This document shows, in pieces, positions 1 to 32,000 of a stretch of DNA of 32,000 nt; position 1 is the stretch's first letter; the number at the start of each line of letters is the position of its first letter. Both the position numbers and the translations under genes were made by a program. Location of the stretch: positions 27,086-59,085 of the forward strand of contig DATEEP010000158.1 of the NCBI GenBank assembly GCA_035281095.1. Direction: 5' to 3'. The notes beneath the pieces were generated by a model that saw only the letters and a program-made list of their open reading frames with translations, searched no databases and was not told the DNA's origin. Source of the DNA: Novosphingobium sp. Lineage in GTDB: Bacteria > Pseudomonadota > Alphaproteobacteria > Sphingomonadales > Sphingomonadaceae.

Positions 1-1
1 G

Positions 2-85
2 GTGATCGACATGGACGGGCGGCGGATCGACAAGGTGCTGGTCAGCCGTATCGACGCGGACGAGGAAGACGAGATGCAGCTGTAG
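2..85 (+). CDS. 3-prime end of an unidentified gene (runs off the left edge)
   Basis: Open frame from the window edge to TAG at 83-85 (..VIDMDGRRIDKVLVSRIDADEEDEMQL*). Third codon positions are almost all G/C (25 of 27 by hand count). Too short to identify. Confidence 0.35.
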   Translation: MIDMDGRRIDKVLVSRIDADEEDEMQL

Positions 86-95
86 GGAAGTGGCC

Positions 96-190
96 GCTCA
101 TCCTGAGGAGTCGTTGAGCCGGTCGAAACGGCTTCTCGAAGGATCGGGGTGGTTCGAGACGGGACTTCAACAAGCTCAGTCCCTCTTCAC
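96..190. repeat. Intergenic repeat-like sequence (shares the 10-mer tcatcctgag with the 6.8-kb and 24.5-kb repeat elements)
   Basis: tcatcctgag at 98-107 recurs at 6861-6870 and as its reverse complement at 24578-24587. A small hairpin agccg..cggct lies at about 116-136. The region is non-coding, between two convergent genes. Confidence 0.3.
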
Positions 191-211
191 CATGGGCGGT
201 TCGGCTTTTCC

Positions 212-646
212 TCAGCTCCCCTGCGCCGCTCCAGCCGAACTCCGCGCGTCGCGGCCGTCGCCTTCGGGCGCGGCGAGGATATCGCGGGTGAGCTGGCCCT
301 TGGCGACGGTATGCGTCTGGGTGTCGCCCACGCTCGAACGGATGCCCGGCGCGGCGGCGCCGGCGCGGCTGACGGCATTGCTTTCGATCGGGCTGCGCGC
401 CGAAGGGCCGCCGAACAGCGCGTCGAGCGTCTGCTGCTGAAGCGTGCGCTCGGCCGGGCGGGGTTCGCCCTGCTGCGGCGGGGTCAGCGCGAAGTCGGGC
501 GGCACCACCAGCGGCGTCTGGCGCTGCACCGCGAATTCGTCGGGCCGGTCGCGGTCGAACAGTCCGGTGCTGCCGCAGGCTGAGAGCGTGGCCGCGCCGG
601 CGAGAAGGATCGCGGCGCCCGTTTTGGTGGTGATGAAATTGCGCAT
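212..646 (-). CDS. Lipoprotein, DUF3035-like
   Basis: Track ORF 212..715 trimmed to the ATG at 646 (MRNFITTKTGAAILLAGAATLSAC..). The signal peptide ends in lipobox L-S-A-C. The start lies 4 nt after the lspA stop. The family name is recalled, not searched. Confidence 0.7.
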   Translation of the reverse strand: MRNFITTKTGAAILLAGAATLSACGSTGLFDRDRPDEFAVQRQTPLVVPPDFALTPPQQGEPRPAERTLQQQTLDALFGGPSARSPIESNAVSRAGAAAPGIRSSVGDTQTHTVAKGQLTRDILAAPEGDGRDARSSAGAAQGS

Positions 647-650
647 GGGT

Positions 651-1172
651 TCAGGCCTCCGGAGCGGGGTTCGCCGCTGATTTGGGCTTTTCGCGTGAAA
701 GCAGGGAGCGGGCAAGGATAATCAGGACGCCGATGGTGATCGCGGCATCGGCGATGTTGAACACCAGGAACGGACGGAACTCGCCAAAATGCAGGTCGGC
801 ATAGTCGACCACGAAGCCCAGGCGGTAACGATCGTGGATGTTGCCGAGCGCGCCGCCCAGGATCATGGCCAGCGCGGCGATATCGGCCATGGCCTTCTCG
901 CGCATCATCCATACCGCCACGAACAGCGCGATCGCCGCGGTCATGGCGACGAGGAACCAGCGCATCTCGGTCGAATCGGCGGTCAGCAGGCCCAGCGAGA
1001 CGCCGTAGTTCTCGACCCAGCGCAAGTCGAAGAACGGCAGGATCTCGATCACACCGCTTTCCTTCAGATTGACCACGCGGATGAGATGATCCTTCACGGC
1101 CTGGTCGACCAGGAAGATCAGCGCGGCGAAGGCCAGGCCGATCAAACGGAGCGTGGCGGGACGGCCGGTCAT
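651..1172 (-). CDS. lspA: Lipoprotein signal peptidase (signal peptidase II)
   Basis: 173 aa polytopic membrane protein. It has the VENYGVSLGLL and VFNIADAAITIGV motifs typical of LspA. Its ATG overlaps the ileS stop (ATGA at 1169-1172). Confidence 0.9.
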   Translation of the reverse strand: MTGRPATLRLIGLAFAALIFLVDQAVKDHLIRVVNLKESGVIEILPFFDLRWVENYGVSLGLLTADSTEMRWFLVAMTAAIALFVAVWMMREKAMADIAALAMILGGALGNIHDRYRLGFVVDYADLHFGEFRPFLVFNIADAAITIGVLIILARSLLSREKPKSAANPAPEA

Positions 1173-4171
1173 TGCGCGGCCGCCATCTCGCCGACGACGC
1201 TATCGCAGCGGCCGCACAAGGCGTTGTCCTCGGCCACCTCGGGCAAATGCCGCCAGCAGCGGCCGCATTTGTGGTGGGAGGTGCGGGTCACGGCGATGTC
1301 CTTCACTGAGAAATCCACAGCGACATTTCCGCAAATGAAAATCTCCGAACCCTCAGTGGTTTCTCTCTTCCAACTATCAATCAATGCGCTGTCGGGAAGC
1401 GTCACATCCGCCTCGAGGCCAGACCCAATCGTCTTGTCTCGACGAAGCGGCTCTATGGCTTCGGTAACCTGCCTGCGAAGTGAACGTATCTCGCCCCATT
1501 TCTCGATCAACCCGGCCTTGGCCGGGGTGACGAGGGAAGAGAGCGCGATTTCCGCGGGAAGCACGGGCCACTCCAGCAGGTGAACGCTGTCCGCGCCCGG
1601 ATACCTGCTCTGCCACACTTCCTCGGCGGTGAAGACCAAGACCGGCGCGGCATAGCGGATCAGGGTCTGGAACAGCGTGTCGAGCACGGTGCGGTAGGCG
1701 CGGCGCTTGGGATCGGACGGCGCATCGCAGTAGAGGCAGTCCTTGCGGATATCGAAGTAGAACGCCGACAAGTCCTCGTTGCAGAAATCGGCGATCTCGC
1801 GGGTATAGGAGTTGAAGTCGAAATCGGCCACCGCTTGCCGCAGCTTGCCGTCGAGCCGTTCGAGCAGCGCCAGCACGTAGCGCTCCAGCTCGGGCATCTC
1901 CGCCGCGTTCCCGACCGTCTCGGTGTCGCTGTATCCCTCCAATGCGCCCAGCAGGTAGCGGAAGGTATTGCGGATTTTGCGGTACTGGTCGGCGACGCCT
2001 TTCAGGATCTCGTCGCCGATGCGGTGGTCCTCGGTGTAGTCGACCGACAGCGTCCATAGGCGGATGATGTCGGCGCCGTATTGCTCCATGACCTTGAGCG
2101 GACTGACGGTGTTGCCCATCGACTTGGACATCTTCATGCCCTTGGCGTCCATGGTGAAGCCGTGGGTCAGCACCGCCTTGTACGGCGCGCGGCCCCGCGT
2201 TCCGCAGGATTCGAGCAGGCTGGATTGGAACCAGCCGCGATGCTGGTCGCTGCCTTCCAGGTAGAGGTCGGCGGGCCATTGCAGGTCCGGCCAGCGCCCC
2301 GATTCGAGCACGAAGGCGTGGGTCGATCCCGAATCGAACCAGACGTCCAGGATGTCGGCCACCCGCTCGTAGTCGGCGGCAAGATATCGATCGCCAAGGT
2401 ATTCCTGCGCGCGGGCATCGGACCACGCATCGACCCCGCTCTCGCGCACCGCCGCGACGATCCGTGCGTTGACCGCCGGGTCGTTGAGGTAGTGGCCGGT
2501 CCTGCGATCGACGAACAGTGTGATCGGTACCCCCCACGCGCGCTGGCGGCTAAGCACCCAGTCGGGCCGTCCCTCCACCATCGCGCCGATACGGTTGCGG
2601 CCCTTGTCGGGCACGAAGCGGGTGTCGGCGATGGCCTTGAGCGCGGTCTGGCGCAAGGTGGCGCTCGGCGTCTCGACTTCGCTCGACGCGAACGGTTGAG
2701 TTTTTGTTTGAGCCCCATCCCCGTTCGTGTCGAGCGAAGTCGAGACACGGTTTTCGCGACGGGCCTCAACTTCATGCGCGCAAAGCGGAATGTCTTCGCG
2801 CACCGTCAGCGGCCGGTCCATCGGCACGAACCACTGCGGCGTGCAGCGGAAGATCACCTTGGCCTTGGACCGCCAGGAGTGCGGGTAGGAGTGCCTGTAA
2901 TCCGCCGACGCCGCCAGCAGGCCGCCCGAAGCGCGCAAATCCGAACAGATCGGCCCGTCGGGCGCGTTGAACTTGGGATTGATGACCGAGCCCTGACCGC
3001 CCAGCCACGCCCAGTCGGCACGGTACTTGCCGTCGCCCTCGACCGCGAAGACCGGGTCGATCCCGTGCGCCTTGCACAGATCGAAGTCGTCCTCGCCATG
3101 GTCGGGCGCCATGTGGACCAGCCCGGTGCCGCTCTCGGTGGTGACGAAGTCGCCCGGAAGGAACGGGCGCGGCTTTGCGAAGAACCCGCCGAGGTGGTGC
3201 ATCGGGTGGCGGGCGATGGTTCCGGCTAGGTCGGAGCCTTTGCCGGCCCAAACTACCATCATGCCGGATAGGAGGTGATCGCCTACAAGTCGCATGAAGA
3301 CTTGATCTGACAAATCTCCCGCCTGCGCGATCAGAAGCACCTTGCCAGACGGATGGCCCCGCACAGCGAAATACTCGATGTCCGGCCCATAAGCCAAAGC
3401 CTGGTTCGCCGGGATCGTCCATGGCGTCGTCGTCCAGATCACCGCATGCGCGCCGACCAGCTCCGGTATCGGGCTCTCGACGATCTCGAACGCCACGTCG
3501 ACCTGGGTGGAGACGATGTCCTCGTACTCGACCTCCGCCTCGGCCAGCGCGGTCTTTTCGACCGGGGACCACATCACCGGCTTGGCGCCGCGATAGAGCT
3601 GGCCGCTCTCGGCGAACTTCAGCAGTTCGGCGACAATGGTCGCCTCCGCCTGGAAGTCCATCGTCAGGTAGGGATTGTCCCAGTCGCCGTTGATGCCCAG
3701 CCGCTTGAGCTGCTCGCGCTGGGTATCGACCCATTTCTGGGCATAGGCGCGGCATTCGGCGCGGAAGGCTTCCAACGCAACCTGATCTGCCTCGGCTCCG
3801 CTCGGCACAGGCTTATCCAGCTTCTTCTTGCGGTATTCCTCCTCGACCTTCCACTCGATGGGCAGGCCGTGGCAGTCCCAGCCGGGCACATAAGGCGCAT
3901 CCTTGCCCAGCAGCGTCTGGGTGCGCACCACCATGTCCTTGAGGATGTGGTTGAGCGCGTGGCCGATGTGCATGTCGCCGTTGGCATAAGGCGGGCCGTC
4001 GTGCAGGATGAACTTCTCGCGCCCTTTGCGCGCCTCCCGCGTCTTCGCGTAAAGGTCCTGCTCCTGCCAGCGCGCGAGGATGCCCGGCTCCTTCTGGGGG
4101 AGCCCCGCCTTCATCGGGAAATCGGTCTTCGGCAGGAAGACGGTGTTTCTGTAGTCGCGCTCTTCGCTCAT
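1169..4171 (-). CDS. ileS: Isoleucine--tRNA ligase
   Basis: 1000 aa. It has the class I signatures MHIGHALN (HIGH) and KMSKS, a WCISRQR-like motif (WVLSRQRAWGVPI), and a C-terminal CxxC..CxxC zinc motif. Its ATG overlaps the ribF stop (ATGA). Confidence 0.97.
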   Translation of the reverse strand: MSEERDYRNTVFLPKTDFPMKAGLPQKEPGILARWQEQDLYAKTREARKGREKFILHDGPPYANGDMHIGHALNHILKDMVVRTQTLLGKDAPYVPGWDCHGLPIEWKVEEEYRKKKLDKPVPSGAEADQVALEAFRAECRAYAQKWVDTQREQLKRLGINGDWDNPYLTMDFQAEATIVAELLKFAESGQLYRGAKPVMWSPVEKTALAEAEVEYEDIVSTQVDVAFEIVESPIPELVGAHAVIWTTTPWTIPANQALAYGPDIEYFAVRGHPSGKVLLIAQAGDLSDQVFMRLVGDHLLSGMMVVWAGKGSDLAGTIARHPMHHLGGFFAKPRPFLPGDFVTTESGTGLVHMAPDHGEDDFDLCKAHGIDPVFAVEGDGKYRADWAWLGGQGSVINPKFNAPDGPICSDLRASGGLLAASADYRHSYPHSWRSKAKVIFRCTPQWFVPMDRPLTVREDIPLCAHEVEARRENRVSTSLDTNGDGAQTKTQPFASSEVETPSATLRQTALKAIADTRFVPDKGRNRIGAMVEGRPDWVLSRQRAWGVPITLFVDRRTGHYLNDPAVNARIVAAVRESGVDAWSDARAQEYLGDRYLAADYERVADILDVWFDSGSTHAFVLESGRWPDLQWPADLYLEGSDQHRGWFQSSLLESCGTRGRAPYKAVLTHGFTMDAKGMKMSKSMGNTVSPLKVMEQYGADIIRLWTLSVDYTEDHRIGDEILKGVADQYRKIRNTFRYLLGALEGYSDTETVGNAAEMPELERYVLALLERLDGKLRQAVADFDFNSYTREIADFCNEDLSAFYFDIRKDCLYCDAPSDPKRRAYRTVLDTLFQTLIRYAAPVLVFTAEEVWQSRYPGADSVHLLEWPVLPAEIALSSLVTPAKAGLIEKWGEIRSLRRQVTEAIEPLRRDKTIGSGLEADVTLPDSALIDSWKRETTEGSEIFICGNVAVDFSVKDIAVTRTSHHKCGRCWRHLPEVAEDNALCGRCDSVVGEMAAAQ
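2670..2746. repeat. Palindromic element inside ileS (26-bp inverted arms, 25-nt spacer)
   Basis: gtctcgacttcgctcgacgcgaacgg (2670-2695) is the reverse complement of ccgttcgtgtcgagcgaagtcgagac (2721-2746) with one mismatch. It is translated in-frame as ..VSTSLDTNGDGAQTKTQPFASSEVET.. Confidence 0.85.
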
Positions 4172-5103
4172 AGCGCGCTGGCGCTTAGGACCTTGCGCGC
4201 TTCATCGCAATCCCGCTGCATCTGCGCCGTGAGATCGTCCAGGCTTTCGAACTTCGCCTCAGGCCGCAGGAAGCGGTGCAGAGCCACTTCGATCTCCTGC
4301 CCATAGAGGCTCTCGGCGAAATCGAAGAAATAGGGCTCCAGCAGCTCCTTGGGCGGCTCGAACGTCGGGCGCACGCCAAGATTCGCGGCCCCGTGCAGCA
4401 CGCGCCCGTCCGCCAGCCTGCCGGTCACCGCATAGATGCCGAAGCGTGGGCGCAGGTAATTGCCCATGTCGAGATTGGCGGTGGGAAAGCCGATGGTGCG
4501 GCCCAGCTTGTCGCCGTGCTGCACCGTGCCGCGAATCGCGAAGGGACGGGTGAGCAGGCGCGCGGCGGTCTCGCAGTCGCCTTCGTGCAAGGCCGTGCGG
4601 ATGCGGCTTGAGGATATCGGGCCCTGGTCGTCGTGGACCGGCGGCACGGCGCGCGTCTCTATGCCGAACCCCGCGCCCATGCCGCGCAGCATCTCCAGAT
4701 TGCCCGCGCGGCCCTTGCCGAAGGTGAAGTCCTGCCCGGTGACGACCCCCGCGGTAGAGAGGTGGCCGTGGATCATCTCGTCCACCCAGCGCTCCGCCGG
4801 CATCGTCGCGATCGCCTGGTCGAAGTGGAACACCAGCATGGCGTCGGCCCCGGCGGCGCCGAACAGCTCCTGCCGCTGGTCGAGCGTGGTCAGCCGGAAC
4901 GGCGGCGCGTCGGGCCGGAAATAGCGCACCGGATGCGGATCGAAGGTGGCGACGATGGCGCGGCGCCCCTCGGCGCGGGCCCAGCGCACCGCTTCTCCGA
5001 CCACGGCCTGATGGCCCTGATGGAACCCGTCGAAGTTGCCGAGCGCAAGGATCGCGCCTTGCAGGCTTTCGGGCACGGGCTGTCGGTGGTCGAGGCGAAT
5101 CAT
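4168..5103 (-). CDS. ribF: Bifunctional riboflavin kinase / FMN adenylyltransferase
   Basis: 311 aa. N-terminal GNFDGFHQGHQ nucleotidyltransferase motif and a C-terminal riboflavin kinase region (GFPTANL..). Confidence 0.93.
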   Translation of the reverse strand: MIRLDHRQPVPESLQGAILALGNFDGFHQGHQAVVGEAVRWARAEGRRAIVATFDPHPVRYFRPDAPPFRLTTLDQRQELFGAAGADAMLVFHFDQAIATMPAERWVDEMIHGHLSTAGVVTGQDFTFGKGRAGNLEMLRGMGAGFGIETRAVPPVHDDQGPISSSRIRTALHEGDCETAARLLTRPFAIRGTVQHGDKLGRTIGFPTANLDMGNYLRPRFGIYAVTGRLADGRVLHGAANLGVRPTFEPPKELLEPYFFDFAESLYGQEIEVALHRFLRPEAKFESLDDLTAQMQRDCDEARKVLSASAL

Positions 5104-5116
5104 CCTTTCGTGCCTA

Positions 5117-5611
5117 TCAGGCGCGTTCGAAGGTCACGAAGGAAAATGCCGGAGTCGATGCACTTCGCGTGCCTGCCGCGTCATGGTCCTCGCGCGCCAC
5201 TTCGCGCCATTCGCCGCCCAGCGCCGCCATGTGCGTGTCGCCGTCGAAGCGGGCGTGGACCTCGGTCAGTTCGACCCGCGTGGCGAGCGGCATGAACAGG
5301 TCGAGCACTTCCGCGCCGCCGATCACCGCGACATCGCCATCGCCCGCCAGCAGCAGGGCGTCTCCGGGCGAATGCGCGACCTCGGCGCCTTCCGCCCGCC
5401 AGTCGGGATCGCGGGTGAGCACGATATGGCGGCGGCCGGGCAGGCGGCCGGGCAGGCTGTCGAAGGTCTTGCGGCCCATGACCATCGGTTTCCCCATGGT
5501 CATCGCCTTGAACCGCTTGAGGTCGGCTGGCAGATGCCAGGGCATGCCGCCATCGTGGCCGATCGTGCCGTCGGCTGCGCGCGCGTAGATCAGGACGATT
5601 TGGCGCGCCAC
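5117..5611 (-). CDS. folA: Dihydrofolate reductase
   Basis: Motifs IVLIYARAADGTIG..MPWHLPADLKRFKAMTMGKPMVMGRKTFDSLP. The start is placed at GTG 5611, which has GGAG 8 nt upstream and lies just after the purK stop. The track's ATG at 5641 is the alternative and would overlap purK by 26 nt. Confidence 0.88.
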   Translation of the reverse strand: MARQIVLIYARAADGTIGHDGGMPWHLPADLKRFKAMTMGKPMVMGRKTFDSLPGRLPGRRHIVLTRDPDWRAEGAEVAHSPGDALLLAGDGDVAVIGGAEVLDLFMPLATRVELTEVHARFDGDTHMAALGGEWREVAREDHDAAGTRSASTPAFSFVTFERA

Positions 5612-5615
5612 CTCG

Positions 5616-6674
5616 TCAGCTCCGTACCAGCCGGGTGACATGACCCATCTTGCGCCCCGGCCGCGCCGCCGCCTTGCCGTAGAGGTGCAGGTGGTTGGCC
5701 GGATCGGCGAGGATCTGGGCCCAGTCGTGCGCGGCGTCGCCGATCAGGTTGCGCATCTCCACGCGCGGGGCGGTCAGCGCGGTATCGCCCAGCGGCAACC
5801 CGCAGATGGCGCGTACATGGTTCTCGAACTGCGAGGTCAGCGCGCCCTCGATGGTCCAGTGCCCCGAATTGTGCACGCGCGGGGCCATCTCGTTGAACAC
5901 CGGGCCTCGTTCGGTGGCGAAGAATTCGCATGTCAGCACGCCGACATAGCCGAGTGCTTCGGCGATTCGGGCGGCGAGCGCGCGAGCTTCCTCGACCAAA
6001 GGCGCGATCCGTGCCGAGGCGGGCGCGACGCTCAGCGCCAGGATACCGCTTTCGTGGCGGTTCTCGGGCGTATCCCAGAAAGCGATCTCACCGTCTTCGG
6101 CGCGGCACAGGATCACCGAGAACTCGGCGAAGAAGCCCACGAGCCCCTCGTAGATCAGCGGGGCTCCCGGCAGATCGAGCATGGGCGCATCGGTCGCGGT
6201 CTCGATCCGCCACTGGCCCTTGCCGTCGTAGCCGTCGCGCCGGGTCTTGAGGATACCGGGCGCGCCGATCCGTTCGATCGCGGCGGCAAGATCGGCGGGC
6301 GAATCGACTGCCGCATAGGCCGCGGGCCGGCCGCCGAGACTTTCGACGAAGCGCTTTTCGGCAAGCCGGTCCTGCGCCGCTTCCAGCGCGCGGGGGTGGG
6401 GATGCAGGGGGACATCGCCCAGCGCCGACAAGGGCGCGACGGGCACGTTCTCGAACTCGTACGTCACCACCGCGCACCCGGCGGCGAAGCGGGCGAGGGC
6501 GGCCTCGTCGGTGAATTCGGCGCGGGTGAACTCGGCGCTCACTTCGGCGGCGACACTGTCCGCCTCGGGCGCGAGGACGTGGCAGCGGTAGCCGAGCTGG
6601 GCCGCCGCTACCGCGATCATCCGGCCCAGTTGGCCGCCGCCAAGGATGCCGATCGTTTCGCCGGGGGGAATCAT
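5616..6674 (-). CDS. purK: 5-(carboxyamino)imidazole ribonucleotide synthase (N5-CAIR synthase)
   Basis: ATP-grasp protein with N-terminal IGILGGGQLGRM. The start is trimmed to ATG 6674 (MIPPGETIG..), which has GAGG 8 nt upstream. Confidence 0.92.
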   Translation of the reverse strand: MIPPGETIGILGGGQLGRMIAVAAAQLGYRCHVLAPEADSVAAEVSAEFTRAEFTDEAALARFAAGCAVVTYEFENVPVAPLSALGDVPLHPHPRALEAAQDRLAEKRFVESLGGRPAAYAAVDSPADLAAAIERIGAPGILKTRRDGYDGKGQWRIETATDAPMLDLPGAPLIYEGLVGFFAEFSVILCRAEDGEIAFWDTPENRHESGILALSVAPASARIAPLVEEARALAARIAEALGYVGVLTCEFFATERGPVFNEMAPRVHNSGHWTIEGALTSQFENHVRAICGLPLGDTALTAPRVEMRNLIGDAAHDWAQILADPANHLHLYGKAAARPGRKMGHVTRLVRS

Positions 6675-6685
6675 ATCATCACCCT

Positions 6686-6910
6686 CGTCATTGCGAGGGA
6701 CCATGGGTCCCGAAGCAATCCAGGGCGATCTAGAGTGATTTCGAGGCAGGTGGAATCACCTGCCGGCTCGGAAATCACGGCAGACAAAGGATATGCGGCC
6801 TCGTTCCGGTTCAATCTGAAACGGAACGAGTCTAGGCGGCCCTGGATTGCTTCGCTCAGTTCATCCTGAGCGGCTGTTGCAAACAGCCAGCCGAAGGGCT
6901 CGCAATGACG
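6686..6910. repeat. Composite palindromic repeat element (MITE/REP-like) between purE and purK
   Basis: A short terminal unit cgtcattgcgagg..gaagcaatccaggg (6686-6725) and an inverted longer unit gccctggattgcttcgc..ctcgcaatgacg (6839-6910) flank a core. The core has hairpins at 6735-6778 and 6800-6830. A homologous copy lies at 24436-24668. Confidence 0.85.
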
Positions 6911-6935
6911 AATCATGAGGCCGGCACTCTTCGAA

Positions 6936-7433
6936 TCAGGAGGGTCGCTCGGCGACGCTGGCGGTCTGCTCGGCGCGGAAGGTCTTGAGCCGCTCGGCCA
7001 AAGCCTCGTCGGCGGTGGCGAGGATCGCGGCGGCGAGCAGGCCCGCGTTCTTCGCCCCCGCCTCGCCGATTGCCAGCGTGCCGACGGGAATGCCGGCGGG
7101 CATCTGCACGATCGACAGCAGGCTGTCCTGCCCCGACAGCGCCTTGGACTGCACCGGCACGCCCAGCACCGGCAAGTGCGTCATCGACGCGACCATGCCC
7201 GGCAAGTGCGCCGCGCCGCCCGCCCCGGCGATCACCACCTTGAAGCCCTGATCCGCCGCGCCTTGCGCGAACGCGACAAGCCGCTCGGGCGTGCGGTGCG
7301 CCGAGACGATGCGCGCGTCGTAGGCCACGCCCAGCTTCTCGAGCATCTCGGCCGCGCCCTGCATCGTCGGCCAGTCGGACTGGCTGCCCATGACGATTGC
7401 GACCGGCGGAGCGCCCGAAATGCCTGAGGTCAT
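6936..7433 (-). CDS. purE: N5-carboxyaminoimidazole ribonucleotide mutase
   Basis: Motifs [14 protein letters not shown] and SAHRTPERL. The start is trimmed to ATG 7433, 1 nt after the gpmA stop. Confidence 0.93.
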
Positions 7434-7434
7434 G

Positions 7435-8148
7435 TCACCTCTCCGAGAGATAGTAGCGATCGGTGGCGTTGAGATCGCCGTCCAGTTCATAGACGATGGG
7501 CTGGCCGGTAGGGATCTCGAGCCCGGTGATCTCGTCGTCGGAGATGCCCGACAAGTGCTTGACCAGCGCGCGCAGCGAGTTGCCGTGGGCGGAGACCAGC
7601 ACCGTCGCCCCGGCTTTCAGGTGCGGCACGATGGAGCCCTGATAATAAGGCAGTACGCGCGCGATGGTGTCTTTCAGGCTCTCGGTCGCGGGGACCTTGA
7701 TCCCGGCATAGCGCGCGTCACCCGCCAGATCGAACTCCGACCCGGCGTCCAGCACCGGTGGCGGCGTGTCGAAGCTCCGGCGCCAGATCTTGACCTGGTC
7801 GTCGCCGTGACGCGCTGCGGTCTCGGCCTTGTCGAGACCGGTCAGCCCGCCGTAGTGCCGCTCGTTCAGCCGCCAGTCCTTGGTCTCGGGGATCCACAGC
7901 AGGCCGGCGGCTTCCAGCGCCAGATGCAGCGTCCTGATCGCGCGCGTCTGGAGCGAGGTGAAGGCGACGGTGGGCAGGATGCCGCTTTCGGCGATCAGCT
8001 TGCCGGCCGTGCGTGCCTCGTCCTCGCCCTTCGGGGTCAGGTCCACGTCCCACCAGCCGGTGAACCGGTTCTCGAGGTTCCACAGGCTCTGGCCGTGGCG
8101 GACAAGGATCAGTTGCGGCAAGTCTTCAAGCTCCCGATGCGCCTCCAA
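7435..8148 (-). CDS. gpmA: 2,3-bisphosphoglycerate-dependent phosphoglycerate mutase
   Basis: [26 protein letters not shown] (RHG phosphohistidine motif); 237 aa. Confidence 0.93.
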
Positions 8149-8166
8149 GTGCGCGGAGCGCAGCCA

Positions 8167-8340
8167 CTAGCGGCTGGACGGCGATTTGGGAAGGGGCGCG
8201 CTCGCATCCGTGTCGTCATTGCCGGCGGCGTCCTTTGCCCCGGACTGTGCGCGATTCTGGGTCTTCCGGCGATGCAGGTTCTCGCGCAGCTTGGCCGCCA
8301 GACGCTCTTCGCGCGATATCGTATTCCGCCCCTGGGCCAT
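8167..8340 (-). CDS. Small basic hypothetical protein (57 aa)
   Basis: Track ORF 8167..8508 runs through the tRNA, so it is trimmed to ATG 8340 (MAQGRNTISREERLAAKLRENLHRRKTQ..), which is preceded by AAGGAAG. It lies directly upstream of gpmA on the same strand. Confidence 0.45.
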   Translation of the reverse strand: MAQGRNTISREERLAAKLRENLHRRKTQNRAQSGAKDAAGNDDTDASAPLPKSPSSR

Positions 8341-8451
8341 GCCCACTTCCTTGCCGCCGTCGCCGGCACGGCGCAAGCTTCGCTTGACATTGCAGGGGTG
8401 CGCGGACAATAGCCCGCGCCTGCCCGGCATGCCCCGATGCGTGCCGTTAGC

Positions 8452-8526
8452 GCTGCTGTAGCTCAGTGGTAGAGCGCACCCTTGGTAAGGGTGAGGTCGG
8501 GAGTTCAATCCTCCCCAGCAGCACCA
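8452..8526 (+). tRNA. tRNA-Thr (anticodon GGU), CCA encoded
   Basis: Hand-folded cloverleaf. The acceptor stem is GCTGCTG/CAGCAGC, the D stem GCTC/GAGC, and the anticodon stem CACCC/GGGTG. The anticodon loop is TTGGTAA. The T stem is GGGAG/CTCCC with loop TTCAATC, followed by discriminator A and CCA. Confidence 0.95.
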
Positions 8527-8528
8527 TT
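8482..8528. repeat. attL (3-prime part of tRNA-Thr from the anticodon loop, plus 2 nt)
   Basis: ttggtaagggtgaggtcgggagttcaatcctccccagcagcaccatt is identical to 18821-18867. Confidence 0.95.
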
Positions 8529-8613
8529 ATTTCCATATAAATCAAACATTTAACAACTTTGCTGGGCGAGGCTTTTTGGTTCGGGTAACGCCTCGGGTAA
8601 CTACGCCGCAGCG

Positions 8614-9567
8614 TTACCCGGCGTGCGCTGCAAGCCAGTTCGTGAGTCCTGCATCGACGGCGTGTTCTGCGAGGGTAAGGCAATCCCATAGGTGGACGGG
8701 CCGGGTGCAGTTACCGCTACGTGGCGCTACCGTGCCGGTGTGGTAGACTATAAAGAACCGGCTGCCGACTGTACTCGCCGCGAATGCCGCGACGCACTCG
8801 TCGGCAACCGATTGATTGATGGCGGACTTGACCTGCACGCTGATGATCTCGCGCGTGATGGGCTGTTCCAGCAGCAGGTCGATGTCCTTCATCGTTCCGC
8901 CTACTTCGGAGAGGCGGCGCCATCCGGCACCGGAAAAGATGAGATCGACGAGCAGTTCGAAGTCGCGCCAATGCAGGTCGCGGATGATGTCGGCGCTCGC
9001 TTCGATGAGTGCCCGCCGATGGATGCCCAGCGCGATGGCATTGGCCTCGCGTTCGCCGTTGATTCGCCGAACCGCATAATCGACGTGCTTCACCGCGCAG
9101 ATGGAACGCCGATAGGCGGCAAGCTGCGTGAGCTTGGTGCTGAGGCTGTTCTGGTCCAGCTTAATGCCGAAGCGGTCCACATTGCGCCAAGGGCCGATGG
9201 TGCGGCGAAATGCGGCGGGCTCGGTGAGGTCGGCAACGCCGGGGATCGCCTGCGCAGGCTCACTGAAGGCCCACCACATCTGTCCGAACGCGAAAGTGAT
9301 CCACAAAGTGTCGGAACCAAGGGTGAAAAAGTCCTGTAATTCGCGCAAGGTGCCGGTGGCGGTTGCCCTGTTCGCATAATAGTCCCGGTAGCGTTGCTCG
9401 GCCGTATCCCAGTCGCCTGCTGCGGCTTCCTCCACGGGGTCCTCGTTGTTGCTCCAGTATATAAGGCCTTCGTCGAGCGAGCGTCTTTCCCACGCTCCCC
9501 CGCGCCCCAGCTTGATGTAGCGCGTCTGCGCGGGCTGGATCGGATCGAACAGCGGCGTGGCGCTCAT
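8614..9567 (-). CDS. Mrr-type (PD-(D/E)xK) restriction-endonuclease-domain protein with an unrecognised ~200-aa N-terminal region
   Basis: The C-terminal WRDFELLVDLIFSGAGWRRLSEVGGTMKDIDLLLEQPITREIISVQVKS fits the Mrr catalytic pattern (FE..l....G......D.GiD......QxK). Start at ATG 9567 or GTG 9573. Confidence 0.7.
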   Translation of the reverse strand: MSATPLFDPIQPAQTRYIKLGRGGAWERRSLDEGLIYWSNNEDPVEEAAAGDWDTAEQRYRDYYANRATATGTLRELQDFFTLGSDTLWITFAFGQMWWAFSEPAQAIPGVADLTEPAAFRRTIGPWRNVDRFGIKLDQNSLSTKLTQLAAYRRSICAVKHVDYAVRRINGEREANAIALGIHRRALIEASADIIRDLHWRDFELLVDLIFSGAGWRRLSEVGGTMKDIDLLLEQPITREIISVQVKSAINQSVADECVAAFAASTVGSRFFIVYHTGTVAPRSGNCTRPVHLWDCLTLAEHAVDAGLTNWLAAHAG

Positions 9568-9828
9568 GCCCACGAACCGTCATTGTGGTTGGCGGTCGCC
9601 TCCCCACCAATCGCATTTCCTGCTTGCATCGTCGCCCCCAGCAGGGCGCGACGTTGTCTTCGGGCTTTCTCGTCGCGCCTATGTCCACTCGGGGCGACGG
9701 CCGAAGCCGGATGTTGGAAACCTACTTAGCATAGGCGCATGCGCCTTTACCGTTGCCGGCTGGACATGCGCGCATGCCACCCGGCCTCCAGAATCTGGCG
9801 ACCGAGTTGCTAAGCAGGGGTTTCCACG

Positions 9829-9859
9829 CCCCACCTCCCGGCTTTCACGGGAGGCGGGG
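9829..9859 (-). terminator. GC-rich hairpin downstream of the island operon (terminator-like, no U-tract)
   Basis: ccccacctcccg (9829-9840) pairs with cgggaggcgggg (9848-9859): 12 bp with one G-U on the minus-strand transcript and a 7-nt loop. It lies about 80 nt after the stop at 9938. Confidence 0.3.
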
Positions 9860-9937
9860 GCAGATTGCTCGATGGGCGACGGATTACAAGCGCAATGTAG
9901 GGCGGCTAGTTCGTGTGCTTGCCCAACCAGCTACAGT

Positions 9938-10321
9938 TCAATGGACTGCCTCTGCCCGCCACGCATCCCGTTGCGCCACCTCCAGCATCGCGGACTGGAA
10001 GCCGAGCGCGATGCACTGCTCGCGCGTGGCGAGTTGCCGGGCTGCGTGGCTGGACACGCGCGGGTCCAGCGCGTCCACCCAGACGGTGCGGCCGTTGTAG
10101 CCGTAGCCCAGGTAGCCGAAGAACGCCGCCAGTTCGGACGGCGACACGCCGTACAGCTTGGCGAAGTCGAGACACGACTTGATGGTGGGCCAGCGCTCCG
10201 GCAGCGTCAGCAGGGCGTGTTCGCGGCAGGCCCGGTGCGCGGCGCGCATCAGCGGCGGGAACAGGCCAGCGTAGCCGTCAAATAGCCGCTCCGCCGCCGT
10301 TAGTTCGTCCGCCTCGGTCAC
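9938..10321 (-). CDS. Hypothetical protein (127 aa), last gene of the island operon
   Basis: GTG start at 10321 overlaps the upstream stop (GTGA). Coding-like composition. No motif recognised. Confidence 0.55.
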   Translation of the reverse strand: MTEADELTAAERLFDGYAGLFPPLMRAAHRACREHALLTLPERWPTIKSCLDFAKLYGVSPSELAAFFGYLGYGYNGRTVWVDALDPRVSSHAARQLATREQCIALGFQSAMLEVAQRDAWRAEAVH

Positions 10322-10707
10322 GACCCGATCCCGCCGCGCCCGTGGGCGCGCTGGCCGTACTCGACAACCCGCGCCGCCTCGCAGGCGTGCGTCAGGTGCT
10401 GCAGCGGCTTGTCCTGCGTCAGGCCCTTCACCAGCGCCTGTTCGGGCGTGGTGCGGTAATCCTTCGCCAGTTCATCGGCGCGGCGGAACATGGCCTCTTC
10501 GTACACGTGCGAGCCGTAGGCAGGCTTGTCGTTGCGCTCGACCACGGCGGTGGCGCTCTTCAGGATGGCGGTGTCGTTCATGTCGGGTACTCCTTGTGCT
10601 GACTTGATGAGGACGCAGATCGCCCCCGCTTGCGCGGGGTTGTCCACGCTGCTGATCTCGTTGAGCTTGAGATTGGTGACGCGGTAGCGCTTGCCGGGGA
10701 TGGTCAC
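10318..10707 (-). CDS. Hypothetical protein; the N-terminal 42 aa carry a prohead-protease-like strand motif
   Basis: GTG at 10707 overlaps the upstream stop (GTGA). An alternative ATG at 10581 (MNDTAILK..) has a strong AAGGAG 7 nt upstream. The motif is LKLNEISSVDNPAQAGA. The long 317-aa track version is rejected. Confidence 0.5.
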   Translation of the reverse strand: MTIPGKRYRVTNLKLNEISSVDNPAQAGAICVLIKSAQGVPDMNDTAILKSATAVVERNDKPAYGSHVYEEAMFRRADELAKDYRTTPEQALVKGLTQDKPLQHLTHACEAARVVEYGQRAHGRGGIGS

Positions 10708-11087
10708 GCGCGGGCCTCCTCGATCGGCACGACCTTGTTGCTGAAGTCCAGCGCGGACGTGTGGTTGATGAAGTCGACGAAGGGCATCATCTGCGTCGGC
10801 GCGACACGGACACAGAGCGCGCGGGCCAGCACCGGTGCCTCGGCCACCACCTCCTTCGCGACGACGAAGGCGAACATACGTTCGCGGGCGCGGCGAAGAT
10901 CGTCGAGCGCGAGTTGCTCGGCCTGCACGTCCGACCGGTACAGCTTGTCGTTGGCGTCGCGGATCGCGTCCAGCGCGGCTTCCGCCTCCCGGATTGCGGC
11001 GACGAAGTCGCGGGCGGCGCGTTCGCGTTCGCCCACGGCGTCCATCCGCTCGCGTTCGATGCGCTTGCGCTTCAGGCTTCCGAGCAT
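10704..11087 (-). CDS. Hypothetical coiled-coil-like protein (127 aa)
   Basis: ATG at 11087 (MLGSLKRKRIERER..) with GGAG upstream. It overlaps the end of the upstream gene by 16 nt. The charged, Ala-rich sequence suggests helices. Confidence 0.5.
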   Translation of the reverse strand: MLGSLKRKRIERERMDAVGERERAARDFVAAIREAEAALDAIRDANDKLYRSDVQAEQLALDDLRRARERMFAFVVAKEVVAEAPVLARALCVRVAPTQMMPFVDFINHTSALDFSNKVVPIEEARA

Positions 11088-11476
11088 TCGGGCTTCTCCA
11101 TTGATAAATCGGACGTCGACCACTGGGCCGGATCGACGCGGCGGCGCACGTCGTCGATGATGTCGGCCGCACGTTCTTCACTGAACCCGGCGCGGACCAA
11201 GTCGCCGGTTTGCAGGGTCCAGAAGTCGGCGAAGAAGACCGGGCCGTTCCGCTCGCGTTCGGCGCGCTCAAGGTCCAACCGGTCTTTCAGCGTCTCCGGC
11301 GGACGGACGCCGCGCAGCAGGTCGTCCAGCCGGGACAGGCTCTCGATACTGCCTTTCGGCGGATGCACCTCGGGGCTGCGCAGCAACGCAAGGCGCAACG
11401 TGCGGCGGGCGTCCGGCCCCATGAGCTGGAAGCCGACGGCGAGGGCTAGGTTGTCGAGCGCGGTGTCAGGTGTCAT
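11072..11476 (-). CDS. Hypothetical protein (134 aa)
   Basis: ATG at 11476 overlaps the TerS-like gene end by 11 nt. No motif recognised. Confidence 0.5.
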   Translation of the reverse strand: MTPDTALDNLALAVGFQLMGPDARRTLRLALLRSPEVHPPKGSIESLSRLDDLLRGVRPPETLKDRLDLERAERERNGPVFFADFWTLQTGDLVRAGFSEERAADIIDDVRRRVDPAQWSTSDLSMEKPECSEA

Positions 11477-11975
11477 CGGCCGCCTTCCCGTCGATCAAGG
11501 TCAGGGCCGGGGGGCGCACACTGCCCATCAGGCGCATGGCGACGGAGGTCACGGCCTCGCCCAGCACACCGGCATCGACGTCGTGGGTGACGCGCTTGTT
11601 CAGCACCAGACCGGCGGTGTCACGGTAGCCGGGCAACATAGCGCGGGCGCGAAGCTCAAGCAGGCGGTCGCTGTAACGGCGGATGGTGCCGACGACCTGC
11701 TCGCGGTACTTGCCGCCGAACACGGGCTCGTCGTAGCCCTCCACGGCGCGGCGGTAGATTTCGTGGTCTATCTCGGCGCGTGCCGTGTCCAGCGCCTCCT
11801 CCCACGCGTCGGCAAAGGCGGGATCGCGCTGGCGCTCGTCTTTGAAGGTGCTGGCGGCACCGCCCGGACTGCCGGGAGAGGCGGCCCGAGCGGCGCGCGC
11901 TACGATGCCGTGGCGTGCCAATTCGGCTAAGAACGCTGCCTTACGCGCAGCCGAGAGAGGAACACCGTTCGACAT
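11466..11975 (-). CDS. Phage terminase small-subunit-like protein
   Basis: The layout FLAELARHG..ARAARAA..RDPAFADAWEEALDTARAEIDHEIYRRAVEGYDEPVFGG..VGTIRRYSDRLLELRARAMLP matches the alphaproteobacterial prophage TerS-like family as I recall it. The HTH segment looks degenerate. Confidence 0.6.
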   Translation of the reverse strand: MSNGVPLSAARKAAFLAELARHGIVARAARAASPGSPGGAASTFKDERQRDPAFADAWEEALDTARAEIDHEIYRRAVEGYDEPVFGGKYREQVVGTIRRYSDRLLELRARAMLPGYRDTAGLVLNKRVTHDVDAGVLGEAVTSVAMRLMGSVRPPALTLIDGKAADDT

Positions 11976-12511
11976 GCCCCAGAGTATAGCTGGCGACCGG
12001 CCGAAGGCAGACGGTTAAGGCTTGAGCTATCCCCTCGGAGCCTAGAGAATCGGCCAATTCGTCACCGAATCGCTTTCATCAACCTCAGCGTCGCCAGAAT
12101 ATTGCCGCGAATTGCAACGGAATTGTGGAAAAATACTTTTGGGGGAAAAGAACGCCATCGGCCCCTTGCGCACAAGGCGGGTGCCGGATTTCCTGCGAGT
12201 CTGTGCATCATTGCAGGCCAGCCAGAAAATTTCCAGCCGATTTACCCACACTATCCACAGGTTGATCCCCCGTATTCCGGCTTGCGCAACCGGGTTCGGG
12301 CATTCACCATGATGGAGGTTTGCGGGTTTCAGTTCATACTGAATGGCGCTTAACCACGGAAATGGGGAGGTCACCATAGGCGGCCTCCCCATCCCGAACA
12401 GAACGTGGCCCCTGTTACGGGTGCGCGATCCTGCCCTGTGTGCAACCCATGCCTAGCATGGATCAGACGGGACGCAAAGATTGTCGGGCCACCCTCTTAC
12501 GAGGTTTGAAC

Positions 12512-12637
12512 ATGCCCAAGGTCAGTATCCCGCCGGGGAAGCGCGTGATTTGGCGTGCTTGGATCACGGTCAAGGGACGCAGGGTCTACGCGAATGAGCG
12601 TGGACTTCGTGCGTTCCCGGTTCTCGTGGACGAATAA
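12512..12637 (+). CDS. Tiny basic ORF (41 aa)
   Basis: ATG 12512 with GAGG 8 nt upstream; MPKVSIPPGKRVIWRAWITVKGRRVYANERGLRAFPVLVDE. The longer GTG version at 12440 is less likely. Confidence 0.35.
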   Translation: MPKVSIPPGKRVIWRAWITVKGRRVYANERGLRAFPVLVDE

Positions 12638-12732
12638 GCCGATCACCGCCCCCGCCTTTCATTGCACATGGAGGACGGGGGCACTTCCCGGCTGCTGATC
12701 TAGACATGTCTCTGGTCAGGAAAGGACAAGGT

Positions 12733-12867
12733 ATGGCTGATAAAAAGACGCCGACGCAAACTTCCCACCGCAGTTCGCGGACGGGACAGTTTGTGACCGA
12801 GCGCTACGCCAAGACGCATCCGAACACGACCGAACGGGAACGCATCAAGCATCCCGAGCGGAAGTAA
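12733..12867 (+). CDS. Tiny ORF (44 aa), conserved-looking ..GQFVTERYAKTHPNTTERE.. motif
   Basis: ATG 12733 is preceded by GGAAAGGA. MADKKTPTQTSHRSSRTGQFVTERYAKTHPNTTERERIKHPERK. A stem-loop follows immediately. It is below the ORF-track length cutoff. Confidence 0.5.
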   Translation: MADKKTPTQTSHRSSRTGQFVTERYAKTHPNTTERERIKHPERK

Positions 12868-12874
12868 ATGGGGC

Positions 12875-12904
12875 GAGGCTCCCGGTTAGCCGGGGGCCTC
12901 GTTT
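12875..12904 (+). terminator. Rho-independent-type terminator after the 44-aa ORF
   Basis: gaggctcccgg / ccgggggcctc forms an 11-bp stem (one G-U) with loop ttag, followed by gttt. Confidence 0.5.
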
Positions 12905-13104
12905 CGGCGAACAGCGGCGCGCCGGTGCAGAAATTACCCCTCGCATTACCCGGTGGACTGCTCGTTGCCCATAAAGCCACGTTGCCCAGCCATCTTCGGG
13001 ACCAGAGCCCAGCCTAGCAGAGGCCCGGCTATCGGGTCGGTGCCGCGCGCCCGCGCGCGAGGGCGGGGCGGAACGGCCGGACGATCCTGCGCTACCCAAC
13101 AGGG

Positions 13105-13355
13105 CGATCCTCCCCCGATCCCCCACCGAACCCCCAGAGGGGGGTCGGCTGGAACCCAACAATTCCGCCATTTCCCGACACCGAACCTCCCCGAACCCCC
13201 TCTTTTCTATAAAGGAGAGTAAGGAGTGGCACGGCTAGCGCCCTGCTTAAGCGCTCCCGGGGCCTCTAATGCAAATGGGGGGATCGGGGGGGATCGGGGG
13301 GTTCGGCCAGCGGAAATGCTAGGAAATCTTGGGCGGGAGCCGATCCTCCCCTCGG
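13105..13355. repeat. Iteron-like array: C-run units on the left and G-run units on the right of an AT-rich core
   Basis: The left arm is cgatcctcccccgatcccccaccgaaccccc (13105-13135) and ccgaacctccccgaaccccc (13181-13200). The AT-rich core tcttttctataaagg sits at 13201-13215. The right arm is ggggggatcgggggggatcggggggttcgg (13277-13306) and ccgatcctcccctcgg (13340-13355). Confidence 0.6.
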
Positions 13356-13526
13356 CCACGGACTATGGACCGCCCCCCCTCCCTTCCATCGGCACCGCCG
13401 TGGGAATCTGGCGATGGCGCCTCGCGCCGACAATGCGGAAGTTACACCCGAGAAATCCGCTTTAGGTTTCGGAAAGCGCCGCGAGGGCAAAATCACTGAA
13501 GGTCAAAATTTCTACGGAGACAGACG

Positions 13527-14042
13527 TTGGGTATCATGGGTTGGAGCGTGGCTTTGATTGCAGCTTCCGCGATTTCGGCAACAGTCGGGTCAATGATCAC
13601 GTCGCACGCTATGAACAATGATTTCCAAAAAATGCAGGAAACCTTACAAAAACGTGAAAAATTCATAAAATCGAGGGAGGAAGTTGGAGCATGCCTGACA
13701 TTTTACTATACGCGAAGCCCTCTAGCGGACGCCATTCATGAGCACGCAAACGGCAGAACTGAACTGCTTCGAGTTCCGATAGGTGTCGAAGAGAACCTAG
13801 TGGAATGGTCCGTACCCGGCCTCAGCAAAAGCAAAACCGCTAACGTCCGAAAAAATTTTCCGGTTGGGCCGTATAACCACGTGACCATTGAGGGTATCAT
13901 AGCCCCTCTATCGATTGCACCTGAAGGACGTCCGTACTGCGATCAAGAGTTGTACGCGTGGGACTATAACGTCGCGATGCTGCATTTACTCGGTCGGACC
14001 TCGGAGATCGTGCCGCGTAGTATCAGCCCAGAGCTGCGCTGA
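13527..14042 (+). CDS. Orphan membrane-anchored protein (171 aa), AT-richer than its surroundings
   Basis: TTG start at 13527 with GGAGA 6 nt upstream. An N-terminal hydrophobic helix (WSVALIAASAISATVGSMI) precedes a ~140-aa domain with no recognised motif. It is on the opposite strand to the rest of the island. Confidence 0.6.
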   Translation: MGIMGWSVALIAASAISATVGSMITSHAMNNDFQKMQETLQKREKFIKSREEVGACLTFYYTRSPLADAIHEHANGRTELLRVPIGVEENLVEWSVPGLSKSKTANVRKNFPVGPYNHVTIEGIIAPLSIAPEGRPYCDQELYAWDYNVAMLHLLGRTSEIVPRSISPELR

Positions 14043-14120
14043 AACCGTTGTATCGCATCGGCCCGATTGCAAACATCTTGATTTCAAGGGCCGACTGCAC
14101 CCCACAACAAAGCTACCGCG

Positions 14121-16346
14121 CTAATACGGCTCATCCCCCCGCCCATCGTCCACCACGATCATATGCAACCGCTCCTCTCCGGTCCCGCGAACATAAGCCC
14201 ATTCCTGCGGTCCGCCGTCGAAACGCAGCTTCTTCCGTTCAAAGCCCAGCTCGCGCATGGCATCGCCCAGCCGGGCGTTCTGGTCCTGCGTTTGCATGCC
14301 CTTCGGGATGCGCAGGATGCGCCACACGGCCGTGCTGCTTATCTTGCCGTTCTGCTCGCCGATGGCTTCGGCAATCGAAACGACGAAGGGGTCTTCGATC
14401 CGGCGGGCATCCTGCTCGCTCTCCGCCGCGCCCCACAGGCCTTCGTCGAGACGTATACTCGCGCCCGTTGCCTCCCGTACCGCCGCCTCTGCCCATAGCT
14501 GGTCCACATCGCGCCGTAGTGCCGTCAGGTCAAACCCCTCCACCTTCACCGGCCAGAACCGCCGGTTGCCGGTCAGGTCGCGCAGATACTGTTCGCTGTT
14601 CGTGGTGCCGAAGATCACGCACTGCCGGGGCGCGATAACGGGCAGGCGGGCGTACGACATTCGCGCTGTGTCCTGCTGGCGGGAGAGGAACCCCTTAAGG
14701 TGCTCCACCTCGCCTTTGCGCATGCCCTTCAACTCGGCGGCTTCCGCGATCCAGCGGCCAGACAGCCGCTCGATCACCACCTTGCTCTCCGCATTCAGGG
14801 GCAAATCGTCGATAAACCATTCGTCCCGCGCGGCCAGGACGCGAAGCGCAGACGACTTGTTCGTGCCCTGCTTGCTCTCCATCACCAGCATCTCGTCGAA
14901 CTTCACGCCCGGCTGGCGCACCCGGCGCACTGCCGCGACCAGCATCAACGATCCGACGGCGCGGGAGTAAGGCGTGTCGTCCGCGCCGCCATAGGCCGAT
15001 AGCCAGCCGTCGATCCGGGGAACGCCGTCCCACACCAGCCCGTCCAGAAAGTCGCGCACAGGATGGAAGGCAGAACGCCGGGCCGTATCGACTACCACCC
15101 TCACGAAGAAATCGAACGTGGGCCGGAAGCGATACCGGTCGTCGATTTCGAGCCAGAGGCGATTAAGCGCGGGATCATCGAGATATGGGCCGCAAGCTTC
15201 CAGCCCCGCAACAAGCGCCCGGTCCGCGAATAGATCGTGCCGGACGGCAACCTGCATTTTCGACATGGCCAGCCGGATGTTGTGCTGGTTGGGGTAGGGT
15301 ACGCCGTTCTTGTCGGTCTCGAACGGCTCCCCCTCCGCTTCCACCGCCTGCCGTGCGCGCTCCACCTGTCGCCACGCGTATTCGATATGGTTCTTCTGGA
15401 CGCGGATGTGGGCCGAGATGCCCCACGCGGCGTCGGTAAGGATGCCGACGATCAGCCCATCGGGCACCTTGCGCCGTACCAACTCGCAGCAGACCGCATA
15501 AACGACCTTCGAGCGGTCTCCGTCGAAATCCTCGGGGTTGTGCCCCTGCACGATCAACATGCGGCAGCGGCTGTCCTCGCCGATGCCCCACTGTTTGAGT
15601 TCGTCGATGTCGTCGAGCGGTCGGACATCGCCGCGCGGGATCGGTACACGGGTTATCCCGTCCGCCTTCGTCGGCGCATCGGCAGGCGCGCATCTAAACG
15701 CGCTCAAGGGATAGATGCGGTCGGGATGCAGTTCGACGATGGCAGTCGGGCGGGCAGGGCGGCCTGCATCCCGCTTCTTCTTGTTGGGCAAGTTCACGCT
15801 GCCGGGCAGCCGAAGCAGGCGGTCCACGTTATGCGTGCCCTCGTCCGCATCGAAGTCGATACGCAGTGCGCGTGCGCGTTCTTCTATGTCTACGACGCGC
15901 TCTTCCGCGCCACCAAGAAAGAACGGTTCGTCCAGCTTCCAGATAAGGTGCAGGCCGTTGCCGGAGCGGATTATGGCGGAGGGCGCAGGCGAGTGTGCCT
16001 GTTCGCGCAGTTCGGCCAGCTTGGTGTCCAGCCAGACGTCGATCTGTTCGGGCGGGAAGTCCTTTGGCGGGTCCAGATCGACATGCAGGTGGCAGGTCTC
16101 GACGAGGTCGGCCTTCTTGGGCTTCTGGTCTACGCCTTTCTGCTGGGCGGCGACGGTGTAGTACATGCCGTTCTGCCCGGAATGTTCCGCGACAAGCGCG
16201 CGCACGTCAGCGGCGGTGTTCGCCCAATACGTGGGCGTGCCGGTCTTCCAGTCCGGGTCCGAAACGGTAATCGGCCAAGGACCGCCGGGGCGCAGCCACT
16301 CCAAGAACTCGACGGCTGCCTCTGCATCCGTGCGGGGTTCGCTCAT
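14121..16346 (-). CDS. Primase-polymerase (AEP) fused to a VirE-type P-loop NTPase
   Basis: The N-terminal AEP motifs are HLHVDLD (DxD), SGNGLHLIW (sGxGxH) and LRLPGSVN. The C-terminal half resembles the virulence-associated protein E family: ..MLVMESKQGTNKSSAL.. (P-loop region) and RWIAEAAEL (Walker B-like). Confidence 0.88.
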   Translation of the reverse strand: MSEPRTDAEAAVEFLEWLRPGGPWPITVSDPDWKTGTPTYWANTAADVRALVAEHSGQNGMYYTVAAQQKGVDQKPKKADLVETCHLHVDLDPPKDFPPEQIDVWLDTKLAELREQAHSPAPSAIIRSGNGLHLIWKLDEPFFLGGAEERVVDIEERARALRIDFDADEGTHNVDRLLRLPGSVNLPNKKKRDAGRPARPTAIVELHPDRIYPLSAFRCAPADAPTKADGITRVPIPRGDVRPLDDIDELKQWGIGEDSRCRMLIVQGHNPEDFDGDRSKVVYAVCCELVRRKVPDGLIVGILTDAAWGISAHIRVQKNHIEYAWRQVERARQAVEAEGEPFETDKNGVPYPNQHNIRLAMSKMQVAVRHDLFADRALVAGLEACGPYLDDPALNRLWLEIDDRYRFRPTFDFFVRVVVDTARRSAFHPVRDFLDGLVWDGVPRIDGWLSAYGGADDTPYSRAVGSLMLVAAVRRVRQPGVKFDEMLVMESKQGTNKSSALRVLAARDEWFIDDLPLNAESKVVIERLSGRWIAEAAELKGMRKGEVEHLKGFLSRQQDTARMSYARLPVIAPRQCVIFGTTNSEQYLRDLTGNRRFWPVKVEGFDLTALRRDVDQLWAEAAVREATGASIRLDEGLWGAAESEQDARRIEDPFVVSIAEAIGEQNGKISSTAVWRILRIPKGMQTQDQNARLGDAMRELGFERKKLRFDGGPQEWAYVRGTGEERLHMIVVDDGRGDEPY

Positions 16347-16533
16347 ATCAAAAACTCGCTCTACGCTGGGCAGGCGGAGCGGGACGCGGCAATGGTAACG
16401 GGCAGATTATCAACGATCCGGGCTCTGCCCGGCCAGCGTAAGGGCCTATATAAGACCCGGCGCTGGGTTTTGGTCGGCTCCGCGCTCTCCATTGCTGGGT
16501 CTCACTGCTCGTACTCCGGCGGTGGGACCCAAC

Positions 16534-16731
16534 TCAGGCGGCCTCGCGGGCCGCCGCTCTCTCGCCAACCCAGCCCAGCACCTCCGAGCGCAGCCATGCG
16601 ACCTTGTTCGGGCCGAGATGCAACTGCTTCGGGAAGCGGCCTTCGCGAATCATCTGGTAAATGTGGACCTTCGAGAAGCCGATAAGTTGTTCGACTTCCT
16701 TCATGGTCATGAGCCGGTCGTCCGGGTCCAT
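16534..16731 (-). CDS. alpA: AlpA-family excisionase / transcriptional regulator
   Basis: MTMKEVEQLIGFSKVHIYQMIREGRFPKQLHLGPNKVAWLRSEVLGWV matches the AlpA HTH pattern. AAGGA lies upstream of the ATG at 16731. Confidence 0.85.
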   Translation of the reverse strand: MDPDDRLMTMKEVEQLIGFSKVHIYQMIREGRFPKQLHLGPNKVAWLRSEVLGWVGERAAAREAA

Positions 16732-16814
16732 AGTCTCGTCCTTCTAGCCGTATGGGCGGGTATGGACGGATTATCGGCGGTTAGCTTGGCGCCCGGAATT
16801 TCTAAAGAAATCGG

Positions 16815-17369
16815 CTATTTCGCTCTTTTCTTTCGCGTCGGCAGTTCATTTCGGGCGTTGAGTTCGCGGAGATAGCTGTCGGCTCGTCGTTCGGCCGTTG
16901 CACGATCTTGACCGAACACGTCGGGGAACAGCCTGACGAGGTGGAAGCCAACAAATCGGCACGCTGGGTGGGGAGCCTTGCCCTCGCTCTCGCGGTGCGC
17001 ACGATTGCCCACCTCGGCTGGGCCATTATCTTCGACGAAGATCGCGAACAGTTCGCGAACCGCAGCTTTCACCGGCCACACCTCAGGCCGCTCTCCCTGT
17101 TTTCCCAAACTTTCCGACAGCAATGCTTGTGCTGCTAAACTTGGATCAAAGGCAGCGGGTTCTTCTTTGTTGTGCTGGTTCGAGAGCTCACATTGGATCC
17201 ACCATTTCGCCTCGGGCTCAAGTGCTTCCCAAGCGGCAACGAACTTGGCGACACCCTTTGTTTCAGCCTTTCGACGATGGTGCAGGAAGGAAAGATCGAC
17301 ACTCGCGCCGTCGATGGCGCTCCGGACCCGTTCCTCTGCCTCTGGCGTCAGTTCCACAGCTTCCCCCAC
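16815..17369 (-). CDS. Hypothetical protein (184 aa) between int and alpA
   Basis: Uninterrupted ORF on the island's main strand with somewhat lower GC. It overlaps the integrase end by 22 nt. No motif recognised. Confidence 0.5.
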   Translation of the reverse strand: MGEAVELTPEAEERVRSAIDGASVDLSFLHHRRKAETKGVAKFVAAWEALEPEAKWWIQCELSNQHNKEEPAAFDPSLAAQALLSESLGKQGERPEVWPVKAAVRELFAIFVEDNGPAEVGNRAHRESEGKAPHPACRFVGFHLVRLFPDVFGQDRATAERRADSYLRELNARNELPTRKKRAK

Positions 17370-18658
17370 GTCTCCAGCGCTGCGCGCTTCTCGTCCAGAT
17401 AGCTGTAGCGGTTATAGGTGCCCGCCACACCCTGCACCACGTGGCCAAGCACGCGCTCTATGTGTTCCTGTTGCACGCCCAGCCGGGCCATGTGCGTGGC
17501 GACGGAGCGGCGGATGTCGTGTACGGTCCAGTTGGGCACGGCGGCCAGTTCGATGCCCTCTGCTGCGGCTTTCGCCGCCTGCTCCTCGATCAATTCGTCA
17601 ATTCGGGACTTCGCCTTCGAAAACCCGCTCACGGGGCGCACGCCGCTGGTGGTGGAGAACATGCAGTCGCCGCCGTTCCAGTTGGGCAGGGACTGGACAA
17701 GCGACCACGCCGGGGCCGACAGCGGGAAGATGTGCGGGCGCTTCGTCTTGTAGCGCGACGAAGGTATCTCGACGGTGCGCTGCTCCGCGTCGATCCATCC
17801 GCGTTCCAGCTCCGCGATCTCGGAGCGGCGCTGGCCGGTCAGGATCAACATTTGGTACATCGGGCCGAAGGGATAGCCGAACTTGACGGCGGCGTCCTAG
17901 ATGCGGCGCAATTCGTCCATCGACAGCACGCGCTCGCGCGGGGCGTAGCCCAACTCGGGCCGTCGCATGCCCGCCAGCGGACTGGCTGGCAGGTGTCCGC
18001 GATCCGCTGCCCAGTTGAACATCTTGGTCAGGTGCTTGCGCAGTTCGCGGGCGAGGGCTGGTCCGCGCCGCGTAACGACGTCGTCGAGCAAGTCGTGCAC
18101 CTCCGCGCGACTGATCGTCTCGACCAGTCGGCCTCGCCAGATCGGGAGGGCGTGGTCGGTGATGAGTCGTTCGGCGGGAACGCGGCCGAGCTTGCCGTTC
18201 GGTCCCTTGGGCGTGGCCTCGGCCTTGCCCTCCTGCGCGTCCGCAAGCAGCTTGGCGCGGTCGCGGGCGAAGCGCCCGTCTTTCGTGTTGGGCTTCACGT
18301 GCAGTTCCACGAAGCGGTCCAGCACGGCCTCGAAAGAGCGGGAGGCCTCCGCGCTTCGCTTCTCGGCGCGCAGATCGCGGGCGTCCTTGCCCCGGTCGGC
18401 CGGTTCGAGCACTGCCTTCGCCGCTTCCCGCGCGGCGGTCAGGCCCATCAGCGGGTATTCGCCAACCTTGAGCCGGATCAGCTTGCCGCGCGTGCCGTTG
18501 TCGCCGGCACCGGCAAGGCGGTACATCACGTACCACGACTTGCGCCCTCTCTCCGTGACCCGGAGCGTCAGCCCGGAGAGATAGGTGTCGTGCACCTCGT
18601 AACGGTCGGCCTTTGGGGCATATTTCTCGACGCCCAAATCGGTCAGTCTGGCTTGCAT
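17348..18658 (-). pseudogene. int: Tyrosine integrase (P4-like, DUF4102-type arm-binding N-terminus) interrupted by one in-frame TAG
   Basis: Track ORFs 17897..18658 and 17348..17860 share one frame, and the only stop between them is TAG at 17897-17899. The catalytic residues are present downstream (TGQRRSE, HDIRRS, LGH, YNRYSY). Confidence 0.85.
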
Positions 18659-18820
18659 GGTCGGCTCCGGGGTAATCTCGGGGTAACTGAAAATGGGGCT
18701 ATGGGGACATATTCGCCCATACCGCCCTTTACCCCGAAATACGCCTAACCCCGTAGAAAACCTAATGTTTTCCCGCTAGATCTTATTGCTGCTTACTCGC
18801 CGATACGCTATCGTTGGAAA

Positions 18821-18867
18821 TTGGTAAGGGTGAGGTCGGGAGTTCAATCCTCCCCAGCAGCACCATT
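18821..18867. repeat. attR (duplicate of the tRNA-Thr 3-prime part)
   Basis: 47/47 identity with 8482-8528. There is no 5-prime tRNA half upstream of it. Confidence 0.95.
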
Positions 18868-19001
18868 TCCGTTCCGCTCATGCCGGCCTGCGACTGGCGC
18901 TTTTCCGCGCTTCCGGTGCTCACGTACTGGAAATACGCTGCGCGCCGGATCACGGCGAAGCACCATTCTCGGCTCGGCCTGAGCGAAACGACAGGCGGAC
19001 T

Positions 19002-20720
19002 TCAGTGCGCCACGGCGGCGGCGCCGATGCCGGTTTCGGCGCGCACTTCCTGTTCCTCGAACGCGGCTATGTCGATCGCGGCGCGGGGGCTCTTGTCGAG
19101 CACCGAGAACAGCCAGATGCCGAAAAAGCCGATGCTGACCGAGAACAGCGCGGGCGACATGAACGGGAACGGCGCGGTCTCGTATCCCAGCACCTTGACC
19201 CAGATCGCGGGCGACAGGACCGTCAGCACCAGCGCGGTCAGGACGCCCAGCGAGCCGCCGATGACAGCCCCCCTGGTAGTGCAGCCCTTCCACAGCAGCG
19301 CCATCAGCAGCACCGGGAAGTTGCCCGACGCGGCGATGGCGAAGGCGAGGCTCACCATGAACGCGACGTTTTGCTTCTCGAACAGGATGCCCAGCGCGAT
19401 CGCCACCGCCGCGAGGACGATGGTCGTGACGCGCGAGACCTTGAGTTCGCTTTTCGAATCGGCCGCGCCCTTGCGGATCACGGTCGCATAGACCTCGTGG
19501 CTGATCGCCGACGCGCCGGACAGCGTCAGCCCGGCGACCACCGCCAGGATCGTGGCGAAGGCGACGGCGGAGATGAAGCCCAGGAACACGTCGCCCCCCA
19601 CCGCCTGCGCCAGGTGGATCGCCGCCATGTTGCCGCCGCCGCGCAAGGTGCCGTCGGGTGCCAGGAAGCCGGGGTCGGTCGCCACCAGCACGATCGCGCC
19701 GAAGCCGATGATGAAGGTCAGCATGTAGAAATAGCCGATCCAGGTCGTTGCCCAGAACACCGAGCTGCGCGCCGCGCGCGCGTCGGGCACGGTGAAGAAG
19801 CGCATCAGGATGTGCGGCAGTCCGGCCGTGCCGAACATCAGCGCCATGCCGAAGGAGAAGGCGGAGATCGGATCGGTCAGGAAATTGCCCGGCCCCATGA
19901 TCGACAGGCCCTTGGCGGCGGCCTCTTCCGGGGATGCTCCGGCGGTGGCGGCAAGGCCGGTCTTCACCTCCACCGCGCGGGCAAACAGCGCGGAGGGAGA
20001 AAAGCCGAACTGCGCCAGGACCATGACGGCGATGAAGGTCGCGCCGCCCAGCAGCAGCACCGCCTTGGTGATCTGGACCCAGGTCGTCGCGGTCATGCCG
20101 CCGAACAGCACGTAGATCATCATCAGCGCGCCAACGATGATCACGGCGTATTCGTAAGGCAGGCCGAACAGCAGCCGGATCAGCTGCCCCGCCCCGACCA
20201 TCTGCGCGATCAGGTAGAACACCACCACCGCCAGCGTGCTGAACGCCGCGAACAGCCGCACCGGCGTCTGCGCGAAGCGGTAGGAGGCGACGTCGCCGAA
20301 CGTGAAGCGGCCAAGGTTGCGCAGGCGCTCCGCCATCAGGAACATCAGGATCGGCCAGCCGACGAGGAAGCCGATGGAATAGACCAGCCCGTCATAGCCG
20401 TCGGTGAAGATCTGCGCCGAGATGCCGAGGAACGAGGCGGCGGACATGTAGTCGCCGGCGATGGCGAGGCCGTTCTGGAAGCCGTTGACCTTGCCGCCGG
20501 CGGTGTAGAAGTCCGCCGCCGTGCGCGTCTGGCGCGCGGCCCAGGCGGTGATGCCCAGGGTCAGGACCACGAACACCGCGAACATCGCGATCGCGGTCCA
20601 GTTGGTCGCTTGCTGCTCCGCCTGAAGGTCGAGCCCGGCCGCGTGGGCCAGAGGAGCGAAAGTGGCCATTGTGCCGACGAGCAGCGCGGCGAGGGCGGTT
20701 CCGGGGAGCGTGACCCTCAC
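19002..20720 (-). CDS. actP: Cation/acetate symporter (sodium:solute symporter family)
   Basis: 572 aa polytopic membrane protein with an SSS-like sequence. It is preceded by a DUF485 gene with a 4-nt overlap, the classic yjcH-actP pair. Confidence 0.88.
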
Positions 20721-21031
20721 GCCTCCGACTCCGCCACCACCTGGCGGGTCAGCCGGTCGAATTCGGAATTGGCGCGCCAGACGTAAAAGCCCGTCAGCGC
20801 CACGGTCACGCCGATGAGCCCGAGGCCGACCGGGATGCCGAGCGAGGTTACGCCTTCGCCGATCGGGGCGGCGAGCAGCGACTTGTCGAACGCGATCAGC
20901 GAAATGAAGCCGTAATAAAGGACCAGCATCACCACGGTCAGGCGGACGCCGAGGCGGCCTCTGCGGCGAACCAGCGTGCGATAGGCCTCGCTCCGCCTGA
21001 TGCGCGCCAGCTTCTCGGTATCCATCGCCAT
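20717..21031 (-). CDS. DUF485 inner-membrane protein (YjcH-like)
   Basis: 104 aa with two TM helices and a C-terminal [10 protein letters not shown] motif. It is coupled to actP. Confidence 0.8.
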
Positions 21032-21144
21032 ATCGGTGCCCTCCCGGCGCCCCTTGGTAAGGGCGCGGCGACAGGCGTCAAGCGGTGCTGGCGCGGCGCC
21101 GCCAAATCGTGTAGGCGGGCAGCGTTTGCGAACGGGGACTGCTG

Positions 21145-21756
21145 GTGCGAGCGGGAAAGCTGATTGCCGATGCTTGCGCGCTGATGGCGCTGTGCCTGCC
21201 GGGCGTGGCGCGTGCCGACGTGCTGGAAATCAACGGCTCTGGGCACACGTGGATCGCGGGCGGCCCGGTGGCGGCAGGGCCGTTCGTGGAGGCCGACGCC
21301 GCCGAGGCATCGCCAGCGGTGACATTCGAGACTGCGCCGCTCTCGGTGACCGAAGTGCTCGACACGGCGGGCCCCGCGCAATGGCGCGCGCGCGTGGCGG
21401 AGCTCGCTGCGAAGTATGATATCAGTCCGACGCTGCTCGAAGCCGTGGTCTGGCAGGAAAGCCGGTGGAACCCCTCGGCGGTCTCGCCTGTCGGCGCGCG
21501 CGGCCTCACCCAGCTGATGCCCGGCACCGCGCGGATGATGGGCGTGGACTCGCGCAACCCGCATGCCAACCTCGAAGGCGGGGCGCGTTACTTGCGGCTG
21601 CAGCTCGATGCGTTCGGCGGTGACATCGAAAAGGCGCTGGCCGCCTACAATGCCGGGCCCGGTCGCGTGATCAAGGCGGGCGGCATCCCCCGCATCCGCG
21701 AGACGCAGATGTACGTTGCCTCGATCATGGCGCGCCTCAGCGAACCGGTGCGTTAA
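21145..21756 (+). CDS. Lytic transglycosylase (SLT domain), secreted
   Basis: Signal peptide ..ALMALCLPGVARA. SLT motifs ESRWNPSAVSPVGARGLTQLMPGTA and AYNAGPGRV. GTG start. Confidence 0.85.
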   Translation: MRAGKLIADACALMALCLPGVARADVLEINGSGHTWIAGGPVAAGPFVEADAAEASPAVTFETAPLSVTEVLDTAGPAQWRARVAELAAKYDISPTLLEAVVWQESRWNPSAVSPVGARGLTQLMPGTARMMGVDSRNPHANLEGGARYLRLQLDAFGGDIEKALAAYNAGPGRVIKAGGIPRIRETQMYVASIMARLSEPVR

Positions 21757-22664
21757 CCGGCGTCACGCAGCAGTTTCCGGGCGATCTCCCGCACCTCGGC
21801 GCCAATGTCCTCGCGCTCCAGCGCCAGCGCCAGCGTTGCTTCCACGAATCCGAGCTTGGATCCGCAGTCGAAGCGTCGGCCCTTGAACGTCACCGCGTGG
21901 AACGGCTGGCTGCCGATCATCCGGGCCATCGCGTCGGTCAGCTGGATCTCCCCGCCCGCGCCCTTTTCCTGCGTCTCCAGCGTGCGCATGACTTCGGGCT
22001 GGAGGATGTAGCGGCCCGAGATGATGAGGTTGGATGGCGCATCCTCGACCCTGGGCTTCTCGACCAGACCCCTCACTTCCGTCAGCGTGCCGTCGAGCAG
22101 GTCCGACGTGGGTCCCGGCGCGATCACGCCGTAGCTGGAAACCTCTTCACGCGGCACTTCGAGCACGCTGATCAGGTTGCCGCCGACTTCCTCGTAGGCT
22201 TCGATCATCTGCTTCATGCAGCCGCCGGTTCCGTCGTTTCGGCCGACCATCAGCTCGTCGGGCAGGAAGATCGCGAAAGGCTCGTCGCCGACGATGCCGC
22301 GCGCGCACCAGATCGCGTGGCCGAGGCCCAGCGGCACTTGCTGGCGCACGGTCACGAGGTTCCCCGGCTTGATGCGGGTGGGCGACAGCGCGTCGAGCGA
22401 CTTGCCCCGCTCGCCCATCGTCGCCTCAAGCTCGAACGCGGTGTCGAAATGCTCGACCAGCGCGGTCTTGCCGCGCCCGGTGACGAAGATGAATTCCTCG
22501 ATCCCCGCCTCGCGTGCCTCGTCGACCGCGTACTGGATCAGCGGGCGGTCGACGACCGGCAGCAGCTCCTTGGGAATCGCCTTGGTGGCGGGGAGGAAGC
22601 GCGTGCCGAGGCCGGCCACGGGAAAGACCGCCTTGCGGACAGGTTTGCGTGTCGAAGATGTCAT
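21753..22664 (-). CDS. galU: UTP--glucose-1-phosphate uridylyltransferase
   Basis: KAVFPVAGLGTRFLPATKAIPKELLPVVDRPLIQYAVDEA; 303 aa. Confidence 0.92.
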   Translation of the reverse strand: MTSSTRKPVRKAVFPVAGLGTRFLPATKAIPKELLPVVDRPLIQYAVDEAREAGIEEFIFVTGRGKTALVEHFDTAFELEATMGERGKSLDALSPTRIKPGNLVTVRQQVPLGLGHAIWCARGIVGDEPFAIFLPDELMVGRNDGTGGCMKQMIEAYEEVGGNLISVLEVPREEVSSYGVIAPGPTSDLLDGTLTEVRGLVEKPRVEDAPSNLIISGRYILQPEVMRTLETQEKGAGGEIQLTDAMARMIGSQPFHAVTFKGRRFDCGSKLGFVEATLALALEREDIGAEVREIARKLLRDAG

Positions 22665-22758
22665 GGAGCGGCGATATGACCCGTTGATATTGCACTGCGA
22701 TTAAACCCGCAATGCAGTGCCGTTGCAACTGTTACATCGTTCGCGCTAGAGGCTGGCG

Positions 22759-24042
22759 ATGGACAAGATCATCATTCGCGGCGGCAAGCGGCTTTCCGGC
22801 ACCATTCCCGTCTCCGGGGCCAAGAACTCGGCGCTTACGCTGTTGCCCTGCGCGCTGCTCACCGACGAGCCGCTGACGCTGCGCAACCTGCCGCGCCTCG
22901 CCGACATCGACGGGTTCCAGCACCTGCTCAACCAGTTCGGCGTCTCCACCACCATCGCCGGCTCGCGGCCCGAGGATTTCGGCCGGGTGATGACGCTGGA
23001 GGCGACGCGGATCACCAGCAACGTCGCGCCCTATGACCTCGTGCGCAAGATGCGCGCCTCGATCCTGGTGCTCGGCCCGATGCTGGCGCGGATGGGCGAG
23101 GCCAAGGTCTCGCTGCCCGGCGGCTGCGCCATCGGCAACCGGCCGATCGACCTCCACCTCAAGGCGATGGAGGCGCTGGGCGCGACGATCGAGCTGGCGG
23201 AAGGCTACGTCCGCGCCGTGGCGCCGGACGGCGGCCTTCCCGGCGGCCGCTACAGCTTCCCGATCGTGTCGGTCGGCGCCACCGAGAACGCGCTGATGAC
23301 GGCGGTGCTCGCCAAGGGCAAGAGCACGCTCCACAACGCCGCGCGCGAGCCCGAGATCGTCGACTTGTGCAACCTGCTGATTGCTATGGGCGCGCAGATC
23401 GAGGGCGTCGGCACTTCGGACCTGACCATCCATGGCGTCCCGCGCCTGCACGGCGCGACCTATCGCGTCATGGCGGACCGGATCGAGGCGGGCAGCTATG
23501 CCTGCGCGGCGGCGATCACCGGCGGCGAAGTGACGCTCACCGGCTCCAGGATCGAGGAGATGGAAGCCACGGTGCAGTCGCTGCGCGACGCGGGGCTGAC
23601 GGTCGAGCCGCGGCCCGACGGCATCCATGTCGTTGCCGATGGCCCCTTGCGCGCCGTCAACGTCTCGACCGCGCCCTATCCGGGTTTCGCCACCGACATG
23701 CAGGCGCAGCTGATGGCGCTGATGTGCCTGGCGCAAGGGACCAGCGTGCTCAACGAGACGATCTTCGAGAACCGCTACATGCATGTCCCCGAACTCAACC
23801 GCATGGGCGCCCAGATCGAGACGTCGGGCCGCACCGCCATCGTTCACGGCGTCTCGCGGCTGTCGGGCGCGGAAGTCATGGCGACCGACTTGCGCGCGTC
23901 GATGAGCCTCGTCATCGCCGGGCTCGCGGCCCAGGGGGAAACGCAGGTCCACCGGCTCTACCACCTCGATCGCGGATACGAGCGGCTGGAGGAGAAGCTG
24001 GCTCTGCTCGGCGCCGATATCCAGCGTGTCGGCGACGACTAG
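22759..24042 (+). CDS. murA: UDP-N-acetylglucosamine 1-carboxyvinyltransferase
   Basis: [26 protein letters not shown]..; 427 aa of the EPSP-synthase fold family. Confidence 0.96.
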
Positions 24043-24047
24043 CGCGG

Positions 24048-24104
24048 GATGACTTCGGTTTGAATCACTTCGCCCCTCGCAATGACGAAGCAATGTAAGT
24101 CATC
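24048..24104. repeat. Partial copy of the cattgcgag-type repeat unit just after murA
   Basis: ctcgcaatgacgaagcaatg (24076-24095) is related to the units at 6686-6725 and 24636-24668. It is flanked by inverted gatgact (24048-24054) / agtcatc (24098-24104). Confidence 0.5.
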
Positions 24105-24180
24105 GCACTCTCGGCCTGCGAAACGGAAACTTCCCCGCCGACCCGGCGTTATGCCCTCAGAGTGAAGAGGAGCATGACAC

Positions 24181-24417
24181 ATGCTGTTGAAATTGGCCTT
24201 TGCCGGCGCCGTGGGTTACGGACTCTATAAATATGCGACCAAGCATCAGCTGATCGATCCGGTGGCGTTCGCTCCGGGGGAAGCGAGCGGCGCCAGCACC
24301 GGCGAGGTCCGCAACGCCGGGCCGGATTCGATGCGGAGCAATCCGCCGCAATGGGACAAGACCGACGAAGCGAGCGACGAGAGCTTCCCCGCGAGCGATC
24401 CGCCCGCGACATACTGA
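24181..24417 (+). CDS. Small hypothetical protein (78 aa) with an N-terminal TM helix and a C-terminal ..SFPASDPP.. motif
   Basis: MLLKLAFAGAVGYGLYKY.. and a DESFPASDPPATY tail. I recall this tail as a recurrent motif of small alphaproteobacterial proteins. Confidence 0.55.
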   Translation: MLLKLAFAGAVGYGLYKYATKHQLIDPVAFAPGEASGASTGEVRNAGPDSMRSNPPQWDKTDEASDESFPASDPPATY

Positions 24418-24435
24418 GCCGGCGCGCCCGTTCTC

Positions 24436-24668
24436 GATCAGAGCGATTTCGAGCGAGATGGAATCATCTCGCGGCTGGGAAATCGCGGTTCGACAAAGGA
24501 TAGAGCGTCGGCCTTGATGCAATCAAAATTGAATCGTCATTGCGAGCGGTCCTTCGGCTGGCTGTTGGCAACAGCCGCTCAGGATGAACCGCGGCCTTGG
24601 CCGCAGCCGCGCGGCAATCCAGGGCGGTACGTGAGGCCCTGGATTGCTTCGCTACGCTCGCAATGACG
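24436..24668. repeat. Second copy of the composite repeat element (core hairpin plus inverted cattgcgag..caatccagg units)
   Basis: The core at 24436-24534 is homologous to 6727-6835. A long unit (24535-24624) and an inverted short unit (24636-24668) form a large hairpin. Confidence 0.85.
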
Positions 24669-24705
24669 AAGCAACTTAATGACGCCAATTTAAAGTCATT
24701 ACGCT

Positions 24706-24996
24706 CTACACCAGGGGGCCGTCCCCGGTGGCGAGCCGCGATACCAGCCACACCCGGATGGCGCTGGCAAGGCCGGGTGGCGTGTCCGATTCGAGCCGCT
24801 CCGCGTCGATCCGCGCCACGAGCGCATTCAGCGGCATCGCGCCGTCGCGCGCGGCCTCCACCAGCATTTCCCAGAACAGCGGTTCGAGGCTGATGGAGGT
24901 CTTGTGTCCCGCGATCTCCACGGAACGCTTGACCGGCGGATGGTAGGACCTGGCCGCCTTGGCCGGTATCCGGCGAGATGGTTTCGCGTCGTCCAT
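24706..24996 (-). CDS. Ribbon-helix-helix domain protein (RHH_4-like)
   Basis: RSVEIAGHKTSISLEPLFWEMLVEAARDGAMPLNALVARID..LASAIRVWL matches the RHH_4 pattern as recalled. Confidence 0.72.
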   Translation of the reverse strand: MDDAKPSRRIPAKAARSYHPPVKRSVEIAGHKTSISLEPLFWEMLVEAARDGAMPLNALVARIDAERLESDTPPGLASAIRVWLVSRLATGDGPLV

Positions 24997-25140
24997 TTCC
25001 GTGTCCCCAAGCTTGTCGAAGCATGTCCCGAGCGGCTGGCCTTGCCGGCCAGCCGAAAGGGGCTGCCTCCTTTCCCGCTGAAATGGAAAAGCAACCCCTC
25101 GACAAGCTCGGGATAGACGGATCAGGTCGAGGGGGACTCC

Positions 25141-25863
25141 TCAGTACATGTGCTGCCCGCCGTTGATCGACATCGTCGAGCCGGTCACGAAGCCGGCTTC
25201 CTCAGATGCCAGGAACGCGACACCCCGTGCGATTTCCCCCGCCTGGCCGAGCCGGCCGACCGGGATCTTGGCGATGATCTTCTCCAGCACCGGCTCCGGC
25301 ACCGCCGCGACCATGTCGGTATCGACATAGCCGGGCGCGATGGCGTTGACCGTCACCCCGGCCCTGGCGCCTTCCTGCGCCAGTGCCTTGGTGAAGCCGT
25401 GGATGCCGGACTTGGCGGCGGCGTAGTTCACCTGGCCGTATTGCCCCGCCTGCCCGTTGATCGAACCGATGTTGATGATCCGGCCCCAGCCGCGGTCGCG
25501 CATGCCGGGGAACGTCGCCTTGGCCATGTTGAAGCACCCGCCAAGGTTGATGCGCATCACCTCGTTCCAGTCGTCGAAGCTCATCTTGTGCAGCGTGCCG
25601 TCGCGCGTGACGCCGGCATTGTTGACCAGCACGTCGATCGGCCCGACCTCGCTCTCGACTTTCGCGCAGCCATCGAGGCAGGCCTGGTGATCGCCAACGT
25701 CCCATTTATATGTCGGAATGCCGGTCTCCTGGCTGAAAGCCCGAGCCTTTTCCTCGTTTCCGGCATAATTGGCGGCGACGGAGAAGCCCATCTCGCGCAA
25801 TGCCAGCGATATCGCCTGACCGATTCCACGAGTTCCACCGGTAACGATTGCGACGCGTGTCAT
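25141..25863 (-). CDS. phbB: Acetoacetyl-CoA reductase (SDR)
   Basis: TGGTRGIG cofactor motif, NYAAAKSG (YxxxK), 240 aa, PhaB-like throughout. Confidence 0.88.
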   Translation of the reverse strand: MTRVAIVTGGTRGIGQAISLALREMGFSVAANYAGNEEKARAFSQETGIPTYKWDVGDHQACLDGCAKVESEVGPIDVLVNNAGVTRDGTLHKMSFDDWNEVMRINLGGCFNMAKATFPGMRDRGWGRIINIGSINGQAGQYGQVNYAAAKSGIHGFTKALAQEGARAGVTVNAIAPGYVDTDMVAAVPEPVLEKIIAKIPVGRLGQAGEIARGVAFLASEEAGFVTGSTMSINGGQHMY

Positions 25864-25989
25864 ACCCGACCCTCTCCTAAGATAGCGGAGACGAAACTAC
25901 GTTCGCGCGGTCGTCCAGACAAGCCAGAAAACCCCGCAAAACCGGGAAAAAACCGAAAAAAATGGTTAGCCGTCCGTGACCGCCGCCGG

Positions 25990-26742
25990 TCAGAAGCGGA
26001 ATGCGGTTCCGACGTAGACGGCCTGGTTGTCCTGCTTGCCATCGGTCAGCGGCAGGAGGCGCTCGCGGTCGCGCGAGTAGCGCACGCCGGCGGTGACATC
26101 GAGGTTGCGGGTCAGCCGGTAGGCGCCGCCCAGATCGACCTGATCGTCGCCGTCGCCCGCGAAAGTGCGCGGAGCCCGGCCGGCGGCCTGGGTCTCGTCA
26201 AGCGCGATTCGCGGATTGAAGCGCGATTCGTCCGGCTTGCCGCCCGAAGCCAGGCTGAACCGCGTCAGATCCGCCGTCGGCGCGGGTTTCACCCCGGCGG
26301 CGGGCACCAGCGACTGCGAGAAATTGGCGTAGCCGCGGGAGATGCCAAGGTTGAACGCGGTCGGCGCGATCCGCAGTTCGCCGGCATCCCAGCCGGCCAG
26401 CGCGCTGCGCTTGCCCCGGACCACCAGCATGCCCTTGGCCGCGCTGGGATCGACCCGGACGGCGACGGTCACCGACCGATCGGGACGGCTCGGCGTCTCG
26501 GCGGGCGTGAAGCGATAAAGCTTGCCCTTGGCGAGCGAGCGGATCGGCATGGCGCGCGCCAGGTTGGCCGGCGGGGCATCGTTCGACAGCGCGTCGGCGT
26601 GCGCCGCCGCCGCATCGTCGGGAGCGGAGCTGGCGGCGATGGCAAGGACCGCGCTCGGCAAGGCGAGCAGGCCGACCGCGCCGGCGAGCAGCATGCCGGC
26701 GGTCGCCCCGCTCCTGACACTGCCGTTGACGCTGCGTTTCAT
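25990..26742 (-). CDS. Secreted / outer-membrane protein, function unknown
   Basis: Trimmed to ATG 26742 (MKRSVNGS..LLALPSAVLA signal peptide). The C-terminal ..YVGTAFRF ends in an aromatic residue, as in beta-barrel OMPs. Confidence 0.55.
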   Translation of the reverse strand: MKRSVNGSVRSGATAGMLLAGAVGLLALPSAVLAIAASSAPDDAAAAHADALSNDAPPANLARAMPIRSLAKGKLYRFTPAETPSRPDRSVTVAVRVDPSAAKGMLVVRGKRSALAGWDAGELRIAPTAFNLGISRGYANFSQSLVPAAGVKPAPTADLTRFSLASGGKPDESRFNPRIALDETQAAGRAPRTFAGDGDDQVDLGGAYRLTRNLDVTAGVRYSRDRERLLPLTDGKQDNQAVYVGTAFRF

Positions 26743-26969
26743 CGGTTCGACTCTGCTCCAGGGCGCATCCGTGGTCGCGCTTGCGGAAGGCCCTATCATA
26801 ATTTCCTTTCGCCAGCCTGACAATCGCGCCTGACAATCGCGCTGGCGCTCGGTGGCGGCCGGCACTCTCCGGCAACCCTTGCCGCCCGGCCGATGCGAGC
26901 TATAGAGGCTTTTCCGGTGCGGCGCCTGTCGGGTGCCTGCCGCCGAAATGACAGGAACTGGATCACACG

Positions 26970-27434
26970 ATGACTGGCAGCACCCCTACCGTCCGTTCTC
27001 CTTCTCGTGCCTTGAGGCAATTCGGCCTGTGCGCGGCGATGGCGCTTTCCCTAGCGGCGTGCGGCAAGCGGGAGCGGCTGGCCTCGGACGTGGCGGCCTC
27101 GCGCGTGACGACGATCGGCGTGAACTCGTACTTGTGGCGCGCCAGCCTCGATACGCTTTCGTTCATGCCGCTGCTGCAGACGGACAGCGCCGGCGGCGTG
27201 ATCGTGACCGACTGGTACGTCAATCCCAGCAATCCGGGTGAGCGGGTCAAGGTGACCGTGACCATCCTCGACCAGGATCTGCGCGCCGATGCGCTGCGTG
27301 TCGCCGCCAGCCGCGAGGTCGCGCAAGGAAGCGGCTGGATCGGCGCCCCGGTCCAGGCCGCCACCGTCCAGAAGCTGGAGGACGTGATCCTCACCCGAGC
27401 CCGCGACTTGCGCCGCAATTCGATCGGCGGCTGA
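26970..27434 (+). CDS. Lipoprotein, DUF3576-like
   Basis: Lipobox LSLAAC. GVNSYLWRASLDTLSFMPL..GGVIVTDWY pattern. The position upstream of leuS is typical for this family (recalled). Confidence 0.72.
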   Translation: MTGSTPTVRSPSRALRQFGLCAAMALSLAACGKRERLASDVAASRVTTIGVNSYLWRASLDTLSFMPLLQTDSAGGVIVTDWYVNPSNPGERVKVTVTILDQDLRADALRVAASREVAQGSGWIGAPVQAATVQKLEDVILTRARDLRRNSIGG

Positions 27435-27443
27435 ACCGTCAAT

Positions 27444-27549
27444 TCCTCCCCCATCGGGTAGGGTGGAGGAGGAGTATCCCGCCAGCGGCATACCCCTCCG
27501 TCAAAGCGGTTGCGCTGACACCTCCCCTTGCAGGCCCTTGCAGGGGAGG
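27444..27549. repeat. GC-rich hairpin repeats (cctcccc..ggggagg type) upstream of leuS
   Basis: One hairpin is tcctcc..ggagga at 27444-27470. The other is cctcccct (27521-27528) / aggggagg (27542-27549). The motif class is the same as inside leuS at 28305-28397. Confidence 0.55.
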
Positions 27550-27587
27550 ATCGAACGAAGACAAAATGAGCAGGGGTCCCTTCGACC

Positions 27588-30203
27588 ATGACCGCCGAAA
27601 GATTCGATCCCTCCCTGGCCGATCAGCGCTGGCAGCGCGTGTGGGGCGAACAGCGGTCGTTCCGCGCCGACGACACCTCGGCAAAGCCGCGCAGCTATGT
27701 GCTCGAGATGTTTCCCTATCCTTCGGGCCGCATCCACATCGGCCACGTCCGCAATTACACGATGGGGGACGTGCTCGCCCGCTACAAGCGGATGAAGGGC
27801 TTCGAGGTGCTGCACCCGATGGGCTGGGACGCCTTCGGCATGCCGGCCGAGAACGCGGCGATGGAAAAGGGCGTCCACCCCGGCGCATGGACGCGCCAGA
27901 ACATCGCCAACATGAAGGCGCAGTTGAAGCGCCTCGGCTTCGCGCTCGACTGGAGCCGCGAGCTGGCGACATGCGAACCGGACTACTACGGGCACGAGCA
28001 GGCACTGTTCCTCGACCTCTACGAGCACGGCCTGGTCTATCGCAAGGAAAGCGCGGTCAACTGGGACCCGGTCGACCAGACGGTGCTCGCCAACGAGCAG
28101 GTGATCGACGGGCGCGGCTGGCGCTCGGGCGCGCTGGTGGAGAAGCGCAAGCTCAGCCAGTGGTTCCTCAAGATCACCGATTTCGCGGACGAACTGCTCG
28201 CCGGGCTCGACACGCTGGAAGGCTGGCCCGAGAAGGTCCGCACGATGCAGGAGAACTGGATCGGCAAGAGCCAGGGCCTGCAGTTCCGTTTCAGCCTCAC
28301 ATCTCCCCTCCCGCTTGCGGGAGGGGCCGGGGGCGGGCCCGTCGATGGCATGTCCTCGCTCGCCCCCACCCCCGGCCCCTCCCCTGAAGGGGAGGGGAGT
28401 GTCATCGAGGTCTATACCACGCGGCCCGACACGATCTTCGGCACCAGCTTCGTTGCCGTGGCCGCCGATCATCCGATCGCGCAGGCGGTCGCCGCCGCCA
28501 GCCAGGAGGCGCAGGCGTTCGTCGAGCTGTGCCGCGCCGGGGGCACCACCGCCGCCGAGCTGGAGACCGCCGAGAAGCTGGGCTTCGATACCGGGCTGCG
28601 GGTGAAGCATCCGCTGCGCGATGGGCAGGAGCTGCCCGTCTACATCGCCAATTTCGTGCTGATGGATTACGGCACCGGCGCGGTGATGGGGTCGCCGGCC
28701 CACGACCAGCGCGACAACGATTTCGCCCGCAAGTACGGCTTGCCGGTCACCCGCGTCATCGCCGACGGAGACAGGACCGCCGCCGAGTTCGAAGGCAACG
28801 AAGCCTGGACCGGCGAGGGCGTGCTGGTGAACTCCGATTTCCTCGACGGCATGACGATCCGTCAGGCGATCTCCGCCGTCATCGCCCGCGCCGAGGCGGA
28901 GCACTGGGGCAAGGGCCGGACCGTGTGGCGGCTGCGCGACTGGGGCGTGTCGCGCCAGCGCTATTGGGGCACGCCGATTCCGTTCATCCACTGCGAGAAC
29001 TGCGGCATCGTGCCGGTTCCGAAGGACCAGCTGCCGGTCGTGCTGCCGGAGGATGTCGATTTCGCGACGCCGGGCAATCCGCTGGCGCGCCATGCGACCT
29101 GGAAGCACGCCGATTGCCCCAAGTGCGGCAAGCCGGCGCTGCGCGAGACCGATACGCTCGATACCTTCGTCGATTCCTCGTGGTATTTCCTGCGCTTCGC
29201 CAGCCAGCCCGCCGACCGGCCGTTCGACGCGGCCGAGATCGCCCGCTGGCTGCCGGTGGAGCAGTACATCGGCGGGATCGAGCACGCGATCCTGCACTTG
29301 CTCTACGCCCGCTTCTGGACTCGCGCCTTGCAGCGCATCGGCCAGATCGAGGTGGCCGAGCCTTTCGCCAGCCTGTTTACCCAGGGCATGGTGACGCACG
29401 AGACTTATTCGCGCATCGATCCCGCGAACGGCCAGCCGGTCTTCTTCGCCCCCGACGAGATCGAGCGGGCAGGCGACGGCGCGACGCTGAAGGCGGATGG
29501 CGCCGCGGTGGAGATCGGCCGCGTCATCAAGATGTCGAAGTCGAAGAAGAACGTCGTCGATCCCGACGCGATCGTCGCGACCTACGGCGCCGACGCGATC
29601 CGCTGGTTCATGCTGTCCGACAGCCCGCCCGATCGCGACTTGCCGTGGTCCGAAGCCGGGATCGAGGGCTGCGCCCGCTTCGTCCAGCGGCTCTGGCGGC
29701 TGTTCGGGCAGTGCGATGCCGCCGCGTCCGGAGAGGACAAGGCCCTGGACCGCAAGCGCGACCAGGCCGTCGCCGCCGTGGCCGAGGACATCGAGGCGCT
29801 TTCGTTCAACAAGGCGGTGGCCCGGATCTATGAACTGACTTCCGCGATCGAGAAGGCCGCGCCCTCGGCCAGCCGCTCGGCCGCGATCCGCGCGCTGCTG
29901 CTGCTGATCGCACCGATGATGCCGCACCTCGCCGAAGAGGCCTGGGCGCGGATCGGCGAGGACCTCGTCGCCGATGCCGCCTGGCCCATCTTCGACCCCG
30001 CCCTGCTGGTCGAGGACGAAGTGACCATCGCCGTCCAGGTCAAGGGCAAGCTGCGCGACACGATCACCGTCGCCAAGGGCACCGGCAGGGAGGAACTCGA
30101 GGCGCTTGCGCTCGCCAGCGAGAAGGTCCAGCGTGCGCTGGAGGGGGCGGAACCGAAGAAAGTGATCGTCGTGCCCGATCGTCTGGTCAATCTCGTCGCG
30201 TAA
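27588..30203 (+). CDS. leuS: Leucine--tRNA ligase
   Basis: 871 aa with a HIGH-type motif ([10 protein letters not shown]), KMSKS, and YTTRPDT in the editing domain. Confidence 0.97.
28303..28399. repeat. Palindromic GC-rich element inside leuS
   Basis: Hairpins cccctccc/gggagggg (28305-28326) and cccctcccc/ggggagggg (28376-28397) flank the imperfect inverted repeat gaggggccggggg.. (28321-28340) / ..cccccggcccctc (28362-28381). It is translated in-frame as [33 protein letters not shown]. Confidence 0.85.
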
Positions 30204-30715
30204 TGCGGGTTCTCCTGCCTTTCACCCTCGTTGTAATGGCGTTGCTAACCGGTTGCGGCCTCCAGCCGATGTACGCGGGCGGCGGGAATGGCGTTGTCGC
30301 GCGCGGAATGGCGGCGATCGAGGTCGGCGCGATCGAGGGCAAGTCCGGCTGGCTGGTGCGCAATGCGCTGGTCGACCGGCTGGGGGTTGCCGGGGCGCAC
30401 GGCGAGGCGCCGCGCTATCGGCTCGACGTGAGGCTCGATGACCGGCTCGAAGGCTTCGCCCTGCTGTCCGACGACACCATCGGCCGCGAACGCCGGACAT
30501 TGCGCGCACGCTACCAGCTGGTAGACATGTCCAGCGATGCGATCGTGCTCGACGATACCGCCGGGTCCGACGCCGGGGTCGACGTCGTATCGTCGGAGTA
30601 CGCGACGATCGCCGCCGAGCAGACCGCGCTGGAGAATCTCGCCAGGGAAGTGGCCGACCGGATCGCGGTCGACGTGGCGCTGAGCCTGCGCCAGTCCGCA
30701 GCCCCGGCGCGGTGA
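30203..30715 (+). CDS. lptE: LPS-assembly lipoprotein
   Basis: Lipobox LLTGC. 170 aa. The ATG overlaps the leuS stop (TAATG). It follows the conserved leuS-lptE-holA order. Confidence 0.8.
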   Translation: MRVLLPFTLVVMALLTGCGLQPMYAGGGNGVVARGMAAIEVGAIEGKSGWLVRNALVDRLGVAGAHGEAPRYRLDVRLDDRLEGFALLSDDTIGRERRTLRARYQLVDMSSDAIVLDDTAGSDAGVDVVSSEYATIAAEQTALENLAREVADRIAVDVALSLRQSAAPAR

Positions 30716-31785
30716 AGGCGACTCAAAAGGATTTCGGCAGGATCGCCCCCCGCGCGGCGAAGGAAGCGCGGGTCTTCTACTTCTGCGGACCGGACGAGGC
30801 GGGCGCTTTCGCCGCCGCCGACCGTATCGCGGCACTGCTCGACGATCCGGGCGAGCGGATCGAACTTTCCGGCGCCGAACTGAAAAAGGATCCAGTGCGT
30901 CTCGGCGACGAAGCGCGGTCCAGTTCGCTGTTCGGCGATAGCCGGCACATCCTCGTGCGGGTGCAGGGGGACGAGGCGAGCGAGGCGGTCGAGGTGCTGC
31001 TGTCGGGTCCCATGTCGGGCAGTGCCCAACCCTGCCCGGTGCTCATCGTCGCCGCCGGCGCCACCGACAAATCGCGAACCGCCAAGCTGCTTGCCGCGCG
31101 CTCCGATGCGCTGGCGGCGATGTTCTACCCCCCCGATCTCACCAGCGTCGCCATGTCGGTTCGCGCGATGGCCGACGCCGCGGGACTGCGGCTGGGATCG
31201 GACCTGGCGGAGCGGATCGCCACTGCGGCGGGGCTCGACACCCGGCTGGCTCAATCCGAGGTGACCAAGCTGGCGCTCTATCTCGACGCCTCGCCGGAAA
31301 GTCCGCGCAACGCCGATCGCCAGGCGCTGGATGCGATCGGCGCGGCTTCCGAGGACGACGGCTTCGCGACGCTGGTCGACGCGGTGCTGGGCGGCGAGGT
31401 CGAACGACTCGCGCGCGAACTGGGTCGCATGCGGGAGCTGCAGTTCAGCCCTGTCGGCGTGCTGCTGGCGTTCGAGCGGCGCACGGCGCAGCTTGCCGGG
31501 CTGGCGGCGAGGATGGGCGGTCGCGGCAACATCGATTCGTTTCTCGACGGGGAGAAGGCGGCTCGTCGAATCTTCTGGAAAGACCAGCCCGCGCTTGCCC
31601 GGCAGCTGCGGAACTGGCGCGGCGCCGCGCTCCATCGGCTTGTGGAGCGGTTTGCGGCGCTTCATGGGGATCTGCTGGGTCACAGTCGGGAGGCGGAATT
31701 GCTGCTAGCGGTCGAACTGGCTGTGATCGCACGATTTTCGGCGCGTGGAGGTGGTGTGTCTGACGGGCGCAACGCTTTGTCCTAA
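30712..31785 (+). CDS. holA: DNA polymerase III subunit delta
   Basis: 357 aa with a 4-nt overlap with lptE. Size and synteny fit. Sequence motifs are weak, as is usual for delta. Confidence 0.8.
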   Translation: MKATQKDFGRIAPRAAKEARVFYFCGPDEAGAFAAADRIAALLDDPGERIELSGAELKKDPVRLGDEARSSSLFGDSRHILVRVQGDEASEAVEVLLSGPMSGSAQPCPVLIVAAGATDKSRTAKLLAARSDALAAMFYPPDLTSVAMSVRAMADAAGLRLGSDLAERIATAAGLDTRLAQSEVTKLALYLDASPESPRNADRQALDAIGAASEDDGFATLVDAVLGGEVERLARELGRMRELQFSPVGVLLAFERRTAQLAGLAARMGGRGNIDSFLDGEKAARRIFWKDQPALARQLRNWRGAALHRLVERFAALHGDLLGHSREAELLLAVELAVIARFSARGGGVSDGRNALS

Positions 31786-32000
31786 TTTTCTTTTTCGTTG
31801 GCGATTACGCCTTACGGTAATATGGATGTTGCATCGCAGCATCCGGGTATCGCGATGGCACCGTTTGTCGCGATGATCCGGGTGTCGATGACCTGGGTGT
31901 CGATGAGGGAGCCGCCGCAGCGATGAACGTCCCGTTCCAGTTCGATGCGATATCGCGCGATGGCGTGCGGCGGGACGCGCAGGATGGGCTGCTGCTGGCG

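Follow-up and report, generated by a model that had tools for sequence, protein, structure and literature searches.

The window, a stretch of 32,000 nucleotides from a Novosphingobium sp. metagenome-assembled genome (MAG), contains a compact island bounded by two copies of a direct repeat, one of them lying in a tRNA gene. Its features are as follows.

8452-8526, plus strand: intact tRNA-Thr(GGU) gene (ARAGORN; Rfam tRNA, 73 bits)
8482-8528, no strand: attL, 47-bp direct repeat, starting in the anticodon loop and ending 2 nt beyond the encoded CCA
8614-9573, minus strand: cargo gene, 319 aa, C-terminal Mrr-type restriction endonuclease domain (Pfam Mrr_cat, 3.9e-7)
9938-10321, minus strand: gD, operon gene 5, 127 aa, family-specific (HKX80102.1)
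10318-10707, minus strand: gC, operon gene 4, 129 aa, N-terminal scaffold-like segment and C-terminal four-helix domain
10704-11087, minus strand: gB, operon gene 3, 127 aa, family-specific (comparison with relatives)
11072-11476, minus strand: gA, operon gene 2, 134 aa, family-specific (comparison with relatives)
11466-11975, minus strand: terS, operon gene 1, small terminase subunit homologue, 169 aa (phrog_4044, 3.5e-30)
11976-12034, minus strand: conserved non-coding block abutting terS (GGGGATAGCTCAAGCCTTAACC...CCGGTCGCCAGCTATACT, then 7 nt, then the ATG of terS)
12440-12637 and 12733-12867, plus strand: two small ORFs in a variable gap (ORF calls)
13105-13306, no strand: candidate replication origin with iteron-like repeats (repeat analysis)
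13527-14042, plus strand: accessory gene, 171 aa, hydrophobic N-terminus, in a segment of 49% GC (HKX80109.1)
14121-16346, minus strand: replicase, 741 aa, primase-like N-terminal domain and VapE/VirE-type (D5-like) NTPase (VapE-like_dom, 1.4e-67)
16534-16731, minus strand: alpA, AlpA-family regulator/excisionase, 65 aa (Pfam Phage_AlpA, 3.6e-17; phrog_2790, 4.1e-14)
16815-17369, minus strand: 184-aa ORF in a variable slot between int and alpA, no family match
17348-18658, minus strand: tyrosine integrase (int) with arm-binding, central and catalytic domains, here a pseudogene (in-frame TAG)
18821-18867, no strand: attR, second copy of the 47-bp repeat, partial tRNA (repeat comparison)

The 47-nt repeats are perfectly identical, with a start-to-start distance of 10,339 bp, and the attB/attL core corresponds to the 3' half of the tRNA gene, the anticodon (8484-8486) falling within the start of the repeat. 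The initial annotation, made from the sequence alone, had described such a repeat bracketing the island, and its identity, its start in the anticodon loop and its end 2 nt past the tRNA were all reproduced. attR lies 162 nt upstream of the int start codon; in relatives, repeats of 47-54 nt cover the same tRNA segment and the distal copy is found 167-219 nt before int. An empty attB was sought, but none was found. Profile-HMM classification of the island ORFs, proposed at the same time, yielded the AlpA, VapE-like, TerS and Mrr_cat identities and so bore out both the suggested AlpA-type regulator and the Mrr-type nuclease next to attL. As had also been stated, no island ORF matched TerL, portal, capsid, tail or lysis families in the profile searches, and the unassigned island DNA, only ~1.5 kb, is too short to conceal such a gene.

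The integrase has the domains of a tyrosine integrase, as originally called, but is not intact: an in-frame TAG codon at 17897-17899 (ELRRI*DAA) cuts off the catalytic domain from the two others (arm-binding and central), and the GenBank annotation contains only the 253-aa N-terminal piece. Tryptophan occupies this position in 13 of 13 full-length relatives, all of whose integrases are uninterrupted. Because of the nonsense codon, the Novosphingobium copy is probably not self-mobile; the TGG-to-TAG change probably stranded it, unless the change arose in assembly or its effect is relieved by complementation in trans.

The 184-aa ORF, for which Pfam, PHROG and further profile searches gave no match, has a homologue in one relative only (L007, 48% identity), an unrelated 189-aa ORF occupying the same slot in L001. 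The replicase matched PHROG primase and helicase families (8e-81 to 5e-11), its N-terminal half matching primase families (phrog_1829, 5.3e-11). It had been described as an AEP primase-polymerase fused to a VirE-type NTPase; the VapE-like domain and the relation to primases hold, while the RepB_primase match (3.6e-4) falls below the Pfam cut-off, which leaves the AEP assignment suggestive. In relatives the C-terminal half of the replicase is exchanged for a DUF5906 type. The AT-richer stretch noted between replicase and terS was measured as a dip in GC content (0.56-0.60 at 12001-13000 and 0.49 at 13501-14000, versus 0.65-0.70 nearby). Its two small ORFs had no PHROG or NCBIfam match, and the 171-aa accessory protein had no significant family match. 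The candidate origin contains short repeats CGATCCCCC/CCGAACCCCC at 13105-13136 and 13179-13200, with inverted copies GGGGGATCG/GGGGGTTCGG opposite them at 13277-13306 and an AT-rich core (13200-13225) in between. The gap between pri and terS carries other, element-specific repeats in relatives, e.g., CGTAACCCC, present 8 or 9 times in L014 and L015.

The stop and start codons of the five-gene operon overlap at all four junctions (11466/11476, 11072/11087, 10704/10707, and 10318/10321), in agreement with the translational coupling suggested earlier, and the ORFs as called here agree fully with the NCBI protein records HKX80102-80105. Judged by sequence similarity, the prediction of its first product as a small terminase subunit, anticipated in the initial annotation as TerS-like, is solid. 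This protein is 45% identical to the annotated TerS of Abidjanvirus, PaMx11 and JWX-type phages, the closest phage TerS (~45% identity over 60% of the length) belonging to phages of beta- and gammaproteobacteria. The phage homologues are encoded immediately ahead of TerL and portal; in the island family, terS is followed by four small genes, without TerL. The AF2 model of TerS is of low confidence, with an all-helical pattern. The conserved block upstream of terS occurs once per element and is kept in both subfamilies; a search for a consensus RNA structure in it found none, and it is a candidate promoter/operator or pac site.

Searches of Pfam, PHROG and NCBIfam gave no match for gA and gB, and these databases and PDB gave none for gD; no homologues or fold matches were detectable for any of the three. 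Within the family, gD is kept in both subfamilies, and gB, mostly helical by appearance of its sequence, has divergent homologues in the same position in subfamily 2. The N-terminal ~40 aa of gC are homologous to the N-terminus of a probable scaffolding protein (356-370 aa) of Xiamenvirus/KPP23-type siphoviruses: hhalign against RDJL Phi 1 gp72 gave a probability of 94.8% (E 5.6e-8), HMM matches were obtained to gp72 (6e-8) and KPP23 ORF085 (7e-5), and phrog_24785 was matched at 8.9e-6. The genes for gp72 and ORF085 lie between a head-morphogenesis gene and the cement and major-capsid genes; the tail of gp72 is long, Ala/Glu/Lys-rich, and probably helical. The AF2 model of gC (pLDDT 78.7) had no fold match in structure comparison, its C-terminal domain included, and the Ab18 scaffold did not match gC. 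The known phages indicated by gC differ from those indicated by TerS, the RDJL TerS reaching only 5.8% probability against the family TerS profile.

The order int, variable ORF, alpA, pri, gap, terS, gA, gB, gC, gD, cargo, tRNA is conserved in at least nine genera (Sphingopyxis, Stakelama, Sphingomonas, Sphingomicrobium, Qipengyuania, Tsuneonella, Croceicoccus, Parasphingorhabdus, and Sandaracinobacter) and on many metagenomic contigs; family relatives also occur in Brevundimonas. Isolates carrying intact copies include Sphingopyxis panaciterrulae DSM 27163, Tsuneonella suprasediminis Ery12 and Croceicoccus gelatinilyticus 1NDH52. Related islands at tRNA-Thr, which the initial annotation had suggested looking for, were found, as were others at tRNA-Gly, Val and Arg, so that the family targets four tRNAs. 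Since the tRNA of relatives is always at the cargo end, the location of the integrase beside the partial tRNA copy, earlier regarded as unusual, is the invariant layout of the family. The family members examined yielded no virion or lysis gene. The assembly of one relative (L024) closes into a circle of 10,779 bp, its ends overlapping by 141 nt; its single attP, located between cargo and int, equals the 50-nt tRNA-Gly repeat of an integrated relative. The circular contig could instead result from collapsed tandem copies. L022 has a tandem arrangement and three att copies, and degenerate copies without integrase are found in L022 (5.1 kb), L029, and L033.

Intact elements measure 10,562 ± 282 bp (n = 13, elements that are not phylogenetically independent). 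In the same 13 elements, likewise non-independent, the length of the cargo (1.4-3.7 kb) is anticorrelated with that of the rest (r = -0.90); independent variation of the two would give an SD of 855 bp, versus the 282 bp observed. Many Logan contigs with the TerS are 10.7-11.5 kb long. The cargo occupies a variable defence slot beside the tRNA, held here by the Mrr-type gene, which had no PADLOC hit; a homologue (29% identity) is in the same slot of L012. Among relatives the slot contains restriction-modification systems, PD-T4-6-type kinases, reverse transcriptases, ApeA, AAA_13, an HD dGTPase-type protein, and Mrr nucleases.

From these comparisons, the island probably belongs to a previously undescribed PICI-like phage satellite family of the Sphingomonadales. 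The conserved family, the TerS without TerL, the circular relative, the size-locked genome and the defence cargo slot all support this reading, and they strengthen the satellite-type assignment made initially, with the qualification that this copy is probably immobilised. Much less probable, though the likeliest of the alternatives, is a defence island that replicates and integrates but does not travel in phage particles; its terS operon would serve only as a decoy against an infecting phage, sabotaging the packaging or assembly of that phage, or its TerS-like protein would be a co-opted DNA-binding regulator. The dominance of defence genes in the cargo slot would fit, as would gA, gB and gD without phage homologues, the lack of an identified helper, the persistence of integrase-less degenerate copies, and the coexistence of a dead integrase with an intact operon here. 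A purely chromosomal island, however, has no obvious reason to hold its length at 10.56 ± 0.28 kb by cargo-backbone compensation, and the intact integrases, four tRNA targets and circular form point to frequent horizontal movement, while the profile searches showed no gene for conjugation or mobilisation that would account for it.

We consider it improbable that the island is an integrative plasmid-like element spread by vesicles, natural transformation or gene-transfer-agent-type particles. Its replicon with iterons looks autonomous, a circular form exists, and ~20% of marine virion-packaged elements have no integrase, some concatemers occurring in vesicle fractions; however, this explanation does not account for a conserved TerS-headed operon with one member related to a capsid-assembly protein, and profile searches of the island detected no partition, relaxase or conjugation gene. 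Decay of an ordinary prophage that retained int, a regulator, a replication gene and terS would agree with the nonsense codon and the phage-derived TerS, but is very improbable, and the comparison with relatives in effect refutes it: at least 13 intact elements, drawn from nine or more genera, share this compact set of genes in one order, all without virion or lysis genes, of uniform size and with one circular element, and independent decay would not converge on this layout. Protein identities of 35-75% among elements indicate that the gene set evolved as a unit.

For the satellite, a life cycle may be proposed in which integration is read from the sequence and the five later steps follow the analogy with PICIs and SaPIs. 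The P4-type tyrosine integrase would recombine the tRNA-Thr(GGU) gene with the 47-nt attP, whose sequence is that of the 3' half of this gene, regenerating an intact tRNA. Upon infection or induction of a helper phage, AlpA would switch the element on and promote excision, and the primase-VapE replicase would amplify the circle from the iteron origin at ~13.1-13.3 kb. The satellite TerS would then recognise a site on satellite DNA, for which the conserved block directly upstream of terS is a candidate, and recruit the large terminase of the helper. The four co-translated small proteins may interfere with or redirect helper capsid assembly, gC, with an N-terminus apparently copied from a phage scaffolding-type protein, being the lead. 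The ~10.6-kb genome would be packaged as a single copy, in a small capsid, or as a multimer that takes up a full head. The slot beside the tRNA would carry one anti-phage system per element, here the Mrr-type nuclease, as payment to the host for carriage.

Among known systems, SaPIs, i.e., staphylococcal PICIs (TerS_S, CpmA/CpmB, Ppi), are similar in concept: the helper terminase is turned towards satellite DNA by a TerS that the satellite encodes, and small proteins expressed with it alter the capsid or prevent packaging of the helper. CpmB is similar to a portion of the helper scaffolding protein, a parallel to gC. There is, however, no sequence homology, and SaPIs have an Stl repressor rather than AlpA, are ~15 kb long, and reside in Gram-positive hosts. 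The initial annotation had considered the gene layout a hallmark of PICI, PICMI-type and P4-like elements alike; this holds for PICIs, but neither P4 nor PICMIs are known to encode a TerS. P4-like satellites share a size of ~11 kb, a P4-type integrase at a tRNA gene, an AlpA/Vis-type regulator and a primase-helicase replicase, whereas P4 is not known to carry terS and relies on the helper cos site; profile searches detected no homologues of Sid, Psu, Delta or Epsilon in the island. P4-like elements are frequent in enterobacterial genomes according to the PICI survey.

Gram-negative PICIs (EcCICFT073 and PmCI172 types; "PICI" of SatelliteFinder) have the same succession of int, alpA, and primase-replicase with an adjacent iteron origin, then a packaging module; they possess terS, lack virion and lysis genes, are ~10 kb long, and carry accessory and defence genes at two places, one beyond the packaging module and one separating int from the regulator. 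The present family differs in its sphingomonad hosts (in the survey, >99.9% of PICIs lay in proteobacterial or Firmicutes chromosomes, and Alphaproteobacteria are nowhere named in its main text), in having terS first, followed by four family-specific small genes, in its insertion into the 3' halves of tRNA genes, where int is at the end distant from the intact tRNA, and in that its induction and packaging are predicted. No similarity of the small operon proteins to Cpm, Ccm, Rpp or Ppi-type proteins could be detected. The PICI-like tycheposons of Prochlorococcus share a tRNA-targeting tyrosine recombinase (with tRNA-Thr-ggt among the targets), a primase or VirE-type helicase, terS and a cargo module, as well as degenerate remnants and tandem arrays whose units have partial tRNAs between them. 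They are set beside the sphingomonad family by description, their hallmark genes forming a gene-sharing cluster of their own; they inhabit a different phylum and often carry nutrient-acquisition genes instead of defence genes. VEIMEs, virion-packaged elements also compared by description, are small and encode an integrase, AlpA, a primase/helicase and TerS; some belong to Alphaproteobacteria. The TerS of VEIMEs is closest to that of co-occurring phages, and their concatemers are packaged to fill a normal phage head. Their monomers range from <5 kb to 16.8 kb and their packaging was shown directly, while the length here is locked at ~10.6 kb and packaging is predicted. As similar predicted satellites have thus been published (tycheposons, and virion-packaged elements in Alphaproteobacteria), the novelty of the sphingomonad elements would be that of a new family, not of a new kind.

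The island lies on a 59,086-bp contig of a Novosphingobium sp. MAG and, judging from its relatives, probably belongs to a PICI-like satellite family that is new to sphingomonads and has its own packaging and assembly module. It is set among housekeeping genes (IleRS, RibF and PurK on one side; sodium:solute symporter, nucleotidyl transferase and short-chain dehydrogenase on the other), its immediate neighbours being a 340-aa ORF without a family match and the symporter gene. The sole tRNA gene detected by ARAGORN and Rfam is tRNA-Thr(GGT) (8452-8526, plus strand). A perfect 47-nt direct repeat (8482-8528 and 18821-18867, 10,339 bp from start to start) starts 2 nt ahead of the anticodon and runs to 2 nt past the encoded CCA; as it matches the 3' half of the tRNA, it is a signature of site-specific integration and not a chance repeat. 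Leftward from attR, the right-hand copy of the repeat, the island contains, in this order:

17348-18658, minus strand: tyrosine integrase with Arm-DNA-bind_3, Phage_int_M and Phage_integrase domains
between the integrase and AlpA genes, minus strand: 184-aa ORF without a family match
minus strand: AlpA (Pfam Phage_AlpA, 3.6e-17)
minus strand: replicase (pri), 741 aa, with a VapE-like domain (1.4e-67) and an N-terminal half matching primase PHROGs
gap of about 2.1 kb between the replicase gene and the operon
minus strand: operon of terS (169 aa), gA (134 aa), gB (127 aa), gC (129 aa) and gD (127 aa), successive genes overlapping at their stops and starts
minus strand: Mrr-type nuclease, 319 aa (Mrr_cat, 3.9e-7)

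In the operon, the gene calls agree exactly with GenBank proteins HKX80102-HKX80105. A scan of all island ORFs revealed no resemblance to TerL, portal, capsid, tail or lysis proteins, bearing out the initial annotation, which had recognized no such genes. Ten island proteins gave no significant match in NCBIfam, the listing of gB with DpdE falling far below the cut-off of the model, and neither the small ORFs of the gap nor the variable ORFs of the relatives had a significant PHROG match. GC content is 0.56-0.60 at 12-13 kb and 0.49 at 13.5-14 kb, down from 0.65-0.70. The 49% GC patch (the genome has roughly 65% GC) contains a 171-aa ORF with a hydrophobic N-terminus (13527-14042, plus strand) and no homologue in any library searched; it has the look of an accessory gene acquired recently within the replication-packaging gap.

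The three domains confirm the identity of the integrase; its ORF is broken by an in-frame TAG at 17897-17899 (ELRRI*DAA) that the initial annotation missed, and only a 253-aa N-terminal piece is annotated in GenBank. The integrase is uninterrupted in all 13 full-length relatives, each with Trp at this position, which points to a TGG-to-TAG change cutting off the catalytic domain. Either the mutation is real and inactivating, or the consensus is in error, which is possible because the source is a MAG. The copy in the window has probably been stranded by this nonsense codon.

A search with TerS yielded 271 homologues, most of them unnamed, the named ones belonging to Sphingomonas, Erythrobacter, Tsuneonella, Sphingopyxis and Brevundimonas; strikingly many were located on contigs of 10.7-11.5 kb. 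Two Logan contigs, L001 (10,810 bp) and L007 (10,749 bp), each represent a complete element in the gene order of the window. Each contig ends in 30 nt from the 3' half of a tRNA, and its two ends share an overlap of 13 or 10 nt, as expected of k=31 assembly-graph output when a repeat of 47 or 50 nt bounds the island. A locus scan with one genome per species returned 34 loci, with a recurrent order of int, variable ORF, alpA, pri, gap, terS, gA, gB, gC, gD, cargo and tRNA in Sphingopyxis, Stakelama, Sphingomonas, Sphingomicrobium, Qipengyuania, Tsuneonella, Croceicoccus, Parasphingorhabdus and Sandaracinobacter. Repeats of 46-57 nt, lying in tRNA-Thr(GGT), Gly(GCC), Val(CAC) or Arg(CCG), flank the elements, so that the related islands which the initial annotation proposed to seek at tRNA-Thr exist there and at three further tRNA genes. 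The intact tRNA stands at the cargo end in every core member, with int 167-219 nt from the partial copy; the position of the integrase beside the partial tRNA, described earlier as unusual, is therefore the rule of the family. On these comparative data the alternative of a prophage remnant was rejected.

Several other loci deserve mention. Tsuneonella suprasediminis Ery12 harbours two members in one isolate, on two contigs (L023 and L027) and at tRNA-Val and tRNA-Arg(CCG), with different integrases (59% and 34% identity to that of the window). Distant elements on five IMG/VR contigs (L046-L050) keep primase, gap and terS near tRNA-Leu(TAA), with Pri about 36% and TerS 46-50% identical; the association of pri with terS thus reaches beyond the core family. 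Two MAGs of one study (L016, 2934-9015, and L017, 1-6082), labelled Sphingomicrobium and Tepidiformaceae (Chloroflexota), share one element at 99.97% identity over 6,082 bp, which is likely a binning artefact and not cross-phylum transfer. In the uncultured bacterium MFD01213.bin.2.30 (L043, 10525-20170), a 26-35-nt repeat, CTGTTCGCTGGAGCGCGTGGTTAGGCCG, occurs about ten times at irregular spacing (0.4-1.8 kb) downstream of a distant TerS homologue and could be REP- or MITE-like.

Signs of mobility come from a 10,920-bp contig (L024, WGNV01000012.1), the first and last 141 nt of which are identical, giving a 10,779-bp circle. It contains every family gene, with a single attP located between cargo and int; this attP has the same sequence as the 50-nt tRNA-Gly repeat on the flanks of an integrated relative (L029). 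This is the form expected of an excised or concatemeric element; collapsed tandem copies could mimic it. The contig was binned as Tepidisphaera sp. (a planctomycete MAG), and its attP equals the tRNA-Gly repeat of Sphingomonas koreensis; it is probably mis-binned. A Parasphingorhabdus sp. MAG (L022, 140-14040) contains three tandem copies of a 54-62-nt tRNA-Gly repeat, which bound an unrelated 8.76-kb island and then a 5.09-kb mini-element that has kept terS, gA-gD and cargo but just a fragment of int, the product of either tandem accretion or deletion. No exact match to the empty attB was found in JGI metagenomes.

The size of the elements is nearly constant. In 13 intact elements the att-to-att length is 10,562 ± 282 bp (CV 2.7%), while the cargo region varies from 1,410 to 3,722 bp. 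Cargo and backbone sizes are inversely correlated (r = -0.90), and the standard deviation of the total is one third of the 855 bp expected under independent variation, both values coming from 13 elements that are not phylogenetically independent. Total size thus appears to be under selection, and encapsidation imposes selection of this kind.

TerS matched the terminase small subunit family phrog_4044 (3.5e-30, residues 3-131), and its residues 48-147 are 45% identical to annotated TerS of Pseudomonas Abidjanvirus and PaMx11-type phages, with similar levels for Achromobacter JWX-type and Bordetella phages. In phage Ab18 the homologue (ORF45) is directly ahead of TerL and portal, and in IMG/VR phage contigs it is immediately followed by TerL of phrog_2 or phrog_979; the 42-kb contigs among these IMG/VR contigs are BPP-1-like podoviruses with relatives among Caulobacter phages. 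The earlier TerS-like call, which a lack of relation to terminases would have overturned, is upheld by the profile match and by the phage homologues adjoining TerL. The fold gave no support: the AF2 model is poor (pLDDT 51), only an all-helical pattern being visible, and the profile had no relative among PDB sequences.

Of the other operon genes, gA, gC and gD are retained by the whole family; in the second subfamily the homologues of gB are divergent. No match for gA, gB or gD was found in Pfam, PHROGs, NCBIfam or PDB sequences, and none for gC in Pfam or NCBIfam; the gC and gD profiles had no relatives among PDB sequences, and gC did not match known capsid or Cpm profiles. When family HMMs were run against all six-frame ORFs of 129 fetched loci, phage matches were obtained for gC only, namely gp72 of Roseobacter phage RDJL Phi 1 (6e-8) and ORF085 of Pseudomonas phage KPP23 (7e-5); a weak gC match in another fetched locus (L054) was spurious. 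Both proteins (370 and 356 aa) belong to phrog_24785 and are encoded between a head-morphogenesis gene and cement-type and major capsid genes. The C-terminal half of gp72 is long and rich in Ala, Glu and Lys; we infer that gp72, for which no relative was found among PDB sequences, is a scaffolding-type protein. Its likeness to gC is confined to the N-terminal 40 aa (hhalign of gC residues 9-46 with gp72 residues 8-46: probability 94.8%, E 5.6e-8), which are disordered in the AF2 model of gC and precede a confident four-helix domain with no fold match. The gC family is tiny (24 representative clusters). Our working idea is that gC mimics the N-terminus of the helper scaffold, to which CpmB of SaPIs and the scaffold of their helper offer a parallel. 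The idea of TerS and gC both indicating a single known helper lineage was rejected: the TerS of RDJL Phi 1 and ORF077 of KPP23 showed no significant match to the family TerS, nor did the Ab18 scaffold match gC.

The VirE-type NTPase part of the replicase was confirmed by the VapE-like domain, and the primase PHROGs point to a primase-like N-terminal half; its assignment to AEP primase-polymerases is only suggestive, since the Pfam RepB_primase match was below threshold, and the N-terminal half had no PDB relative by sequence. The protein is modular among relatives, the N-terminal domain being kept and the C-terminal NTPase being of VapE or DUF5906 type. Short repeats CGATCCCCC and CCGAACCCCC stand at 13105-13306 opposite inverted copies, with an AT-rich core between them, and other element-specific repeats occupy the same place in relatives (CGTAACCCC, eight or nine copies in L014 and L015; CGTTCCCCC, six copies in L030). 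Such element-specific iterons beside the replicase would fit cognate origins and are regarded as candidates.

A non-coding block of about 60 nt (11976-12034), kept in both subfamilies as one copy per element, ends 7-9 nt ahead of the terS ATG and may be a promoter/operator or a pac site. This distance leaves almost no space for a ribosome-binding site; the operon may be leaderless, or the block may be the pac site. An RNA element was rejected here, as RNAalifold predicted no structure and Rfam returned the tRNA only. SOS control was likewise rejected: the window contains two copies of the alphaproteobacterial LexA box GTTC-N7-GTTC, each within a gene, which is chance level, and no SOS box was found in the block.

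Each element carries one or two genes in the slot that separates gD from the tRNA. Their products are Eco57I-type methylases with BsuBI/PstI nucleases, other methylases, PD-T4-6-type protein kinases, reverse transcriptases, ApeA (HEPN), an AAA_13 ATPase, an HD/HD_assoc protein and Mrr-type nucleases (in the window and in L012), that of the window having no PADLOC match.

A further-reaching reading, which we consider rather doubtful, is that terS-gA-gB-gC-gD constitutes a capsid-hijacking kit of a novel kind and that the family forms a separate class of alphaproteobacterial satellites. In that case gC, by mimicking the N-terminus of the helper scaffold, would divert or poison the assembly of heads, gA, gB and gD would serve as novel factors for interference or packaging, and the 10.6-kb lock would define a packaging unit, either for a small capsid or as four copies per headful of roughly 42 kb; the four-copy option, with a BPP-1-like helper, is arithmetic only. 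Intact copies in several cultured strains, available from culture collections, make the capsid-hijacking idea testable. Such copies occur in Sphingopyxis panaciterrulae DSM 27163, Tsuneonella suprasediminis Ery12, Croceicoccus gelatinilyticus 1NDH52, Qipengyuania proteolytica 6B39 and Sandaracinobacter neustonicus PAMC 28131. For the PICI-like satellite family itself, the searched literature contained no description of satellites in Sphingomonadales; if confirmed, it would, according to this literature, provide the first tractable satellite-helper system in this order and also in cultured Alphaproteobacteria generally. Its module comprises packaging and assembly genes without homology to known Cpm, Sid, Rpp and Ppi proteins. 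The trade-off between cargo and backbone, holding the total at 10.6 kb, offers a natural example of genome-length selection, and the one-slot exchange site for defence genes could be mined for new anti-phage systems. The family also accounts for the recurrent block of "hypothetical proteins" beside sphingomonad tRNA genes.

In SatelliteFinder, the PICI core components are an integrase, an alpA/merR/stl regulator, a primase-replicase, a capsid-morphogenesis gene and terS. Four of the five are clearly present in the island: an integrase at one end (broken in the window, intact in 13 relatives), AlpA next to it (Phage_AlpA, 3.6e-17), a replication module with VapE-like domain, primase PHROGs and iterons as an origin candidate, and a small terminase subunit (phrog_4044, 3.5e-30); the capsid-morphogenesis gene is tentative (N-terminal 40 aa of gC). 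Other structural and lysis genes are absent, and the length (10,339 bp; family mean 10,562 bp) falls within the 10-15 kb or so of PICIs. Biologically, PICIs are defined by induction that depends on a helper, by being packaged specifically into phage-like particles, by transfer at high frequency and by interference with the helper; for the present family, the circular relative and the size constraint are indirect signs of such a life cycle. This definition also includes unique att sites never used by prophages; the family targets tRNA-Thr, Gly, Val and Arg.

Assignment to cfPICIs was rejected, as genes for an own capsid, prohead protease, portal and head-tail connector were all undetected, and so was a P4-like satellite, since Sid, Psu, Delta and Epsilon had no Pfam or PHROG match and terS is present instead. 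PICMIs, the minimalist islands of Vibrio, are located next to fis and have only three core proteins and no capsid-remodelling genes; the island is instead in tRNA-Thr and has a five-gene terS operon. PICI-like tycheposons are analogous predicted satellites, with a tRNA-targeting recombinase, a primase or VirE-type helicase, and terS. Close analogues of the family are also the VEIMEs, virion-packaged elements found in Alphaproteobacteria.
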